A program made the translations under genes and the position numbers. Positions 1 through 64,000 of a stretch of DNA of 64,000 nucleotides are shown here, in pieces. A model generated the notes under the pieces. It saw only the letters and a program-made list of their open reading frames with translations, did not search any database and was not told where the DNA came from. The stretch's first letter is position 1. Every line of letters starts with the position of its first letter. Origin of the DNA: an uncultured Clostridia bacterium (GTDB taxonomy: Bacteria; Bacillota; Clostridia; Christensenellales; UBA3700); assembly GCA_945992255.1 (NCBI GenBank), contig CAMFVQ010000027.1, positions 24,026 through 88,025 on the forward strand, in the 5' to 3' direction.

Positions 1-1
1 A

Positions 2-1960
2 GCCAAAGATTTGCTCAGCAAATATGATACATTGGACGGAGTGTATGCTAATATAGATGAAATAAAGGGCAAGCTCAAAGAAAAATTGCAAAACAACAAG
101 GATATGGCATATTTGTCTTACCAACTTGCGACAATCAATGTAGATAGCCCAGTCGAGTTGGATATTGATAGTGCAAAACTCAAACTGCCGTTCTCCAGCG
201 ATGTCAAAGAAATGTTTAGACAGCTTGATTTTATCAAACTCATATCAAGACTTGATTTTGACAATACCCAAGAGCAAGAAGAGGAAGAGATAAATCTTGA
301 AGAAATCGTTGTAAACAATTCGAGCGAGTTGGAGCAAGCTGTCAATGCTGTAAAAGAAAAACAAGTTTTTGCTTTTGGCAGTGATGATATGGCAAGTTTT
401 GCGTGCGAAAAAAATGTGTGTTATAAGATAAATATTTGTGACAATCTCTTTGGCGAGGGCGTGGATTATGGCGAATATTTGGCAGCTGTCAAAGAAATTT
501 TGGAAGACGGCAATATTCAAAAATATCTGTACGATGCCAAAAATATTATGCATTGGGGAGAGGACAAAAATATAGTCGTGAACTTGCCATATAGCGATAC
601 ACTTGTCAAAGCTTATCTTTGCAACAGCATTCACAACTATAAGAATATGGAAGAGCTTTGTGTAAGTTTTGGATACCCAAATGCAGTGTCATCGCTCATC
701 GCTTTGGATAAAGACTTTGACAGAGAGATGAAAGAAAAAAATCTGACAGAGTTGTACCAAAATGTGGAATTGCCACTTATCAAGACCTTGTTCGATATGG
801 AAAAGCACGGATTCAGGGTCAACCTTGATATGCTAGGTGAGTTGGGCGAAAAATTTGGTAAAGAAATCAACGAACTGACTGACCAAATTGTGGAGTGTGC
901 AGGCAAACCTTTCAATATCAATTCTCCAAAGCAGTTGGCAGTTGTTTTGTTCGAGGACTTGGGACTGAAAGGTGGAAAAAAGACTAAGACTGGCTATTCG
1001 ACCAATGTAGAAGTGTTGGAAAGCTTGTATTATCAGCACCCAATCATTCCGCTTATCCTCAGATATAGAGAGCTTGTCAAACTAAAATCAACTTATATTG
1101 ACGGATTGTTGCCACAGGTGGACAGCAAGGGATATGTGCATACAATTTTCAAACAAACAGTTACCGCTACAGGCAGATTGTCTTCTACTGAGCCAAACTT
1201 GCAAAATATTCCTGTCCGCAAGAGCGAGGGTAAACAAATAAGAAAGATGTATATAGCAAGCGAGGGCAATCAACTTGTTTGTGCCGATTATTCTCAAATC
1301 GAACTTAGATTGATGGCGCATATGAGCGGTGACCCAACTATGATAAAAGCCTTCAACGACGGAGTGGATATCCATGCAACAACAGCTTCACAAATTCTTG
1401 GCGTGCCACTAGATAGGGTCGACAGCGATATGCGTAGACAAGCTAAGGCGGTCAATTTTGGTATCATTTATGGCATCAGCGACTTTGGATTGGCGCACGA
1501 CTTGGGTATTGCCCAATGGCAAGCAAGAGATTTTATCCAAAAATACTTTGTCAAATATCCAAAAATTAAGGAATTTATGGACAATAGCGTTGCAAAGGCG
1601 ACAGCGGACGGATATATCACAACAATTTTTGGCAGAAGAAGAGATATTCCTGAGTTATCTTCTAGCAACCGCAATATCAAGAATTTTGGTGAGCGTGTGG
1701 CAATGAATATGCCGTTGCAAGGTAGTGCAAGCGACATCATCAAAATTGCTATGAACAGAGTTGCAAAAGCTCTGGAAGATGAAAAGCTAGAAGCCAAACT
1801 TATAATGCAAGTTCACGATGAACTAATTGTCGATTGTCCTTCAAAAGAAGTGGACAAAGTCAAAGCTATTATGCTAGAATGTATGCAAAATGTGTCACAG
1901 CTTAGGGTTAAGTTGGTGGCAGACATTGGTACCGGAGACAACTGGTTGGAGGCTAAATAA
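2..1960 (+). CDS. polA: DNA polymerase I, C-terminal ~650 aa (5' end of the gene lies upstream of the window)
   Basis: Reading frame is open to the window edge. Family-A polymerase motifs are present in the translation (DYSQIELR, RRQAKAVNFGIIYG, QVHDELIVD). The stop overlaps the next start (TAATG). Confidence 0.95.
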   Translation, partial: AKDLLSKYDTLDGVYANIDEIKGKLKEKLQNNKDMAYLSYQLATINVDSPVELDIDSAKLKLPFSSDVKEMFRQLDFIKLISRLDFDNTQEQEEEEINLEEIVVNNSSELEQAVNAVKEKQVFAFGSDDMASFACEKNVCYKINICDNLFGEGVDYGEYLAAVKEILEDGNIQKYLYDAKNIMHWGEDKNIVVNLPYSDTLVKAYLCNSIHNYKNMEELCVSFGYPNAVSSLIALDKDFDREMKEKNLTELYQNVELPLIKTLFDMEKHGFRVNLDMLGELGEKFGKEINELTDQIVECAGKPFNINSPKQLAVVLFEDLGLKGGKKTKTGYSTNVEVLESLYYQHPIIPLILRYRELVKLKSTYIDGLLPQVDSKGYVHTIFKQTVTATGRLSSTEPNLQNIPVRKSEGKQIRKMYIASEGNQLVCADYSQIELRLMAHMSGDPTMIKAFNDGVDIHATTASQILGVPLDRVDSDMRRQAKAVNFGIIYGISDFGLAHDLGIAQWQARDFIQKYFVKYPKIKEFMDNSVAKATADGYITTIFGRRRDIPELSSSNRNIKNFGERVAMNMPLQGSASDIIKIAMNRVAKALEDEKLEAKLIMQVHDELIVDCPSKEVDKVKAIMLECMQNVSQLRVKLVADIGTGDNWLEAK

Positions 1961-2556
1961 TGAAAGTTGCAATAATAGGTTCGATAGGCAGTGGAAAAAG
2001 TAAGGTTGTGGAGCATTTGAAAGATCTCAATCGCAACGTTTTCGACTGCGACATTCTCGCCAAAGAAATTATGCAAAGAGAAGAAGTAAAAGAACGCATA
2101 AGCATAGAGTTTGGTTTGGGACTGGATAGAAAAGGCGAACTTATCAAAAACGAATTGTCGGATATTATTTTTGCCGATGAGCGTAAACGCAAACAACTCG
2201 AAAAAATTGTGCATACTTTGGTGCTTGAAGAGCTTGTGAAAATATCCAATGATTATGAAGATATTTTTGTGGAAGTGTCTGCATACAAAGGAAGTTGTGT
2301 AGAAGGCTTTTTTGATGTGGTCATCGGTGTGATTGCCAATATGGAAACTCGCATTACTAGGGTGATTGCTCGCAGTGGATATACTAGAGAAAAGATTTTG
2401 TCTATTATCGATGCCCAACCTAGTGATGAAGAAATCAAGCAAATGAGCAACTATACAATCGAAAACAATGGCACAACCGATGAGTTGAATAGTCAAGTTG
2501 AAGAGATTTTGGAGAAGATTTATTCGGGCATAGATGACCCTGAAATAATTTTTTGA
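1960..2556 (+). CDS. coaE: dephospho-CoA kinase
   Basis: 198 aa with N-terminal P-loop GSIGSGKS. Sits immediately after polA, translationally coupled. Confidence 0.8.
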   Translation: MKVAIIGSIGSGKSKVVEHLKDLNRNVFDCDILAKEIMQREEVKERISIEFGLGLDRKGELIKNELSDIIFADERKRKQLEKIVHTLVLEELVKISNDYEDIFVEVSAYKGSCVEGFFDVVIGVIANMETRITRVIARSGYTREKILSIIDAQPSDEEIKQMSNYTIENNGTTDELNSQVEEILEKIYSGIDDPEIIF

Positions 2557-2580
2557 TAAAAATTGAAATTGCTAAAAATG

Positions 2581-2605
2581 AAGTTCCCATTAGGGAACTT
2601 TTTTG
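2581..2605 (+). terminator. intrinsic terminator after coaE
   Basis: AAGTTCCC-atta-GGGAACTT hairpin followed by a T-run. Confidence 0.8.
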
Positions 2606-2677
2606 TTGGTAAAATCTTGTTTTGTCGGTAAAATAGTTGACTATATTGGGAATTGGTCAAATATGCTGCATAATAGG

Positions 2678-3232
2678 TCAAATCTTGGCAATTACACGGC
2701 AAGGTAGACCTGTGACACCAAGTAGGTGCATAGGGTAAGTGTGGGCAACGAAAGTGGTCGATTGGGCGATGACTTTGCCCAAATTTACAAGATTTTCTAC
2801 CACGAAAACACCACTATCTGCACATTTTTGGTCGGTCGGAGTGTGTTCTTTGCCTGTGCGAATACTTGCACAATCAATGCCGATGATAGAAATTTGGCGA
2901 GAGAGAAGCTCCTCTATAAGCTCGTTTGACAGCACTGGGTGGTAGGTAAAATAGCCTTTGGCGGCATAAGGTACTTGATTGATAAAGCCTGTGTAGAAAG
3001 CAACGAACATATTTGGGTGCACTTTGGATAGGTCTATGTCGCTAGGGAGAATTTCTCTATCCTTGATATGACTTACGTCGAAAACCGTAGCATCAAGACT
3101 GGTGTATTCTAGCGGAAAAGCCTTGTCCATAGAATCAAAGTGAGTGCCAAGATGTCCTGCAAGATTGGCAGGTAGATCTTTGGCTGATGCGGCAATCTCT
3201 GGTGTGATAGGTAGTGTTAGGTCGATGAGCAT
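2678..3232 (-). CDS. putative cyclase / arylformamidase-family protein
   Basis: 184 aa. The motif HLGTHFDS resembles the HxGTHxD signature of the putative-cyclase family. Confidence 0.65.
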   Translation of the reverse strand: MLIDLTLPITPEIAASAKDLPANLAGHLGTHFDSMDKAFPLEYTSLDATVFDVSHIKDREILPSDIDLSKVHPNMFVAFYTGFINQVPYAAKGYFTYHPVLSNELIEELLSRQISIIGIDCASIRTGKEHTPTDQKCADSGVFVVENLVNLGKVIAQSTTFVAHTYPMHLLGVTGLPCRVIAKI

Positions 3233-3348
3233 ATTTTCTCCTTGTGGTGTATCTTTTAGATATCATAACATATTTTGCGGATTGGGGGTATTGTTTTGGC
3301 ATAGATTGTTGAATATATCTAAAATTGGGTAAAAGTGCGAAAATAAAA

Positions 3349-3376
3349 TGAAAAATAGACAGCCGAAGCTGTCTAT
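3349..3376 (-). terminator. intrinsic terminator after the mscS-like gene
   Basis: On the minus strand: ATAGACAGC-ttcg-GCTGTCTAT followed by TTTTT. Confidence 0.85.
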
Positions 3377-3395
3377 TGGTTGTATATTCGATGAT

Positions 3396-4238
3396 TTATT
3401 TTGCTGCGTTGTCTTTGATATGAATATCCATTTGTGGATATGGAATAGAAATGTTGTTGCTGTCGAAAGCTTTCTTGACTTCTTCTAGCATAAAGCATTT
3501 GCTTGCCCAAAGGTCGCCGTTGTTCTTGGTCCAATATCTTGCAAGAATGTTGACAGATGAAGAACCATGCTCGGTGATTGCAACAAATGGAGTAGGGTCT
3601 TGAAGAATAAGCTCGCTGTTGGTCATCAAGTCAAGCAAAATTTGTTTGGCTTGGTCATAATCGCTCTCGTAAGAGATAGTGAAAGTGAGATCAACACGGC
3701 GAGAGTCTTTCATAGAGAAGTTGGTGATAGTTGTGTTGGCAGTCTTGCCGTTTGGAAGAATGACAACAGTATTCTCAGGTGTGCGGATATAGGTGTGGAA
3801 AATCTCGATGTTTTCTACTGTGCCTTTTTGTCCGTCAACTTCAATGAAATCGCCAATCTTGAATGGGCGAAGAACGATGATGAGAACGCCACCTGCTAGG
3901 TTGGATAGTGAGCCTTGCAATGCAAGACCAACTGTTACACCGATGGATGCGATTGCTGCTGCAATACCAGAAGTTTCGATGCCAAGGAAAGATATCAGAC
4001 AAACTACACCTAGGAATTTGATAATTCTTCTAAGCCAAGTTACGAGAACTTTGCGTAGGGTAAGGTCGAAGTTTTTTGCTTCAAGTTTTTTATCAACTTT
4101 ACGGAAAACTGCATTGATGATTTTGAAAAAGATAAATAGAGCCAAAAAGCCTATTACAATTTTAACTCCAGCGGTTGATAGCCATTTTAGAAGATTTGAC
4201 AATACTTCTGTAAGTTTTTCACCCATATTGTTTACCAC
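3396..4238 (-). CDS. small-conductance mechanosensitive channel (MscS family)
   Basis: 280 aa with N-terminal TM helices, then an MscS beta-domain-like segment (LRPFKIGDFIEVDGQKGTVENIEIFHT). Confidence 0.85.
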   Translation of the reverse strand: MVNNMGEKLTEVLSNLLKWLSTAGVKIVIGFLALFIFFKIINAVFRKVDKKLEAKNFDLTLRKVLVTWLRRIIKFLGVVCLISFLGIETSGIAAAIASIGVTVGLALQGSLSNLAGGVLIIVLRPFKIGDFIEVDGQKGTVENIEIFHTYIRTPENTVVILPNGKTANTTITNFSMKDSRRVDLTFTISYESDYDQAKQILLDLMTNSELILQDPTPFVAITEHGSSSVNILARYWTKNNGDLWASKCFMLEEVKKAFDSNNISIPYPQMDIHIKDNAAK

Positions 4239-4554
4239 CTTTTTATTGTTGACTTAATTATAACATATAAGCCGCCTTATGGTAAATAAAATAACAAAAT
4301 TTGTCGAAAATTCTTTGGAGAAATAAGATTGTTACAGAAAAATACTGCGAAAGAGGGCGGAATAAATGATTGGATAGAAAATTAAATGAATAGTAAAAAA
4401 CATAGTTGAAATCTAAAAAATCCTTAAATAAAATATCGAATAATTATAAAAACATCAAAATACTTCTAAATTATGCCATAAATTAGAATAAAATACAATA
4501 CAAATGAGAAATCTTGCTCGTGCAAGAATTATAAAAAACTAAATCAAAAGAATA

Positions 4555-4583
4555 TTGACTATGCTGTACATAGGTGATATAAT
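4555..4583 (+). promoter_or_regulatory. sigma-A-type promoter for the transporter gene
   Basis: TTGACT, 17-nt spacer, then extended -10 TGaTATAAT. Lies about 40 nt upstream of an AAGGAAAGGGAAG RBS and the ATG at 4621. Confidence 0.6.
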
Positions 4584-4620
4584 CTCATTGCATCTAAATG
4601 CATAAAAGGAAAGGGAAGTT

Positions 4621-6348
4621 ATGAAATTTGAATTGAAAAATTTGCCTAAGCAAATTAAAGCTTTTTGGAAAGAGCCTCCTAAGGGAAGATACCTCAATCT
4701 GAAAGAAATCTTTTGTCTAGGCGGATCAGCTCTTGGTATATCTTTTATTACCAATCTCATTGCTACTTATGTTACAATCGGTCAGTTGCCACTTATCTAT
4801 GATATGGGCAAATATGCCACCTTGCACGCAACTCTTGTTTATTTGATTGCAAGTGTCATAGGTATGATCGTTACTCCAATCTATGGCAACTACGTTCAAA
4901 GAACCAATACAAAATGGGGAAGATATAAGCCTTATATTTTGTTTATGGCACCTGTCGTAGGAGCTTTGGGAACATTTGCTTTGTGGTCACCACAAAATTT
5001 GACCGAAACCCAACGCATAATATATGTATATTGTATGTGTATACCTACATTGGTTATTTGGCAACTTTGGTTCAATGCTTGGAATATGTTCCCCGGAGTC
5101 TTTTCTCCTAACCAACAAGAAAGAGTTGATATTTGGTCACCAATCGGTCTTGTCATCGGCTTTGCACCAACCGTTATGAACATTGTAAAAGACTTGTTCG
5201 CTGGTTGGTTCGGCGATATTATGGCAGTTCGTGTTATATCCATTTTCTGTCTGTGTGTTGGCGTTTCGCTCACTGTATGCCTTGTAAAAGTAAAGGAAAG
5301 AGTGTTCGTGACCGAAAAAGAAAGCGAAGACAACAAACTCAAAATGAGCAGTGCATTAAAGATGATTTTCAAAAATAAACCATTGATGATTTTGATGATT
5401 GCGCTTGTGCTTGGCTCTATGAGAACAACTATTGATATGGTATGGAATATCGTTGGCCGTGTAAAATATGCGAATAATATGGCTGACGGTGCAAAGATTT
5501 TTGGTGCGGTGAGTGTGTTCGTAGGCTTTGCGGCAACACCAAATATGGTTTTGTTGCCACTGTATACCCGCAAACTCAACAATCGTGGCATTATGATGAT
5601 TTGGCAAGCGTGCAACTTCATTGGTTTGTTCATCTTGTCACTTGTCGGATACCAAAATATCCCTACCGGCTCGACTGCTGCAATCGTGATTACTGCACTT
5701 AGATTCGTGGTGCAATTCAATGCAATCGGTAGCTTGTTGCCACTTATGTTGTCCGAAATCGGCGACTATCAACAAGCAAAATCAGGCTATCGTTTGGACG
5801 GATATATCCAAACAATGGCTTATGCTGTGCCACTTTTGGCTACTCAAGTGTTGGCTCTTGTACCTGCACTTATTCAAGCAAAGATTGGATTCAATCCGAA
5901 CGACTATATCATCGTCAAAGATGCTGCCAACGTGCTTACTCCTGAGCTTGTAGATGTTGCCAATCGTTATGCCAACATTGCTACTTGGATATCTGCTGTA
6001 TCATCTGGATTGATGTTCATTGCTTTGATTATGTATCCGCTCAGCAAGAAAAAGCACGCCGAAATCGTGGCGCAACTCCAAGCTGAGTCTGTCAATGCTG
6101 ACGAGATTGAGGCTGAGGCTGGCGAAGGCTTGAATAAAGCTGTGGAAGAGTTGGAAAGAAAAGAGGCTGAAAAGCAAGCTGTAGACAATCTCCAAGAAAA
6201 AGAAGAAGAACTCAGTAGAGCAGAAGAAAACTTTGAAGAGGCAAGTAAGGCGCTTGAGAATGCCGAAGAAGAGCTAGATAAAGCGGAAGAAAAACTCGAT
6301 GAAATCAAGGCTGAGAACAAAGTTGACATCGAAAAAGAAGATGAATAA
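4621..6348 (+). CDS. GPH/MFS-type cation symporter with a ~100-aa acidic coiled-coil C-terminal tail
   Basis: 575 aa and polytopic (about 12 hydrophobic segments). Glycoside-pentoside-hexuronide-like N-terminus. The tail is rich in E/K/A heptad-like sequence. Confidence 0.7.
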   Translation: MKFELKNLPKQIKAFWKEPPKGRYLNLKEIFCLGGSALGISFITNLIATYVTIGQLPLIYDMGKYATLHATLVYLIASVIGMIVTPIYGNYVQRTNTKWGRYKPYILFMAPVVGALGTFALWSPQNLTETQRIIYVYCMCIPTLVIWQLWFNAWNMFPGVFSPNQQERVDIWSPIGLVIGFAPTVMNIVKDLFAGWFGDIMAVRVISIFCLCVGVSLTVCLVKVKERVFVTEKESEDNKLKMSSALKMIFKNKPLMILMIALVLGSMRTTIDMVWNIVGRVKYANNMADGAKIFGAVSVFVGFAATPNMVLLPLYTRKLNNRGIMMIWQACNFIGLFILSLVGYQNIPTGSTAAIVITALRFVVQFNAIGSLLPLMLSEIGDYQQAKSGYRLDGYIQTMAYAVPLLATQVLALVPALIQAKIGFNPNDYIIVKDAANVLTPELVDVANRYANIATWISAVSSGLMFIALIMYPLSKKKHAEIVAQLQAESVNADEIEAEAGEGLNKAVEELERKEAEKQAVDNLQEKEEELSRAEENFEEASKALENAEEELDKAEEKLDEIKAENKVDIEKEDE

Positions 6349-6365
6349 TCTCTAACAACCGACTA

Positions 6366-6392
6366 AGGAACGCTGCAAAGCGTTCCTTTTTG
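6366..6392 (+). terminator. intrinsic terminator after the transporter gene
   Basis: AGGAACGCT-gcaa-AGCGTTCCT followed by TTTTT. Confidence 0.9.
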
Positions 6393-6442
6393 GTGGAGAA
6401 GAGAAAAGTTTTTGGAAATTTTGAAAAATATCATAATATATG

Positions 6443-6471
6443 TTGACAAATGCCCAAATATGATTTATTAT
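6443..6471 (+). promoter_or_regulatory. sigma-A-type promoter for tRNA-Leu
   Basis: TTGACA, 17 nt, TATTAT. The -10 ends about 16 nt before the mature tRNA 5' end. Confidence 0.6.
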
Positions 6472-6487
6472 ACTTATGCTAATAGAT

Positions 6488-6570
6488 GCGGACATGGCGG
6501 AATTGGCAGACGCGTACGTTTGAGGGGCGTATGGGAGACCGTCCGAGTTCAAGTCTCGGTGCCCGCACCA
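6488..6570 (+). tRNA. tRNA-Leu (anticodon GAG), class II with long variable arm, encoded CCA
   Basis: Cloverleaf folded by hand. Acceptor GCGGACA/TGCCCGC has one A-C mismatch. D-arm is GCGGAATTGGCAGACGC. Anticodon stem is TACGT/GCGTA with loop TT-GAG-GG. Variable arm is 11 nt. T-arm is CCGAG-TTCAAGT-CTCGG. The 3' end is ACCA. Confidence 0.9.
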
Positions 6571-6767
6571 CTTAAGGATCTAGTTTTAGGTCCTTTTTTT
6601 GTTTTAATTTAGTCTTGAAAATTGAAAGTGACGTATGTTTTAAGTAGCGTAAAATAATTATATGTTTATATTCAGTATTGAAATGATAGTAAATTTTGAT
6701 AGGGTATTTTTTCGCAAACCCAAAGCGGAAAAATAAGTTAAAAGCAATGAGAATCGGCAAATAGAGC

Positions 6768-6803
6768 AAAAAAACAGCCCACGGATAGGTGAGCTGTTTT
6801 TTG
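6768..6803. terminator. bidirectional intrinsic terminator (serves the minus-strand gene 6805-7239)
   Basis: ACAGCCCAC-ggatag-GTGAGCTGT hairpin flanked by an A-run on one side and a T-run on the other. Confidence 0.75.
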
Positions 6804-6804
6804 A

Positions 6805-7239
6805 TTAGTTAGCTTGTTCGATTTTGTCGATTAGGTTGTCAACAAAAGTGATTTCTGCGCCGGATATTGATTCATCAACTGCCATAATGCAGAGTATGAA
6901 TTTTAGCAATGCTTCTTTTTCTTCCTTGGATATGCTGTCGATGACACTTGTCACAAATGGGGCAAAGTTGGTGTTGTAACAATGTTTGCACAAGTTTTTG
7001 ATTTCTTTGCGAGTCATATGAGTTCCCCATAGGTCATTGACAAAATTGCACTCTAACATAGTGATTTCTTGGTCTAGCGAGATAGCCGACAAAACAAAGC
7101 ATACAATAAACTTTTCACCTGAAGCGTTGTCAATTTCCTCGAATTTGGAGTAGAACGTTTTGAGCGAATTGCGAGCAATTATCAAAAGTTCATCATAAGA
7201 TTTATCTAGATAGTTTTGCAAAAGTTTGATGTGTTGCAT
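6805..7239 (-). CDS. hypothetical protein, possibly TerB-like fold
   Basis: 144 aa. It has its own GGAAGG RBS, a consensus promoter and a terminator. The C-terminal segment LCIMAVDESISGAEITFVDNL resembles TerB/DjlA-N-type repeats, but only weakly. Confidence 0.6.
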   Translation of the reverse strand: MQHIKLLQNYLDKSYDELLIIARNSLKTFYSKFEEIDNASGEKFIVCFVLSAISLDQEITMLECNFVNDLWGTHMTRKEIKNLCKHCYNTNFAPFVTSVIDSISKEEKEALLKFILCIMAVDESISGAEITFVDNLIDKIEQAN

Positions 7240-7279
7240 AAATTTTCCTTCCTTTGTATTTTATTTTCCTGACAATTTC

Positions 7280-7308
7280 ATCATAAAACTATTGCAAATG
7301 CTTGTCAA
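7280..7308 (-). promoter_or_regulatory. sigma-A-type promoter for the 6805-7239 gene
   Basis: Minus strand reads TTGACA, 17 nt, TATGAT. Confidence 0.55.
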
Positions 7309-7436
7309 TATGCAAAAATAACGCTAGATGATAATCCGTGTAAATATTGTGCAAAATATGTTGGAATTATGTTTAATTAAAATCTTTAGCTATATACAAA
7401 ACGAATTTTTGGTGTCATGTGGCATAAAATATTGGT

Positions 7437-8243
7437 ATGTGGCAAAAAAGAATTTTGGTGAGAGATAATGACAGCACTTTGGCGGACAGGATAGAGAAAA
7501 CCATTGGGCAAAATCCCAATATTGGTTATGCAAGGGCAAACAGCTCCAATTTCGAGATAATACAGATGATGTCGGCGGTGGATTTGGAAGAGTGGACAAA
7601 CGATATGATCAGTTATAAAATGATAGAATACTATAAATATAAGTATCTGTCGGATATTGTGGGGCTGAGTGTATGGATAGAGGGCGACGATAGCGTTTTG
7701 GAAAGTTTGGTGATGAGTACGTTGGTGAGTTGTCTTGTCTATTATGATATAGGCGGACAGGTTGGACAGATGAGTAAAATTTTGGACACAATGCACGGCA
7801 ATATTTGCTTGGACGGCATTTACAATTTTCGTATGAGGTCAATCCGTGATAGTTGGGCGGAAATGGGGGATATGCTCGAAGATTTGGACAGCTTTGCAAT
7901 CGAAAACAAAGATATTTTGGCAGTGACTAGGAATTTGTATGGAGTCATCAAGGATAAAAGTAAGGTGGCGATCGTGCAAAGTGAAAAAAATAAAAACACG
8001 AAGATTATCTCAATCAATACCGAAAATGAAAGGATATGCAGCATTGGGATTGTTGGCAAAGTCGGCACAACTCCTATCAATATTGATAAAATTTGGGCGA
8101 CAGATAGCGAAAATATCATTGCAACACTCATCAAGCATCGCATAGGGGTGGTCGAGTTGGACAAAAAACATTGTTTTGCTCCACTAGGCTTGCTAAAAAA
8201 CTTGTTCGTGGTCAAATGCACAAAACGAATTCCGCTGTCGTGA
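7437..8243 (+). CDS. YtxC-like sporulation-associated protein (tentative)
   Basis: 268 aa. The call rests mainly on size and position directly upstream of thrS, as for ytxC in Bacillus subtilis. No catalytic motif was recognised, and the start codon is uncertain because there is no clear SD. Confidence 0.45.
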   Translation: MWQKRILVRDNDSTLADRIEKTIGQNPNIGYARANSSNFEIIQMMSAVDLEEWTNDMISYKMIEYYKYKYLSDIVGLSVWIEGDDSVLESLVMSTLVSCLVYYDIGGQVGQMSKILDTMHGNICLDGIYNFRMRSIRDSWAEMGDMLEDLDSFAIENKDILAVTRNLYGVIKDKSKVAIVQSEKNKNTKIISINTENERICSIGIVGKVGTTPINIDKIWATDSENIIATLIKHRIGVVELDKKHCFAPLGLLKNLFVVKCTKRIPLS

Positions 8244-8322
8244 AAAACAAAATTTTAGTAAATAAAATGTGCAAAATATAAAAATTAAGCGAGTGGGGAG
8301 TATAAATTAAGTAAAAAAATTG

Positions 8323-8351
8323 TTGACATAGCACATAAGTTGATTTATAAT
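8323..8351 (+). promoter_or_regulatory. sigma-A promoter of the thrS leader
   Basis: Perfect TTGACA, 17 nt, TATAAT. Confidence 0.75.
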
Positions 8352-8357
8352 ATTATT

Positions 8358-8580
8358 ACAACTTAATTGCGAGCAATAGCACAATAGGACAAGCAATCTT
8401 GTCTACGTTGTCACAGAGAGTGTTCGGTGCTGAGAGAACACACAACGCCAATTTTTGTACCACCTGTTGAAAGCACGGAGCCTAACGAATAGGCACAATC
8501 AAGTGGCAACTTTTGTTGCAAATAAGGTGGAACCACGAAATATATCGTCCTTATATTCGAAAGAATATGAGGATTTTTTT
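8358..8580 (+). promoter_or_regulatory. T-box riboswitch leader (Thr specifier ACC) with terminator/antiterminator
   Basis: AGAGAG and GGTGCTGAGAG stem-I elements are present. Candidate specifier ACC-A lies at 8459-8462. T-box sequence AAATAAGGTGGAACCACG lies at 8520-8537. An 11-bp terminator TCCTTATATTC-gaaa-GAATATGAGGA plus T7 ends at 8580. Confidence 0.9.
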
Positions 8581-8594
8581 ATAAGGAGAAGAAG

Positions 8595-10532
8595 ATGAAC
8601 ATTACACTAAAAGACGGAAGTTCTGTATCATTCGACAAGCCGGTCAAAGTTATGGACGTGGCAAAGAGCATTTCTGAGGGACTTGCAAGAGTAGCTCTCG
8701 GAGCTAAGGTAGACGGCAGTGTTGTCGAGCTAAACAGCGTGATTTATGAAGACTGCACTTTGGAGATTTTGACATTCAAAGATGAAGAGGGTAAGAGAAT
8801 TTATCGTCACACTTGTTCACATATTTTGGCACAAGCTATGAAGAGCGTGTTCCCAACAGTAAAACTTGCTATTGGACCTGCTATCGACAACGGTTTTTAC
8901 TATGACTTTGACTTCAAGACAGCTATCACTTTCGAGGAGCTTGTCAAAGTTGAAGATGAGATGAAGAAGATTATCAAAGCCAACTATCCGCTCGAAAGAT
9001 TTGTTTTGCCAAGACAAGAAGCAATCAATCTTATGATAAGCTTTGGCGAAGATTATAAGGTTGAGCTTATCAATGATTTGCCTGATGATGTGGAAGTATC
9101 TTTCTACAAACAAGGCGACTTTGTTGACCTATGCGCAGGTCCTCACTTGCCAAGCACTGGCTATATCAAGGCTTTCAAACTTACTAGCCTTACAGGTGCA
9201 TATTGGCGTGGCAATGAGCATAACAAAATGCTCAGCCGTGTATATGGCACTTGCTTTGACAAAAAGGCTGACCTCAACGAGTATTTGACAGCTCTTGAAG
9301 AGGCTAAAAAGCGTGACCACAACAAGCTTGGCAGAGAGATGGGTATCTTTATGACTGATGAAAATATCGGTCAAGGCTTGCCACTTCTTATGCCTAAGGG
9401 TGCAAAACTTATGCAAACTTTGGTAAGATTTGTTGAGGACGAAGAGGATAGACGTGGTTATGTGCGTACCAAAACTCCATTCATGGCGAAGTCTAATTTG
9501 TACAAGATTTCTGGTCACTGGGATCACTACAAAGATGGAATGTTCGTCATCGGTGATGAAGAAAAGGACGATGAAGTTTTTGCACTAAGACCAATGACTT
9601 GCCCATTCCAATATACCATTTATAACAATGGTATCAAGTCTTATAGAGATTTGCCTATCCGCTATGGCGAAACAAGTACTTTGTTCCGCAATGAGTCATC
9701 AGGCGAAATGCACGGACTTATCAGAGTACGCCAATTTACTATCAGTGAAGGTCACTTGATTTGTACTCCTAGCCAACTCGAAGAAGAGTTCAAAGGTGTC
9801 ATTGACCTTATCAACTTTATGCTCAAGAGCATTGGACTCGAGAACGACGTAACATACAGATTTTCTCGTTGGGATCCAAACGACAGCGAAAAGTATATCA
9901 ATGACCCACAAAAATGGGAAGAAGCTGAGGCTACTATGAGAACAATCCTTAACCACCTTGGTATCAAATACACTGAGGCTATCGGTGAGGCTGCTTTCTA
10001 TGGACCAAAGCTCGATATTCAAATCAAGAACGTACACGGCAAGGAAGATACAATCATCACCGTTCAAGTGGATATGTTCTTGGCAGAGAACTTTGATATG
10101 AGCTACGTGGACGAGAATGGCGAAAAACAAAGACCATATATCATTCACAGAACATCTATCGGTTGTTATGAGAGAACAATCGCACTTCTTATCGAAAAAT
10201 ATGCAGGTGCATTCCCAGTATGGCTAGCTCCAACTCAAGTCAAAGTTTTGAGCCTAACCGACCGTACAAAAGACCTATCTCAAGATATTGTAACCAAACT
10301 TGGTAATGTGGGTATCAGAGCAGAGCTTGATGCAAGAAGCGAAACAGTGGGTTACAAGATAAGATCAGCCCAAATGGAAAAAGTGCCTTATATGCTCATT
10401 ATTGGTGACAAAGAAGCAGAAGAAGGAGTGGTATCTGTAAGACGCCGTGGAGCAGGTGACTTGGGCAAGATGAAGTATGAAGAATTCTTGGCTATGATAT
10501 TGAACGATGTAGCTACAAGAAAGCTTGACTGA
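8595..10532 (+). CDS. thrS: threonyl-tRNA synthetase
   Basis: 645 aa with TGS, second-additional-domain, class II core and anticodon-binding domains recognisable. RBS is AAGGAGAAG. Confidence 0.97.
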   Translation: MNITLKDGSSVSFDKPVKVMDVAKSISEGLARVALGAKVDGSVVELNSVIYEDCTLEILTFKDEEGKRIYRHTCSHILAQAMKSVFPTVKLAIGPAIDNGFYYDFDFKTAITFEELVKVEDEMKKIIKANYPLERFVLPRQEAINLMISFGEDYKVELINDLPDDVEVSFYKQGDFVDLCAGPHLPSTGYIKAFKLTSLTGAYWRGNEHNKMLSRVYGTCFDKKADLNEYLTALEEAKKRDHNKLGREMGIFMTDENIGQGLPLLMPKGAKLMQTLVRFVEDEEDRRGYVRTKTPFMAKSNLYKISGHWDHYKDGMFVIGDEEKDDEVFALRPMTCPFQYTIYNNGIKSYRDLPIRYGETSTLFRNESSGEMHGLIRVRQFTISEGHLICTPSQLEEEFKGVIDLINFMLKSIGLENDVTYRFSRWDPNDSEKYINDPQKWEEAEATMRTILNHLGIKYTEAIGEAAFYGPKLDIQIKNVHGKEDTIITVQVDMFLAENFDMSYVDENGEKQRPYIIHRTSIGCYERTIALLIEKYAGAFPVWLAPTQVKVLSLTDRTKDLSQDIVTKLGNVGIRAELDARSETVGYKIRSAQMEKVPYMLIIGDKEAEEGVVSVRRRGAGDLGKMKYEEFLAMILNDVATRKLD

Positions 10533-10603
10533 CAGATTGGAATGTGGCAAAACCGCCATATTGCAAAAAAAATAAAAAAAATTTGAAAAACACTGAATTA
10601 TTG

Positions 10604-10632
10604 TTGACAGCGGTGAGTATATTTGTTAAGAT
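10604..10632 (+). promoter_or_regulatory. sigma-A promoter of the infC-rpmI-rplT operon
   Basis: TTGACA, 17 nt, extended -10 TGtTAAGAT. Confidence 0.65.
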
Positions 10633-10639
10633 AGACAAG

Positions 10640-10746
10640 GAAAAACAAAGTAGCAGTTGCTCACCCTTCGACATAGGTCAGTTGTGGTTAATAATTTAGA
10701 GATTCTAGATTTGGGTAACAATGCATTTTGTTACCCATATTTTATT
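10640..10746 (+). promoter_or_regulatory. L20-leader-type attenuator upstream of infC
   Basis: The ~130-nt leader ends in GGGTAACAA-tgcatt-TTGTTACCC followed by ATATTTTATT. Position and architecture match the Firmicute L20 leader. The family assignment has not been checked against a covariance model. Confidence 0.6.
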
Positions 10747-10771
10747 GCCAAAGTGCAGGGAGGAAACTTTT

Positions 10772-11284
10772 ATAAAAGAGTTATTGATCAACAGACAAAT
10801 TAGAGAAAGAGAAGTAAGACTTCTAGCAAGCGACGGAGAACAACTTGGCATTATGTCAAGCAATCAAGCCAACGATATTGCTGATGAACAAAATCTTGAC
10901 CTTGTGTTGATTTCACCATCTGCAAAGCCACCAGTTTGCAAGTTGATGGACTATGGCAAATACAAATACGAAATCTTGAAGAAAGAGAAAGAAAACCGCA
11001 AAAACCAAAAGGTTGTGGAGCTAAAAGAAGTTTGGCTATCAGCTACAATCGATGTGGGCGACCTCAATACCAAAGCCAACACAGCTCGCAAATTTTTGGT
11101 AGCAGGTGACAGAGTAAGAGTTTCTATCCGCCTCAAAGGTCGTCAAAATGCAAGACCTGAGAACGCAATCAAAGTTATGGAAGACTTTTACGAATTGCTA
11201 AAAGACATTTCACTGATGGATAAAAAACCTAATCAAGAAGGTAAAAGTATCGCAATGATACTCAATCCATTGGCTAAAAAATAA
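10772..11284 (+). CDS. infC: translation initiation factor IF-3, non-canonical ATA start
   Basis: RBS AGGGAGGAA lies 9 nt upstream of ATA at 10772. The product aligns from its first residues with IF-3 N-termini (IKELLINRQIREREVRL). The ORF-track ATG at 10721 lies inside the leader terminator loop. Confidence 0.88.
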   Translation: MKELLINRQIREREVRLLASDGEQLGIMSSNQANDIADEQNLDLVLISPSAKPPVCKLMDYGKYKYEILKKEKENRKNQKVVELKEVWLSATIDVGDLNTKANTARKFLVAGDRVRVSIRLKGRQNARPENAIKVMEDFYELLKDISLMDKKPNQEGKSIAMILNPLAKK

Positions 11285-11308
11285 AAATACTATTTTTGGA
11301 GGAGACAT

Positions 11309-11497
11309 ATGCCAAAACAAAAAACACATAGTGGTGCAGGAAAGCGTTTCACATTGACAGGAAACGGCAAAATTAAGAGAGCAAAAATGAACAGAAGACA
11401 CATTCTTAGCAAGAAGTCTTCTAAGAGAAAGCGTGGCTTGAGAAAGACAGCTTACGTATCAGTTACACAAGAAAAGACTATTAAGAGTTTGATCTAA
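11309..11497 (+). CDS. rpmI: 50S ribosomal protein L35
   Basis: 62 aa, [14 protein letters not shown]... RBS is GGAGGAG. Confidence 0.97.
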
Positions 11498-11512
11498 TCG
11501 GAGGGAAGTACA

Positions 11513-11857
11513 ATGAGAATTAAAAGAGGCGTAAACGCAGTTAAGAAAAGAAGAAAAATAATGAGACAAGCTAAAGGTTACTTTGGCGCTAAATCAAAAC
11601 TATATCGTGTAGCTCGCCAAGCTGTTATGAAGTCTGGTAACTATGCATTCGTAGGAAGAAAGCTCAAAAAGCGTGACTTCAGACAACTTTGGATTACTCG
11701 TATCAATGCTGCTGCAAGAATCAACGGTATGACATACAGCACATTTATGTGTGGTCTTAAGAAAGCTGGTATCAACCTCAACCGTAAGGTACTTGCTGAC
11801 CTAGCTGTAAATGACCCAAGTGCTTTTGCTACACTTTGCGAAAAGGCTAGAGCATAA
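11513..11857 (+). CDS. rplT: 50S ribosomal protein L20
   Basis: 114 aa, [15 protein letters not shown]... Confidence 0.97.
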
Positions 11858-11873
11858 TCTATTTTGAATTTTG

Positions 11874-11906
11874 CTAGGCAACCTTAGGGTTGCCTAGTTG
11901 CATTTT
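11874..11906 (+). terminator. intrinsic terminator after rplT
   Basis: CTAGGCAACC-ttag-GGTTGCCTAG, then an interrupted T-run (TTGCATTTT). Confidence 0.65.
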
Positions 11907-11932
11907 AGCTATATTTGTGTTATATTTTGATT

Positions 11933-12685
11933 ATGGAATTGTACAAATCAACTACCAATCCGCTCATTCAAAAAATTCGTTCTCTCAAAGATAAAAAAGC
12001 AAGGAAATATTTGGGATTGTTTTTGGTGGAAGGCGAAAATATCATCAAGGACTTTTCGAGCGATATAGAAATAAAATATCTGGTTGTGGAGCAAGACAAG
12101 CTCGACCAATTCGCCTATATCGTGGACAGGTATAAGGCAGTATGTATTGTGGTGGACAGCAAAGTTATGAAAGCTATCAGTGACACTGTGACACCTTGCG
12201 GTATAGTGGCGGTGGTTGTAAGTAAGCCACAAGACAAACTATACGGCGACAGGGTTGTAGTGTTGGACGGAGTGGCAGACCCCGGCAACTTTGGCACTAT
12301 TGTGCGTAGCTGTGTGGCGTGCGGTATCAAAGATATTTTGGCGGTAGAAAGTACGGACTTTTTGTCAGGTAAGGTGGTAAGAGCTTCTATGGGGGGCGTG
12401 CTTAGGTGCAATATCGTAGAATGTAGTCGTGACCAAATGACCACATATCTTGCCGGCAAACAAGTATTTGCGCTGGATATGAACGGCGACAATATATTCC
12501 AAACTAGCGTTGACAAAACTCAGCCTTGGGCGTTGGTGGTGGGCAGTGAGGCTCACGGAATAAGTGATACCACCAAGCAAAGAGCGGACAAGATTTTGTC
12601 ACTCCCTATGGTAGGCGATATAGAGTCACTCAATGCAGGAGTGAGCTTGTCGGTAGGACTTTTTGAGTTAGTTTTTGGAAAATAA
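11933..12685 (+). CDS. TrmH/SpoU-family RNA 2'-O-methyltransferase
   Basis: C-terminal SpoU methylase motifs are present (LVVGSEAHGIS, ESLNAGVS). I chose the ATG at 11933 over the ORF-track TTG at 11915. Confidence 0.8.
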   Translation: MELYKSTTNPLIQKIRSLKDKKARKYLGLFLVEGENIIKDFSSDIEIKYLVVEQDKLDQFAYIVDRYKAVCIVVDSKVMKAISDTVTPCGIVAVVVSKPQDKLYGDRVVVLDGVADPGNFGTIVRSCVACGIKDILAVESTDFLSGKVVRASMGGVLRCNIVECSRDQMTTYLAGKQVFALDMNGDNIFQTSVDKTQPWALVVGSEAHGISDTTKQRADKILSLPMVGDIESLNAGVSLSVGLFELVFGK

Positions 12686-12756
12686 CAAATATAACTTGCA
12701 TTATGCAAATAATTATTATAAAATTATAAAGATGAATTGAATTTTTGGAGGTTTTT

Positions 12757-13500
12757 ATGTCAGGACATAGCAAATGGGCGAATATTAAAATCAAGAAAGG
12801 TAAATCTGATGCAAAGAGAGCAAGCATTTTTACCAAAATTGGTCGTGAACTTGCAGTAGCAGTTAAGGCGGGCGGACCAGACCCTAACAACAACGCAAGA
12901 CTTCGTGATGTTATCGCCAAGGCTAAAGCCAACAACATGCCTAATGACAATATCACTCGTGGTATCAAAAAGGCAAGCGGTGAGCTAGGCTCAATCAACT
13001 ATGAAGAAAACGTTTATGAAGGATATGCAGCAGGCGGTGTTGCAGTCATTGTAGAGACTTTGACAGACAACAAAAATCGTACTGCCGGCGATATTAGACA
13101 CCACTTTGACAAGTGCGGCGGTTCTATGGGAACTACCGGTTGTGTGTCTTATATGTTCGAGAAAAAAGGCGTAATCGTGGTAGATAAACAAGGTCAAGAT
13201 GAAGATGATATTATGATGATTGCACTTGATTGTGGTGCTGATGATGTCGTTTCTGATGATGATGTTTGCGAAATCTACACTGATTATACAAAGCTCGGTG
13301 AAGTAAGAGAAGCTATGGAGAAAGAAGGCTCACTTACTATCTTGTCAGCAGAGGTGGATATGATTCCTTCCAACACTGTCAAGCCAGATGCAGATACCCA
13401 AGGAAGAGTTAGAAAACTCCTTGATATGCTCGAAGAAAACGATGATGTTCAAAACGTTTATCACAACGCAGAACTCGATGAAGAAGAGGAAGAAGAATAA
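12757..13500 (+). CDS. YebC/PmpR-family transcriptional regulator
   Basis: [11 protein letters not shown]... is the hallmark N-terminus. GGAGG RBS. The ORF-track TTG start at 12745 lies within the RBS. Confidence 0.93.
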
Positions 13501-14744
13501 TGAAAATATCCGTCCAAGAGATTTGTCAAAAAGCAAGACTTGCTAGTTATGAATTGGCTGTTGCCGATAGTTTTGTCAAGAACAAAATTTTGACAACTAT
13601 TGCTGCCAACCTTGTACAATACAAAGACAAAATTTTGGACGCCAACACTCTCGATATTGCTGAGGCGGATTATCTAGGCAAGGCTATGCAAGATAGACTT
13701 CGCTTAGATGAAAAGCGTATTTTGGCTATGGCAGAAGGCGTGCGACAAGTGGCAGGATTGGTTGACACTGTGGGAGATGTAATTAAGACTTGGACTCGCC
13801 CAAACGGATTGGAGATTGCCAAAGTTAGAGCGCCATTGGGCGTCATAGGTGTCATCTATGAAGCAAGACCTAATGTAACCATTGATGTTGCTAGTCTTAC
13901 TATCAAGTCTGGCAACTGTGTGGTGCTTCGTGGCGGAAAGGAGGCAATCAACTCCAATCGTGCATTGTACGAGATAATCAAGCAAAGTATATCTGAGTGT
14001 GATTTCAATCCTGATATTGTGGGATTTATCGATGATACAAGCCGAGAGGGCAGCATGCAACTGCTTACCCAAGCGGACAATGTAGACGTCATCATTCCTC
14101 GTGGAGGCGATGGGCTCAAAAAGTTCGTACTCCAAAATTCTACTATTCCTGTTATTGCATCTGCAGGCGGTAATTGTCATATTTTCGTGGACAAGTCAGC
14201 AGACTTTGAGATGGCAAAAGAAGTCATCTACAATGCAAAAATGCAAAGACCATCGGTGTGCAATGCACTCGAACAACTGCTTGTACACAAGGATATTGCC
14301 AAGGACTTTGTATCTATGATAGTGACAGCTCTCCAAGAAGGCGGAGCTAAGATTGTGGGTTGTCCTGTCGTTTGTTCGCTCGCTGAGGGAGTTGTGCCAG
14401 CTACCGAAGAGGACTACAAGAAAGAACATCTTGACTATGAGCTCACTATCCGTGTGGTCGATGATATTGATATGGCGATTGACATCATCAATGCCAACAA
14501 TACCAAACATAGTGACGGTATTATGTCATTCGACCAAGCTAACATTGACAAGTTTACCAAAAAGGTGGACAGCGGTTGTGTGTATGTCAATGCTTCCACT
14601 CGTTTTACCGATGGATTTGAGTTCGGTTTTGGTGCTGAGATAGGCATTTCGACCCAAAAGTTGCATGCTAGAGGACCATTGGGACTCGAACAACTTTGTT
14701 CGGAAAAATATATTATCCGTGGCACAGGACAGACAAGACAATGA
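13500..14744 (+). CDS. proA: gamma-glutamyl phosphate reductase
   Basis: 414 aa aldehyde-dehydrogenase fold typical of ProA (EARPNVT, CNALE). The start overlaps the yebC stop and the stop overlaps the ruvC start. Confidence 0.92.
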   Translation: MKISVQEICQKARLASYELAVADSFVKNKILTTIAANLVQYKDKILDANTLDIAEADYLGKAMQDRLRLDEKRILAMAEGVRQVAGLVDTVGDVIKTWTRPNGLEIAKVRAPLGVIGVIYEARPNVTIDVASLTIKSGNCVVLRGGKEAINSNRALYEIIKQSISECDFNPDIVGFIDDTSREGSMQLLTQADNVDVIIPRGGDGLKKFVLQNSTIPVIASAGGNCHIFVDKSADFEMAKEVIYNAKMQRPSVCNALEQLLVHKDIAKDFVSMIVTALQEGGAKIVGCPVVCSLAEGVVPATEEDYKKEHLDYELTIRVVDDIDMAIDIINANNTKHSDGIMSFDQANIDKFTKKVDSGCVYVNASTRFTDGFEFGFGAEIGISTQKLHARGPLGLEQLCSEKYIIRGTGQTRQ

Positions 14745-15238
14745 TTATACTAGGTATTGACCCGGGACTTGCGATTGTTGGCTATGGCGTGCTAGACAAC
14801 CAAAGCGGTGTGTATCGTGCCATTGATTGCGGAGTTATCAACACCCCAAAAGAGATGACCACTCCAGAGCGACTTTGTGAGATTTACAAGGGAATGGGCG
14901 AATTGATAGACAAATTCAAACCCGACCAAGTGGCAATCGAAGAGTTGTTTTTTACCAAAAACATTACTACAGGTATATCGGTTGCGGAGGCTAGAGGAGT
15001 GATTTTGCTAGCTTGTAAACAGCACGATATTCCGCTGTTTGAGTATACACCTAACCAAATCAAACAAGCCTTGACAGGCTATGGCAAAGCGGACAAAAAG
15101 CAAATCCAATTCATGGTAACAAGGCTGTTGAAATTGAAGGCTATCCCAAAGCCTGATGATGCTGCCGATGCTTTGGCTGTGGCACTCACTCATGCTCAGA
15201 CAGCAAGACTCGGTGGATTGTTCAGTATCAAAAAATAG
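14741..15238 (+). CDS. ruvC: crossover junction endodeoxyribonuclease RuvC
   Basis: MIILGIDPGLAIVGYG... ATGA overlap with proA. The ORF-track upstream extension was rejected. Confidence 0.92.
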   Translation: MIILGIDPGLAIVGYGVLDNQSGVYRAIDCGVINTPKEMTTPERLCEIYKGMGELIDKFKPDQVAIEELFFTKNITTGISVAEARGVILLACKQHDIPLFEYTPNQIKQALTGYGKADKKQIQFMVTRLLKLKAIPKPDDAADALAVALTHAQTARLGGLFSIKK

Positions 15239-15259
15239 TCATATATCCAAAAACATTCT

Positions 15260-15286
15260 AGTCAAGTAATAACTTGACTTTTTTTA
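15260..15286 (+). terminator. intrinsic terminator after ruvC
   Basis: AGTCAAGT-aata-ACTTGACT followed by T7. Confidence 0.85.
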
Positions 15287-15308
15287 TTTATTTTATTATT
15301 ATAAAATT

Positions 15309-15911
15309 ATGTATTATTCAATAACCGGTAAAGTAATTTTGGCAAGCGAAGGTAGACTCGTCGTAGACTGCAATGGTGTAGGCTATGATATTGCTGTGTC
15401 CAACAACGCATTGGTGCGACTTGGCAAGGTTGGAGAAGTGGTGACAGTATTCACCTATCTTCAAGTTTCCGAGGACGCATTGAGGCTGTACGGCTTTTAT
15501 AGCAAAGAAGAAAAGACTATGTTCGAGAACCTCATCACAATCAGCGGTGTAGGTCCAAAACTTGCTGTGCAAATCTTGTCAGGGGCAGAGCTTAGCCGAT
15601 TGGCGGTGGCTATTGTCAACTCAGATGTCAAGGCACTTGCAGGCATCAAAGGCATTGGCAAAAAGACTGCCGAAAGAATTATTTTGGAACTCAAAGGCAA
15701 GCTCGAACAAGAAGTTGCGACAGATACAAGCCTTGTGGGCGACAGCGTGATTGTTGCGACCAGTAGTGATGAGATAACCAAAGATGCGGTGATGGCTTTG
15801 ATGAGCTTTGGCGTATCTAAAGCTCAAGCTGAGCAAGCTGTTGTGGCGGTTAGGAATAAAGCAAAAGATCTAGAAGGTGTGATAGCACTAGCATTTAGGA
15901 GTTTGGCATAA
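15309..15911 (+). CDS. ruvA: Holliday junction DNA helicase RuvA
   Basis: 200 aa with helix-hairpin-helix motifs ([21 protein letters not shown]). Confidence 0.95.
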
Positions 15912-16984
15912 TGGATTTTGAAGAAGAAAATCAACGATTTATGTCATCGCTCGAGGACTTGGGTGACAGAGATGTCGAGAACACGCTCCGTCCAAAGTCA
16001 ATGAGTGATTATGTAGGTCAAGACAAAGTCAAAGAAAACTTGGAAGTATATATTCAAGCGGCGGTTGCAAGGGGTGAAGCCTTGGACCACGTTCTTTTGT
16101 ACGGTCCTCCTGGACTTGGTAAGACGACGCTTGCTCATATTATCGCCAACGAAATGGGTTCTCAGATAAGAGTCACCAGTGGTCCTGCTATCGAAAAAGC
16201 AGGAGATTTGGCAGCTATTTTGACCAATCTAGAAGAAAATGATGTGCTGTTCATCGATGAGATTCATAGACTAAATCGCAATATAGAAGAAGTGTTGTAT
16301 TCGGCTATGGAAGACTTTGCGCTCGACTTTGTGGTAGGCAAAGGTCCATCTGCCAAGTCTATTCGTATTGGCTTGAACAAGTTTACACTCATAGGAGCAA
16401 CCACAAAGGCAGGTATGATTACCTCTCCGCTGAGAGATAGATTTGGCGTAAATTGCCGTTTGGAATTGTATTCTCCAGCTCAGCTTGCTGATATTGTCAA
16501 GCGTTCGGCTAGTTTGCTCAATATCCAAATATCCGAAGATGGCGCTATGGAAATTGCTATGCGTAGCCGTGGTACACCTCGTATCGCCAACCGCATTTTG
16601 AAACGTGTGCGTGACTTTGCAGAGATAAGAGGCAACGGCGTAGTAGACAAGGAAGTTGCTGATTATGCACTCGGCAGAATGGAGATAGACAACCTAGGAC
16701 TCGACAACGTAGACAGAAGATTGCTCGACACAATTATCAACAAGTTCGGCGGTGGTCCGGTGGGATTGGATACTTTGTCGGCTTCTATCGGTGAGGACAG
16801 CGGTACAATAGAAGATGTATATGAGCCTTACCTTATGCAAATTGCTTTCGTAGCTCGTACTCCTAGAGGGCGTATTTGTATGCCAGATGCTTACAAACAT
16901 ATGGGAGTTAAGCAGCCTGAGCCAAAGTTCAAACAAATGTCAATGCTTGATATGGATATAGACAACGGAGAAAACAATGACTAA
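15911..16984 (+). CDS. ruvB: Holliday junction DNA helicase RuvB
   Basis: Walker [10 protein letters not shown] and Walker B LFIDEIH. Confidence 0.97.
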
Positions 16985-18020
16985 TTTTTCTACACACGAT
17001 TTTTATTATGACTTGCCAAAAGAGTTGATTGCACAAACTCCTGTAGAGCCTCGTGACAGCTCTCGCATGCTTGTATATCACAAACAAAACGGCAATATTG
17101 AACACAAACATTTTTATGATGTGGTAGATTATCTTCAAGCAGGTGATGTGCTTGTCATCAACGATACCAAGGTTATTCCAGCTCGTATTTTTGCTCGCCG
17201 TATGGTAGAGGGAGCAAGTATGGAAAAGAATTGTGAAGTGTTGCTTCTCAAAAGAATAAATCTTACAGATTGGGAATGTATCACTCGCCCAGCCAAAAAA
17301 CTCAAAGTTGGCACAAAGCTCGAGTTTTCGGAGGAATTGCACGGCGAAGTGATAGGTTATGGCGAAGAAGGTATCCGTACTATCAAGTTCCAATGGGAAG
17401 GGGTGTTCGAGGATATACTCGACAAGATAGGCAATATGCCACTTCCGCCTTATATCACTGAGAAACTAGAGGACAAAGATAGATACCAGACAGTATACAG
17501 CCGTGTTCAAGGCTCGGCGGCAGCTCCAACAGCAGGCTTGCATTTTACCAAAGAGCTTATGCAAAAGCTTGAAGATAAGGGGGTTATCATTGCCAAAGTT
17601 TTGCTACACGTAGGGCTTGGCACTTTCCGCCCAGTCAAAGAGGACAATATCTTAGACCACAAAATGCACAGCGAATATTATGAACTCGACCAAACCAACG
17701 CCGATATTATCAACAAGGCAGTCAAAGAAGGTAGAAGAGTGATTTGTGTAGGCACAACCTCAGTTAGGGTTGTAGAGAGCGTGTCAGGTGATGATGGGTT
17801 GGTGAGAGCCGAAAAAGGTAACACTCAAATATTCATCTATCCTGGATATAAGTTCAAAGTAGTAAAAGGACTTATCACCAACTTCCACTTGCCAGAGTCA
17901 ACACTCATTATGCTAGTCAGTGCATTCCTTGGCAGAGAAGAAACATTGAGAATGTACAACATAGCAGTAGAAGAGAAATATAGATTTTTCTCTTTTGGCG
18001 ATGCAACATTGCTTATCTAA
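16977..18020 (+). CDS. queA: S-adenosylmethionine:tRNA ribosyltransferase-isomerase
   Basis: 347 aa with typical QueA N-terminus ([24 protein letters not shown]). Confidence 0.95.
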
Positions 18021-18161
18021 TAAGATAGGATTAGTCAACTAGTATCTAGCACTTGACAGCGGCATACGAGTAGCTCAGTCAATATGGATACAAAATGTAA
18101 AAGGATTTGAATGAATATACAAAGGTATGTTCATTGTCAATCAAAAAACAATGCTGCCTAA

Positions 18162-19307
<1,146 letters not shown>

Positions 19308-19462
19308 ATACAAAAAGTTGTAATATTTTGATTAAAAAGCATACAAATATATAAATTATTGTTGATTTTTTCAAAATTATTCTATATTATATGTATAGTA
19401 TGTTGGACAAAAACCATTTTTGTGGTGTGTCTTATATAAATATGTGATAAAAGGAGAAAACT

Positions 19463-19984
19463 ATGTTTTATATTCTAGGAGCAGGTGCAAACAACAAAAG
19501 CAGTATTGTTATGTTGATTGTATTGGCAGTATTGATGGTAGGTATGATGCTACTATCTGTTATTCCACAAAAGAAACGCCAAAAGAAGGCTCAAGAAATG
19601 ATGAATTCTATCAAAGTTGGCACAAAGGTTAAGACTATCGGCGGCTTTGTAGGCACAATCAAAGGAATCGACAATCAAGCCAACACTTTCGTTCTTGATT
19701 TGAGCGCAAAGGAAGATGGTTCTACTATGGTAGTTTTGGACAAGTCAGCTATCTACACTGTTATGACACCAAATGTAGAGGGCGTTTTGGAAGAGGCTAA
19801 GCCAGCTGAAGAGCAAGTTATTGCTGCTGATGAAGTAGAGGCAGAAGAAAAACTTGAGGCTAAGAAAGCTGAAAAGAAAGCTAAGAAAAATGCAAAGAAA
19901 GAAGCAGAAGTAGTTGAGGTTGTTGCCGAAGATGAAAATGCTGAAGTTGTTGACGCTGAAGTTGTAGAAACTGAAGAAAAATAA
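19463..19984 (+). CDS. yajC: preprotein translocase subunit YajC with a long acidic/lysine-rich C-terminal extension
   Basis: N-terminal TM plus the YajC core (PQKKRQKKAQEMMNSIKVGTKVKTIGG). At 173 aa it is longer than typical YajC. Confidence 0.88.
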   Translation: MFYILGAGANNKSSIVMLIVLAVLMVGMMLLSVIPQKKRQKKAQEMMNSIKVGTKVKTIGGFVGTIKGIDNQANTFVLDLSAKEDGSTMVVLDKSAIYTVMTPNVEGVLEEAKPAEEQVIAADEVEAEEKLEAKKAEKKAKKNAKKEAEVVEVVAEDENAEVVDAEVVETEEK

Positions 19985-20001
19985 TCGTTCTAGACATTTT
20001 G

Positions 20002-20031
20002 TATCACCGAGCAATCGGTGATATTTTTTTT
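20002..20031 (+). terminator. intrinsic terminator after yajC
   Basis: TATCACCGA-gcaa-TCGGTGATA followed by T8. Confidence 0.9.
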
Positions 20032-20088
20032 GCAAAATACCGCTCATATACTACAAAAAGATTGCATAGTATTGGGTGGAGGTGCAAA

Positions 20089-20472
20089 ATGAAAAAAATT
20101 CAAGCAAAAGATTGGGTAGATATATTGCTTTCATCGCTTTATGCTGTGCTTATTGCTATCATTGCGGTGATGATATTTGCCGCCATTCTCAATTGGGTAA
20201 ATGTGGGCGATAACATTATCAGAGGGGTGAATATAGCAATCAAGATAATCGCAATTGCCGTAGGGTGTGTGTTAGGTATAAAACGCAATCAAGGCGGAAT
20301 TGTCAAAGGTGTGTGCGTCGGAGTGATTTTTGGCATACTGTCTTGGTTGATATTTTCGCTTATTGTTGGTGATTGGGCATGGGGTATAAGTGAGCTTGTG
20401 GACTTAGTTTGCAGTGTTGGAGCAGGTGCAATCAGTGGAATTGTGGTGGTAAATGTGAAGAAAAGTAAATAA
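20089..20472 (+). CDS. small polytopic membrane protein (YrzE/TIGR04086-like)
   Basis: 127 aa with 3-4 Gly-rich TM helices. GGAGG RBS before the ATG at 20089. The ORF-track start at 19999 would include the yajC terminator. Confidence 0.7.
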   Translation: MKKIQAKDWVDILLSSLYAVLIAIIAVMIFAAILNWVNVGDNIIRGVNIAIKIIAIAVGCVLGIKRNQGGIVKGVCVGVIFGILSWLIFSLIVGDWAWGISELVDLVCSVGAGAISGIVVVNVKKSK

Positions 20473-20487
20473 GTCCGAAAAAAAGAC

Positions 20488-20516
20488 TTGCAAATATCAC
20501 GAAAATAATATAGAAT
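20488..20516 (+). promoter_or_regulatory. sigma-A-type promoter for scfA-scfB
   Basis: TTGCAA, 17 nt, TAGAAT. Confidence 0.55.
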
Positions 20517-20552
20517 ATATATAAATAAAATACACATTGTATTGGAGGACTT

Positions 20553-20726
20553 ATGAAACACATCAATTCTATCGTAGAAAATGGTATGAAAAAATCTGGA
20601 AATATCGGCTGTGGCGAATGTCAATCTAGCTGCCAATCAGCTTGCAAAACTTCTTGCACCGTGGGCAACCAATCTTGCAGAAATAGAGACGAAAAAATAA
20701 ACACACCAAAGAAACCTTTGCTATAA
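20553..20726 (+). CDS. scfA: SCIFF-type six-cysteine ranthipeptide precursor (57 aa), absent from the ORF track
   Basis: Hand translation: MKHINSIVENGMKKSGNIGCGECQSSCQSACKTSCTVGNQSCRNRDEKINTPKKPLL. GGAGG lies 4 nt upstream. Six Cys occur in the SCIFF spacing. The radical SAM/SPASM gene follows 10 nt downstream. Confidence 0.9.
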   Translation: MKHINSIVENGMKKSGNIGCGECQSSCQSACKTSCTVGNQSCRNRDEKINTPKKPLL

Positions 20727-20736
20727 TTAGGTCAAA

Positions 20737-22098
20737 ATGACACATTCTTTTAGTTTTAAGTATCACGAAAGAGTGTATTATTTTGTTTGGGACAAAGAAA
20801 GTGGCAGTCTACACAATGTAGATTATGTCGCTTTTTTAGTTGTCAAAAATCGTTTTGGCGAGCAAATGAGCGATCAAGAAAAAGCTGACTTTGCCCAACT
20901 GGATAAGACACTTGTAGATGAAATAAATGCCGAACTAGATGTTTTGGTAGCTGATGGCGTACTTGATAGTCCATGCAATATCACTCTCAAACACAAGAGT
21001 GTTGGCGAAATCAAGGCGTTGTGTTTGAATATTTGTTATGATTGCAACCTTAGATGCAGATATTGTTTTGCTGATGAAGGCACATATCATACTTCCAACA
21101 GAGAGTATATGTCACTCGAAGTTGGTTGCAAAGCCGTTGATTTTTTGATTGAGCATTCTGGCAAACGCCAACATCTGGAAATTGACTTTTTCGGTGGCGA
21201 GCCACTTATGAACCTTGATGTTGTCAAGGGCATTGTTGAGTATGCTAGAGGCAGAGAAAAAGATAGTGGAAAGATTTTTTCTTTCACTATGACTACCAAC
21301 TGTATTTTGCTTAGTGATGACACGATTAATTGGCTAAACAAAGAAATGAGCAATGTTGTGCTCAGTATTGACGGCAGAGAGTGCGTACACAACGAAGTGC
21401 GTAAAACTCCTAACGGAAAAGGTTGTTGGGATATTATTATCCGCAATGCTCAAAAGTTCCGCAAGGTGCGTGGCGATGGTCAATACTATGTTCGTGGCAC
21501 ATTTACTGCCAAGAATTTGGACTTTTCAGAGGATATTTTAGCTTTGAACGATGCCGGTTTTGACCAAATCTCAATCGAGCCTGTTGTGACTGATATTCCT
21601 GACCTTGCAATCAAACAAGAGCATTTGCCAAAGGTTTTGGCTGAGTACGAAAAGCTTGCCGAAGAATATATCGACAGACGCAAAACAGGCAAATGGTTCA
21701 ATTTCTTCCATTTTATGATTGATCTAGAAGGTGGACCTTGTGTAATCAAGAGATTAACAGGTTGCGGTTCGGGTTGTGAGTACCTTGCGGTATCTCCAAA
21801 GGGCGAGATTTTCCCTTGTCACCAATTCGCTGAAGTCGATGGTTACAAAATGGGCAATGTGTTCGACGGCGACATTGATATGGATATATCTCACAAGTTC
21901 GCTGAGAATATTGTTACCAACAAGCCTGATTGCCAAAATTGTATTGCCAAATACTATTGCAGCGGTGGCTGTGTAGCCAACAATCTCAACTTTGCAGGCA
22001 ATATGCAAACACCTTACAGCATCAGTTGCGAGATGATGAGAAAGAGATTCGAGCTATCACTTGCGATTGCAAGCATTGAGGGCGCAGAACAAGAATAA
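20737..22098 (+). CDS. scfB: radical SAM/SPASM peptide maturase (ScfB-like thioether synthase)
   Basis: 453 aa. CX3CX2C motif (CNLRCRYC). C-terminal SPASM Cys clusters (CGSGCEYLAVSPKGEIFPC; CQNCIAKYYCSGGC). Confidence 0.9.
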   Translation: MTHSFSFKYHERVYYFVWDKESGSLHNVDYVAFLVVKNRFGEQMSDQEKADFAQLDKTLVDEINAELDVLVADGVLDSPCNITLKHKSVGEIKALCLNICYDCNLRCRYCFADEGTYHTSNREYMSLEVGCKAVDFLIEHSGKRQHLEIDFFGGEPLMNLDVVKGIVEYARGREKDSGKIFSFTMTTNCILLSDDTINWLNKEMSNVVLSIDGRECVHNEVRKTPNGKGCWDIIIRNAQKFRKVRGDGQYYVRGTFTAKNLDFSEDILALNDAGFDQISIEPVVTDIPDLAIKQEHLPKVLAEYEKLAEEYIDRRKTGKWFNFFHFMIDLEGGPCVIKRLTGCGSGCEYLAVSPKGEIFPCHQFAEVDGYKMGNVFDGDIDMDISHKFAENIVTNKPDCQNCIAKYYCSGGCVANNLNFAGNMQTPYSISCEMMRKRFELSLAIASIEGAEQE

Positions 22099-22102
22099 TT
22101 GA

Positions 22103-22122
22103 GAGCCGAAAGGCTCTTTTTT
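22103..22122 (+). terminator. intrinsic terminator after scfB
   Basis: GAGCC-gaaa-GGCTC followed by T6. Confidence 0.7.
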
Positions 22123-22281
22123 ATTGTGACAATCGAGTTTTGATTTGCAAAATAAATTAAAATAATCGGCAAGTAATTTTGCGGATTTTTAGTTTTTTTG
22201 AAATTTATTTGTGACTTTGGAGCAAAATTGAAAAATAGGGCAAATTATTTGACTACTTTGCTCACAATTTTCAAAAAAATA

Positions 22282-22310
22282 TTGACAATATTATTATATA
22301 AATATATAAT
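22282..22310 (+). promoter_or_regulatory. sigma-A promoter for secDF
   Basis: Perfect TTGACA, 17 nt, TATAAT. Confidence 0.7.
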
Positions 22311-22380
22311 AGTAAAGACTAGATTATTATGTCCTTATGGACAGATTATAGAGTTGACAAAATTTAGGAGGCAACACAAG

Positions 22381-23781
22381 GTGAACAAGAAAAAATCAAT
22401 AGTGATTTTGTCTATATTTACTATTTTGGTAATTCTTGGCGGAGTATTTTCTTTTGTATCACTTGACAATGGCGAATTGGGTGTTCATGACTACATTGCG
22501 TTCCCTAAGACAATCAAGTTTGGTCTTGATCTTAGTGGTGGTGCGTATGCAGTTTATATGGTTGACCCAGATGCTGTCATTGACCAAACTGCAGAAGGTG
22601 TAGACCGCACATGGAAAGACTTGAGTGCAAATGAAAAAGAACGTTTGCTAGAAGGTACACGTTCTAGTTTGGAAAATCTTTTGTTCGACAAGGGATATTC
22701 TGAGGCGCAAGTTACAACATACGATGATCGTATAAGAGTAGAGGTTCCTGATATCGATGATCCAAAACGTATCTTTGACCTTATTGGTCGTCCAGCAAGC
22801 TTAGAATTCAAGAAATATACTGGCGAATACAAACAAGGCGCAGGCGTTTCGTTCGATGATCCAATCACTGGTAATGATATTGCAGAAACTGGCGTTACAA
22901 AGAACAGCCAAACAGGTAGCTATGAAGTTGCATTGAGATTTACCGCAAAGGGTGCAAAGAAATTTGCTAGTGCGACAGAAGAAGCTTCAAAGTCTAGTGC
23001 AAAGCGTATCGGTATCTATATCAACAAAGAAGAGGTTATTGCTCCAACAGTATCTAGTACTATCTCTGGTGGTAATGCTTCTATCTCAGGCAACTATACT
23101 TATGATCAAGCTTATGCGCTCGCTGTCAAAATTCAAGCAGGTTCTTTCCCACTTACTTTGACACTTGATGAGTCCAACACAATCACCGCAACTTTGGGTG
23201 AAAATGCTATCAAAGCAGGTGTAATCGGTGGTCTTATTGGTCTTGCTCTTATCATAATTTATATGTGCATCTTCTATCGTATGATGGGTGTTGCTGCAAG
23301 TATGTCTTTGATTTACTATGCTTTGACTTATGTATTCTTCCTCGCAATCTTGCCTTGGGTACAACTTACCTTGGCAGGTATCGCAGGTGTATTGCTCTCA
23401 ATAGGTATGGCTGTCGATGCCAACGTAATTATTTTCGAGAGAATTAAGGAAGAGCATGCAAGCGGTAAGATGATGAAGACAGCAGTTGCCAACGGATTTA
23501 AGAGATCTTATGGTGCAATCATCGACGGAAACGTTACAACTATCATCGGTGCAATTGTACTTATTATTGTAGGTGCATCTTCAATCAAGGGTTTTGGTAT
23601 CACACTTTTGGTAGGTATCTTGCTATCATTGTTGTCATCATTGTTCCTTACAAGATTGTTGCTCAGCTCAATTATGGTATTCTTCAAAGAAGAACAACAT
23701 TCGGCTTTTGCACTCAAGGGTGCTGTAGCTGTGGCTGAAGGCTCTGACAATGTTGAAATAGAAGTAAAGGAGGAAAATTAA
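22381..23781 (+). CDS. secD: protein translocase subunit SecD
   Basis: GTG start 8 nt after AGGAGG. The ORF-track start at 22198 would read through the promoter. The C-terminal six-TM domain is typical of SecD. Confidence 0.92.
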   Translation: MNKKKSIVILSIFTILVILGGVFSFVSLDNGELGVHDYIAFPKTIKFGLDLSGGAYAVYMVDPDAVIDQTAEGVDRTWKDLSANEKERLLEGTRSSLENLLFDKGYSEAQVTTYDDRIRVEVPDIDDPKRIFDLIGRPASLEFKKYTGEYKQGAGVSFDDPITGNDIAETGVTKNSQTGSYEVALRFTAKGAKKFASATEEASKSSAKRIGIYINKEEVIAPTVSSTISGGNASISGNYTYDQAYALAVKIQAGSFPLTLTLDESNTITATLGENAIKAGVIGGLIGLALIIIYMCIFYRMMGVAASMSLIYYALTYVFFLAILPWVQLTLAGIAGVLLSIGMAVDANVIIFERIKEEHASGKMMKTAVANGFKRSYGAIIDGNVTTIIGAIVLIIVGASSIKGFGITLLVGILLSLLSSLFLTRLLLSSIMVFFKEEQHSAFALKGAVAVAEGSDNVEIEVKEEN

Positions 23782-23782
23782 T

Positions 23783-24895
23783 ATGAAAAAACTGTATGGC
23801 GCTCCTGTTACTCCTAAGTGGAAATTGTTGATCGTACTCCCACTTGTAATTATTTTGGCAGCAATCATTGTATTTACAGGTTTTGCAGTAAAACAAAAAG
23901 ACTTCAACAAGGGTATGAATATCGGTATCGACTTCTCAGGTGGTTCTGTTGTAACTATCGTACTTGGCGAAAAGGAATTGGGTAAATCCGAAGACTTCAA
24001 CAAGCACTTGAAGAACATCGAAGAAGTTATCAAAGATAAAGAAATCGCTGACAAGGTCGTAGCTCAAGCTAAAGAAAAAGGTGTAAATGTCAATACAGAT
24101 GCTATCGAAGGTTCTATCAGCTATTCTCAAAAGTCTGATACAGGCGAAAATATGTCTATCATTGTAAAATATGACAATGTATCAAAGACATTTGATAAAG
24201 ACAACTCACTTACAAACGCTCGTAACAAACTTATCGAAGAAAAACTAAAATCAATATACAGCGAAGATGCAGGTTATGACGGCGTAAGCGTTAACATCAG
24301 CTATATTGGTGCTACTGCTTCTGCAAAGCTCATCAAAACCGCACTTATATCTGTTTTCCTTACTTTGGCACTTATCTTGATTTATATTATCATCAGATTT
24401 GAAGTATGGAGTGGTCTTGCAGCTATCATTGCTCTTGCACACGACGTGCTTATGATGGTAAGTATGACAATCATCTTCCGTGTCCAAGTAAACAGTGCGT
24501 TTATCGCAGCTATGATTACTATCGTTGCTTACTCAATCAACAACACTATCGTTGTATTCGACAGAGTGAGAGAAGATATGAAGAATGAAAAATCTCTTGC
24601 AGCTTCTCAAAAGGTAAACAACAATGCAATCGTAGACAAAGCGGTTTGGGAAACATTGTCACGTTCTGTCAACTCAACACTTACCACTATGATTTCCATT
24701 GTATTCTTTGCAATACTTGGTGCATCTAGTGTAAGAGAATTTGCACTCCCAGTTATCTTTGGTTTGCTTGCAGGTTTCTATTCTTCACTTGTGCTTGCTC
24801 CATCAATCTATTGTTTGATGAAGAATGCAGCAGACAAGGCAAAGGCGAAGAAGAAAAATGCATCTACAAAAACCAAAAAATATGCTGGTATGTAA
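23783..24895 (+). CDS. secF: protein translocase subunit SecF
   Basis: 370 aa, directly follows secD. SecF TM core present (VAYSINNTIVVFDRVRE). Confidence 0.93.
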   Translation: MKKLYGAPVTPKWKLLIVLPLVIILAAIIVFTGFAVKQKDFNKGMNIGIDFSGGSVVTIVLGEKELGKSEDFNKHLKNIEEVIKDKEIADKVVAQAKEKGVNVNTDAIEGSISYSQKSDTGENMSIIVKYDNVSKTFDKDNSLTNARNKLIEEKLKSIYSEDAGYDGVSVNISYIGATASAKLIKTALISVFLTLALILIYIIIRFEVWSGLAAIIALAHDVLMMVSMTIIFRVQVNSAFIAAMITIVAYSINNTIVVFDRVREDMKNEKSLAASQKVNNNAIVDKAVWETLSRSVNSTLTTMISIVFFAILGASSVREFALPVIFGLLAGFYSSLVLAPSIYCLMKNAADKAKAKKKNASTKTKKYAGM

Positions 24896-24910
24896 CAAAT
24901 AACAAATCAA

Positions 24911-24936
24911 GGGTTGCAAACTTGCAACCCTTTTTT
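24911..24936 (+). terminator. intrinsic terminator after secF
   Basis: GGGTTGCAA/TTGCAACCC hairpin followed by T6. Confidence 0.85.
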
Positions 24937-24947
24937 ATAGGTGAAGT

Positions 24948-27233
24948 ATGTCCGACAATCAACAAGTAATCAATCAAATAGCAGTAGAATTCAAGCTTAA
25001 TCCGCTCATATCTACTATTTTGGTGAATAGGGGTATTGATAGCGTGGACAAGGCTTCATCTTTTTTGTATCCAAAAATCGCTGACTTGACACCACTAGAC
25101 AATTATGTAGGACTTGGCGGTGTAGCTGAGCGTATTGAACAAGCTATCCAAAATCAAGAAGTAGTTGTGCTTTATGGCGACTATGATTGTGATGGAATAT
25201 GCGGTGTGAGCATTCTGTATCTCTATCTCCAATCTCGTGGGGTTGATGTACATTATTTTTTACCAAACAGACATTCGCATGGCTATGGACTGAGTGTCAA
25301 AGCCTTGGAACAAATTGCAGAAGAATACTATCCTGACTTGCTTATCACGGTGGATTGTGGCATCACCAATCACGATGAAATCGAGTATGCACAAGAAGTG
25401 CTTGGCTTTGATGTGGTGGTGACTGATCACCACGAGCCGATTGCTGAGCTTCCTGATTGCTTGATTTTCAACCCAAAACTTACTCCAAATGGAGCTTTTC
25501 GCAATCTTTGCGGTGCAGGTGCTGCACTTAGATTGGTGGAAAAGCTGGCAGGGCTTGAAGAGAGCAAAAAGTACTATGATATTGCTTGCTTGGCGACCAT
25601 TGCCGACATTGTTCCACTGGTGGAAGATAACAGAATTATTGCTTATTTTGGACTAAAACTCATCAATATGGGATGCAGGCGTGGACTGAAAATGTTGGTA
25701 AACAAATGCGTTAAGGGTGATGTGAAATCATCGGATATTGGTTTTAGGATTGCTCCTCGTATCAATTCTGTGGGCAGAATTGGCGATGCCAACAAAGTCG
25801 TGCAGTTGTTCGTAAGCGATGATATGTTCGTGTTGCAAAACTTGGTTGAAGAGATAGAACAATCCAACGAAACTCGCCAAAATATGACTCAAGACTTGGT
25901 GGAAGCTTGCATGGAAGATATGCGTAAGTGGGATTTTGAGAATTATCCTATCATCGTGCTGCACAACAAATATTGGGACGATGGCGTGTTGGGTATTGCT
26001 GCTGCAAAACTTGTCACAGAGTTCAACAGACCTGTTATTTTGCTTACAAAGAGCAACAATGAACACGAATATAAAGGCTCGGGTCGTAGTGTAGACGGAG
26101 TCAATATCCTCGAATGTGTGTCAAGTGTGAGTGGACTTCTCAATAGATTTGGCGGTCATACTATGGCTTGTGGACTCAGTCTTGATGAGGACCATCTCGA
26201 AGATTTTGTACAAAAAATCAACGCAAATGCCAAAAACTTTGTAAAATCAGAAAGTTTGCTTCCACATTCTTCAAGCATGTTGGAGCTAGATGATTTTGAC
26301 ATAGATTTTGCTTATCAGCTCGAATTTTTGGAGCCTTATGGTGAAGGCAATCGAGAAATAATTTTCAACAAGACCTTAAAAAGTGCCAATTTCGAGCAAA
26401 TAGGCTCGACTGAACACTTGAAGTTTAGGGATAAAAAAGCCGATTATTTGGCATATTTTTCGCTAGATAAATGGGGACTTTTGGACTCTTCTACACCAAA
26501 AAATATAGAATTTTCGATTGGTATCAATACTTTCCGCAACGATCAAACATTGCAAGCAACTATTCAAAGCATATCTAGCGGAGTTGTGGACAAGCCAATG
26601 GGAGTCGAAAACTATCTAAAAGTCAATTTTGGCAATCATAAAGCAGTGGTTGGGCAAGATATAAGTATGTCTGATGCCGTTCGTTTGGCAGAAAATAGCA
26701 AATTTGGTGTATGTTACTTGTGTTATAACCTAGATACATACAAGAGTTTGGATAAGAGCTTTTTGGACAAAATCATCATCAACAATACTTTTCTTGATTC
26801 GATTTGTCCGTACAACAGGCTCATTTTCAACCCTAGTTGCAACAATGATTTGACATATTATGGCCAAATTGTCTTGCTAGACAAGCCGATTTTTGATGAG
26901 ATTAACAATCTTGAAGTAAGCAAAAATGCACAAGTGTATTGTGTATGCAATGATAATATGCTACAAGAATGTAAAAATGCGTTGGTAGATTATCCGACAC
27001 TTGGCAGAATTTTTGTAGCTGTCAAGAGTGCAATGGAGAAATATACATTCAATGACTTGATGTCGATTTATAAAAAACTTGGCGACATAGGCGTTGGATA
27101 TGATAGTTTTTGCGTTGGAATGAATATTTTTGTTGATTTGGGTATTGTAAAATATAACAAAGATGGTATAATAATTGATAGGGGAGTAAAAACAAAGTTG
27201 GTCACTTCAAAACTTTATCAAACTTTGTTGTAG
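24948..27233 (+). CDS. recJ: single-stranded-DNA-specific exonuclease RecJ
   Basis: 761 aa with DHH motifs (YGDYDCDG, VVTDHH) and DHHA1 region (GGHTMACG). Confidence 0.93.
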   Translation: MSDNQQVINQIAVEFKLNPLISTILVNRGIDSVDKASSFLYPKIADLTPLDNYVGLGGVAERIEQAIQNQEVVVLYGDYDCDGICGVSILYLYLQSRGVDVHYFLPNRHSHGYGLSVKALEQIAEEYYPDLLITVDCGITNHDEIEYAQEVLGFDVVVTDHHEPIAELPDCLIFNPKLTPNGAFRNLCGAGAALRLVEKLAGLEESKKYYDIACLATIADIVPLVEDNRIIAYFGLKLINMGCRRGLKMLVNKCVKGDVKSSDIGFRIAPRINSVGRIGDANKVVQLFVSDDMFVLQNLVEEIEQSNETRQNMTQDLVEACMEDMRKWDFENYPIIVLHNKYWDDGVLGIAAAKLVTEFNRPVILLTKSNNEHEYKGSGRSVDGVNILECVSSVSGLLNRFGGHTMACGLSLDEDHLEDFVQKINANAKNFVKSESLLPHSSSMLELDDFDIDFAYQLEFLEPYGEGNREIIFNKTLKSANFEQIGSTEHLKFRDKKADYLAYFSLDKWGLLDSSTPKNIEFSIGINTFRNDQTLQATIQSISSGVVDKPMGVENYLKVNFGNHKAVVGQDISMSDAVRLAENSKFGVCYLCYNLDTYKSLDKSFLDKIIINNTFLDSICPYNRLIFNPSCNNDLTYYGQIVLLDKPIFDEINNLEVSKNAQVYCVCNDNMLQECKNALVDYPTLGRIFVAVKSAMEKYTFNDLMSIYKKLGDIGVGYDSFCVGMNIFVDLGIVKYNKDGIIIDRGVKTKLVTSKLYQTLL

Positions 27234-27237
27234 AGAT

Positions 27238-29391
27238 ATGGAAGGTAGTTTTCTTAAAAAAATTCAAGACAATTACAACGAGACCAATTATAGCCGTATA
27301 GAAAAAGCTTACTACTTTGCCAAAGTAGCTCATTCGGGTCAAAAAAGACAATCTGGAGAAGACTATTTTGTGCATCCGGCGGCAGTTGCGGAGATTTTGG
27401 TGGATTTGGGGCTGGACAGCGATACAATTATCGCTGCACTTTTGCATGATGTCATAGAAGATACCGACCACAGCGCCGAAGAGATTGACCAAGAATTTGG
27501 TCATCAAGTTGTTATGCTGGTCAATGGCGTGACCAAACTCAACAAACTTAACTTCAAGAGTAAAGAAGAAGAACAAGCAGAGAACCTAAGAAGAATGTTT
27601 TTGGCTATGTCCAACGATATTCGTGTCATAATTATCAAACTTGCCGACAGATTGCACAATATGAGAACACTTTCGTACAAAACGGAAGAGAGTCAAATAA
27701 GAATCGCAACCGAAACGCTTGATATTTATGCACCGATTGCTGCAAGACTTGGTATTTCGGGTTTGAAAGGCGAGCTTGAAGACTTGTGTCTTAGATATTT
27801 GCACCCTGATGATTACTATTATATCGCTGAAAAAGTTGCTCAAAAGAAGATTGAGCGAGAGGGTGATGTCAACAATATTTCCAAAGAGCTTTATGCAATG
27901 CTTGATGAGTTGGGTATCAAAGGCGATATCAACGGCAGACCAAAGCATTTTTACAGCATATATCGAAAACTGCAAAAAGGTAAGACTTTCGAGCAAATTT
28001 ATGACCTCATTGCCTTGCGTATTATCGTAGAAGATGTGAGAGATTGCTATGCGATTTTGGGTGCTATACATACCAAATGGAAACCGCTTCCTGGCAGATT
28101 TAAGGACTATATATCCGTGCCAAAAGCCAATATGTATCAGTCTTTGCACACAACCGTTTTGACAAGTTATGGTTCTCCTTTCGAGATTCAGATTCGTACA
28201 AAAGAGATGCACAAAATTGCCGAATTTGGTATTGCAGCGCATTGGAAATATAAGCAAGGCAATGTAAATGGCGCTCCTAACACTGTCGATGACAACAAAC
28301 TTGCTTGGATAAAGAATGTTATGGAGCTGCAAAACGAAGTAAGCGACTCCAAAGAGTATCTTGACTCGCTCAAAATCGACTTATATGCCGACCAAGTGTT
28401 TGTTTTTACGCCTGCAGGTGATGTTTTCAACTTGCCTAACGGCTCGACAGGCATTGATTTTGCCTATTCTATTCACTCCCAAGTGGGTAACAAATGCGTT
28501 GGAATAAAGATAAACTCTCGTATGGTGCCTATCGATACCAAACTTACCAATGGCGATGTGGTGGAAGTGTTGACTTCCAACAACTCCAAAGGTCCATCTC
28601 GTGACTGGTTGAAGTTCGTTATCACACCAAGTGCAAAGAGTAAAATCAAGTCTTTCTTCAAGAAAGAAATGAAGGAAGAAAACATCAAAAAAGGCAAGGA
28701 ATTGTTGGAAAAAGATGCCAAACACAAAGGTTACAATTTGGCTGATTTGATGGCTGGCAACTCTTGGAAAGACGGCATTATGCAAAAGTATAGTGCTACC
28801 AATGTAGATGAAATCATTGCTTTGGTGGGTTATGGTGAGATATCAAGCAACCAACTGCTCAACAGAATGATTGAGTTCTACAAAAAAGAACACCCTGAGC
28901 TTGTGCAAGAGAGTGCAATCAAGACTAAGCAAGTCGAGTCTAGGAAAAAAGATAATGGCATCATAATCAAGGGCTACACTGGACTGAAAACAAGATTTTC
29001 GCATTGTTGTACACCGCTACCTGGCGATAAGATTGTGGGATATGTATCTCGTAGCCGTGGTGTGACAATCCACAGAGCAGATTGTCCAAACTGCAAGTAT
29101 TTCGAGCCTGAAAGACTGGTGGAAGCCGAATGGCCATCATCGGTAAATACCTATTTTGTGGCATCGCTCGATGTGTTTGCCGAAGATAGGGTGGGGCTTC
29201 TCATTGATTGTGCATCGCTTATTACAGCAATGAAGATAGCTATTACCAACATAAGCGGAAAGAAAGAGTCCAACGGAATGGCAAGCGTTTCGTTGTCAAT
29301 CGAGGTTGAGAATGTCAACTTCCTAGAAAATATTATCAACAAACTCAAACAAATCAAGGGTGTTGTTGATGTAGTGAGGTCAAAGAACTGA
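27238..29391 (+). CDS. relA: bifunctional (p)ppGpp synthetase/hydrolase Rel
   Basis: 717 aa with HD hydrolase motif (HDVIEDT), synthetase domain, TGS and ACT regions. Confidence 0.96.
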   Translation: MEGSFLKKIQDNYNETNYSRIEKAYYFAKVAHSGQKRQSGEDYFVHPAAVAEILVDLGLDSDTIIAALLHDVIEDTDHSAEEIDQEFGHQVVMLVNGVTKLNKLNFKSKEEEQAENLRRMFLAMSNDIRVIIIKLADRLHNMRTLSYKTEESQIRIATETLDIYAPIAARLGISGLKGELEDLCLRYLHPDDYYYIAEKVAQKKIEREGDVNNISKELYAMLDELGIKGDINGRPKHFYSIYRKLQKGKTFEQIYDLIALRIIVEDVRDCYAILGAIHTKWKPLPGRFKDYISVPKANMYQSLHTTVLTSYGSPFEIQIRTKEMHKIAEFGIAAHWKYKQGNVNGAPNTVDDNKLAWIKNVMELQNEVSDSKEYLDSLKIDLYADQVFVFTPAGDVFNLPNGSTGIDFAYSIHSQVGNKCVGIKINSRMVPIDTKLTNGDVVEVLTSNNSKGPSRDWLKFVITPSAKSKIKSFFKKEMKEENIKKGKELLEKDAKHKGYNLADLMAGNSWKDGIMQKYSATNVDEIIALVGYGEISSNQLLNRMIEFYKKEHPELVQESAIKTKQVESRKKDNGIIIKGYTGLKTRFSHCCTPLPGDKIVGYVSRSRGVTIHRADCPNCKYFEPERLVEAEWPSSVNTYFVASLDVFAEDRVGLLIDCASLITAMKIAITNISGKKESNGMASVSLSIEVENVNFLENIINKLKQIKGVVDVVRSKN

Positions 29392-29849
29392 TGAGAGCAG
29401 TTGTACAAAGAGTAAATCATGCAACATTGACAGTAAATGGAGAGTTTGTTTCATCAATCAAGGAAGGATACCTAGTTTTTGTTGGATATACCCAAACCGA
29501 TGATGAAAAGCTTATCAAATATATAGTGGACAGAATTGTCGGAATGAGAATTTTCCGTGATGAAAATGACAAACTCAACAAAACGCTTATGGATATTGGC
29601 GGTGAGGTTATGGTTGTGTCCAACTTTACCTTGTACGGTAATTGTTTTTCCAATCGCAGACCTGACTTCAAGAAGTCTGCTCATTATGAACAAGCTTTGC
29701 CATTGTATGAGTTGACTGTTCAAGAGTTCAAAAATCGCCTAGGCAAGGTTGCAACAGGTGTTTTTGGAGAGCATATGCACATTGATATGTCCAACGATGG
29801 ACCTGTGACTATGATTGTTGAAAAGGAAAACAAGGTTGATGAAAATTAA
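29391..29849 (+). CDS. dtd: D-aminoacyl-tRNA deacylase
   Basis: 152 aa: MRAVVQRV..., SNFTLYG, GPVT. Confidence 0.95.
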   Translation: MRAVVQRVNHATLTVNGEFVSSIKEGYLVFVGYTQTDDEKLIKYIVDRIVGMRIFRDENDKLNKTLMDIGGEVMVVSNFTLYGNCFSNRRPDFKKSAHYEQALPLYELTVQEFKNRLGKVATGVFGEHMHIDMSNDGPVTMIVEKENKVDEN

Positions 29850-30456
29850 AGTTTTTCAAACAGGCTATATCTCCACCAATACATACGTTACGTACAACGA
29901 AGAGAGCAGAAAAGCATTTGTCGTTGACCCAGCAGGTGATATGGACAAAATTGTTGGATTTTTGAGAGATGAGAACTTGTCGCTAGAAGCCGTTTTGGCA
30001 ACCCATGGACATTTTGATCATATCGGCGGAGTGGCGGAGTTGCAACAATATGGTGCTAAGGTGTATATGTCAAAGCTAGATGAAGACAAGATTTTGCACC
30101 AAAATATCCCAGGATTTGAAAGTTATGGAATAGATATTAAGCCATTTGTCCCTGATGTTTTGTTGGAGGGTGGAGAAGAGTTGGAGCTTGCAGGTTATCC
30201 AGTCCGAGTTATTGCGACCCCGGGACACAGCATAGGAGGACTTAGTTATCAATGTGGCAATTTGATTTTTGTGGGTGATACAATCTTTTTTCACAGCTAT
30301 GGCAGGGTAGATTTTGATGACAGCAACTTTGAAGATATTTGCATTTCTGTCAAAAAATTGCTTGCGATTGATGGTGACAATATCTTGTTGGTAGGTCACG
30401 GACAGCCAACTTCAAGCAAAGAAGAAAGGGAGAACAATCCGATACTTTATGTCTAA
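29839..30456 (+). CDS. MBL-fold metallo-hydrolase (glyoxalase II-like)
   Basis: HGHFDHIGG metal motif. I preferred the ATG at 29839 (MKIKVFQTGY) over the ORF-track start. Confidence 0.85.
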   Translation: MKIKVFQTGYISTNTYVTYNEESRKAFVVDPAGDMDKIVGFLRDENLSLEAVLATHGHFDHIGGVAELQQYGAKVYMSKLDEDKILHQNIPGFESYGIDIKPFVPDVLLEGGEELELAGYPVRVIATPGHSIGGLSYQCGNLIFVGDTIFFHSYGRVDFDDSNFEDICISVKKLLAIDGDNILLVGHGQPTSSKEERENNPILYV

Positions 30457-31891
30457 TATATCAATTACATTTTCGACAAACAAAGAAGAATTTTTGAATG
30501 ACTATATGGATATTGTGCGTGCATTTTATCCATATATTTGTGTGCAAGATGGCGGTGGAGAGATACATTTGCAACTCGATGAGATAGCAGAGAATGAGTA
30601 CAGTTGTATAATCAATGATTTTAAAAACCGCTATAATACTTCTCAAATAACCATTAAAATAGAACAAAACCTTGATTTTATCAAAAATAGAGCTTTGCTC
30701 AAAAGATATTCTAAGGTGGCATTGTATGACTATTTTAGCCATATCACCGGTGTAGAACTTCCTTACGGCTCGTTGACAGGAATAAGACCTACAAAGCTTT
30801 TTCATGACACATTGAGAAAGGGTGAAAATGCAAAAGAATATTTCGAGAATGATCTGAGAGTAAGCAATGAAAAAACCAAACTTATTGAGCTTATTTGTCA
30901 CAACCAACAAAGCGTCTACAAGACCAATCTTGACCAAGTGGATTTGTTTGTCAACATTCCGATTTGTGTAAGTCGTTGCAGTTATTGTTCTTTCTTGTCT
31001 GCAGAGCTTGGCAAAATCAAAAAGTCGGTGCAACCATATTGTGATTTGCTTTGCAAAGATATTGTGAGAGCAAAAGAACTCATTGCAAAAATGAACAAAA
31101 AAGTGCGTTGCATTTATGTAGGTGGGGGAACGCCAACTTCATTCAATGCTGAGCAACTCGACAGTGTTTTATCGCTACTTGGCGATATTGAGTGCCAAGA
31201 GTTTACGGTCGAGGCAGGTAGACCTGATACAATCGATGAACAAAAACTCGATATTATGGCAAAAAACAATGTGGGCAGAATATCTATCAATCCCCAAACT
31301 TTTAACCAAGCGACACTTGATGCGATAGGCAGAAAACACAGAGTAGAGGATATTTTCCGTATCTATGATGTGGCTCGCAAATATGATTTTGATATCAATA
31401 TGGACCTCATTGCGATGCTTCCAGATGAGAGTTTCGAGGACTTTAGAAGGTCAGTCGATACGGCAATCAGCCTAAATCCTGACAATATCACGGTGCATAC
31501 TTTGGCAATGAAACGTGGCTCCAATCTAAAACTTGAAGGCTATGACAACAAGCAAATAGAGAATTTGCCTGAGCAAATGGTTGATTATTCTTTCAAAGCG
31601 TTGATGAGTAGCGGTTATGAGCCATACTATATGTACAAGCAAAAATACATGAGTGGCAATCTCGAAAATATAGGATATTGTAAGCCAAATAAAGAGTGTG
31701 TGTACAATATTGATATTATGGAAGAGACTCATTCTATCATTGCTTGCGGTGCAGGTGGAATATCAAAGAGATTGTTCCAAAATGAAGATAGGTTGGAGCG
31801 ACTTGCCAATCCAAAAGGCATTGATGTTTACCTTGCAAGAGATGATGAAAACTTCGACAAAAGAGATGAGTTTTTATTAAAGAATATTTGA
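30449..31891 (+). CDS. HemZ-like oxygen-independent coproporphyrinogen-III-oxidase-family radical SAM protein
   Basis: 480 aa. CX3CX2C motif (CVSRCSYC) and HemN/HemZ-like layout. Confidence 0.8.
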   Translation: MSNISITFSTNKEEFLNDYMDIVRAFYPYICVQDGGGEIHLQLDEIAENEYSCIINDFKNRYNTSQITIKIEQNLDFIKNRALLKRYSKVALYDYFSHITGVELPYGSLTGIRPTKLFHDTLRKGENAKEYFENDLRVSNEKTKLIELICHNQQSVYKTNLDQVDLFVNIPICVSRCSYCSFLSAELGKIKKSVQPYCDLLCKDIVRAKELIAKMNKKVRCIYVGGGTPTSFNAEQLDSVLSLLGDIECQEFTVEAGRPDTIDEQKLDIMAKNNVGRISINPQTFNQATLDAIGRKHRVEDIFRIYDVARKYDFDINMDLIAMLPDESFEDFRRSVDTAISLNPDNITVHTLAMKRGSNLKLEGYDNKQIENLPEQMVDYSFKALMSSGYEPYYMYKQKYMSGNLENIGYCKPNKECVYNIDIMEETHSIIACGAGGISKRLFQNEDRLERLANPKGIDVYLARDDENFDKRDEFLLKNI

Positions 31892-31957
31892 CAATTTGCA
31901 CAAGCAAAATCGTAAAGAGCAATGATTAGTTGGAGTAGTCTACGCCCTCAATAGCAT

Positions 31958-32220
31958 AGCTCAAAGATTGTTGGGCAAATAGCTAAACTTGGAAAAATTT
32001 GTTATCAAACTTAGTTCATACATAGCTGGCTCAAATTGAGTTCATTGGCAAAATTTTGCCTACAAATAAGCCGACTCAAATGAAGTTTCTTCATAAACTT
32101 TCTCCATAAATGAGCTTAGCCAAATATAGTTTGTTCATAAACTATTTATGTTTAGTAAACTTTGTGCATAAAAGCTAAGCTAACAGTATGCTAATAGATA
32201 GTATAACTAAATAGTAGTTA
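31958..32220. repeat. degenerate tandem repeat array (about 4-6 units, best-defined period 44-45 bp)
   Basis: Units start with AGC at 31981, 32024, 32069, 32113 and 32173. CTCAAAT/CCAAAT recurs at 32030, 32075 and 32119. AGTTT[C/G]TTCATAAACT occurs at 32084 and 32128. An 11-bp palindrome CTCAAaTTGAG lies at 32030-32040. Confidence 0.7.
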
Positions 32221-32367
32221 GTTTATATTTATTTTGGATTTTGCCGTTATTTTGCTTGCATTGACTCCAAAATTGTGATAACATACTCGTGTACCTATGG
32301 CTAGGTTTGTCAAATCTCCAATGTCATACTTGGTTGTAGGCAAATATATTTCCGAGGAGAATAAAAA

Positions 32368-32634
32368 ATGGAAAAGAATCTTACAAAGCAACAAATCATC
32401 GAGCAATATGCTCAACACGAAGGTGACACAGGTTCACCAGAAGTTCAAATCGCACTTTTGACAGCAAGAATTGAACACCTTAACGAACACTTTGCCAACA
32501 ACGCAAAGGACTTCCACTCTAGACGTGGACTTTTGATGATGGTAGGTAAGAGAAGAAACTTGCTCAAATACCTCAAAGAAACAGACATCGAACGTTATCG
32601 TGCAATCGTTGCAAAACTCGGTTTGCGTAAGTAA
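32368..32634 (+). CDS. rpsO: 30S ribosomal protein S15
   Basis: 88 aa with typical S15 sequence ([24 protein letters not shown]). Confidence 0.97.
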
Positions 32635-32641
32635 TAAAATC

Positions 32642-32670
32642 AAGAGCGTATTTGCTACGCTCTTATTTTA
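32642..32670 (+). terminator. hairpin/terminator between rpsO and pnp
   Basis: AAGAGCGTA-tttgc-TACGCTCTT followed by ATTTTAT. Confidence 0.8.
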
Positions 32671-32729
32671 TGAAAATCAACTTGTTAACAAAAAAATGAG
32701 ATAAAGAAAAAGCTAAATTGGAGGTTAGT

Positions 32730-34814
32730 ATGAAAGAAAGAAAGATTTTTACTACAACCATTGGCGGAAGAGAAGTATCCGTTGAGACTGGTGCATATTG
32801 CGGTCAAGCTAACGGCTCTTGCATTGTTCGTTGTGGTGAAACAGCTGTAATGGTAAATGCTACCATGGCAAAAGCTCCAAGAGATGGAATTGATTTCTTC
32901 CCACTTGGATGCGACTTTGAAGAAAAAATGTATTCGGTAGGTAAAATACCGGGGGGATTCAAAAAGAGAGAAGGAAGACCAAGCGATAAGGCTATCTTGA
33001 CATCAAGACTTATCGACAGACCACTCAGACCTTTGTTCCCAAAGGGATTTTACAATGATGTTTGTGTGACTGCAACTTGCTTGTCAGTTGATCCAAACTT
33101 CCCACCTGAAGTATATGCTATGCTCGGTAGCTCTATCGCTTTGAGCATTTCTGATATTCCTTGGGCAGGTCCTACAGGTTCTGTAGTAGTTGGTTATGTT
33201 GATGGCAAATACGTTATCAACCCAGACACAGCAGACAGAGATAAAAGCACATTGCAACTCAACCTTAGCGGTACAAAAGAGGCTATCTTGATGGTTGAGG
33301 CTGGTGCAAACGAGCTTACTGAAGAAGAAATGATCGGTGCTATTTTGTTCGGTCACGAAGAGATTAAGAAGATTGTTGCTTGGATTGAAGATATCCAAAA
33401 ACAAATCGGCAAAGAGAAATTCGCTGCCAATCTTTATGCTCCACAAGCTGACATTGCTGAGGCTGTTAAGGCTTATGCTGATGAAAAAATGGACAAAGTT
33501 CTCGAGAACTTTGACCGCCAAGACAGAGAAAAGGCAGAAGAAGAGCTTGATGAAGATGTATATTCTCATTTTGAAGAGCAATTCCCAGACGGAAAGAGAG
33601 ATATCTTCGAGACAATGTACGCTATGAAGAAAGCCAAAGTTAGAGCAAAAATCCTCAACGATGGCGTAAGACCTGACGGACGTGCTTTGACAGAAATCAG
33701 ACCTATTTGGTGTGAAGTTGGCGTTTTGCCAAGAGTACACGGAACAGGTGTGTTCACTCGTGGACAAACTCAAGTTTTGACAACATGTACACTCGGCACA
33801 ATCGCTGAAGTACAAAAGCTAGAAGGTTTGGATGATGAAGTTTGCAAGAGATATATCCATCACTACAACTTCCCACCATACAGTGTAGGCGAAGCTAAGC
33901 CAGCTAAGAGTCCAGGTAGACGTGAAATCGGTCACGGTGCTTTGGCAGAGAGAGCGCTCGAGCCAATGCTCCCAAGTGAAGATGTATTTCCTTATGCTAT
34001 CCGTACAGTAAGTGAAGTTTTGAGTTCTAACGGATCTACTTCACAAGCTAGTGTATGCGGCAGCACACTTGCACTTATGGATGCTGGTGTACCTATCAAA
34101 AAGCCAGTTGCTGGTGTAGCTATGGGTCTTATCAGCAATGAAGACAAGTCTAAGGTTGCAGTTTTGACCGATATTCAAGGTCTAGAAGACTTCCTTGGCG
34201 ATATGGACTTCAAGGTAGCTGGTACTGTTGATGGTATCACTGCTATCCAAATGGATATTAAGATAAAAGGTATCAACGAAGAAATTTTGCGTAAGGCTCT
34301 TGCTCAAGCTAGATTAGGTAGACTTGAGATTTTGGACAAAATGCTTGCAGTTTTGCCTGAGCCACGCAAAAATCTTTCTAAATACGCTCCAAAGATTGTA
34401 TCTTTCTCTATCAACCCTGACAAGATTAAAGATGTAATCGGTAGCGGTGGTAAGGTTATCAACCAAATCATTGATGAGACTGGCGTAAAGATTGATATCA
34501 ATGACTTTGGCGATGTATTCGTATCGAGCGTAGATGATGAGTCTATCCAAAGAGCAAAATCAATCATTGAGCTTATTGCCAATGACCCAGAAGTAGGCAC
34601 AATCATCGAAGGCACTGTTGTTAGAATTATGAACTTTGGTGCATTCGTTCAAATCGCTCCTGGTAAAGATGCAATGATTCACATTTCTAAACTCAAGAAA
34701 GAGAGAGTAGAAAAGGTTGAGGACGTTGTAGCTATCGGCGATAAGGTAAAAGTTCAAGTAATCGACATCAACGAAAAGGGTGTTGCACTCAAACTTTTGG
34801 AAGTACTCAAATAA
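32730..34814 (+). CDS. pnp: polyribonucleotide nucleotidyltransferase (PNPase)
   Basis: Two RNase PH domains plus KH and S1 domains. ATG at 32730 follows GGAGG. The ORF-track TTG at 32718 lies in the RBS. Confidence 0.97.
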   Translation: MKERKIFTTTIGGREVSVETGAYCGQANGSCIVRCGETAVMVNATMAKAPRDGIDFFPLGCDFEEKMYSVGKIPGGFKKREGRPSDKAILTSRLIDRPLRPLFPKGFYNDVCVTATCLSVDPNFPPEVYAMLGSSIALSISDIPWAGPTGSVVVGYVDGKYVINPDTADRDKSTLQLNLSGTKEAILMVEAGANELTEEEMIGAILFGHEEIKKIVAWIEDIQKQIGKEKFAANLYAPQADIAEAVKAYADEKMDKVLENFDRQDREKAEEELDEDVYSHFEEQFPDGKRDIFETMYAMKKAKVRAKILNDGVRPDGRALTEIRPIWCEVGVLPRVHGTGVFTRGQTQVLTTCTLGTIAEVQKLEGLDDEVCKRYIHHYNFPPYSVGEAKPAKSPGRREIGHGALAERALEPMLPSEDVFPYAIRTVSEVLSSNGSTSQASVCGSTLALMDAGVPIKKPVAGVAMGLISNEDKSKVAVLTDIQGLEDFLGDMDFKVAGTVDGITAIQMDIKIKGINEEILRKALAQARLGRLEILDKMLAVLPEPRKNLSKYAPKIVSFSINPDKIKDVIGSGGKVINQIIDETGVKIDINDFGDVFVSSVDDESIQRAKSIIELIANDPEVGTIIEGTVVRIMNFGAFVQIAPGKDAMIHISKLKKERVEKVEDVVAIGDKVKVQVIDINEKGVALKLLEVLK

Positions 34815-34827
34815 TCAAACAAAATTT

Positions 34828-34853
34828 AGCCCAACTTCGGTTGGGCTTTTTTG
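34828..34853 (+). terminator. intrinsic terminator after pnp
   Basis: AGCCCAAC-ttcg-GTTGGGCT followed by T6. Confidence 0.9.
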
Positions 34854-34971
34854 TTGCCAAAATTATGTTGTTTTGTAGGTTGTTGAAAACTCAATAGTTG
34901 CAAGATATTGCCGAGCAGTCAATCCTGCTCGTTCTGTACATATCACGCCCGACTAAATCATATTATGGAAT

Positions 34972-35706
34972 ATGGGAAAGTTGGACAAGTGGACAATAAA
35001 ACATAGCAGAGTGGTAGTCAACATTGTCATTGTGATGATTTTGGTGGGGCTAGCGCTCATCAGTTTTTCGAGTTACAATTCTATTGTTGTATCAGGTAGT
35101 GACAACACCTCGCCTATCTATCACGTAGACACGGCGGCAGGGAAAGTAAGCATTATGTTCAATGTATATTGGGGGACAGAATATATCCCTGCTATACTGG
35201 ATACTTTGAAACAATATGGTTGTAAGGCGACATTTTTCGTGGGTGGCAGTTGGGCAGATGACAACAACGACTTGCTTACTCGAATGCTTGCCGAGGGACA
35301 GGAAATCGGCAATCACGGATATTTTCACAAAGACCACCGCAAGCTGTCATACGAAGGCAATCTAGCAGAAATCAAGGCAACAAATCAGCTCGTGAGTAGC
35401 ATATGCAACTGTCAAATCAAGCTGTTTGCACCTCCAAGTGGCAGTTTTGGCAACGATACACTCAAAGCCTGCAAAGAACTCGATATGCAAGTGATAATGT
35501 GGTCGAAAGATACCATTGATTGGCGTGATAAAGATGAGAATATTGTCTTTACTCGTGCGACAAAAAATGTCAAGGCAGGTGACTTGATTTTGGCTCATCC
35601 GACTAAGCATACAATGGAAGCTTTGCCAAAGATACTCGAGCAATACAAAAGCTTAGGACTCGAGCAAGTGACTGTCAGCACTTTGTTGGACAAGGACGTC
35701 ATATAA
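34972..35706 (+). CDS. polysaccharide deacetylase family protein (YlxY/PdaB-like, sporulation-associated type)
   Basis: N-terminal TM, then a NodB-like domain (ATFFVGGSW, GNHGYFH). Sits after pnp as ylxY does in B. subtilis. Confidence 0.8.
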   Translation: MGKLDKWTIKHSRVVVNIVIVMILVGLALISFSSYNSIVVSGSDNTSPIYHVDTAAGKVSIMFNVYWGTEYIPAILDTLKQYGCKATFFVGGSWADDNNDLLTRMLAEGQEIGNHGYFHKDHRKLSYEGNLAEIKATNQLVSSICNCQIKLFAPPSGSFGNDTLKACKELDMQVIMWSKDTIDWRDKDENIVFTRATKNVKAGDLILAHPTKHTMEALPKILEQYKSLGLEQVTVSTLLDKDVI

Positions 35707-35808
35707 TTGCAACCAAAACTTTCAAATGCTTGTATAGGTAACAAAACTCAAATTGATATTGGGTGTTTATTTGGTGAGTATAGGGGAATAATAAGCAAAT
35801 ATATAATG

Positions 35809-35837
35809 TTGACAAACGAACATTTATGGATTAAAAT
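35809..35837 (+). promoter_or_regulatory. sigma-A-type promoter abutting the M16 peptidase start
   Basis: TTGACA, 17 nt, TAAAAT. The -10 ends 1 nt before the ATG at 35838 and 6 nt before the ATG at 35844. Confidence 0.5.
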
Positions 35838-37106
35838 ATGCATATGACCGATACAATTTTTACTTTCCCTAGTGGACTTAGACTTGTTTACAAATATATT
35901 CCTACCGTGCGTTCGGTGGGTATTGCCGTGATGACTGCTTGCGGAAGTGGCAACGAAACTTTGGATAACAACGGCATTTCGCACTTTATCGAACATATGA
36001 TGTTCAAGGGTACGACCAATCGCACAGCATTCGAGATTGTCGATTATGTCGATTCTTTGGGCGCTCAAATCAATGCTTTTACATCCAAGCAAACGACTTG
36101 CTACTATACCATCAGCCTTGATGATATAGCTCCAAAATGCGTGGAAGTTTTGGCTGATATATTGTTCAATTCTACCTTTTATGAAGAGGAAATGGAAAAA
36201 GAGCGTGGCGTTGTTTTGGAAGAAGTTGCGATGAGTGAAGATGACAATGCCGATATAGTGTTCGACTATCTAGCAGATGCGTATTTTGGCGACAATCCGC
36301 TCGGTATGACCATTCTTGGCCCAAGAGAGAATATCAAGAAGTTTTCTCGCTCGGATATTTTAGACTATATCAAGACCAATTATGTAGCTCAAAATACGGT
36401 GGTTACTATCGTGGGTAACCTCGAATATGCTCAGGCAAAAAACTTGATAGAAGAGCATTTTGAAGGCAAATTCAAGAGCGATGACACTCGTGTTTGGCAA
36501 GATAAAAAATGCTTGATTAAGCCTGCTTATGTCAGCAAATTCAAGGATATAGAGCAGTCCAACATTGCGATTGCGATGCCAGCTTATGAGTACAATCACC
36601 CAAAGGTAATGGCGATGATGCTCGCTAACAATATTTTGGGCGGTGGTATGAGTAGTAGGCTTTTCCAAGATATCAGAGAAAAGCAAGGGTTGGCATACAA
36701 CGTTTACAGCTATCCATCAACTTATGTCAACAACGGCGTGATGAGTGTATATATCGGAACTAATCTTGCTTCGGTGGAAAAATCTGTGGTAAGTACCAAA
36801 CAACTACTTCAAGATATGTGCAAAAATAGTATAAGTCAAAGCGAATTTTCCAAAGCTGTTCAGCAACTTAAAACTGCGTATGTGTTGGGACAAGAGAGTA
36901 CATCTTCCCAAATGCGTGCATATGCAAAAAATGCAATTTATACAGGCGAATTGTTTGATATTGATAAGCGACTCGATGAAGTCAACCGACTGAGCGTTGA
37001 TGATGTCAATCAAGTCATCAAAGATTGTTTTGATGTGTCCAAAGCTAGCGTTGGATATGTTGGAAAAGAGATAAAAACCAACTTGCTCGACTTGCTGAAA
37101 GACTGA
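35838..37106 (+). CDS. M16-family zinc peptidase (MlpA/YmxG-like)
   Basis: HFIEH (HxxEH) zinc motif. 422 aa. The true start may be the second ATG at 35844 (see findings). Confidence 0.9.
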   Translation: MHMTDTIFTFPSGLRLVYKYIPTVRSVGIAVMTACGSGNETLDNNGISHFIEHMMFKGTTNRTAFEIVDYVDSLGAQINAFTSKQTTCYYTISLDDIAPKCVEVLADILFNSTFYEEEMEKERGVVLEEVAMSEDDNADIVFDYLADAYFGDNPLGMTILGPRENIKKFSRSDILDYIKTNYVAQNTVVTIVGNLEYAQAKNLIEEHFEGKFKSDDTRVWQDKKCLIKPAYVSKFKDIEQSNIAIAMPAYEYNHPKVMAMMLANNILGGGMSSRLFQDIREKQGLAYNVYSYPSTYVNNGVMSVYIGTNLASVEKSVVSTKQLLQDMCKNSISQSEFSKAVQQLKTAYVLGQESTSSQMRAYAKNAIYTGELFDIDKRLDEVNRLSVDDVNQVIKDCFDVSKASVGYVGKEIKTNLLDLLKD

Positions 37107-37194
37107 TTTTGGCAAGTAGAACAGGGTAGAAAACTATCGAGAATATTTATATTAAAAAAATAGTATCTTGTGGGGTGCTATTTTTTATTTTATA

Positions 37195-37223
37195 TTGTAA
37201 AAAATAATATATTATGGTATAAT
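37195..37223 (+). promoter_or_regulatory. sigma-A-type promoter upstream of ftsK
   Basis: TTGTAA, 17 nt, extended -10 TGgTATAAT. The -10 ends 5 nt before the ATG at 37229. Confidence 0.5.
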
Positions 37224-37228
37224 TCATA

Positions 37229-40200
37229 ATGAGTAAAAAGTTTGTTCAGGAGAAAACTGTGAGAAAAAAAGAAAAAACAAGCACATCTCGTTCTAATCAA
37301 ATTTTCAATGGACTTATCATCGTAGGTTTGTTCGGACTTTTGTTTACAATTTTGGTAGGAGTTTTTGGCAAAGCTGGTGGCTATGTCAAAGATTTTTTTG
37401 TGGGAGTATTTGGTTTTTCTATCTATGGCATATGTCTTGCAATGGTGCTTGTCGGCGTGCTTATGCTGTGCGGTTGGTCATCTAAGAATACCAAAATAGG
37501 TAAAAAGCTTTGCTATATCGCTATCGCTGCATTGGTCATTGCTATGTCACATCTTGCTCTCACTCGCAATATCAATACACTCGCATATTCTAAGTATCTT
37601 GCAGAGTGTTTTAAGAGTGCAGGCACTCCTGCTGGTTGGCTAGGAGGCGTTTTGCTTTTTCCACTGGGCAAACTATATGTATTTTCTATGGTAATTATGG
37701 GATTGCTTTTGGCAGGATTTGTTGCACTTGCCATTGTGATGAATATCAATTATGAGATTGTTTTTCCATCTCGTGCAAAAAAAGTCAACTTTTTCGACAA
37801 AAAGCAAAACAAACGAGCTGCTCAGAATGTTCAAGATTTTGAAGAAGAGCCAACAAGAGAAATGTACAACGGCACTGTAAGTGGCAGAAGATTGTCTGAT
37901 AGTTTTTCTAAGGGTCATTCTGGCAAACCGCTCGAATATATACCGCTCGAAAATATGGAGTTGGGCGAAGAGGAAGAACCAACGTATTTCGAGGAAGAGC
38001 AATCTTTGCTTGTCAGTCCAAGAGAAGTCGATGAGCGTGTGGACAACAAAAGACAATCCGCACTTGACTTTTTGTACACCCAAGATGAAGTTTATCCAAG
38101 GCGCAGAGGTGAAGTTGATGTGTCGCACACTATGAGCCAAATCAAAGGAGTGACTCCCAACACTCTCAATATTCCTTCAATGCCAACTGAGAATGTTCAA
38201 GAGCAAGACAATGACACTCAAACACCAAAGACCAACTTTGACATTGATGACAAATTCAAGTCATATTCGACCAATTATCGTTCTAAACAAATGCTAGAAA
38301 ATATGGCAATCGAGAATGGCGAGCCTGTATTTAGCGACCAAGAGCAAAATGACTTTATGAAAGAAATAGAGAATGCTCTCAACAATTCGCTTGGCGGTAT
38401 GAATACAAACATTGAGCCAGAGTCAAAGATTGATGAAAAACCAATCGAGCCTATCGCTCACCCAACTGAGACACCTACCAATCCGACCGAGCAAGATCAA
38501 GCCAAACTTGACAGAGCGGAAAGATTGAGAATTCTCAAAGAAAAACAAGCTTTGCGTAATGCACAAAAGCAAGCCGAGCAAAATGTTGGCAATGTTGGCA
38601 ACGAGGGCAATGAAGTGGTGGAAACACCTTACAATATGTCTTACAAGTCACTAGACCCAAGACAAAACACCACACCGCCAACACCAGGCCAACCTGTTCA
38701 ACCAGTAAGATCAACAACTCCTGTTGTTCCTGTCACTCCGATTGTACCTGCAAAGCCTGTTGAAGCTCCAAAGCCACCACGCAAAATCACTCCATATATT
38801 CCACCAAGCATAGATTGCTTGTCGGATTATGATGAAAATATTGAGGTGGACAACAATTATCTCCAAAGTTTAGCAGACATTTTGAAAGATAAAATGGTAG
38901 ACTATGGTGTAAATATCGAGATTGTGGACATTGTCAAAGGTCCTACATTCTCTCGTATAGAATTCGAGATTGACGGACCTGTCGGCAAAATCACATCAAG
39001 ATATAGTGACATATCAATGTGGCTTGGTGTTGAAAGTATGCGACTAGAAGCGCCAATCCCCGGCAAGAGATATTGCGGTATCGAAATACCTAACAAAACT
39101 CGTGGTACAGTTGGCTTGAAGCCTATCATCAACAGCCCAGAGTTCAATGCTAAGAAAGACGGACTTAGATTTGCTCTCGGTAAAGATATTGATGGCAACT
39201 GCTATGTAAGTGATATTTGCTCATTCCCACACGCCCTTGTTGCAGGTGCTTCAGGTGCTGGTAAGAGTGTATGCCTCAATGCAATGATTTGTAGTTTGCT
39301 TTACAAATATTCGCCAGAAGAGCTAAGACTTATTTTGGTTGACCCAAAAGTCGTAGAACTCAACATTTATCGTGATATTCCTCACTTGCTCATTCCACAA
39401 ATCTTGTCGGAAGAGAAAAAAGTTATCAATGCTTTGAAATGGGCAGTCGATGAAATGGAAAAGAGATATTTGTTGATGACCGAGCTATCTGTTGCCAACT
39501 TAAAACAATACAATGATGAAGTCAGCGAGAGCAAAACTGCCGAAAAACTACCATATATTTTGATAGTTATCGATGAGGTAGGCGATATTATTTTGTCATC
39601 AGTGGGCAAAGAATTCCAACAGCTCATCAAGAAGCTTGCTGCCAAAGCTCGTGCGGCTGGTATTCATATTATTTTGGCAACCCAACGACCATCAGTCGAT
39701 GTCATCACTGGTACAATCAAATCCAACTTGCCAACTCGTATTGCATTCGCCGTTACTAGCGGTGTAGATAGCAAGACAATACTTGACACAGTGGGAGCTG
39801 AGAAACTTTTGCGTTATGGCGATATGCTTTATAAAGAAGCTGCCAAACCTCACGCCGTGCGTGTGCAAGGTGCGTTTATCCACACCAAAGAAGTACGAAA
39901 GATTGTCCAAGAAGTCAAAGATAAGAACACAGCTTACTATGATGAAGAGATTTTGAACGTCATCAACAAAGAAGAGGAAGTACCTGCAAGTGATGGTGAT
40001 GGCGAAAAGAAAGTTAGCACATTCCCAGATGACCTTTGCCCAGAAGCTTTGGACTTTGGACTAGAGAATGGTGAAGTGTCTATATCGGGTATGCAACGCC
40101 GTTTTGGTCTAGGATTCAACAGAGCAGGCAAAATCTTTGATTGGATGAAGTCTATCGGTGCTATCCGTGTCGAGGGAAAGAAAAATCTATTTACTTTGAC

Positions 40201-40255
40201 CGAAGAGCAAGTAGATGAAATCAAACAAAAAGCAATAAATGGAGATGAAGAATGA
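37229..40255 (+). CDS. ftsK: DNA translocase FtsK/SpoIIIE
   Basis: N-terminal TM helices, a long Pro/Gln-rich linker, a motor domain with Walker A GASGAGKS, and a gamma (winged-helix) domain. An alternative SD-led GTG start at 37259 (AGGAG plus 6 nt) is plausible. Confidence 0.93.
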   Translation: MSKKFVQEKTVRKKEKTSTSRSNQIFNGLIIVGLFGLLFTILVGVFGKAGGYVKDFFVGVFGFSIYGICLAMVLVGVLMLCGWSSKNTKIGKKLCYIAIAALVIAMSHLALTRNINTLAYSKYLAECFKSAGTPAGWLGGVLLFPLGKLYVFSMVIMGLLLAGFVALAIVMNINYEIVFPSRAKKVNFFDKKQNKRAAQNVQDFEEEPTREMYNGTVSGRRLSDSFSKGHSGKPLEYIPLENMELGEEEEPTYFEEEQSLLVSPREVDERVDNKRQSALDFLYTQDEVYPRRRGEVDVSHTMSQIKGVTPNTLNIPSMPTENVQEQDNDTQTPKTNFDIDDKFKSYSTNYRSKQMLENMAIENGEPVFSDQEQNDFMKEIENALNNSLGGMNTNIEPESKIDEKPIEPIAHPTETPTNPTEQDQAKLDRAERLRILKEKQALRNAQKQAEQNVGNVGNEGNEVVETPYNMSYKSLDPRQNTTPPTPGQPVQPVRSTTPVVPVTPIVPAKPVEAPKPPRKITPYIPPSIDCLSDYDENIEVDNNYLQSLADILKDKMVDYGVNIEIVDIVKGPTFSRIEFEIDGPVGKITSRYSDISMWLGVESMRLEAPIPGKRYCGIEIPNKTRGTVGLKPIINSPEFNAKKDGLRFALGKDIDGNCYVSDICSFPHALVAGASGAGKSVCLNAMICSLLYKYSPEELRLILVDPKVVELNIYRDIPHLLIPQILSEEKKVINALKWAVDEMEKRYLLMTELSVANLKQYNDEVSESKTAEKLPYILIVIDEVGDIILSSVGKEFQQLIKKLAAKARAAGIHIILATQRPSVDVITGTIKSNLPTRIAFAVTSGVDSKTILDTVGAEKLLRYGDMLYKEAAKPHAVRVQGAFIHTKEVRKIVQEVKDKNTAYYDEEILNVINKEEEVPASDGDGEKKVSTFPDDLCPEALDFGLENGEVSISGMQRRFGLGFNRAGKIFDWMKSIGAIRVEGKKNLFTLTEEQVDEIKQKAINGDEE

Positions 40256-41574
40256 AAGTAGGTGTTATCTCACTAGGTTGTGACAAAAATAGAATAGATA
40301 CCGAAAATATGTTGGCATATCTTGTAGATGATGGCTTTGAGTTGACAGGTGAGCCAAGCGATGCGGACATTATTATTGTCAACACTTGCGGATTTATTGA
40401 CAGTGCCAAAGCTGAGGCCATTGATACTATCTTGGAAATGGCGGAGTATAAGAATGATAATTGTAAGTATTTGGTCGTAACTGGTTGTTTGTCCCAAAGA
40501 TATATGGATGAGCTAAAAGATGAAATGCCTGAGATAGATGTTTTCTTGGGTACGACTAGCTATCACAAGTTGCCTGAGATTTTGAAAAACTTGAAAAACA
40601 AGCACAAAGGCGAACAAATCTGTGTAAAAAATGATATCAATGACAGATATATTTCATCAAAAAGAGTGCTTACCACACCTGAGCATTTTGCTTATATCAA
40701 GATTGCGGAGGGCTGTTCTAACCATTGTACATATTGTGCTATTCCTAGCATAAGGGGCAAATTTACTTCTCGCCCAATCGAAGATATTGTGGCTGAAGCA
40801 AGTCAAATCGTGGCTGAAAACAACACTCAAGAGCTTATTTTGGTAGCACAAGATGTCAGCCGTTATGGCCTAGACTTGTATGGCGAAATAAGACTTATCG
40901 ACTTGCTCGAAGAATTGTCCAAACTCGATGTCAAATGGATTAGACTACTTTATTTGTATCCAGAGCTTATCACCGATGAACTTCTTGATTATATTGCAAA
41001 AAATCCAAAAATTTGTAAATATCTTGACATACCTTGTCAACATATAAGTGATATAATATTGAAAAGAATGAATCGCAGGGTTGATAAAAGGTACATTTAC
41101 AACTTAATTGACAGGATAAGAAGTCGAGGTGATTGGGCAATCAGATCAACATTTATTGTTGGTTTTCCTACCGAAAGTGAAGAAAACTTTGATGAACTTG
41201 TAGACTTTATCAAGTTTGCAAGGCTTGATAGATGTGGATTTTTCGCATATTCTTGCGAAGAAGGCACTCCAGCTAGCAGGCTAAATGGACAAATTGATGA
41301 TGAAACCAAGCAAGAAAGAGTGGAAAAACTCTATTCCATACAACAAAAAATCATGGAAGAAAAGCTCCAAGAGCGTGTTGGGCGTGTGGTAGAAGTAATT
41401 TATGAGGGCATTGATTATGACAGACAAATGTTCTTTGGTAGAAGCTCGTTCGATGCACCTGAGATTGATACACTTATCTATTTTACAAGTGATGAGCTTG
41501 TTGAAATAGGCAAAATATACAAAGTAAAAATATTATCCGTTGAGAACGGAGATAGCATAGGAGAATTAGTATGA
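40252..41574 (+). CDS. rimO: ribosomal protein S12 methylthiotransferase RimO
   Basis: UPF0004 N-terminal domain (ISLGCDKN), radical SAM motif CSNHCTYC, C-terminal TRAM domain. Confidence 0.88.
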   Translation: MKVGVISLGCDKNRIDTENMLAYLVDDGFELTGEPSDADIIIVNTCGFIDSAKAEAIDTILEMAEYKNDNCKYLVVTGCLSQRYMDELKDEMPEIDVFLGTTSYHKLPEILKNLKNKHKGEQICVKNDINDRYISSKRVLTTPEHFAYIKIAEGCSNHCTYCAIPSIRGKFTSRPIEDIVAEASQIVAENNTQELILVAQDVSRYGLDLYGEIRLIDLLEELSKLDVKWIRLLYLYPELITDELLDYIAKNPKICKYLDIPCQHISDIILKRMNRRVDKRYIYNLIDRIRSRGDWAIRSTFIVGFPTESEENFDELVDFIKFARLDRCGFFAYSCEEGTPASRLNGQIDDETKQERVEKLYSIQQKIMEEKLQERVGRVVEVIYEGIDYDRQMFFGRSSFDAPEIDTLIYFTSDELVEIGKIYKVKILSVENGDSIGELV

Positions 41575-42296
41575 ATTTGCCAACAAAAATAACGGTCGCA
41601 AGACTTGTACTTATTCCTGTTTTTGTCCTATTCTATTGCTTACAATCAGCATGGGACTATATGTTTATTTTCACTTGGCTAGTGTTCGTGGTGGCATCGG
41701 CTACCGATTATCTTGATGGACACCTAGCTCGCAAATACAACCTTATCACCAACCTTGGAAAGTTCCTCGACCCAATCGCTGACAAGGTGCTTGTAGTGGC
41801 AGGACTTTTTGTATTGGTGGACGGAAATTATTTGCCTATCCCATATTTTGGTCTTATTTGCGGAGTTATCATTCTTGCTAGAGAGCTTATTATCGGATTG
41901 TTTAGACAAATGGCAGCTTTGCAAGATTTTGTACTTGCAGCCGACAATCTAGGCAAAATCAAGACTGCATCTACCATGGTATCAATGGGATTTTTGCTCA
42001 TAGCTCCTGACTATATGCGCCATTATGGAATTTTCAAATTTCTTGCATGGGTGGGTACAATAGGATTTATTTTTGCAACAGTTATGACTGTGGTGAGTGG
42101 TCTAAACTATATTATCAAGAACAAAGCTATTTTGTCAGACCAAAAGAAAAGCGATGATGAAATTGTTATCGAGGGTGTCGTTCGCAACATTGCTGATGAG
42201 ATAAATTCTACTATTATCAACCAAAATAGCGACCAAGTAGGCGATGAAAATAAAGATGACTTGGACAAAAACAATACGGACAAAACAGAAGATTAA
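41571..42296 (+). CDS. pgsA: CDP-diacylglycerol--glycerol-3-phosphate 3-phosphatidyltransferase with an acidic C-terminal tail
   Basis: CDP-alcohol phosphatidyltransferase motif DYLDGHLARKYNLITNLGKFLDPIADK. About 55 extra C-terminal residues. Confidence 0.9.
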   Translation: MNLPTKITVARLVLIPVFVLFYCLQSAWDYMFIFTWLVFVVASATDYLDGHLARKYNLITNLGKFLDPIADKVLVVAGLFVLVDGNYLPIPYFGLICGVIILARELIIGLFRQMAALQDFVLAADNLGKIKTASTMVSMGFLLIAPDYMRHYGIFKFLAWVGTIGFIFATVMTVVSGLNYIIKNKAILSDQKKSDDEIVIEGVVRNIADEINSTIINQNSDQVGDENKDDLDKNNTDKTED

Positions 42297-42305
42297 GGAA
42301 AAATT

Positions 42306-43007
42306 ATGATAGATATTTACAAAAATTTATGTATAGTCAAAGCTATAAATATTGATAGCGAAGAGATAGACAAAGTTTGTGAGCTAGCTAGTGACAAATT
42401 GTTTATCACTTGCTCCAATGAAGGCATTGACTGGAAAATTGTGATAGAGAATGCCAAAGAAAGCCAAGAGAAATTCCAAGTTATAATCGACAACGTAAAG
42501 AGTATTTTGGGTGATAAGGTATACAGTGACAATGATGAAGAACTCGAAGATTGTGTGGTAAGACTTGCACTTACCAAAGGCAAGCGAGTTGTGGTGGCGG
42601 AGTCTTTGACAGGCGGTATGATTGCCAGCAGAATTGTCAATGTGGCAGGAAGTAGTTGCGTTCTCAACGAAGGTTTGGTGACTTATACCAATGCCTCCAA
42701 AGTGCGTAGATTGCATGTCAAGTTGTCCACGCTCCAACGCTATGGTGCGGTCAGCAGACAAACTGCCAAAGAAATGGTTGAGGGACTGCTTACCAATGAC
42801 AGCGATTTTGGCGTGGCAACCACAGGTTGTGCAGGTCCGTCAAGTGATGAAAATGACACTCCAATAGGACTTGCTTACATAGCAATTGCCGATCACAGCA
42901 ATATTGATGTACACGACGTCAATTTTGAGGGGGATCGCAACCAAATTAGAAAAAGTGTGACAGATATGGCATTGTATCTGCTGCTTGAAAAAATAAAAAA
43001 TAATTGA
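42306..43007 (+). CDS. cinA: CinA-family NMN deamidase (KH-like plus PncC domains, no N-terminal MoCF domain)
   Basis: VVVAESLTGGMIASRI and TGCAGP motifs of the CinA C-terminal domain. 233 aa. Sits upstream of recA. Confidence 0.8.
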   Translation: MIDIYKNLCIVKAINIDSEEIDKVCELASDKLFITCSNEGIDWKIVIENAKESQEKFQVIIDNVKSILGDKVYSDNDEELEDCVVRLALTKGKRVVVAESLTGGMIASRIVNVAGSSCVLNEGLVTYTNASKVRRLHVKLSTLQRYGAVSRQTAKEMVEGLLTNDSDFGVATTGCAGPSSDENDTPIGLAYIAIADHSNIDVHDVNFEGDRNQIRKSVTDMALYLLLEKIKNN

Positions 43008-43023
43008 TTGAGGAAGGTAAATT

Positions 43024-44043
43024 ATGGCAAAAGAAAAGAAAGAAGAAACCAAAGTAGAGTCAAAAGAAAGCTTGATTGAAGATGCTTTGGCAAAGATAGA
43101 AAAGCAATACGGCAAGGGTGCTATTATGAAGCTTGGCGATGAAGTTTTGGAACCAATCGAAGTAATCAGCACTGGCTGTTTGACACTCGATATGGCACTA
43201 GGAGTTGGCGGTCTGCCAAAGGGAAGAATTATCGAGATTTATGGACCTGAGTCATCTGGTAAAACCACCGTTGCTTTATCAGCTGTGGCAGAATGCCAAA
43301 AAGCTGGCGGTATAGCTGCATTCATCGATGCTGAGCATGCTCTTGACCCAATCTATGCCCAAAAACTTGGTGTAGATGTCAACAATCTTTATGTTTCCCA
43401 ACCAGATGATGCAGAGCAAGGACTTAACATTGCAGAAACATTGGTCAGAAGTAAATCAGTGGACATCGTAGTCATTGACTCAGTCGCTGCACTCACTCCA
43501 AGAGCGGAAATCGAGGGCGAAATGGGACAATCAACCATTGGACTTCAAGCTAGAATTATGTCGCAAGCTTTGCGTAAGCTTACTGCTATCATCAGCAAAA
43601 CCAACACTTGCTTGATTTTTATCAACCAACTTAGAGAAAAGGTAGGCGTTATGTTCGGCAACCCAGAAGTTACCCCAGGCGGTAAAGCGCTAAAATTCTA
43701 TTCTAGCGTTCGTATGGAAGTGCGTAAAGGCGATGCTATCAAAGACGGCGTAGAGTTCGTTGGCAACAAGGCAAAAGTGAAAATTGTCAAGAATAAAGTT
43801 GCTCCACCATTCAAGACTTGCGAGTTCGATATTTTGTTCGGCAAGGGTATCAGTGCGCTTGGCTGTATTGTTGATGTTGGTGTCAATACAGGTATTTTGA
43901 CCAAGAGCGGTTCTTGGATAAGCTACAATGATGAAAAAATAGGTCAAGGAAGAGAAAAAACTATCCTATACCTCGAAGATAATCCAGAAGTAGCCGAAGA
44001 AATCAAAAATAAAATCATGGAAAATGCAAGAGAAAATAAATAA
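43024..44043 (+). CDS. recA: recombinase RecA
   Basis: Walker [10 protein letters not shown]. 339 aa. Confidence 0.98.
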
Positions 44044-44130
44044 CTATTGACTTTGGTCTATTATTTATATATAATATTTTTGTGCAATAATGCACTATGT
44101 AACTTTACAATTGAATATCAGGAGGTTAAT

Positions 44131-45732
44131 ATGACAACTACTTTTAGTTGCTTCAACTTACTTCTTGGGGTATCAGCAGGCGGTGTTGTCGGCATTGCAA
44201 TCGGCATGATTGTAGTTGGTGTGGCAATAGGATTGCTTAGTTATAGATTCGTTGCTCGTCGTATGGTGGGCAGTGTTAAGCAAGAATGTGATCGTATCAG
44301 AGAAGAGGGTCGTGAAGACGCCAAATCGTATCTCAAAGAAGCAAAAATAGAAGCAAAAGAAGAACAACAAAGACTTCGTAGCGAATTTGAAAAAGAGTCT
44401 AAGGAAAGAAGAGCTGAAATCAGTCGTACCGAACAAAGACTTATTCAAAGAGAAGACTTTTTATCTAAGAAAGAAAATGCTATTGATCGCAAATCAGACA
44501 TTATTGATGAAAAGAAAAAACAACTCGAAGACAAAGAAAAAAAATTGGATAGCATTGAGGAAGAACTCAACAATGCTCATTCCAGAATGCTAGAGGAACT
44601 CGAAAAAGTAGCACAAATGACTCAAGCTGAAGCAAAGGATATTTTGCTCAATGAACTTATCGAAGACGTTAAGCGTGATGCGGCAGTTCAAGTTAAGGAA
44701 ATCGAACAAAAAGCCAAAGATGAGGCTGACAAAAAGGCAAAAGACATTGTCGGAATGGCTATCCAAAGATGTGCAGCTGACCATGCGTCAGAGTTTGCAG
44801 TATCTGTGGTAGAATTGCCAAGCGAGGATATGAAAGGCCGTTTGATTGGTAGAGTGGGTAGAAATATCCGTGCTATCGAGAACGCAACAGGCGTTGACCT
44901 AATCATTGATGACACACCAGATGTTGTTACATTGTCAGGTTTCGACCCAGTGAGAAGAGAAATTGCTCGTATCACTATCGAAAGACTCGTGTCCGATGGT
45001 CGTATCCACCCAGCTCGTATCGAGGAAACTGTCGAGAAAGTCAAGAAGGAAATCGGCGCTAAAATCAAAGAAGCAGGCGAAAATGCCGCATTTGATGCCA
45101 ATGTATATGGACTTCACCCAGAGATTATCAAGCTTTTGGGTAGACTAAATTATCGTACAAGTTATGGTCAAAACGTACTCAAACACTCACTTGAAGTGAG
45201 CTATCTTGCCGGAATGATGGCATCTGAACTTGGTGCTGATGTCAAGATTGCTAAGCGTGCCGGACTTTTGCACGATATTGGTAAGGCAGTTGACCACGAA
45301 GTTGAGGGTACTCACATATCTATCGGTGTAGAAATTGCTAAGAAATTCAAGGAAAACCAAGCGGTTATCCATGCGATTGAAGCTCACCATAACGATGTCG
45401 AGCCAAAGACAATCGAAGCAGTCATTGTTCAAGCAGCTGATGCTATATCAGGAGCAAGACCAGGCGCTAGAAGAGAATCACTAGAAAACTATGTCAAGAG
45501 ACTTGAAAAACTTGAAAATGTTGCCAACTCATTCGATGGAGTTGAACAATCATTTGCAATTCAAGCAGGTCGAGAAATTCGTGTTATGGTCAAACCTGAA
45601 AAGGTTGATGACAAGGCAACAACATTCCTAGCAAGAGATATTGCTAAGAAGATTGAAGCAGAACTCGAATATCCTGGACAAATTAAGGTAAATGTTATCC
45701 GTGAAATGAGACACGTAGAATACGCAAAATAA
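44131..45732 (+). CDS. rny: ribonuclease Y
   Basis: AGGAGG RBS before the ATG at 44131. N-terminal TM, coiled coil, KH domain, HD domain (LLHDIGK). The ORF-track upstream extension was rejected. Confidence 0.95.
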
Positions 45733-45743
45733 CCTTGAATTTT

Positions 45744-45771
45744 TCGCCACCATTTGGTGGCGATTTTTTTT
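45744..45771 (+). terminator. intrinsic terminator after rny
   Basis: TCGCCACC-attt-GGTGGCGA followed by T8. Confidence 0.9.
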
Positions 45772-45782
45772 GCGTTTTGAAG

Positions 45783-45952
45783 ATGAAATGAAGCAAAGTT
45801 TTCTATGAGTGGAACAATTACATGATGTGTAAACGATATGCATAAATTGCAGTAAAATCATCTGAGAGAAAAGCGGTTGTGTTGTTGCCGAAATGTTATG
45901 CAGAAGTTGGAGCAAAGTCAACTGAGTAAAATGGTTGTGTTGCGTAAATATT
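45783..45952. repeat. three degenerate tandem repeat units of about 55-60 bp
   Basis: Units at 45783-45837, 45838-45897 and 45898-45952. The last two align at roughly three-quarters identity by eye (ATGCA.AA.TTG.AG.AAA.TCA.CTGAG...GGTTGTGTTG...AAAT.TT). Confidence 0.7.
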
Positions 45953-45980
45953 ATGATGAAAAAGTGGCGATATTCTATTG

Positions 45981-46592
45981 CTAGTAAAACAATATTTTCC
46001 AAACAAATGGCAGGATGATAGTGATTGAAAGTACCAAAATCAAAGCTAAAACATACAAAAACATTGCCATTTTTGCACTATTTTTGATAAGTTTTGGGCA
46101 GAAATTTATGCAACCTATACAATGATTGAATGTGAGATTGTAGACACTGATTGTGCTTGTCAAACATATAAATATAGCTATATAAGGTAGCCAAAACAAT
46201 ATGATAGACAACACAGCTGTATTGGTCGCAATGGATATGGAGGACATTATATCAAAGCCGATTTTGTAGCCATAATACAGAACTAAAATTGTTGATACAG
46301 ACATCAGGGCAGGATATGTGATAGAAAATATACTGATGATTGCCAATGGCAGTAGATAGAGTGCATATTTGAAAAAGGTCGAAAAATAGCCGTATTCGCC
46401 ACTTTTTAGTAAGCCGTACAAGTCGAAACAATCCTCAGAAGATGTGTTGCGAGCAACCAAAATGCCTATAACAATTCCAACAATAGCTGCAATCAAATTG
46501 GCAAGATAAATCCACCAATACGACTTGAAGTTGAAGTATAAGTGGATATTGTTTAGATAAAACTTGATTTTCGGCATTTTTTTGTTTGGCAT
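45981..46592 (-). CDS. polytopic membrane protein, SpoIIM-like (tentative)
   Basis: 203 aa with about 5 TM helices in a stage II sporulation protein M-like arrangement. Lies next to deoB, as spoIIM lies near drm in B. subtilis. No diagnostic motif was verified. Confidence 0.4.
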   Translation of the reverse strand: MPNKKMPKIKFYLNNIHLYFNFKSYWWIYLANLIAAIVGIVIGILVARNTSSEDCFDLYGLLKSGEYGYFSTFFKYALYLLPLAIISIFSITYPALMSVSTILVLYYGYKIGFDIMSSISIATNTAVLSIILFWLPYIAIFICLTSTISVYNLTFNHCIGCINFCPKLIKNSAKMAMFLYVLALILVLSITIILPFVWKILFY

Positions 46593-46813
46593 AGTATATT
46601 TTATGGAGTATATTTTCGATTATTCTTATCTAGTATTATATTTTAGAACATATACGAATAACAATTCTGAGTTTTATATATTACATTGTTATACAAATAG
46701 TGGCTTTTATTCATTTTATAAAATATTAGATAGTTGCCAACGTGTTATTATTTTGAGTATATTTGAGATTATGTTTTTTCTATCTTTTCAAATAGAAGAA
46801 TATAGTATATAAT

Positions 46814-47950
46814 ATGAGTATGAAAGCAATAGTTTTGGTATTAGATAGTTTTGGAATAGGCGGAGCAAGCGATGCGGCTGCTTTTGGTGACGAAGGCAGC
46901 AATACTTATTCTGCAATAAGTGGCGGTATAAATGTAACAAATCTTGTCCGAATGGGACTAAATAACATTGACAATGTTTCGGTGTTGCCAAAATGCGACA
47001 ATCCGATTGCAAGTTTTGGCAGAATGGTTGAAAAATCAGTTGGAAAAGACACCACAACGGGGCATTTTGAGCTTATGGGAATGGTGACTAGCCGACCTTA
47101 TCCGACCTATCCTGATGGTTTTGATGAAGGCATAATCGCTCAATTGACCAAAGCATGGGGCGTGGGCGGTATTCTTGGCAACAAATCAGCTAGTGGTACT
47201 CAAATCATAGAAGAGCTGGGAGATGAGCATTTGAAGAGCGGATATCCAATTGTGTATACTTCAGCCGACAGTGTACTTCAAATTGCTTGCCACGACAGCA
47301 TTTATCCTATCGAAAAATTGTACGATATGTGCAAGATTGCTCGTCGTATTATGTGTGGTGAAAACAATGTTGCACGCATAATCGCTCGCCCATTTTCGAC
47401 CAATGCAAAAGGCGAATTTTACCGCACGGCAGATAGAAAAGATTTTGGACTTGTCCCTATCCAAAAGACAACACTCAACAAGTTGCAAGAGAGTGAAGTA
47501 CAAACAATTGGGGTAGGAAAAATCAACGATATTTTCAGCGGATATGGCATCGATAAGCATGTCGTTGCTCATACCAATGAAGAAGTTATTACCGCAACTA
47601 TTGACACGATAAAACAAAATGACAATTGTTTTATATTCTCCAACTTAGTTGATTTTGATATGTTGTATGGTCACCGCAATGATGTTGTGGGGTATAGAAA
47701 ATGTTTGGAACACTTTGATAGAAGACTGCCTGAGATACTGGACGTATTGGAAAATGATGACTTGCTTATCATCACTGCAGACCATGGTTGTGACCCATCG
47801 ACACCTAGCACTGACCATTCGAGAGAGAATGTTCCTGTGCTTTTTTATCAAAAATCAATGGAAAATGTCGAGAATCTTGGTACAATAATTGGTTTTGATT
47901 GGGTAGGTAAAAAGATTGAAGAATTTTTCAAAATACACCAAATATCATAA
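46814..47950 (+). CDS. deoB: phosphopentomutase
   Basis: VLDSFGIGG...GDEGSNT metal-site N-terminus and TADHGCDP motif. Confidence 0.92.
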   Translation: MSMKAIVLVLDSFGIGGASDAAAFGDEGSNTYSAISGGINVTNLVRMGLNNIDNVSVLPKCDNPIASFGRMVEKSVGKDTTTGHFELMGMVTSRPYPTYPDGFDEGIIAQLTKAWGVGGILGNKSASGTQIIEELGDEHLKSGYPIVYTSADSVLQIACHDSIYPIEKLYDMCKIARRIMCGENNVARIIARPFSTNAKGEFYRTADRKDFGLVPIQKTTLNKLQESEVQTIGVGKINDIFSGYGIDKHVVAHTNEEVITATIDTIKQNDNCFIFSNLVDFDMLYGHRNDVVGYRKCLEHFDRRLPEILDVLENDDLLIITADHGCDPSTPSTDHSRENVPVLFYQKSMENVENLGTIIGFDWVGKKIEEFFKIHQIS

Positions 47951-48062
47951 ATATCGATTATAAAAATCTATTTATTATTCCCAAATAAGCAATAAATTAG
48001 AATAAAATTCTTGCATAATACTTTTCCACAGGCACACACTAACAAAAATGGTGAGGTGAAAA

Positions 48063-49229
48063 ATGAAGAAGATTTTGTGGAGCATTGCTTTGTTGTCACT
48101 TATATGTTTGCTCAGTATATTGCCAACATTTTGTTTGCCTAGCAATATGGAACAAGCAAAAATCGAGCAAGGTATGAGTCAAAAGAGTTTTAGCAAATTT
48201 TTATCGGATTTTGATAGCGGACTAGAATTGTACAGCTACAATCCTGATGAAAAACACGAGATTGCAAGTATGGTTAAAATTATGACTGCCAACATTGTTT
48301 TGGAAGAAATTGAAAACGGCAATCTAAGACTTGATGAAAAAGTTGTCATCAGCCAAAACTCCCAATCTATGGGTGGAAGTCAAATGTTCCTAGAAGCAGG
48401 TGATGAGTATACCGTATCTGACCTACTCAAAGGCATTGTTGTGGTGTCGGCAAATGATGCAAGTGTTGCGATGGCGGAGAGAATATCAGGTTCTCATGAG
48501 ACTTTTGTTCAAAAGATGAACGACAGAGCAAAAGAGCTTGGTATGCACAATACTTTGTTTTGTTCTTCCACTGGACTTCCAAGCGACAAAGAGCAATATA
48601 GCACGGCTCGTGATGTCAATATTATGACAAGGGCTTTGATGAAGCACGACTTGTACTTTAAGTATGCAAGTATCACCCTCGAGGACTATCATCACCCTGA
48701 TGGCAGAGTGACCCAATTCGTCAACACCAACAAGCTTATGAGGCAATATCCGTATTGCAAAGGTGGTAAGACTGGCTTTACTTCCAAGGCAGGTTTTTGT
48801 TTGTCGGCAATGGCGACCAAGGACAATTTATCTGTAGTGTCAACAGCTATTGGTTGCGATGAAAGTGTGACAAGATTCGAGCAAGTCAAAGGTATGTTTG
48901 AGTATGCTTTTGCTCATTATTCCAGCCAAATTGTTTGCAAAAGTGGTGAAAAATATAAAGAAATCGAGGTCAAAAACAGCCCAATAAAGAGTGCTCAAAT
49001 CACACCTAAGTATGATGTTTATATGTTGTGCAAGGACAACAAGCCGCTAGGAAAAGTAAGTGAAAATATCCCTGTGGCTGTCAAAGCGCCGTTTGCAAAA
49101 GGCGACAACATAGCTAGTATTGATATTGAGATAGGTGATATCAAGCGTAGCGTACCGCTCGTTGCTATGATAGATGCACCAAAGTCGAAGTTCTGGGATT
49201 ATTTCAAGGACTTGTCGCAAAGCTGGTAA
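48063..49229 (+). CDS. D-alanyl-D-alanine carboxypeptidase (S11, DacF-like by position)
   Basis: Signal peptide. SxxK (SMVK), SxN (SAND) and KTG (GKTGFT) motifs. Confidence 0.88.
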   Translation: MKKILWSIALLSLICLLSILPTFCLPSNMEQAKIEQGMSQKSFSKFLSDFDSGLELYSYNPDEKHEIASMVKIMTANIVLEEIENGNLRLDEKVVISQNSQSMGGSQMFLEAGDEYTVSDLLKGIVVVSANDASVAMAERISGSHETFVQKMNDRAKELGMHNTLFCSSTGLPSDKEQYSTARDVNIMTRALMKHDLYFKYASITLEDYHHPDGRVTQFVNTNKLMRQYPYCKGGKTGFTSKAGFCLSAMATKDNLSVVSTAIGCDESVTRFEQVKGMFEYAFAHYSSQIVCKSGEKYKEIEVKNSPIKSAQITPKYDVYMLCKDNKPLGKVSENIPVAVKAPFAKGDNIASIDIEIGDIKRSVPLVAMIDAPKSKFWDYFKDLSQSW

Positions 49230-49320
49230 ATGCTGTTCGACAAAAATCTCAAAAAATAGCGATGATTGAATATATAGAATGTTGATATAATAGCGATATT
49301 TTATGCAAAATTTTTGTAAG

Positions 49321-49353
49321 AAGACCACATAATTTTGTGGTCTTTGTCTTATT
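49321..49353 (+). terminator. intrinsic terminator after the dac gene
   Basis: AAGACCACA-taatttt-TGTGGTCTT followed by TGTCTTATT. Confidence 0.65.
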
Positions 49354-49356
49354 ATA

Positions 49357-49385
49357 TTGACTTTATTATTATAATTTGATAATAT
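49357..49385 (+). promoter_or_regulatory. sigma-A-type promoter for lysA
   Basis: TTGACT, 17 nt, TAATAT. Confidence 0.5.
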
Positions 49386-49413
49386 TTTATAGACTAATAC
49401 ATAGGAGTATGTT

Positions 49414-50730
49414 ATGAATTTTAGAGATACATTGAACATTGGCAAAAATGGTCACTTGCAAATAGGTGGAGTTGATTGCGTAGATTTGGCTAAAAAATAT
49501 TCCACACCATTGTTTGTTATGGATGAAGCCTACATAAGAGCAGTTGCTCGTGCTTTTAAGAATACGGTGGAGACAACTTATGGCTATGGTGGTGTTGCGT
49601 ATGCTTCCAAAGCTTTCAGTTGTAAGGCAATTTATCAAGTGATGAAAGAAGAAGATATGAATATCGATGTTGTATCTGCCGGTGAAATTTATACAGCAAT
49701 TTGTAGTGGTTTTGATATATCTCGTGCATACTTCCATGGCAACAACAAGCTTGTCAGCGAGCTAGAATTTGCCATATCACATGACATTGGTCATATTGTG
49801 GTGGACAATCTTGAAGAAGTGGACCTCATTGATATGATTGCTGCCAAAAATCATGTTGTTCAAAAGGTGCTTATCCGTACCAATCCTGGTGTCGAGGCAC
49901 ATACTCACAGCTTTATACAAACAGCAAAAATTGATAGTAAATTTGGTTTTTCTATCAAAAATGGCGATGCAAAACAGGTTATTGACAAGATTTTAACCAA
50001 ACAAAATGTCGAGTTCGAGGGTGTGCATTGTCATATCGGTTCGCAGATTTTCGACAAGTCAGCATTTGCTTTGGCAGTCGATGTTATGACTGACTTTATT
50101 GCTCAGCTTGCAAAAGAAAATATAAAAGTAGCCGTGCTCAATATGGGCGGTGGTTTTGGCGTTCATTATAGTGGAGATGATCCAAAATTCGATATTGCAC
50201 AATATTGTGACTATGTTGCAACACTTACTTTCAAGCTCAATGAATGTATAAAATCAAAAGGCATTGACAAGCCTTATCTTATGATTGAGCCGGGTAGAAG
50301 TATTGTGGGCGAAGCAGGTATAACTTTGTATAGTGTGGGTGCTATCAAAGAAATCAAGGGCATCAAGAAGTATCTCAGCATTGATGGCGGTATGACAGAC
50401 AACATTCGCCCAGCTTTGTATGATGCACAATATGATGCAATCATTGCCAACAAAGCCGACCAAAAAGGTGAAGAAGTGGTGACTATCGCAGGTAAGTGTT
50501 GTGAAAGTGGCGACATAATTGTCAAAGATATTTGTTTGCCAAAGGCTGAGCGTGGCGATATCGTAGCCGTATTTACCACAGGTGCATATTGTTATTCTAT
50601 GGCTAGCAACTACAACCGCAACACAATTCCGCCTGTCGTGTTTGTCAAAGACGGCAAGAGCGCTTATGCGGTAAAACCACAAAATTTTGAAGATATTGTC
50701 AGAAATGATGTAGAGGTAAAATACGAATAA
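49414..50730 (+). CDS. lysA: diaminopimelate decarboxylase
   Basis: PLP-Lys context YASKAFS, plus EPGRSIVG and CESGD motifs. AGGAG RBS. Confidence 0.95.
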   Translation: MNFRDTLNIGKNGHLQIGGVDCVDLAKKYSTPLFVMDEAYIRAVARAFKNTVETTYGYGGVAYASKAFSCKAIYQVMKEEDMNIDVVSAGEIYTAICSGFDISRAYFHGNNKLVSELEFAISHDIGHIVVDNLEEVDLIDMIAAKNHVVQKVLIRTNPGVEAHTHSFIQTAKIDSKFGFSIKNGDAKQVIDKILTKQNVEFEGVHCHIGSQIFDKSAFALAVDVMTDFIAQLAKENIKVAVLNMGGGFGVHYSGDDPKFDIAQYCDYVATLTFKLNECIKSKGIDKPYLMIEPGRSIVGEAGITLYSVGAIKEIKGIKKYLSIDGGMTDNIRPALYDAQYDAIIANKADQKGEEVVTIAGKCCESGDIIVKDICLPKAERGDIVAVFTTGAYCYSMASNYNRNTIPPVVFVKDGKSAYAVKPQNFEDIVRNDVEVKYE

Positions 50731-51464
50731 TGTTTAGCATTATATCACAACTAAAAGAATATCCAAGACTTGCTATGTTGGCAGTTATTGCATTTTTGAT
50801 TGCTATCATTTTTGCAATTGTTTTGCACGAAATGGCGCATGGTTGGGTAGCTTATTGGAATGGTGACAACACTGCCAAAATGCGTGGTAGATTGTCGCTC
50901 AATCCGCTCAAACATATTGACCCAATCGGTATGCTTTTGATGTTGCTAGTTGGTTTTGGTTGGGCAAAGCCTGTGCCTATCGACCCAAGGAATTTTAGAG
51001 ATTACAAAAAAGGTATGATAACCGTATCGCTCGCAGGTGTTATCGCCAATTTTATAATGGCGTTTTTGTCGGCGTGCTTTTTGGCGATTGTTGTGGCTTG
51101 CACAAAAAATGTTGATTTGAATATCTACTATGGGCAGGACATAACAGCTGCACAATATGCATACTTTTTCTTCTCGTATTTGTTTAGATTTGGCATAACT
51201 TTCAACTTGACTTTGATGGCGTTCAACTTGTTGCCAATCTATCCGCTCGATGGATTTAGAATAGTGGAAACCCTTGCAAAACCTAACAACAGATATGTAG
51301 AATTTATGTACAAATATGGCAATTTCGCACTTTTGGGATTTTTGTTGCTGAGCAATGTGCTTGGTATGATATCTCCATATCTAAACATATTCGGTATGTA
51401 TATCAGTGCGGTGAACAGCGCAGTAAGTAAGCTGTTTAGCTTGATGTTCGGAGTAACAATTTAA
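50730..51464 (+). CDS. site-2 protease family (M50) membrane metalloprotease
   Basis: HEMAHG (HExxH) within a TM helix. Polytopic. Confidence 0.85.
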   Translation: MFSIISQLKEYPRLAMLAVIAFLIAIIFAIVLHEMAHGWVAYWNGDNTAKMRGRLSLNPLKHIDPIGMLLMLLVGFGWAKPVPIDPRNFRDYKKGMITVSLAGVIANFIMAFLSACFLAIVVACTKNVDLNIYYGQDITAAQYAYFFFSYLFRFGITFNLTLMAFNLLPIYPLDGFRIVETLAKPNNRYVEFMYKYGNFALLGFLLLSNVLGMISPYLNIFGMYISAVNSAVSKLFSLMFGVTI

Positions 51465-51472
51465 GGAGAATA

Positions 51473-52285
51473 ATGGCGAATTTTTTTGAGTATCACGCAA
51501 GTGATGTTGTAAAATTTAAGTTGGGTGATTTTGAAGGTCCTATCGACCTTCTGTATACGCTTATTGTCAAAGAGGGCAAGTATGACCTTCTCACTTTTCC
51601 GCTTGCCAAAATCACCAATCAATATATGGCTTATATGAGTCAAGTGGACGATTTGGATATTGATATTGCGTCTGACTTTGTGTCGGTTGCAGCGACTTTG
51701 CTCGAAATCAAGTCGAGAGATGCGCTTCCTAAGGAAGAAGAGTTTTTCGATGATGACAGTTGGGAAGATGAGGATGACCCCGAAGATTTGCTCAGACGAA
51801 GATTGCTTATGTATGCAATGTTCAAAGAGAAAAGCGATATGCTCAAAGAGCGAGAAACTATCAACAAGTTCAGCCGAAAACCAGTCTATACAGATGCCGA
51901 TGCTATCTATGTTATCAAGGACTTCAATCTCAACAATTTGATAGATGCTTACGGCAGAATGCTTATGAGAATGAGCGAGAAAGAATTGGCTTATGCGACC
52001 AAAAAAATTGCAAAAGATCCATATACTGTGGCTGAGAAAATCAGTTATATCACCACAAGGATTTTGAAAGAAAAGAAAGTCAAGTTCAGTGAGTTGTTCG
52101 ATGAAAATGTCCAACAAAACGAGAAAATCTCTACTTTCCAAGCCTTGCTAGAATTGATGAAAAAACAAGTGGTGAAGGCAAAACAAGAAACATTTTTAGA
52201 TGATATAGATATCGAGCTAAACGATGAAATTGATGAAAATAGCATTGATTTGCAATCATTGATGCAAACGGAGGAAGATAAGTGA
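51473..52285 (+). CDS. scpA: segregation and condensation protein A
   Basis: N-terminus FEGPIDLLYTLI is typical of ScpA. Followed by scpB with a 4-nt overlap. Confidence 0.9.
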   Translation: MANFFEYHASDVVKFKLGDFEGPIDLLYTLIVKEGKYDLLTFPLAKITNQYMAYMSQVDDLDIDIASDFVSVAATLLEIKSRDALPKEEEFFDDDSWEDEDDPEDLLRRRLLMYAMFKEKSDMLKERETINKFSRKPVYTDADAIYVIKDFNLNNLIDAYGRMLMRMSEKELAYATKKIAKDPYTVAEKISYITTRILKEKKVKFSELFDENVQQNEKISTFQALLELMKKQVVKAKQETFLDDIDIELNDEIDENSIDLQSLMQTEEDK

Positions 52286-53091
52286 AAAATTTGATAAATG
52301 TAGTGGAAGCCATAATTTTTGCGGCAGGCAGTCCAATCGAAAGAAAGGATATTTTGGCATCACTTCCAGAAGACGTGACCAAGAGAAATCTCAACGATGC
52401 GATAAGTGAGCTAGAACAAAAATATAGCGGAGAATGCGGCATAAGACTTGAAGTATTTGATGACAAAGTGCAATTTGCGACCAACAGTGAATATGGCGAG
52501 ATTGTGGCACAAGTTTTGCAACCTGTAAAGGAAAAAGAACTTAGCAAAATCCTTATCGAGGTGTTGTCGATTATAGCTTACAAACAACCTATTACTCGTA
52601 GCGAAATCGAAGAAATAAGAGGCGTAAGCCCAGATTATGCTATCAGTGTGCTACTCAAAACCGACCTTATCAAGAGTGTTGGTATCAAGCAAGCGCCGGG
52701 TAAACCTATTCTTTATGGTACAACTGATGAATTTTTGAAGAAATTCGAGCTACATACTATCGATGAACTTCCTGATTATGGCGAAGTGCTAAAACACCTT
52801 GTAGAATTTGGTAACTACAATGTCCAATCTGAGGGATTGTATAGAGAGGTTGACCTTGCAGATGATTTTGATGACAATGCACCTATGACTTCTAGCCAAA
52901 TGCAACAAGAAGATGAACTTGATGCTATGATGAAAGATGACTTAGACTTCTTGAAAGGTGAAAAGTTCGAGAGTTATGAATGCGATTTGAGCGATGAAGA
53001 ACTTGCAAAACTCGATGAGCAATTTACCAACGAAGAGAATGAAAGCATGGAAGATGTGGAAGAAGATGATGATGACAATATTGTAGTTTAG
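52282..53091 (+). CDS. scpB: segregation and condensation protein B with an acidic C-terminal extension
   Basis: Two winged-helix regions (AIIFAAGSPI; EIEEIRGV). About 80 extra acidic residues at the C-terminus. Confidence 0.9.
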   Translation: MKNLINVVEAIIFAAGSPIERKDILASLPEDVTKRNLNDAISELEQKYSGECGIRLEVFDDKVQFATNSEYGEIVAQVLQPVKEKELSKILIEVLSIIAYKQPITRSEIEEIRGVSPDYAISVLLKTDLIKSVGIKQAPGKPILYGTTDEFLKKFELHTIDELPDYGEVLKHLVEFGNYNVQSEGLYREVDLADDFDDNAPMTSSQMQQEDELDAMMKDDLDFLKGEKFESYECDLSDEELAKLDEQFTNEENESMEDVEEDDDDNIVV

Positions 53092-53172
53092 AATTGTGTT
53101 ATGATTGAAAGAAAACAATTATTTTATACGATTTTTTAATTATTAAAAATATAGAATAAACAACGAAAATTG

Positions 53173-53200
53173 CACCTAGCAGTAGCTGGGTGTATTTTTT
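53173..53200 (+). terminator. intrinsic terminator after scpB
   Basis: CACCTAGC-agta-GCTGGGTG (one G-U pair) followed by TATTTTTT. Confidence 0.7.
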
Positions 53201-53234
53201 GCATAAAATCTTCAAAAAATCGCAATATATAGGT

Positions 53235-53882
53235 ATGTTTTGGATGTATTGGTTGAGCATAATCGGAATATTTTTGGGAGTTGTTGCGGTGATTTTCATC
53301 GCTCTAGCTTTGTTTGGGCGACTTCAAATAATGTATTTTTGGGATAGAGAAAGCAGTTTGGGGTGTGTCGATATATTGCTCAATGGTAAAATATCATTGC
53401 TGAAAGTCAAGACACTTGAGTGCGGTGGTGATATTTGGTATCAGGTCGGAGGGCGAGAACTGACTAAAATTGAGCAAAATAACCCCAAAATAGCAACAAT
53501 TAACAAGAAATTTTGCAATAATAAATATGCAAAAGATGAACAATGCAATTTGAAAAAGAGCAAAAAGCATATAAAAGTAGGCAAGGTTGTACAAGATTGG
53601 TTGCCATTTAAGCAGGCTAGCTCGACAATGAATGTATTTTATAACAATATTGATTGTTTAGAATGCGGTATGGTGATAGGATTGAGCGAACTATATAGAC
53701 AATTGTATGCAAAAATTGCAGGTAAAATATTTGCTGGAGAAAATAGGTTTGAATTGATAAGCAGTTTTGACAATACCAATCAATTGAAAATAAATGGAAG
53801 GGTAGATATAAAATACGGCGGTATACAAATAATTTTTCGTGTGTTGCGTATGCTAATATTTAGAAGGAGATATTATGGATAA
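53235..53882 (+). CDS. YtfI-like (DUF2953-type) membrane protein; start uncertain
   Basis: N-terminal TM helix. Lies immediately upstream of, and overlaps, the ytfJ-like gene. The ORF-track GTG at 53190 lies inside the scpB terminator, so I preferred the ATG at 53235. Confidence 0.5.
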   Translation: MFWMYWLSIIGIFLGVVAVIFIALALFGRLQIMYFWDRESSLGCVDILLNGKISLLKVKTLECGGDIWYQVGGRELTKIEQNNPKIATINKKFCNNKYAKDEQCNLKKSKKHIKVGKVVQDWLPFKQASSTMNVFYNNIDCLECGMVIGLSELYRQLYAKIAGKIFAGENRFELISSFDNTNQLKINGRVDIKYGGIQIIFRVLRMLIFRRRYYG

Positions 53883-54228
53883 TATAGAGAATATTATGAC
53901 AACAGCTCTCAGCAATCTAAAAGGTATAGTTGCCGAAGATAGTACAATTGTTAAGCCTATTTATATGGCTGATGGGACAATCATTGTGCCAATGAACAAA
54001 ATATCTGTCGGTATAGCTAGCATAGGCGGAGAGATGAAAAGTGGTGGTGAAGATAAGAATATAAATATGCCGTTCGGCGGTGGCGGTGGTGGCGGAATAA
54101 ATATCACACCTATGGGATTTTTGGTATGTACTGATGGCAACTATTGTGTGGTTAGAACTGATGAAAAGGAGAAAATGGACAAATGGAAAGACTTGGTAAA
54201 CATCGCTTTGAAAAGCATAAAAAAATAG
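53875..54228 (+). CDS. ytfJ: GerW/YtfJ-family sporulation protein
   Basis: 117 aa: IVPMNKISVGIASIGGEM...PFGGGGGGGINITPMGFLV matches the family pattern. AAGGAG RBS. Confidence 0.85.
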   Translation: MDNIENIMTTALSNLKGIVAEDSTIVKPIYMADGTIIVPMNKISVGIASIGGEMKSGGEDKNINMPFGGGGGGGINITPMGFLVCTDGNYCVVRTDEKEKMDKWKDLVNIALKSIKK

Positions 54229-55655
54229 TATCCGACAAATTATACTTCTCAAATAAGTATTATATTGTAACAATATTTACAAATATAACACTATTGATTA
54301 TGCTATTATCGATTATTGCAAGCATAATGAGATTTTTGCCTAACACACAATCAACTTTCCAATTGTCCAATGTATCACTATGTTCTGAGCAAGATGAATT
54401 CCCCAAAGTGATGACATCAAATGACTTTGTAGACGACAAGGGCAAGGTTTTTGCTGGCAATGTTTGGCAATGTGACAGCAGTGATTGGGGATCTGATTGT
54501 GTGACTGAAAGCGGAGCAAATAGATTGGCAAATTGTAGTTTATCTCAGCCAAAACATAGCAATATATGTGCAGCAGGTTGCCATTATGATAGAGGTTGTT
54601 TTGCCAGTGGTGACAATTCTTCCGTTGTTGTTGAAAGAAAAAGTAGACAAATTTTATATGGACAAAATGTACATTTAGCAATGGGTATGGCAAGCACAAC
54701 AAAGATTATGACGGCACTTGTTGCGATAGAGAATTGTCCACTTGATAGGCTTGTAAAAATCCCTAAGCAGGCAGTTGGAGTGGAAGGCTCTTCTATTTAT
54801 CTAAAAGAAAATGAGCTTTGGTCGGTGCAAGATTTGCTGTATGGATTGATGTTACGCAGTGGCAACGATGCTGCTGTTGCACTTGCTGTTGAAATTGGTG
54901 GAAGTGTGGACAATTTTGTTGATATGATGAATGACAGAGTTGCCGCAATGGGGCTTGAACATACTCATTTTACCAATCCTCACGGACTGAGTGAATCGGG
55001 GCATTTTACGAGTAGTTTTGACCTTGCAATGATTACTTGTGAAGCTCTTGAAAATGTAGATTTTGCAAGGATTGTGAGTGCAAAAAGCTATGAAGTGCAA
55101 GGTAACGAAACGCACCCGAAAGTTGTGTTTTGTAACAAAAACAAAATGCTGGGTATGTTCGAGGGGTGCGATGGAGTTAAGACAGGATATACCAAAGCTA
55201 CCGGCAAGTGTCTAGTCAGCTCTGCAACTCGTGGAAATATGGCGTTGGTATGTGTTACGCTCAACAATCCAAATATGTGGCAAGAAAGTATATTTTCGCT
55301 CCAAAAAGCCTTCGATGAATACACGCTTGTCAAAGTTTTGGACAAAAATCAAGACTTGTTCGTGTTGGAAAGCGGTGACAAAAAATATCGATTTAGGGCC
55401 GACAATAATATCAATATTCCACTCAAAAAATCTGACAATGTGAATATAGATTATTGTATAGATTGCTCAGATGTTAAAACAATTAGTATTGATAAAATGC
55501 AAAATGTTGGTAAAGTCTATCTAAATATAAATAATTGCTTGATTTTTTGCGAAAAAATAAGTAGTATTGATAGTATAAAAGACAAGGCGATAATCAAGTC
55601 ATTGCCGAATGTTGTTGGCGATGGCTGTTTGGAAAATCAGTATGGAAAGACTTAA
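54183..55655 (+). CDS. D-alanyl-D-alanine carboxypeptidase (S11, DacB-like by position) with a Cys-rich N-terminal extension
   Basis: SxxK (STTK), SxN (SGND) and KTG (KTGYT) motifs. TM anchor, then a ~90-aa segment with 7 Cys before the catalytic domain. Confidence 0.85.
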   Translation: MERLGKHRFEKHKKIVSDKLYFSNKYYIVTIFTNITLLIMLLSIIASIMRFLPNTQSTFQLSNVSLCSEQDEFPKVMTSNDFVDDKGKVFAGNVWQCDSSDWGSDCVTESGANRLANCSLSQPKHSNICAAGCHYDRGCFASGDNSSVVVERKSRQILYGQNVHLAMGMASTTKIMTALVAIENCPLDRLVKIPKQAVGVEGSSIYLKENELWSVQDLLYGLMLRSGNDAAVALAVEIGGSVDNFVDMMNDRVAAMGLEHTHFTNPHGLSESGHFTSSFDLAMITCEALENVDFARIVSAKSYEVQGNETHPKVVFCNKNKMLGMFEGCDGVKTGYTKATGKCLVSSATRGNMALVCVTLNNPNMWQESIFSLQKAFDEYTLVKVLDKNQDLFVLESGDKKYRFRADNNINIPLKKSDNVNIDYCIDCSDVKTISIDKMQNVGKVYLNINNCLIFCEKISSIDSIKDKAIIKSLPNVVGDGCLENQYGKT

Positions 55656-56352
55656 CAAATTTTTGGCTCAAAGTGGTGTGGCATCTCGCCGTGGTGCAGA
55701 TGAACTTATTATGCAAGGCGTTGTCAAAGTGAACGGACAAGTGGTTGACAAACCTGGCAAAACTATCAATCCAGAAAAAGACGTTGTGGTATGCAACGGT
55801 CAAGTTATCAAGCCAATTTCTAAGTTTATCTATATACTTTTCAACAAGCCAAAGGGCTGTATAACAACTTGCAAAGATGAGCTAGGTCGCAAGACAATTT
55901 TTGATTATATCAAGCAAGATTTGCCGGGCGTTGTGCCAGTGGGTAGACTTGACTATGAGACAGAAGGCTTACTCATTTTGACCAATGATGGCAACCTTGC
56001 TCATTCGCTCACTCACCCAAGCCACGAAGTGCCAAAGACTTACCAAGTCAAGGTGGAGGGCGAGGTAAAAGAGCATGAGCTTGCCCAACTTAGAAAAGGC
56101 GTAGTCATCGATGGCGAAAAGACAAAGCGTTGTAAGGTCAAACTTATTGATTTCGAGGATAATATTTCTAAGTTGGAGATCACAATCACAGAGGGTAAGA
56201 ACCGACAAGTAAGAAAAATGTTTGAAGCAATCGGAAAAGAGGTATTTTTCCTAAGAAGAATTGCCATTGCCGATCTAAGACTTGGCGGACTATCTCGTGG
56301 CGGATATCGCTATCTCAACGATTTCGAGGTCGAGTATCTAAAAAGATTGTAA
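55642..56352 (+). CDS. rluB: pseudouridine synthase, RsuA/RluB family
   Basis: S4 domain (RLNKFLAQSGVASRR) and catalytic motif GRLDYETEGLL. I preferred the ATG at 55642. Confidence 0.88.
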   Translation: MERLNKFLAQSGVASRRGADELIMQGVVKVNGQVVDKPGKTINPEKDVVVCNGQVIKPISKFIYILFNKPKGCITTCKDELGRKTIFDYIKQDLPGVVPVGRLDYETEGLLILTNDGNLAHSLTHPSHEVPKTYQVKVEGEVKEHELAQLRKGVVIDGEKTKRCKVKLIDFEDNISKLEITITEGKNRQVRKMFEAIGKEVFFLRRIAIADLRLGGLSRGGYRYLNDFEVEYLKRL

Positions 56353-56360
56353 TACATACG

Positions 56361-56388
56361 GACAAGGTGAAAGCCTTGTCATTTTTTT
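56361..56388 (+). terminator. intrinsic terminator after rluB
   Basis: GACAAGG-tgaaag-CCTTGTC followed by ATTTTTTT. Confidence 0.85.
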
Positions 56389-56635
56389 GCAAATATAATA
56401 TTGATAATAAATTATGTTTTATCTAAAAGAAGATATGGTTTGGACTTGGCAAGCAGTGTTGGGGAGAGGTCGATTGGCTGACAATTTTTGCCGAATTTTG
56501 TCTTTTGACGATGTCGATATTGCCAAAATTTTGCGATAAATTGTTAAAAAGATAACAATAAGATATACAATTTTGTTGTATATTGTAAAATTATAAAAAT
56601 TTTTATCCATTTTTGCATTTTGCGGTCACTTTTTC

Positions 56636-56664
56636 TTGCAAAAATTTTGTCAAAAATATATAAT
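56636..56664 (+). promoter_or_regulatory. sigma-A promoter of the decarboxylase operon
   Basis: TTGCAA, 17 nt, TATAAT. Lies about 40 nt upstream of GGAGG and the ATG at 56707. Confidence 0.65.
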
Positions 56665-56706
56665 GCTAAATGAACAATTATAATTATAAACATATTGGAG
56701 GTTAAT

Positions 56707-58101
56707 ATGGAGAATAACAATCTCTCTGCGTTCTCAAAAGCACTTGACAATGCAAATTCTAAAATCAAGAAATTTGTGAATGGTATTGTTGATGCTGAGA
56801 GCTTTGTTGAGACAGATGCTTTTCTTAGTGGAAAGGGTTTTGACAGTGCGTTGGACGCATTGAGCGAAGGCGTTGTGACTGGTTATGCAACTATTGGTGG
56901 TATGCCTGTTCATCTTTTTGCTCAAAACACTGAAGTAATGAAAGGCAGTATGAGTCACGCTCAAGCACAAAAAATTGCAAAAGCTATGCAAAGAGCTGTG
57001 ACAGCAGGCGTTCCATTCGTATCAATTATTGATAGCTGTGGAGCTAGAGTTGGTGAGGGTGCTAGTATTATGGAAAGCTATGCAGAACTTATCACCAACA
57101 GCACAATTTTGGCAGACAATGTGCCACATATCGTTATCATCAAGGGCGTTGCCGTTGGTATGATGGCTACTTATGTTGCAGGTGCTGACTTTGTATTCAT
57201 GAGCGAAGATGGCATTTTGTCAGTTAATTCTCCAATGTATTTGGCTTCCGACAAACACGGATTCCCAGAAATCAAATCTATCGTTGGTTATGACAACTAC
57301 AAAGCTACTTCAGATTTGGCTCAATTCTCTTTCAAGAACGAAAAAGACCTTGCTGCAAAACTTGCTAAGCTTTTTGCAGTAGTTATGCCAGCTGATGAAG
57401 AAGAAGCAGAAGATGATGCTAACCGCATTGATCCAGCTCTCAACAAGCCTATGGCTGCTGACAAGCGTATTGCTAGCATTTGCGACAAGGGCAGTGTGGT
57501 AGAATTCAACAAAGATTTTGCAAGCGAAGTTGTTTGCTCACTCGGCAAAATCAATGGTATCAGTGTTGGTGTACTTGCTACAAGCGGTGACTATATCAGC
57601 GAAGAAGGACTCGAGAAAGCTGCTGATTTTGTAGCTAAGCTTGATTCTTTTGACCTTCCACTTGTTACACTTGTTGATACACTTGGCGTCAATCCATCAC
57701 TCGAACAAGAGCTCAGAGGTTTTGCAAAGAAAACTAACAAGCTTATGACCACTATCGCAACTTCTTCAATCGCGAAGATTGGTGTTGCAGTAGGCAATGC
57801 AGTTGGTTTTGGTTATAGCGCTTTGATGAGCAAGGCAGTAGGCTTTGGTTATACATTGGCTTGCGAGAATGCTGTTGTTAGCCCAATCGCTCCAAATACA
57901 GCAGTTGCTTCTCTTATGGCTGACCAAATCAAGAAAGCTGACAACCTCGACGAAATCAGAAAACAACTCGAAGAGCAATATGCTAAGATGCAAGCTAGTC
58001 CACTAGTTGCTGCTAAGGACGGCTATCTTGACAATGTTATCGAGGCTCAAAATATTAGACCTTATGTTGCATCTGCACTTTTGATGCTTCTTGGTTTGTG
58101 A
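56707..58101 (+). CDS. carboxyltransferase-domain protein (acyl-CoA 12S/MmdA/GcdA/PccB-like), divergent
   Basis: Two crotonase-like halves. The recognisable segment is GVVTGYATIGGMPVHLFAQN...IIDSCGARVGEG. 464 aa. Confidence 0.75.
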   Translation: MENNNLSAFSKALDNANSKIKKFVNGIVDAESFVETDAFLSGKGFDSALDALSEGVVTGYATIGGMPVHLFAQNTEVMKGSMSHAQAQKIAKAMQRAVTAGVPFVSIIDSCGARVGEGASIMESYAELITNSTILADNVPHIVIIKGVAVGMMATYVAGADFVFMSEDGILSVNSPMYLASDKHGFPEIKSIVGYDNYKATSDLAQFSFKNEKDLAAKLAKLFAVVMPADEEEAEDDANRIDPALNKPMAADKRIASICDKGSVVEFNKDFASEVVCSLGKINGISVGVLATSGDYISEEGLEKAADFVAKLDSFDLPLVTLVDTLGVNPSLEQELRGFAKKTNKLMTTIATSSIAKIGVAVGNAVGFGYSALMSKAVGFGYTLACENAVVSPIAPNTAVASLMADQIKKADNLDEIRKQLEEQYAKMQASPLVAAKDGYLDNVIEAQNIRPYVASALLMLLGL

Positions 58102-58109
58102 GGTAAAGC

Positions 58110-58556
58110 ATGAAAAAAGCAAAAATTATCATCTCAATAATTTTGCTTGTATGTATGGTTATGGCATTCACCGGCTGTGATCTAAATTATGGCAACCCAG
58201 ACAAGCTCGAAATCGGCAAGGCTGGTGTAGGCACAAGAATTCTTATTGGTCTACAAGTTGCTTTGATTGGTATCGGCATGGTATTTGTAGTGCTACTTAT
58301 GCTTATTTTGCTTGTAAAGCTTATGCAACTGTTGTTCCAAATTGACTTCAAGAAGCTATTTGCAAAGAAGCAAAAGAAAGAAGAACCAAAACAAGTGGAG
58401 TCACAACCACAACCAGCCCAAGATGCTGACATACAAGCTGAAGAAGAAGTAGTGGCAGTTATTATGGCATCACTCATCGCTTACTATGAGGCAAGCGGAG
58501 TAGAATACAAGAGCAACCTACCATTCAAGGTTCGTTCTATCAAACAAATCAAATAA
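58110..58556 (+). CDS. OadG-family (gamma/delta-like) small membrane subunit with an N-terminal lipoprotein-like signal
   Basis: OadG-like TM (LIGIGMVFVVLLMLILLV) and C-terminal VVAVIMASLIAYYE. The N-terminus MKKAKIIISIILLVCMVMAFTGC is lipobox-like. Confidence 0.7.
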   Translation: MKKAKIIISIILLVCMVMAFTGCDLNYGNPDKLEIGKAGVGTRILIGLQVALIGIGMVFVVLLMLILLVKLMQLLFQIDFKKLFAKKQKKEEPKQVESQPQPAQDADIQAEEEVVAVIMASLIAYYEASGVEYKSNLPFKVRSIKQIK

Positions 58557-58576
58557 TCGGATATAGGAGAAATAAT

Positions 58577-58936
58577 ATGCGTAAATTTAATGTTAATGTA
58601 AATGGCAAAAATTATGCCGTAGAAGTTGAAGAAGTTGGTGGCGTAGCTACCGCACCAGTAGTTCCAGTAGCTGCTGCCCCAGTACAAGCTGCTGCTCCAG
58701 CACCAGCTGCCGCTCCACAAGGTGCAGGCAAGCCAGTCAATGCTCCTATGCCAGGTCTTGTAAAGAAACTTTGCTTTGACAATGGTGCAATCGTTAAGGA
58801 AGGCGATACAATCGTAATTTTGGAAGCAATGAAAATGGATACTCCAGTTGTTGCAAGCGTTAGCGGTGTTATCACTTATTCTACAACTGCAGGTTCAAAC
58901 GTAGACACAGGTGCTGTTCTTTGTACAATAGCATAA
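58577..58936 (+). CDS. biotin carboxyl carrier protein (biotinyl domain)
   Basis: Ala/Pro-rich linker, then the EAMKMDT biotinylation motif. Confidence 0.9.
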   Translation: MRKFNVNVNGKNYAVEVEEVGGVATAPVVPVAAAPVQAAAPAPAAAPQGAGKPVNAPMPGLVKKLCFDNGAIVKEGDTIVILEAMKMDTPVVASVSGVITYSTTAGSNVDTGAVLCTIA

Positions 58937-58949
58937 TTTTGGAGGAATA

Positions 58950-60425
58950 ATGGTCAACTTTTTTACTACACTACCATCGTTTAGTATGTTGGAGTCGCTC
59001 AAAAACTTGTGGGAAAGCACTGGTTTTATGACAAGTTTGACACCAATATGGCAAAACCTCATTATGATAGGTATTGCTTGTGTGTTGATTTACTTGGCAG
59101 TTGCTAAGGAATTTGAGCCAAACCTCCTTCTTGCTATCGGATTCGGTATGTTTATTATCAATATTCCTGGTGCGTACAGCATATTGTATGGTACTCTCGG
59201 ATACAAAGTTTCCTTTGTAGGCACTCCAGAACAACTCGAGGCACTCAAATCATTGGGCTTTGTAAATGAGGCAGGACAATATCTTACTGCAAATGGGGAG
59301 ATTATATCGGGTACAGTAAAAGAACTTGCTAAGCTTTTGGGCGTGACTTTCCAAGAAGGAATGAGCGCAACTGCCCAATACAATGCAGTTCATACAGCAA
59401 TCGAACAAGTTGTAGCTGGCTACCAAAGCCAAATAGATGGCAACGCACTATTTGAAGGTGTAAATCTTGTAAAAGGTCTCAACCTTACCCACGAAGTTGT
59501 TGCTGATCAAGGCTTGTTCTTCTATCTATACAAAGGTGTAGAGTGGGTTATCTATCCACCACTTATATTCTTGGGCATTGGTGCTATGACCGACTTTGGT
59601 CCACTTATCGCCAATCCAAAGAGCTTGTTTATGGGTGCAGCTGCCCAACTTGGTATCTTCATCACATTCATCATTGCAATCAACATTGGCTTTACTGGTG
59701 AAGAAGCTGCTGCTATCGGTATCATCGGTGGTGCAGACGGACCTACAGCTATCTATGTAACTGTAAAACTTGCTGCTCACTTGTTGCCAGCTATTGCAGT
59801 TGCGGCATACTCATACATGGCACTCATCAAGGTTATCCAACCACCTATTATGAAACTTATGACCACCAAGAAAGAGCGTCAAATCGTTATGGAACAACTT
59901 CGTCCAGTATCAAAGACAGAGAAAGTTGTATTCCCAATCGCTGTTACTGGTATCGTAGGTATCATTCTTCCATCAGCTATTCCACTACTTGGTATGCTTA
60001 TGCTTGGTAACCTTATGAAAGAATCAGGCGTTGTTCCTAGACTTGTCAACACCGCAAAGAACGAACTCATCAACATCGTTACAATCTTGCTTGGTGTACT
60101 TGTAGGTACTAAGGCTACTGCGGACGTATTCTTGAATCCACAAACACTTCTTATCGTCGTTATTGGTGTATTCGCATTCTCATTCGGTACAGCAGGCGGA
60201 CTTCTTATCGGTAAGATTATGTGCAAGTTGTCAGGTGGCAAAATCAACCCACTTATCGGTTCTGCTGGTGTATCAGCCGTTCCAATGGCAGCGAGAATTT
60301 CGCACAATGTAGGACAAGAAGAAAATCCAAACAACTATTTGCTTATGCACGCTATGGGACCTAACGTAGCAGGTGTTATCGGTTCAGCTGTTGCTGCCGG
60401 CGTACTCCTCGCTATCTTCGCATAA
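58950..60425 (+). CDS. sodium ion-translocating decarboxylase beta subunit (OadB/MmdB/GcdB family)
   Basis: GAMTDFGPL, GIIGGADGPTAIY, AAYSYMAL, SAGVSAVPMAAR and LMHAMGPNVAGVIGSA motifs. Confidence 0.93.
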   Translation: MVNFFTTLPSFSMLESLKNLWESTGFMTSLTPIWQNLIMIGIACVLIYLAVAKEFEPNLLLAIGFGMFIINIPGAYSILYGTLGYKVSFVGTPEQLEALKSLGFVNEAGQYLTANGEIISGTVKELAKLLGVTFQEGMSATAQYNAVHTAIEQVVAGYQSQIDGNALFEGVNLVKGLNLTHEVVADQGLFFYLYKGVEWVIYPPLIFLGIGAMTDFGPLIANPKSLFMGAAAQLGIFITFIIAINIGFTGEEAAAIGIIGGADGPTAIYVTVKLAAHLLPAIAVAAYSYMALIKVIQPPIMKLMTTKKERQIVMEQLRPVSKTEKVVFPIAVTGIVGIILPSAIPLLGMLMLGNLMKESGVVPRLVNTAKNELINIVTILLGVLVGTKATADVFLNPQTLLIVVIGVFAFSFGTAGGLLIGKIMCKLSGGKINPLIGSAGVSAVPMAARISHNVGQEENPNNYLLMHAMGPNVAGVIGSAVAAGVLLAIFA

Positions 60426-60448
60426 GCCACACACAGAGAGGTATTATT

Positions 60449-61846
60449 ATGGTAAAAATTACAGAAACAATATTGCGTGATGCACACCAATCCCAAGCTG
60501 CTACCAGAATGAGATTGGACGAAATGTTGCCAATGGCTGCCCAATTGGACAGTGTTGGTTATTACTCAATCGAGTGTTGGGGCGGTGCTACATTCGATGC
60601 TTGTCTTAGATTTTTGAATGAAGATCCATGGGAAAGACTTAGAGCATTGAGAAAAGCTATGCCAAACACCAAACTCCAAATGCTTTTGCGTGGTCAAAAC
60701 ATTTTGGGATATAAGCACTATGCTGACGACGTTGTAGACGAATTCGTAAAGAAATCTATCGAAAATGGTATTGATATTATCCGTATTTTCGACGCTCTCA
60801 ACGACAAGAGAAATATGGAACAAGCTATCAAGAGCTGTAAAAAATACGGCGGTATCTGCGAGGCTACTATCTCTTACACCACAAGCCCAGTTCATACCAA
60901 CGAGTACTTTGTACAACTTGCAAAAGACCTCGAAGATATGGGTGCTGACAATATTTGTATCAAAGATATGGCAGGCATTTTGCTTCCATACGTTGCTTAC
61001 GACCTTGTAAAAGAGATGAAGAAAGTCCTCAAAAAGGATACTCTCATTCACTTGCACACTCACCAAACTGCTGGCACAGGTAACCTTACTTATCTAAAAG
61101 CTATCGAGGCTGGAGTAGATATCATCGACACAGCACTCAACGCTCTCGGCAATGGTACATCTCAACCTTCTACAGAGTCTATGGTTGCAGTACTTCAAAA
61201 CACAGAGTATGATACCAAGCTTGACCTGAAGCTTCTCAACGAAATCTCCAACGAGTTTATTCCTGTTGCAGAAAGACTTAAAAAAGATGGTTGGCTCACA
61301 GAAAAATCTATCAAAACCGATGTTAAGGCACTTATTTACCAAGTTCCTGGTGGTATGCTTTCCAACCTTGTTGGACAACTCAAAAAGCTCGGCGCTATGG
61401 ACAAATTCGACCAAGTGCTTGCTGAAGTTCCAAATGTAAGAAAAGACCTTGGTTATCCACCACTTGTTACTCCTACTAGCCAAATCGTTGGTACTCAAGC
61501 AGTGTTCAACGTAGTTAGCGGAGAGAGATACAAGGTTGTATCTGCAGAAACAAAGGGCTTGCTAAAAGGCGAATATGGTCATCTTCCAGCTGAGCCAAGT
61601 GCAGAGATTGTTAAGCAAATTTTGGGCGATACAGAGCGTATCACTTGCAGACCTGCTGACCTTCTCGAGCCAGAACTTGCTAAGTATAGAGAAGAAATCA
61701 AAGAGTATATCGAACAAGATGAGGACGTTTTGTCTTACGCATTGTTCCCACAAGTTGCTCTCAACTTCTTCAAGTACAGACAAGCCAACAAATATCATGT
61801 TGACAGTGCAGTAGCTGACCCAGCAAAGGGCATTCAAATTGTCTAA
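60449..61846 (+). CDS. oxaloacetate decarboxylase alpha / pyruvate carboxylase subunit B-type (5S) carboxyltransferase, no biotinyl domain
   Basis: N-terminus ITETILRDAHQSQAATRMR and the HLHTHQTAG metal-site motif. The protein ends without an AMKM motif. Confidence 0.9.
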   Translation: MVKITETILRDAHQSQAATRMRLDEMLPMAAQLDSVGYYSIECWGGATFDACLRFLNEDPWERLRALRKAMPNTKLQMLLRGQNILGYKHYADDVVDEFVKKSIENGIDIIRIFDALNDKRNMEQAIKSCKKYGGICEATISYTTSPVHTNEYFVQLAKDLEDMGADNICIKDMAGILLPYVAYDLVKEMKKVLKKDTLIHLHTHQTAGTGNLTYLKAIEAGVDIIDTALNALGNGTSQPSTESMVAVLQNTEYDTKLDLKLLNEISNEFIPVAERLKKDGWLTEKSIKTDVKALIYQVPGGMLSNLVGQLKKLGAMDKFDQVLAEVPNVRKDLGYPPLVTPTSQIVGTQAVFNVVSGERYKVVSAETKGLLKGEYGHLPAEPSAEIVKQILGDTERITCRPADLLEPELAKYREEIKEYIEQDEDVLSYALFPQVALNFFKYRQANKYHVDSAVADPAKGIQIV

Positions 61847-61857
61847 TTGAAACAAAT

Positions 61858-61884
61858 AAAGCTCAACTTCGGTTGAGCTTTTTT
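61858..61884 (+). terminator. intrinsic terminator after the decarboxylase operon
   Basis: AAAGCTCAAC-ttcg-GTTGAGCTTT followed by TTT. Confidence 0.9.
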
Positions 61885-62023
61885 GGTAGCGATTTTATTT
61901 ATTCGGCGATATGTAATATTGATTTTATATATAAAAGCATTGTATTGTCAAAATTTTGCAAAACCTACCAACAAAATACATTATTATATTTACTTATTTA
62001 CTTTATTTTGTTAGAATAAGTTT

Positions 62024-62764
62024 ATGGATATTTTATTGGTAAATGATGATGGTGTTTATGCAAAGGGTATTCTAACTTTGGCAAAACACTTGTCCCAATC
62101 TCACAATGTAGTTGTAGTCGCTCCGCACAGCCAAATGTCAGGCAAGAGCCATTCGATGACTTTCCATGATTATGTCAACGTTATCAAACTTGATATAGTG
62201 GAGGGCATCGATTTTTATGCACTCTCAGGCACTCCTGCCGATTGTGTAAAATTCGGTATCGAAATGGTGCTAAAACACAATCCTGACCTTGTAATCAGCG
62301 GTATCAACAATGGCTTCAATCTTGGCACTGATGTTGCATATTCTGGCACAGTGGGCGCTTGTATGGAGTCGGGTCTTATGGGCGTTCCGTCTATTGCCAT
62401 ATCCCAAAATTATCACTTGAAAGATTTTGATTTTTCGGCAAATTTTCTTTGCGAAAAGCTTGACCAACTCTTTAGCATTATCAAGGGAAGCAACAAGATT
62501 TTATCTATCAACTTGCCTTATGACAATGCACAAGATATCAAAGGTGTTCGTTTTGCAAAGGTTGGCGTTCACCAATACACGGACAATTATGTTGATTGTG
62601 GAATCGATGGATATATGCTCACAGGTGAGCCTATCGAAGATATAGAAAACGATGATGATGCCGATGTCAAATATATTCGACAAGGCTATATCACCATAAG
62701 CCCAATCAAGCCTGATTTTACCGACAACCAAACATACAATATGCTCAAAGGTGTAAAGCTATGA
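62024..62764 (+). CDS. surE: 5'/3'-nucleotidase SurE
   Basis: ILLVNDDGVYAKGI N-terminal motif and SGINNGFNLG. Confidence 0.93.
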   Translation: MDILLVNDDGVYAKGILTLAKHLSQSHNVVVVAPHSQMSGKSHSMTFHDYVNVIKLDIVEGIDFYALSGTPADCVKFGIEMVLKHNPDLVISGINNGFNLGTDVAYSGTVGACMESGLMGVPSIAISQNYHLKDFDFSANFLCEKLDQLFSIIKGSNKILSINLPYDNAQDIKGVRFAKVGVHQYTDNYVDCGIDGYMLTGEPIEDIENDDDADVKYIRQGYITISPIKPDFTDNQTYNMLKGVKL

Positions 62765-63990
62765 AAGTTGTTGTAATTGGCGGAGGAGCAAGCGGAATAT
62801 TTTGTAGCGGACTGGTGGCTAGCTTTGGTCACGAGTGTGTTTTGCTAGAAAAAAACGAGCGAATTGGCAAAAAAATGTACATAACAGGCAAGGGAAGATG
62901 TAATGTAACCAATTGTTGCGATGTGAGCGAATTCCTTGAAAATGTTGTGACCAATCGAAAGTTTTTGATGTCATCAATATACAAATTTTCGCCTTTCGAC
63001 ACTATGGATTTCCTAGCAAGCAATGGACTTGATATCAAAGTCGAGCGTGGCAATCGAGTTTTTCCGACTAGCGACAAAGCAAATGACGTCATCAACACTT
63101 TCGAGAATTTTGCTCGCAAAAACAATGTGCAAATCAAGTTAAATACCAAAGTCGTGGATATTTTGACACGAGATAATCGAGTAGTTGGAGTAGTGACAGA
63201 CAAGGGCAAAATCGAGTGCGATGCAGTCGTTGTGGCAACTGGTGGCAAGTCATATACAACCACAGGTTCGACAGGAGATGGCTACACTTGGGCAAAAAGG
63301 CTGGGTCACAATATTGTCACTCCAAAGCCGGCACTCTCGGCACTCAAAACAAGCGGAGTTGATGGATTGGCAGGATTGTCGCTCAAAAATGTGAGAGCAA
63401 CTATTTTCGATGGTGACAATGAGCTAGATAGTGATTTTGGAGAAATGTTGTTTACTCATACTGGGGTGAGCGGTCCGATCATTTTGTCACTTTCGAGCAA
63501 AATTGCCAAATTCTATCAAAATGGCAAATTCAGCAAAAAATTGGCTGTTGGCATTGATCTAAAACCAGCACTTGATATGGACACTTTAGAGAGTAGAATA
63601 CTCAGAGAATTGTCGGACAATATCAATTGTACAATCAAGAATATTTTGCCTTCACTTATGCCAAAATCGCTGATTCCGTTGGTGCTATCACAAGCCAAAA
63701 TATCACAAACAACGGTGGCAAATTCTATCACCAAAGAACAGCGAAAGAGCCTAGAGAGGGTGATCAAATGTATCAAATTGGATATTTTGGATATGGAAAA
63801 GCTAGAGTTTGCCATTGTGACAAGTGGCGGAGTAGATGTCAAACAAATTGACCCAAAGGATATGCAAAGTAAGCTTGTAAAAGGCTTGTATTTTGTCGGT
63901 GAAGTGCTTGATGTCGATGCTTTGACTGGCGGATATAACCTACAAATAGCTTTTTCGACAGCTTATGCGATGGCGAGCAGTATCAAGTAA
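62761..63990 (+). CDS. NAD(P)/FAD-dependent oxidoreductase (HI0933/YhiN/BaiN-like flavoprotein)
   Basis: N-terminal VIGGGASG dinucleotide fold and C-terminal GEVLDVDALTGGYNLQ. 409 aa. Confidence 0.85.
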   Translation: MKVVVIGGGASGIFCSGLVASFGHECVLLEKNERIGKKMYITGKGRCNVTNCCDVSEFLENVVTNRKFLMSSIYKFSPFDTMDFLASNGLDIKVERGNRVFPTSDKANDVINTFENFARKNNVQIKLNTKVVDILTRDNRVVGVVTDKGKIECDAVVVATGGKSYTTTGSTGDGYTWAKRLGHNIVTPKPALSALKTSGVDGLAGLSLKNVRATIFDGDNELDSDFGEMLFTHTGVSGPIILSLSSKIAKFYQNGKFSKKLAVGIDLKPALDMDTLESRILRELSDNINCTIKNILPSLMPKSLIPLVLSQAKISQTTVANSITKEQRKSLERVIKCIKLDILDMEKLEFAIVTSGGVDVKQIDPKDMQSKLVKGLYFVGEVLDVDALTGGYNLQIAFSTAYAMASSIK

Positions 63991-64000
63991 ATATCACTTG

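Follow-up and report, generated by a model that had tools for sequence, protein, structure and literature searches.

Does the short open reading frame that precedes a radical SAM gene in the genome of this uncultured gut Clostridia bacterium encode a new kind of SCIFF peptide, and what is the role of the segment that extends past its sixth cysteine? We addressed both questions within the window, by which we mean the whole 64,000-nt stretch of DNA that was analysed. We are highly confident that the locus is a canonical scfA-scfB ranthipeptide unit in its usual neighbourhood, whose precursor carries a clade-inherited and selected tail; that this tail acts after cross-linking is our best guess.

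The precursor and maturase genes

The features of the locus are collected in Table 1. The small ORF with its GGAGG and the 453-aa radical SAM gene behind it, both described in an earlier note, were reproduced exactly in coordinates, translation and spacing. The scfA gene had been reported there as unlisted because the ORF track used had a floor of 60 aa; it is called by public gene callers, and its GGAGG is near-invariant among relatives of the locus.

Table 1. Coordinates of the features in and around the scfA-scfB unit, in window positions
Feature	Position	Strand	Description or basis
Intrinsic terminator after yajC	20001-20024	+	10-bp stem with 4 GC pairs, then TTTTTTTT
Small membrane protein gene, TIGR04086 / DUF3792	20089-20472	+	127 aa from ATG 20089
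Probable scfA promoter, TTGCAA-17-TAGAAT	20488-20516	+	9/12 consensus match and conserved -35 TTG
Shine-Dalgarno sequence GGAGG	20544-20548	+	4 nt 5' of the scfA ATG
scfA ORF	20553-20726	+	57 codons, six-Cys peptide; translation MKHINSIVENGMKKSGNIGCGECQSSCQSACKTSCTVGNQSCRNRDEKINTPKKPLL
scfA leader, residues 1-19, MKHINSIVENGMKKSGNIG	20553-20609	+	MKHI N-terminus; pN/pS 0.15
scfA core, residues 20-42, CGECQSSCQSACKTSCTVGNQSC	20610-20678	+	family-model alignments; pN/pS 0.07
scfA C-terminal tail, residues 43-57, RNRDEKINTPKKPLL, and TAA stop	20679-20726	+	almost entirely beyond family models; lineage distribution
scfB	20737-22098	+	453 aa; starts 10 nt past the scfA TAA stop
Intrinsic terminator closing the scfA-scfB unit	22101-22125	+	GAGAGCC-GAAA-GGCTCTT at 22101-22118, then T run

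The assignment of the peptide to SCIFF, also made earlier, is borne out by both curated models, the equivalog TIGR03973 (65.9 bits, cut-off 50) and PF13165 (67.2 bits, gathering score 27), which align to residues 2-43 and 2-44, respectively. The six cysteines (C20, C23, C27, C31, C35 and C42) follow the pattern C-x2-C-x3-C-x3-C-x3-C-x6-C around a CQSACKTSCTV core that agrees with the core of 119 species-level SCIFFs, and the MKHI N-terminus is common to SCIFFs in general. Cys31, Thr33 and Thr36 correspond to Cys32, Thr34 and Thr37 of CteA (CteA numbering from PMC8326336), such that the donor cysteine and both candidate acceptors are present in the core. Furthermore, the identical 57-aa peptide occurs on two public metagenome contigs, where it is gene-called as SCIFF, and a homologue 89% identical to it bears the NCBI name SCIFF. 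The locus is thus a predicted SCIFF gene with its radical SAM maturase, ordinary and already catalogued.

That the small ORF is a chance reading frame, or that the true gene is the 115-aa antisense ORF at 20289-20636, is so improbable that it need hardly detain us. The antisense ORF does exist, and nothing else speaks for this reading; it is without a Pfam match and overlaps two real genes, running over the DUF3792 gene at its 3' end and over scfA at its 5' end, and the earlier note was right to call it misleading. Conversely, the small ORF matches the SCIFF models with E-values of about 1e-18, has 2720 homologues and shows a pN/pS of 0.07 across its core. Homology and selection together rule the antisense or chance reading out.

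The product of scfB is an ScfB-type enzyme, as had been proposed: it scores 564.8 bits on TIGR03974 (cut-off 425), falls short of the threshold set for the 'not_ScfB' exception model NF040492 (482 versus 855), and matches the CteB structure 5WGG nearly over its full length (459 bits, E 1.2e-136, residues 16-445). The SPASM model TIGR04085 is likewise exceeded (57.4 bits versus 27). With ligands assigned by CteB numbering (PMC10177961), the CX3CX2C motif of the radical SAM cluster (C103, C107 and C110) aligns to C104, C108 and C111 of CteB, and the two SPASM clusters noticed earlier also align to CteB ligands, auxiliary cluster I through C343, C361 and C412 and auxiliary cluster II through C399, C402, C408 and C431. 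All ten Fe-S ligand cysteines are conserved, their columns being invariant across 105 ScfBs. The N-terminal region, putatively a leader-binding domain of RRE type, is present and homologous, the CteB alignment beginning at residue 16 and TIGR03974 covering residues 8-445. There is no evidence against the SCIFF/ScfB identity of this pair.

Transcription signals and gene neighbourhood

The yajC terminator named in the earlier note was found, and it marks the upstream boundary of the region. Because of its position, the TTG start at 19999 over-extends the ORF of the gene after yajC. The promoter proposed for scfA held in position; as a consensus match, it is weak, 22 such sites occurring in the 3.1 kb scanned against about 10 by chance, and support comes instead from conservation. 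All of 10 diverged relatives keep its -35 TTG, in a spacer that otherwise averages 47% column identity, and in relatives an AT-rich, -10-like block follows the TTG at similar spacing. Hence, TTGCAA-17-TAGAAT is the probable scfA promoter, a reading that draws on a weak consensus match and the conservation of three bases. No RNA structure such as an attenuator was found in the tail-coding region or at the scfA-scfB junction (z-score -0.14), and no Rfam family reached its gathering threshold in the 64-kb window.

The gene order of the window, ruvCAB, queA, tgt, yajC, DUF3792, scfA, scfB, secD, secF, recJ, relA, recurs in relatives. In 114 of 127 SCIFF loci, the gene that follows directly on the same strand is scfB, and secD (44 loci), tgt (33) and recJ (31) are recurrent neighbours. 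The TIGR04086 / DUF3792 family is linked to SCIFF loci. Here, the small membrane protein lies above the cut-offs of TIGR04086 (40.3 bits, cut-off 30) and, in its 127-aa form, of PF12670 (42.3 bits versus 31.3). The gene is called as 127 aa in loci L121 and L122, whereas L123-L127 and L130-L132 lack it or have another gene in its place, which makes it a variable neighbour of scfA in this lineage. In agreement with the earlier note, no dedicated protease or exporter was found beside scfA-scfB, and secDF follows. A known system is found here among the housekeeping genes that usually surround it.

The tail is a property of the lineage

Fifteen residues follow Cys6 in scfA. The earlier suspicion that this exceeds the usual tail length of family members proved correct, since 82% of 119 species-level loci have 2-5 residues at this place; tails of at least 12 residues occur in 12 of the 119 (10%) and tails of at least 15 in five (4%). 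The rarity of such tails therefore holds family-wide, but it does not extend to the lineage of the window. Tail length could be measured in 118 of the 120 closest 90%-identity clusters, most of which carry the label Christensenellales or Clostridia; 117 of the 118 have tails of 12-18 residues, almost all of 13-16. Moreover, the 13 ScfBs nearest to that of the window all accompany long-tailed precursors. The long tail is atypical of the family, yet it is the rule in the lineage to which the window belongs. The novelty implied earlier did not survive this comparison, as the long tail is found in more than 100 90%-identity clusters and the exact peptide and close relatives are already public under the label SCIFF. 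The tail is a lineage-specific extension inherited by the whole lineage and not a peculiarity of this copy.

Tail lengths in the representative library were not used to estimate frequencies, the top 150 being biased toward the clade of the query. Among its cluster representatives are evident read-through artefacts, whose tails of 19-63 residues show no conservation.

The window tail is hydrophilic, contains proline and is basic, as described earlier, with a net charge of +3. Of 130 distinct tails, 84 have a [KR][IVP]N motif at position +5 or +6, and the motif E-[KR]-[IV]-N persists across lineages whose ScfBs are only 52-69% identical; the KKPL[LI] ending (32 of the 130) is restricted to the nearest subclade. 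Identity is 89% for the peptide where it is 69% for ScfB, 56% for SecD and 42% for RecJ. A second type of long tail (ERITRE...) also exists, with a scfA-scfB spacer of 60-212 nt.

Selection on the tail

Constraint is weaker on the tail (pN/pS 0.35) than on the leader (0.15) or the core (0.07), values obtained with synonymous sites saturated (pS ~0.8). Even with this saturation, a pN/pS of 0.35 argues that the tail is not evolving neutrally, and it is under purifying selection. We weighed this against the proposition that the tail is functionless read-through, arising from the loss of an ancestral stop, running into the former scfA-scfB spacer and merely tolerated since. The spacing of the genes is what a captured spacer would lead one to expect: the gap between the scfA stop and scfB is down to about 10 nt, compared with a median of ~82 nt in short-tail loci, while the distance from Cys6 to scfB, 58 nt in the subclade of the window, is no longer than the short-tail median of 95 nt. 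What other lineages have as non-coding spacer is occupied, in this subclade, by the coding sequence of the tail. The tail is also the least constrained part of scfA, and unconserved, read-through-like tails turn up sporadically in databases. Against mere tolerance stand the pN/pS itself, a length kept at 13-16 residues and the persistence of the E-[KR]-[IV]-N motif across lineages. Since the ERITRE type retains its spacer of 60-212 nt, long tails are not simply captured spacer. On balance, we consider functionless read-through quite unlikely.

What the tail may do

By analogy with CteB/CteA and Tte1186, ScfB would bind the MKHI-type leader through its N-terminal domain, after which the radical SAM cluster would cleave SAM and the resulting 5'-deoxyadenosyl radical would take a hydrogen atom from the side chain of Thr33 or Thr36 in the core. 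An S-C gamma thioether between Cys31 and the threonine would then form, with auxiliary cluster I engaging a substrate cysteine. Because leader, core and enzyme ligands are all unchanged, our best guess is that the tail would be dispensable for catalysis by ScfB. It may instead come into play once cross-linking is complete, being trimmed off as a follower segment or recognised, as part of the mature peptide, by a downstream partner.

A role during modification was considered as well, in which the tail would be a second recognition element for ScfB: a follower, or a mimic of the leader N-terminus, perhaps the remnant of a fused second SCIFF unit. Tandem double-SCIFF ORFs are known (P0121 and P0136), and in these the second leader, SRIKTL, starts 4-5 residues past Cys6, where the window tail has EKINTP. 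When a leader profile, built on residues 2-8 of short-tail SCIFFs, was scanned over the tails, the best match across 129 pooled distinct long tails lay slightly above shuffles (z ~3, 1/1000 shuffles), a z-score that is inflated because the pooled tails are related. The scores are nevertheless negative (mean -4.1 bits), and the window tail reaches -6.5 bits, a value that 44% of its own shuffles equal or exceed. Leader mimicry and descent from a fused second SCIFF are accordingly rejected for the window peptide, its tail being indistinguishable from its own shuffles. Within the N-terminal domain of ScfB, residues 24-25 do differ systematically between long-tail and short-tail loci; however, the long-tail clade also has leaders unlike those found elsewhere, and the differences in the domain are thereby explained without the tail. 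A second recognition element seems to us very unlikely.

Cys347 of ScfB, next to a ligand of auxiliary cluster I, is present in 15 of 21 long-tail and 6 of 84 short-tail loci (7 of 12 and 5 of 56 after de-replication). The column varies in general (T/N/H/C/Y), with Asn in the second long-tail type and Cys in six of the short-tail loci. With a variable column and exceptions on both sides, Cys347 was rejected as a feature of ScfB tied to the tail; we judge it to be a lineage marker and not a demonstrated link.

Returning to action after cross-linking, a more far-reaching form of this proposal is that the tail (x3-[DEG]-E-[KR]-[IV]-N ... KKPL[LI]) marks, in Christensenellales-like gut Clostridia, a SCIFF subfamily with a function of its own and would be recognised by a downstream protease, exporter or receptor. 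We regard this as unlikely, although it deserves mention: if true, such a partner-recognised element would offer a sequence-based way into the question of what SCIFF peptides do once cross-linked. The SCIFF literature that we surveyed holds no description of the native mature product, its cleavage site or its receptor, and we found no mention in the searchable literature of a selected 13-16-residue tail carried by a whole lineage.

Significance

As a discovery, the locus is of little weight. Few peptide-modification loci of Clostridia are as widespread or as well catalogued as SCIFF/ScfB pairs, and annotation pipelines recognise this one. It is an already known system: both genes belong to their families, all catalytic cluster ligands are conserved, and so are the acceptor and donor residues of the core. 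Its modest use lies in the existence of a whole lineage with a selected tail of 13-16 residues; we suggest that such a naturally occurring variant, with its additional conserved segment, could be used for comparison when the role, processing and mature form of SCIFF peptides are studied.

Comparison with known systems

The biochemically characterised SCIFF ranthipeptide systems are CteA/CteB (thermocellin) of Clostridium thermocellum and Tte1186a/Tte1186 of Caldanaerobacter subterraneus; the chemistry and physiology of SCIFFs are treated in PMC8326336, PMC8172795, PMC10177961 and PMC8102284. The position of the CteA thioether is disputed, Thr37 having been reported in vitro and Thr34 in E. coli (PMC8326336, PMC8172795). 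With both systems, the window pair shares the six-Cys core with its Cys4-K-T-S-Cys5-T segment, an MKH-type leader and the two-gene arrangement, and its maturase has the architecture of CteB with all radical SAM and SPASM cluster ligands. It differs in that the precursor has 57 aa and not ~45-48, with 15 residues past Cys6 instead of 2-5; the leader ends in ...GNIG and not in ...KKGG; position 347 of ScfB is Cys where CteB has His; and the scfA-scfB gap is 10 nt where ~80 nt is typical.

PapA/PapB (freyrasin) and QhpD involve homologous radical SAM/SPASM enzymes of the same thioether chemistry class. The window ScfB scores far below the cut-offs of both the PapB model (265 bits, cut-off 340) and the QhpD-type model (233 bits, cut-off 453), and these scores place it outside the PapB and QhpD families; its substrate is without CX3D repeats.

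The closest likeness is to a long-tailed SCIFF subgroup from Christensenellales-like and otherwise unclassified gut and rumen Clostridia, of which the window peptide is a member. Examples are P0002, named 'six-cysteine ranthipeptide SCIFF [Clostridia bacterium]' by NCBI, and L054 and L060, labelled 'Christensenella sp.' Leader type, core, a tail of 13-16 residues, the E-[KR]-[IV]-N motif and the neighbourhood are all shared; the window peptide departs from the subgroup by point substitutions only, and just the nearest part of the subgroup has the KKPL[LI] C-terminus.

Identity and reading frames of the scfA-scfB pair

The SCIFF precursor gene scfA, its Shine-Dalgarno sequence and the maturase gene scfB were all present in the window as first described in the earlier note. 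That note termed scfA unlisted, which holds for the first-stage ORF track solely because of its 60-aa floor; in public data the gene has already been called. The exact 57-aa sequence lies on two metagenome contigs (Logan SRR23826140 and ENA ERZ27286917), both gene-called with a SCIFF Pfam match, and P0002, an 89% identical homologue, carries the NCBI name 'six-cysteine ranthipeptide SCIFF [Clostridia bacterium]'. The scfA-scfB system is already known.

In the proposed hmmsearch, the peptide scored 65.9 bits against NCBIfam TIGR03973 (SCIFF, equivalog; cut-off 50) and the enzyme 564.8 bits against TIGR03974 (SCIFF maturase; cut-off 425). The peptide also reached 67.2 bits against Pfam PF13165 (gathering score 27), while ScfB scored 482 against the 'not_ScfB' exception model, under its cut-off of 855. 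Among solved structures, ScfB matched CteB (5WGG/5WHY; E 1.2e-136, residues 16-445). Cluster ligands were assigned from the CteB ligand list (PMC10177961), the HMMER alignment to CteB and 105 aligned ScfBs taken from the retrieved loci. None of the ten cysteines that bind clusters is missing or varies, with C103, C107 and C110 assigned to the radical SAM cluster, C343, C361 and C412 to auxiliary cluster I, and C399, C402, C408 and C431 to auxiliary cluster II. The locus is a textbook example of a SCIFF/ScfB pair, one that standard annotation picks up already.

Features of the scfA-scfB region
Feature	Position	Strand	Remarks
Terminator following yajC	20001-20024	+	consensus scan
DUF3792/TIGR04086 ORF	19999-20472		TTG start at 19999 overlaps yajC terminator
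DUF3792/TIGR04086, shorter form	from ATG 20089		127 aa, as called in relatives L121 and L122; PF12670 match kept
Antisense ORF	20289-20636	antisense	115 aa; rejected as a gene
Proposed scfA promoter TTGCAA-17-TAGAAT	20488-20516	+	consensus scan, 9/12 match
Shine-Dalgarno GGAGG	20544-20548	+	4 nt 5' of scfA ATG
scfA ORF	20553-20726	+	57 aa, MKHINSIVENGMKKSGNIGCGECQSSCQSACKTSCTVGNQSCRNRDEKINTPKKPLL; read from window
scfB ORF	20737-22098	+	453 aa; begins 10 nt past scfA stop
ScfB codon 347	21775-21777		Cys
Terminator directly 3' of scfB	22101-22118	+	consensus scan
secD mechanical ORF	22198-23781		527 aa; 5' end over-extended
Sigma-70 consensus TTGACA-17-TATAAT	22282-22310		12/12; inside secD mechanical ORF
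secD start, probable	near 22381		GTG

The proposed scfA promoter is present, and its match to the consensus is weak: such 9/12 matches are common in the AT-rich DNA here (22 found, about 10 expected). In an upstream alignment of ten relatives, the -35 TTG is invariant and is followed by an AT-rich -10-like block, while spacer column identity averages only 47%; this conservation offers the promoter better support than the consensus match. The antisense ORF, rightly called misleading, exists, has no Pfam match and overlaps two real genes.

A long tail as a lineage trait

The TIGR03973 and PF13165 models span peptide residues 2-43 and 2-44, so that the 15-residue tail after the sixth cysteine (Cys6) falls almost wholly outside them. 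We measured its occurrence in three samples. A full-peptide protein search gave 2720 hits, and tails of 12-18 residues (mode 15) were found in 117 of 118 measurable cases among the best 120 90%-identity clusters, a sample biased toward tailed relatives as the query contained the tail. Even so, a long tail is the norm in these close relatives, whose labels include Clostridia bacterium, Christensenellales, Christensenellaceae, Candidatus Faecicola and 'Acidaminococcus sp. CAG:917'. For the second sample, one genome per GTDB species was searched at the DNA level with a degenerate pattern encoding the invariant core CQSACKTSCTV, yielding at least 120 arbitrary loci (119 measurable; a convenience sample and no census). 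Among the matches listed, tails measured 2-5 residues in 98 loci (82%), 6-9 in nine, 12-15 in ten, and 21 and 24 in one each; 12 loci (10%) had at least 12 residues and five (4%) at least 15. For most of the long-tailed loci listed there, the genome label is Christensenella sp., Candidatus Borkfalkia (assigned to Christensenellales in NCBI taxonomy), Candidatus Coproplasma or uncultured Clostridia. Finally, 50%-identity representatives were searched exhaustively with residues 1-43 alone (1144 hits); in the best 150, a coherent class with 12-18-residue tails recurs, alongside 'tails' of 19-63 residues that lack conservation and resemble artefacts of read-through or assembly. The ScfBs nearest to that of the window (the 13 closest, then those of loci L060 and L054) all partner long-tailed precursors.

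These distributions bear out the earlier note's view that a tail of 15 residues exceeds the usual family length. The notion of a peculiarity of one copy does not survive the close clusters, and the tail is, on this comparative evidence, a lineage trait rather than a property of the window's copy.

Selection on the tail and its possible origin

In Nei-Gojobori codon-level counts over nine distinct coding sequences from the nearest subclade, pN/pS was 0.07 in the core, 0.15 in the leader and 0.35 in the tail, the true values being lower still because synonymous differences are saturated (pS ~0.8). Five related loci (L123-L127) share 89% identity with the window in the peptide, 69% in ScfB, 56% in SecD and 42% in RecJ. 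A set of 130 distinct tails, each 12-18 residues long, includes 84 with [KR]-[IVP]-N beginning at +5 or +6 after Cys6 and 32 that end in PL[LIF]; Glu predominates at +5 and Lys at +12, and mean net charge is +1.7 (+3 in the window's tail). On these data the tail is under purifying selection, which is weaker there than in the remainder of the peptide. Taken together, our comparisons mark the long, net-basic tail as real, atypical family-wide, conserved, selected and common to the entire lineage.

In the window's subclade, scfB begins ~10 nt from the scfA stop and ~58 nt from Cys6, against medians of ~82 and ~95 nt at short-tail loci; the tail-coding sequence therefore fills what is spacer elsewhere. 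This is compatible with, and no proof of, an ancient stop-codon loss. No significant RNA structure was found at the scfA-scfB junction.

Two of the proteins found with residues 1-43, P0121 (108 aa) and P0136 (92 aa), are single ORFs in which one complete SCIFF unit, with leader and core, follows another, and could be fused or duplicated precursors; in P0136, Ser replaces two Cys in each core (CQSASKTSSGVANQPC). Because such ORFs start their second leader at the position of the window tail's EKINTP, we tested the tail as a mimic of the leader N-terminus. It scored no better than its own shuffles, and the signal pooled over tails was weak and confounded by relatedness; for the window's peptide we rejected this reading.

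A second long-tail type (loci L011, L034, L037, L044, L048 and L069) has a 12-14-residue tail, ERITRE..PEK.., and a leader shortened to 15-17 residues, MIKTIARPAEKKVTG (MIKTIARP...). It retains a scfA-scfB spacer of 60-212 nt, and the genomes that carry it are labelled Candidatus Borkfalkia, Candidatus Coproplasma, Christensenella sp., uncultured Clostridiales and uncultured Clostridia.

Neighbourhood and SCIFF loci elsewhere

Pfam scans of the window, together with gene tables of relatives, gave the gene order aldehyde dehydrogenase, ruvC, ruvA, ruvB, queA, tgt, yajC, DUF3792, scfA, scfB, secD, secF, recJ, relA/spoT. Across 127 loci, ScfB lies 3' of the peptide in 114, and secD, tgt and recJ recur nearby. 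The adjacent dedicated protease or exporter reported missing is indeed missing, and as the same neighbourhood recurs, this is the family norm. SecD calls in relatives run to 459-479 aa, save one of 547 aa; with the probable start tabulated, secDF appears to have its own strong promoter, apart from scfAB. No Rfam family reached its gathering score on either strand of the 64-kb window, hence no tRNA, rRNA or riboswitch, including near queA/tgt.

Loci without ScfB downstream are nearly all short of downstream DNA. The exceptions, L058 (Peptococcaceae MAG; 6.7 kb downstream) and L014 (Desulfotomaculaceae MAG; 1.9 kb), have a SCIFF core and no ScfB match at E<1e-5, and may be orphan or rearranged precursors. 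Four loci (L008, L038, L050 and L065) come from MAGs labelled Alistipes, Bacteroidota, Bacteroidales and Bacteroides. The peptides of L008, L050 and L065 are of ordinary Ruminococcus or Lachnospiraceae type, that of L008 being nearly identical to the Ruminococcus flavefaciens peptide of L067. For these loci, contamination during binning seems a likelier source than SCIFF beyond Bacillota; contamination is harder to judge for L038, with its atypical upstream region lacking a clear start codon.

Comparison with known systems

According to a recent pangenome study, ranthipeptide clusters are conserved throughout the clostridial orders, with no species having more than one. The functional data cited come solely from Chen et al. 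(2020), as summarised in PMC8326336 and PMC8102284, and link two Clostridium species' ranthipeptides with quorum sensing and sporulation. A literature search for ranthipeptide together with Christensenellales returned no match, and we found no paper treating the tail. There is a slight chance that the tail subfamily offers a handle on the fate of SCIFF peptides past cross-linking.

Cys31, Thr33 and Thr36 of the peptide correspond to CteA Cys32, Thr34 and Thr37 of Clostridium thermocellum, reported as thioether-forming, although in vitro and in vivo studies disagree on which Thr is the acceptor (PMC8326336, PMC8172795). ScfB differs from CteB at residue 347, where CGSGHEYL reads CGSGCEYL, placing an extra Cys four residues past an auxiliary cluster I ligand. 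This column is variable among the 105 aligned ScfBs; Cys occupies it at 15 of the 21 loci with long tails and at 6 of the 84 with short ones, enriched with long tails and not strictly linked to them. Cys347 is probably a lineage marker; auxiliary cluster I of CteB has an open coordination site, and Cys347 could change the ligation of that cluster.

Follow-up and report, generated by a model that had tools for sequence, protein, structure and literature searches.

Organization of the operon

Five co-oriented open reading frames were found on the + strand at positions 56695-61846 of the window (the whole 64 kb stretch of DNA that was analyzed), and they encode, in this order, a carboxyltransferase (CT)-like subunit, an OadG-like protein, a BCCP (biotin carboxyl carrier protein), OadB and an OadA-like protein. 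The intergenic gaps are 8, 20, 13 and 23 nt, and an SD-like motif (GGAGG, GAGG or AGGAG) precedes all five start codons. Gene by gene, the Pfam domains are Carboxyl_trans; OAD_gamma; Biotin_lipoyl; OAD_beta; and HMGL-like plus PYC_OADA, the last without a biotinyl domain. The tight packing and the subunit inventory, including the EAMKM motif of the BCCP, had been described in an earlier reading of the letters (the sequence-only reading), and both were recovered here.

The first gene (56695-58101, + strand) encodes a divergent 12S/MmdA/PccB-type CT-like subunit (PF01039, 220 bits). Its true start is most likely ATG 56707, which lies 5 nt past GGAGG (56697-56701) and gives a product of 464 aa, matching the length of homologs; TTG 56695 is probably not the start. 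The following genes, also on the + strand, encode an OadG/MmdD-like membrane anchor subunit (58110-58556, 148 aa; OAD_gamma, 45.5 bits, cut-off 27), a free BCCP (58577-58936, 119 aa; Biotin_lipoyl), an OadB-type Na+-translocating carboxybiotin decarboxylase (58950-60425, 491 aa; TIGR01109, 477 bits, cut-off 190.6), and a short OadA/5S-type (pyruvate/oxaloacetate) CT (60449-61846, 465 aa). The latter passes the NCBIfam equivalog NF008985 “oxaloacetate decarboxylase subunit alpha” (736 bits, cut-off 718).

A candidate sigma-70-type promoter (TTGCAA-17 nt-TATAAT, 56636-56664, + strand) was identified by a consensus scan with 10/12 matches, within a 300-nt AT-rich intergenic region downstream of the terminator (56361-56380) of an rluB-like gene. 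Since the region contains 32 promoter-like sites where 18.6 are expected by chance, this match is weak evidence taken alone; the single promoter proposed in the sequence-only reading was thus found as a motif but is less certain as a signal. The strong terminator proposed there is present: a predicted intrinsic terminator (61858-61887, + strand) consists of a hairpin at 61858-61881 with a 10-bp stem (AAAGCTCAAC/GTTGAGCTTT) and a TTCG loop, followed by a T-run. The scan assigned this palindromic hairpin to the - strand; on the + strand the sequence reads ...GAGCTTTTTTTGG.

Subunits of the decarboxylase

The short OadA-type CT lacks the association and biotinyl domains, matches OadA of V. cholerae (2nx9) with 524 bits, and has the metal ligands D17, K178, H207 and H209, shared by 72-73 of the 73 family sequences. 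Against the 5S equivalog NF008984 it scored 589 bits (cut-off 827). The BCCP has the anchor peptide MRKFNVNVNGKNYAVEVEEVGG at its N-terminus and an Ala/Pro linker, and its biotinyl domain contains EAMKM; it matches MmdC and also OadA positions 481-594, the association-plus-biotin region at the C-terminus. All 75 loci of the family have EAMKM, and their anchor peptide hardly varies. In OadB, residues D203, Y229, N373, G377, S382 and R389 (numbered after Salmonella 6iva) are present and invariant in 75/75 family sequences; the protein additionally carries an insertion of ~110 aa (residues ~78-188). OadA, BCCP and OadB hence retain all known catalytic residues (73-75 genomes). The OadG-like protein scored 33 against TIGR01195, slightly under the cut-off of 36, and has two hydrophobic segments (residues 1-28 and 38-81), of which the extra N-terminal one is lipobox-like. 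Judged from sequence, the assignment of Na+-translocating oxaloacetate decarboxylation as the activity of the complex appears secure.

Distribution and genomic context

Co-occurrence of the five genes in related genomes, which the sequence-only reading had suggested surveying, was found: 72 of the 75 informative GTDB species-level genomes of the lineage retain the order CT-G-BCCP-B-A, so that the arrangement is not due to chance. The set is not unusual for its phylogenetic neighborhood: an identical order at an identical syntenic site (after scpAB-ytfJ-dacB-rluB) was found in other Clostridia, namely the cultured Petroclostridium sp. X23 (L087) and three others (L088, L089, L091). The operons of these four carry a near-canonical 516-aa CT that scored 932 bits against the mmdA model across its full length, contains GPCAGG and RKAYGGAY, and has Ile at the position of the specificity residue D422 of PccB. 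The sequence comparisons indicate that the five-gene operon is old and ancestral in Clostridia and not peculiar to the lineage of the window. Pump-less four-gene versions with similarly non-glycine CT motifs occupy the same site in L090 and L070, and a classical four-gene version without OadA (L092) exists elsewhere. The sequence-only reading had considered that this might prove to be a common and well-characterized operon; it is common and routinely auto-annotated, yet not well characterized, and no biochemical study of the operon or any homolog was found in the literature.

The neighbors of the operon are core housekeeping genes, not catabolic genes. Genes of the methylmalonyl-CoA and glutaconate pathways, proposed earlier as informative, were absent from the 64 kb window, and no methylmalonyl-CoA mutase/epimerase or glutaconate pathway genes were found in the syntenic neighborhood of ~90 related loci. 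The operon itself contains no biotin carboxylase gene.

The C. thermocellum homolog (Cthe_0699-0701 / Clo1313_1523-1526), known here from publications that describe a carboxyl transferase along with a gamma subunit and an OadA-like protein, has been listed as an oxaloacetate decarboxylase (PMC3561251), and Clo1313_1523-1526 was recruited in the model iCth446 as a putative malonyl-CoA-forming transcarboxylase (PMC5414155). A standard acetyl-CoA carboxylase is reportedly missing from C. thermocellum, no oxaloacetate decarboxylase activity was detected in this species, and the CT of the cluster was found in the membrane fraction.

Sequence decay of the CT-like subunit

The operon of the window shares gene families, order and chromosomal neighborhood with those of the other Clostridia (L087-L089, L091), but its CT is a trimmed, fast-evolving ortholog of their near-canonical one. 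The score against TIGR01117 (mmdA; cut-off 998.8) drops from 932 bits (canonical) over 502 (intermediate) to 210 in the window, and the protein has lost ~30 residues at its N-terminus and ~17 at its C-terminus, where the KKHGNxP[LV] tail is missing. The subunit is ~26-30% identical to 12S, PccB and AccD5. Between the window and the canonical loci, CT identity is 31-33%, compared with 63-64% for OadA and 65-68% for OadB, whereas among the canonical loci conservation of the CT (81-85% identical) equals or exceeds that of OadA (77-85%). Within the lineage of the window d(CT)/d(OadA) is 2.7. Relative to the sites invariant in an outgroup plus canonical loci, 22% are kept at >=90% in the CT, against 79% in OadA and 80% in OadB. 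Among 147 sites invariant across 12 diverse canonical CTs, 72 are variable in the lineage, including positions of the GPCAGG, PGFxPG, RK-AYGG and AVMG motifs.

Both oxyanion holes are altered: the CT of the window has G155-M156 and F372-G373 where canonical enzymes have G-G and G-A; the same two pairs, G-G or G-A, are seen there in characterized enzymes. In the lineage, neither G nor A ever occurs at position 156, which holds M, L, S, I or H, while F, Y, A or L predominate at position 372. The subunit can be described as a strongly decayed ortholog of the 12S-type CT in this lineage of uncultured Christensenellales, and its catalytic competence appears doubtful. The “two different carboxyltransferases” of the sequence-only reading are accordingly both present as genes, but the description is overstated for the 12S-type member, which may even be catalytically dead, as had been considered there.

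The CT-like subunit is nevertheless predicted to be still folded and under purifying selection (dN/dS ~0.09). Its AF2 model (pLDDT 89.4) has TM scores of 0.85-0.89 to the 12S, PccB and AccD5 structures (0.85-0.87 when superposed on 12S, 1on3).

Relation to known systems

Characterized Na+-translocating decarboxylases use one CT each, as stated in the sequence-only reading and in agreement with published accounts (PMC8085960, PMC7145394). With OadABG of Klebsiella, Salmonella and Vibrio (EC 7.2.4.2; 2nx9, 6iva) the operon shares the metal ligands of the OadA-type CT, all residues known to be essential in OadB, a single-pass OadG-like anchor and biotin on the MKM lysine. Unlike OadABG, it begins with an additional 12S/MmdA-type subunit, its OadA is split, with association peptide, linker and biotinyl domain forming the separate BCCP, and OadB and OadG carry the ~110-aa insert and the extra N-terminal hydrophobic segment, respectively. 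The OadA/OadB/OadD/OadH system of E. faecalis likewise combines a short OadA without biotin domain, of the same equivalog (NF008985), with a separate biotin carrier and OadB, and requires an extra small subunit, OadH, for complex formation (PMC6193673). By place in the set, the OadG-like protein stands where E. faecalis has OadH. In E. faecalis the genes are part of a citrate-lyase cluster and do not include a 12S-type CT, whereas the window operon has no cit genes and includes the CT-like protein.

Genes 1-4 have the order and domains of MmdADCB (Veillonella, Propionigenium) and GcdABCD, i.e., CT, small anchor, BCCP (N-terminal anchor, Ala/Pro linker) and beta pump, but differ in the low-scoring CT without canonical oxyanion-hole glycines and in the fifth gene for an OadA-type CT. 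A 12S-fold CT, a 5S-type CT and a small BCCP are, as noted earlier, the subunit set of the Propionibacterium methylmalonyl-CoA:pyruvate transcarboxylase (12S, 5S, 1.3S), whose BCCP N-terminus is also an assembly peptide. That enzyme is soluble and lacks OadB and OadG, both encoded here; moreover, the 12S-like protein is only ~28% identical to its 12S with most invariant sites lost, and the 5S-like protein falls under the cut-off of its 5S equivalog.

Putative function of the complex

With moderate confidence we favor a single membrane-bound, split-subunit Na+-pumping oxaloacetate decarboxylase built on an inherited transcarboxylase/Mmd chassis, in which the decayed CT would serve mainly as oligomeric core. 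The loss of constraint in a subunit that apparently remains folded and under purifying selection suggests such an assembly role. Split OadA plus BCCP systems use an extra subunit, OadH in E. faecalis (PMC6193673), and in the Gcd model the CT head rests on the delta subunit together with the N-terminus of the BCCP (PMC7145394). Several features of the decayed CT count against this explanation. Its active-site loops are its best-conserved stretches, with D113-x-x-G-A-R, G151, G155, D165, G371, Y374, K380 and G383 invariant; the acyl-pocket positions matching L100 and Y143 of PCC remain hydrophobic or aromatic; and the model retains the helices beginning at M156 and F372, so that backbone-amide oxyanion holes could still form.

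The conserved active-site loops, together with the low dN/dS, would fit a rival explanation in which both CTs are active, in a membrane-anchored oxaloacetate:acyl-CoA transcarboxylase functionally joined to the Na+ pump, which we regard as possible yet clearly less probable. Carboxybiotin derived from oxaloacetate would then either carboxylate an acyl-CoA (ATP-free conversion of acetyl-CoA to malonyl-CoA for lipids, or propionyl-/methylmalonyl-CoA exchange) or be decarboxylated at OadB for Na+ export, and the fast evolution of the CT would reflect changed or relaxed substrate specificity, its function not being lost. The near-canonical CT of the ancestral operon and the Ile of canonical operon CTs at the D422 position argue for this, as do the reported lack of a standard acetyl-CoA carboxylase, the undetected decarboxylase activity and the proposed malonyl-CoA transcarboxylase of C. 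thermocellum. The pump-less L090 and L070 would make sense only as transcarboxylases unless OadB is encoded elsewhere in their genomes; if it is not, the CT is the sole carboxybiotin partner and must be active. Against it stand the few kept sites compared with the partner subunits, the replacement of oxyanion-hole glycines (M or L in one hole, F, Y or L in the other), and the absence of acyl-CoA pathway genes from the window; if the CT supplied all malonyl-CoA, one would expect it to be constrained at least as strongly as in the canonical loci (81-85% identity). Two decarboxylases sharing one BCCP and one pump, with OadA acting on oxaloacetate and the CT on (S)-methylmalonyl-CoA or a different acyl-CoA, both reactions driving Na+ export, would fit the Mmd/Gcd-type order of genes 1-4, the match of the BCCP to MmdC and the existence of L092. 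The decay of the CT far under the mmdA cut-off, the missing pathway genes and the housekeeping surroundings make this quite unlikely.

The complex might also run mainly in reverse, a Na+ gradient made elsewhere driving carboxylation of biotin at OadB and OadA forming oxaloacetate from pyruvate; it would then be an anaplerotic pyruvate carboxylase that needs no ATP. Consistent with this are the constitutive housekeeping context and the lack of a biotin carboxylase gene in the operon, and Dimroth and Hilpert reportedly described the Oad and Mmd pumps as reversible in 1984. We consider it very unlikely, as decarboxylation is strongly exergonic (about -34 kJ/mol; PMC8085960). The options offered by the sequence-only reading (a shared pump, a transcarboxylase associated with the membrane, a complex that switches) still span the right set of hypotheses; its observation is confirmed and its interpretation partly supported.

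In the favored Na+-pumping decarboxylase, the short OadA-type subunit would transfer the beta-carboxyl group of oxaloacetate to biotin on the free BCCP and release pyruvate, the carboxybiotin would swing over to OadB, where it would be decarboxylated with export of Na+, and the OadG-like protein would anchor the soluble parts onto OadB. The near-canonical MmdA/12S-type CT of the ancestor would have offered acyl-CoA as second carboxybiotin partner, so that the ancestral complex may have been a hybrid of transcarboxylase and Na+ pump. Most ancestral sequence constraints on the acyl-CoA-type subunit have disappeared in this lineage of uncultured Christensenellales, and we infer that its carboxyl transfer is lost or weakened; it would persist chiefly as the oligomeric core for assembly of the domain-less OadA and the BCCP anchor peptide, contributing at most a low-flux or altered carboxyl-transfer side reaction.

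Organization of the operon

The five genes are all encoded on the forward strand, in the order carboxyltransferase (CT, of the 12S/MmdA/PccB type; 56695-58101, a 468-aa ORF as called), OadG-like anchor (58110-58556; 148 aa), free biotin carboxyl carrier protein (BCCP; 58577-58936; 119 aa), OadB pump (58950-60425; 491 aa) and OadA, a short 5S-type CT (60449-61846; 465 aa), and are separated by gaps of 8, 20, 13, and 23 nt. The start codons are each preceded by GGAGG, GAGG or AGGAG. For the CT gene, a Shine-Dalgarno motif at 56697-56701 and the length of the homologs (464 aa) point to ATG 56707 as the true start, which would yield a protein of 464 aa. The operon is closed by a terminator hairpin with a 10-bp stem followed by a T-run (61858-61881, forward strand). 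The five-gene operon described in the sequence-only reading was therefore recovered with its ORFs, small gaps, Shine-Dalgarno motifs and terminator. Of the two signals said to bracket it, the terminator stood, whereas the promoter-like site TTGCAA-17-TATAAT (56636-56664, forward strand), found by scanning and matching 10 of 12 consensus positions, is weak evidence by itself because such sites abound in this AT-rich DNA (32 versus 18.6 expected).

The Rfam search (E ≤ 1) detected no RNA family, such as a Na+ riboswitch, in or upstream of the operon, and a leader RNA or riboswitch was rejected as a candidate, the single match at this threshold being a chance sRNA match on the terminator. An AT-rich spacer of ~255 nt (56381-56635) separates the rluB-like terminator from the candidate promoter of the operon. 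It carries several promoter-like sites that overlap, on either strand, and no RNA family was recognised in it. Further upstream, a ytfJ-like ORF (53875-54228) overlaps the start of a dacB-like ORF (54183-55655) by 46 nt. The latter carries a Cys-rich N-terminal extension of ~120 aa ahead of its Peptidase_S11 domain, and its annotated start may be too far upstream since the homologs in related loci are 375-390 aa long.

Subunits of the decarboxylase

The hallmark of OadA-type CT domains is a set of metal ligands consisting of Asp, carbamylated Lys, His and His. These ligands (D17, K178, H207, H209) are intact in the OadA of the window and invariant in 72-73 of 73 family sequences. The protein contains the Pfam domains HMGL-like and PYC_OADA without a biotinyl domain, matches V. 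cholerae OadA (2nx9) with 524 bits, and exceeds the cut-off of the equivalog NF008985 “oxaloacetate decarboxylase subunit alpha” (736 versus 718 bits). OadB belongs to Pfam OAD_beta and exceeds the TIGR01109 cut-off (477 versus 190.6 bits); by comparison with the Salmonella structure 6iva, residues D203, Y229, N373, G377, S382, and R389 are present and invariant in all 75 sequences. In the lineage OadB proteins are 392-529 aa long, and residues ~78-188 of the window OadB form a soluble insert of ~110 aa compared to ~60 residues in Salmonella OadB.

The BCCP (Pfam Biotin_lipoyl) has the motif EAMKM in 75 of 75 sequences and a conserved N-terminal anchor peptide. Over residues 3-118 it aligns with the association-plus-biotin region of OadA (positions 481-594), which here forms a polypeptide of its own, and over its whole length with MmdC. 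The OadG-like protein passes Pfam OAD_gamma (45.5 bits, cut-off 27), scores 33 bits against a cut-off of 36.05 on TIGR01195, and has two hydrophobic segments where the OadG type has one. The extra segment (residues 1-23) ends in a lipobox-like ...AFTGC ahead of the usual OadG transmembrane helix and is common to the close relatives in loci L007, L031, and L045; a single helix is found in distant family members (L001, L003) and in the canonical loci L087-L089.

Because the OadA and OadB residues and the EAMKM motif are invariant in 73-75 genomes, the route from oxaloacetate via biotin to the Na+ pump appears fully equipped. On sequence grounds the operon is securely predicted to encode a split-subunit, biotin-dependent, Na+-translocating oxaloacetate decarboxylase.

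Divergence of the carboxyltransferase

The CT was assigned to Pfam Carboxyl_trans, with ~26-30% identity to transcarboxylase 12S, PccB, AccD5, and PCC-beta, and its AlphaFold model (pLDDT 89.4) superimposes on the structures of these proteins with TM scores of 0.85-0.89. Its close relatives (142 proteins at E ≤ 1e-20, best 94% identity) all derive from metagenome-assembled genomes (MAGs) of uncultured Clostridia/Christensenellales and are named just “carboxyl transferase domain-containing protein” or “hypothetical”. On the mmdA model TIGR01117 (cut-off 998.8 bits), the window CT scores 210 bits, the intermediate CT P0163 502 bits (motifs GTAAGS and AIGAGY), and the canonical ortholog P0266 932 bits over its full length (motifs GPCAGG and RKAYGGAY). 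A profile search of a library of 1.84 billion proteins, with 1,430 clusters below 1e-30, showed that the window family grades continuously into the canonical CTs through forms whose motifs differ strongly. The top match to the intermediate-CT profile (962 bits) was P0261, an unusually long CT-domain protein (761 aa) from a Solirubrobacterales MAG.

The divergence is concentrated in this one subunit. Between the window and the canonical loci, i.e., Clostridia with a near-canonical 516-aa CT, identity is 31-33% for CT, 63-64% for OadA, and 65-68% for OadB; among the canonical loci CT identity (81-85%) is at least equal to that of OadA (77-85%). Within the lineage, the median pairwise identity is 50% for CT, 64% for BCCP, 71% for OadB, and 78% for OadA, with a ratio of distances, d(CT)/d(OadA), of 2.7. 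The proportion of canonical-invariant sites (defined from an outgroup structure and three canonical loci) retained in at least 90% of the lineage sequences is 22% for CT, 79% for OadA, and 80% for OadB. A set of 12 diverse canonical CTs shares 147 invariant positions. In the lineage of the window, 38 of these are conserved and 28 mostly so, 9 have changed to a different fixed state (another residue in eight cases, a deletion in one), and 72 vary, among them most positions of the GPCAGGxxYSPA, PGFxPG, RK-AYGG, WP, and AVMG motifs. The window CT is also shorter by ~30 residues at its N-terminus and, at the C-terminus, lacks the conserved tail KKHGNxP(L/V).

Characterised enzymes of the CT family possess two glycine-based oxyanion holes, G-G or G-A (bioRxiv 10.64898/2026.02.06.704326). 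Hole 1 of the window CT is G155-M156; at position 156 the family has M (29), L (14), S (3), I (1) or H (1) and in no case G or A. Hole 2 consists of F372-G373, with position 372 being F (14), Y (11), A (8), L (8), G (3) or M (2). At alignment position 375, which corresponds to the substrate-specificity position D422 of PccB, 8 of the 12 canonical comparison CTs have Ile, compared to S, T, A or V in the window family. Ile at this position is the state of the acetyl-CoA-accepting AccB.

Several features speak for retained function. The CT as a pseudogene was ruled out by the intact ORF (~460-470 aa, 75 genomes), the confident fold, and a dN/dS of ~0.09, which compares to 0.04 for OadA and 0.12 for OadB; these values are rough, as synonymous sites were saturated in most genome pairs and the calculation was based on only 16 unsaturated ones. 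Within the active-site loops D113, G116, G122, G151, G155, D165, G371, Y374, K380, and G383 are invariant in the family, and the pocket positions matching PCC L100 and Y143 are still hydrophobic or aromatic. Since oxyanion holes use backbone amides, non-glycine residues at these sites are not proof of inactivity, and the holes may persist because helices in the model begin at M156 and F372.

Distribution and ancestry of the operon

The survey included one genome per GTDB species and yielded 278 genomes with a relative, the best 80 of which were all MAGs of uncultured Clostridia/Christensenellales originating from the guts of humans, mice, chickens, and termites or from digesters. The MAG chromosome OZ006985.1 is an example of a complete genome with the decayed CT. 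The five-gene order, whose co-occurrence in related genomes had been proposed for survey, was found in 72 of the 75 loci extending far enough. The three exceptions were L070 (CT, OadG-like gene, BCCP and OadA, without OadB), L085 (CT, OadG-like gene and BCCP), and L082 (CT and OadG-like gene). The flanking housekeeping genes are conserved, with scpA, scpB, ytfJ, dacB, and rluB upstream and surE, a gene for an HI0933-like flavoprotein, and cmk downstream.

The search with a profile of intermediate CTs retrieved mostly canonical 516-aa CTs of other Clostridia, annotated as “methylmalonyl-CoA carboxyltransferase”, “MmdA” or “acyl-CoA carboxylase beta”, and thereby revealed the ancestral operon; it did not serve to map the intermediate forms. 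Four of the five canonical loci looked up, namely L087 (the complete genome of the cultured Petroclostridium sp. X23, CP124862.1), L088, L089, and L091, have the same five-gene order directly after scpAB-ytfJ-dacB-rluB. The operon is therefore not peculiar to the window; the comparison of gene order indicates that it is ancestral and common in Clostridia, with lineage-specific decay of the CT in the lineage of the window. The fifth locus, L092 (GCA_021083345.1, 1-9848), encodes a four-gene Mmd-type cluster (CT, OadG, BCCP, and OadB, without OadA) at a different site. It adjoins genes for a TRAP transporter, an aldehyde dehydrogenase, and a class-III aminotransferase, a hint that the chassis is put to another, catabolic use there.

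Displacement of MmdA by an unrelated paralog was ruled out, since the CT has the corresponding place in the syntenic operon, where the intermediate P0163 is also found (L090), and since it matches the syntenic Clostridial CTs with higher scores (194-222 bits) than 12S, Thermotoga or PCC-beta sequences (168-174 bits). The window CT is therefore a diverged ortholog and not a foreign paralog. Operons without a pump gene (CT, small protein, BCCP, and OadA) are found at the same syntenic site in L090 (7001-10761) and L070 (7956-12131), and the non-glycine motifs of their CTs are much like those of the lineage. As they stand, these operons could only be transcarboxylases, unless OadB is encoded elsewhere; if it is not, the CT would be the sole partner for carboxybiotin in these genomes.

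Comparison with known systems

The characterised Na+-translocating decarboxylases each use one CT, as the sequence-only reading had stated in agreement with reviews (PMC8085960). The order CT, small anchor, BCCP, and beta subunit of the methylmalonyl-CoA (Mmd) and glutaconyl-CoA (Gcd) decarboxylases is that of the first four genes of the operon, but in contrast to Mmd the window CT misses the mmdA cut-off and lacks the G-G or G-A pair in each oxyanion hole. In the model of Gcd, the CT head is located above the beta dimer, and the link is made through the delta subunit and the N-terminus of the BCCP (PMC7145394). With the 12S/5S/1.3S transcarboxylase the operon shares a 12S-fold CT (TM 0.85-0.87 to 1on3), a 5S-type CT (489 bits to 1rqb), and a small BCCP that carries an assembly peptide at its N-terminus. 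However, the window OadA remains below the cut-off of the 5S equivalog NF008984 (589 versus 827 bits), and transcarboxylase is soluble, without pump or anchor, whereas the operon includes OadB and OadG-like genes. The short OadA without biotin domain, the separate biotin carrier and OadB are also found in the split oxaloacetate decarboxylase of Enterococcus faecalis, composed of OadA, OadB, OadD, and OadH (PMC6193673); the Enterococcus genes are linked to citrate lyase genes, whereas the window contains no cit genes.

Genes for methylmalonyl-CoA mutase or epimerase, which had been suggested as clues to the substrate, were found neither in the 64-kb window nor in the ±8-kb flanks of ~90 related loci, and among 40 of the larger ORFs of the window outside the operon, searched with Pfam, there was no gene of the glutaconate pathway and no acc or fab gene. 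With two exceptions, an MFS-type sugar transporter and a protein of the aldehyde dehydrogenase family, these ORFs are housekeeping genes (PolA, ThrRS, RuvB, QueA, Tgt, SecDF, RecJ, RelA, PNPase, FtsK, MiaB-like, PgsA, CinA, RecA, RNase Y, LysA-like, ScpAB, DacB, RluB, and SurE), and the gene neighborhood gives no pathway clue.

The full-text literature search found no biochemical study of an operon combining pump, 12S, and 5S genes; the matches were statements from genome annotations or models alone (Clostridium thermocellum, C. cellulolyticum, C. phytofermentans, and Geobacter bemidjiensis). The homologous C. thermocellum cluster Cthe_0699-0701 is listed as oxaloacetate decarboxylase (PMC3561251), an activity reported as not detected in this organism (PMC8303734), and its CT was recovered in the membrane fraction at ~220 kDa and >880 kDa (PMC3039559). 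In the iCth446 model, Clo1313_1523-1526 constitute a putative transcarboxylase for malonyl-CoA, with the rationale that C. thermocellum has no standard acetyl-carboxylase (PMC5414155). A similar 12S and 5S operon of G. bemidjiensis is predicted to encode a transcarboxylase (PMC2996986). The gene set had been considered as a possible well-characterised, common operon; it is common in Clostridia, and no biochemical characterisation was found for the five-gene form. It can be described as a hitherto uncharacterised form of an established enzyme type, widespread in Clostridia rather than specific to the window.

Putative role of the carboxyltransferase

The sequence-only reading had combined a Na+-pump decarboxylase core with two different CTs. 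This interpretation is supported in part and has to be revised for the decay of the CT in the lineage and the common occurrence of the operon in Clostridia. We infer a hybrid nature for the ancestral five-gene complex, whose carboxybiotin could be decarboxylated and also exchanged with an acyl-CoA. Next to OadA and OadB, which are frozen, the selective decay of the CT suggests a relaxed catalytic role in the lineage of the window, and the protein may have been kept for assembly since an OadA without its own biotin domain needs a docking core; we give this reading an even chance. By analogy, the CT would serve as docking core for OadA as 12S does for 5S, which docks via the 1.3S N-terminus, and its assembly role would parallel that of OadH, which is needed by Ef-A together with Ef-D.

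A CT that is still active, in a dual transcarboxylase and pump, is the less probable alternative. The strong loss of invariant sites speaks against it, and one CT may be catalytically dead, which the sequence-only reading had named as a refutation; however, the intact ORFs, the dN/dS, the invariant active-site loops, the pocket, the helices, and the pump-less variants do not allow the CT to be called dead. Smaller weight still is given to a two-substrate decarboxylase and to a complex operating in reverse. Taken jointly, the rluB-adjacent operon would encode a membrane-anchored oxaloacetate:acyl-CoA transcarboxylase combined with a Na+ pump, and the Christensenellales CT would be a pseudoenzyme acting as assembly core, a combined reading that we regard as rather doubtful. 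If it were true, anaerobes without acetyl-CoA carboxylase could make malonyl-CoA without ATP, with acetyl-CoA as the acyl-CoA acceptor and surplus carboxybiotin drained into the Na+ gradient, and the Christensenellales pseudoenzyme would serve the remaining oxaloacetate-driven pump only.

An operon with a 12S-type and a 5S-type CT, one BCCP and a pump is conserved at one site in many Clostridia; it has been annotated piecemeal and, to our knowledge, never purified. If the ancestral complex switches between carboxyl transfer and Na+ pumping, this would account for malonyl-CoA in organisms like C. thermocellum, for which a lack of acetyl-CoA carboxylase is reported, and represent a new node in anaerobic energy conservation. 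As OadA and OadB are frozen while the CT decays and yet is never lost, the lineage offers a natural experiment on whether the CT is required for catalysis or as a scaffold. For the gut microbiome, the operon suggests that Na+ export driven by oxaloacetate belongs to the core traits of the uncultured Christensenellales.
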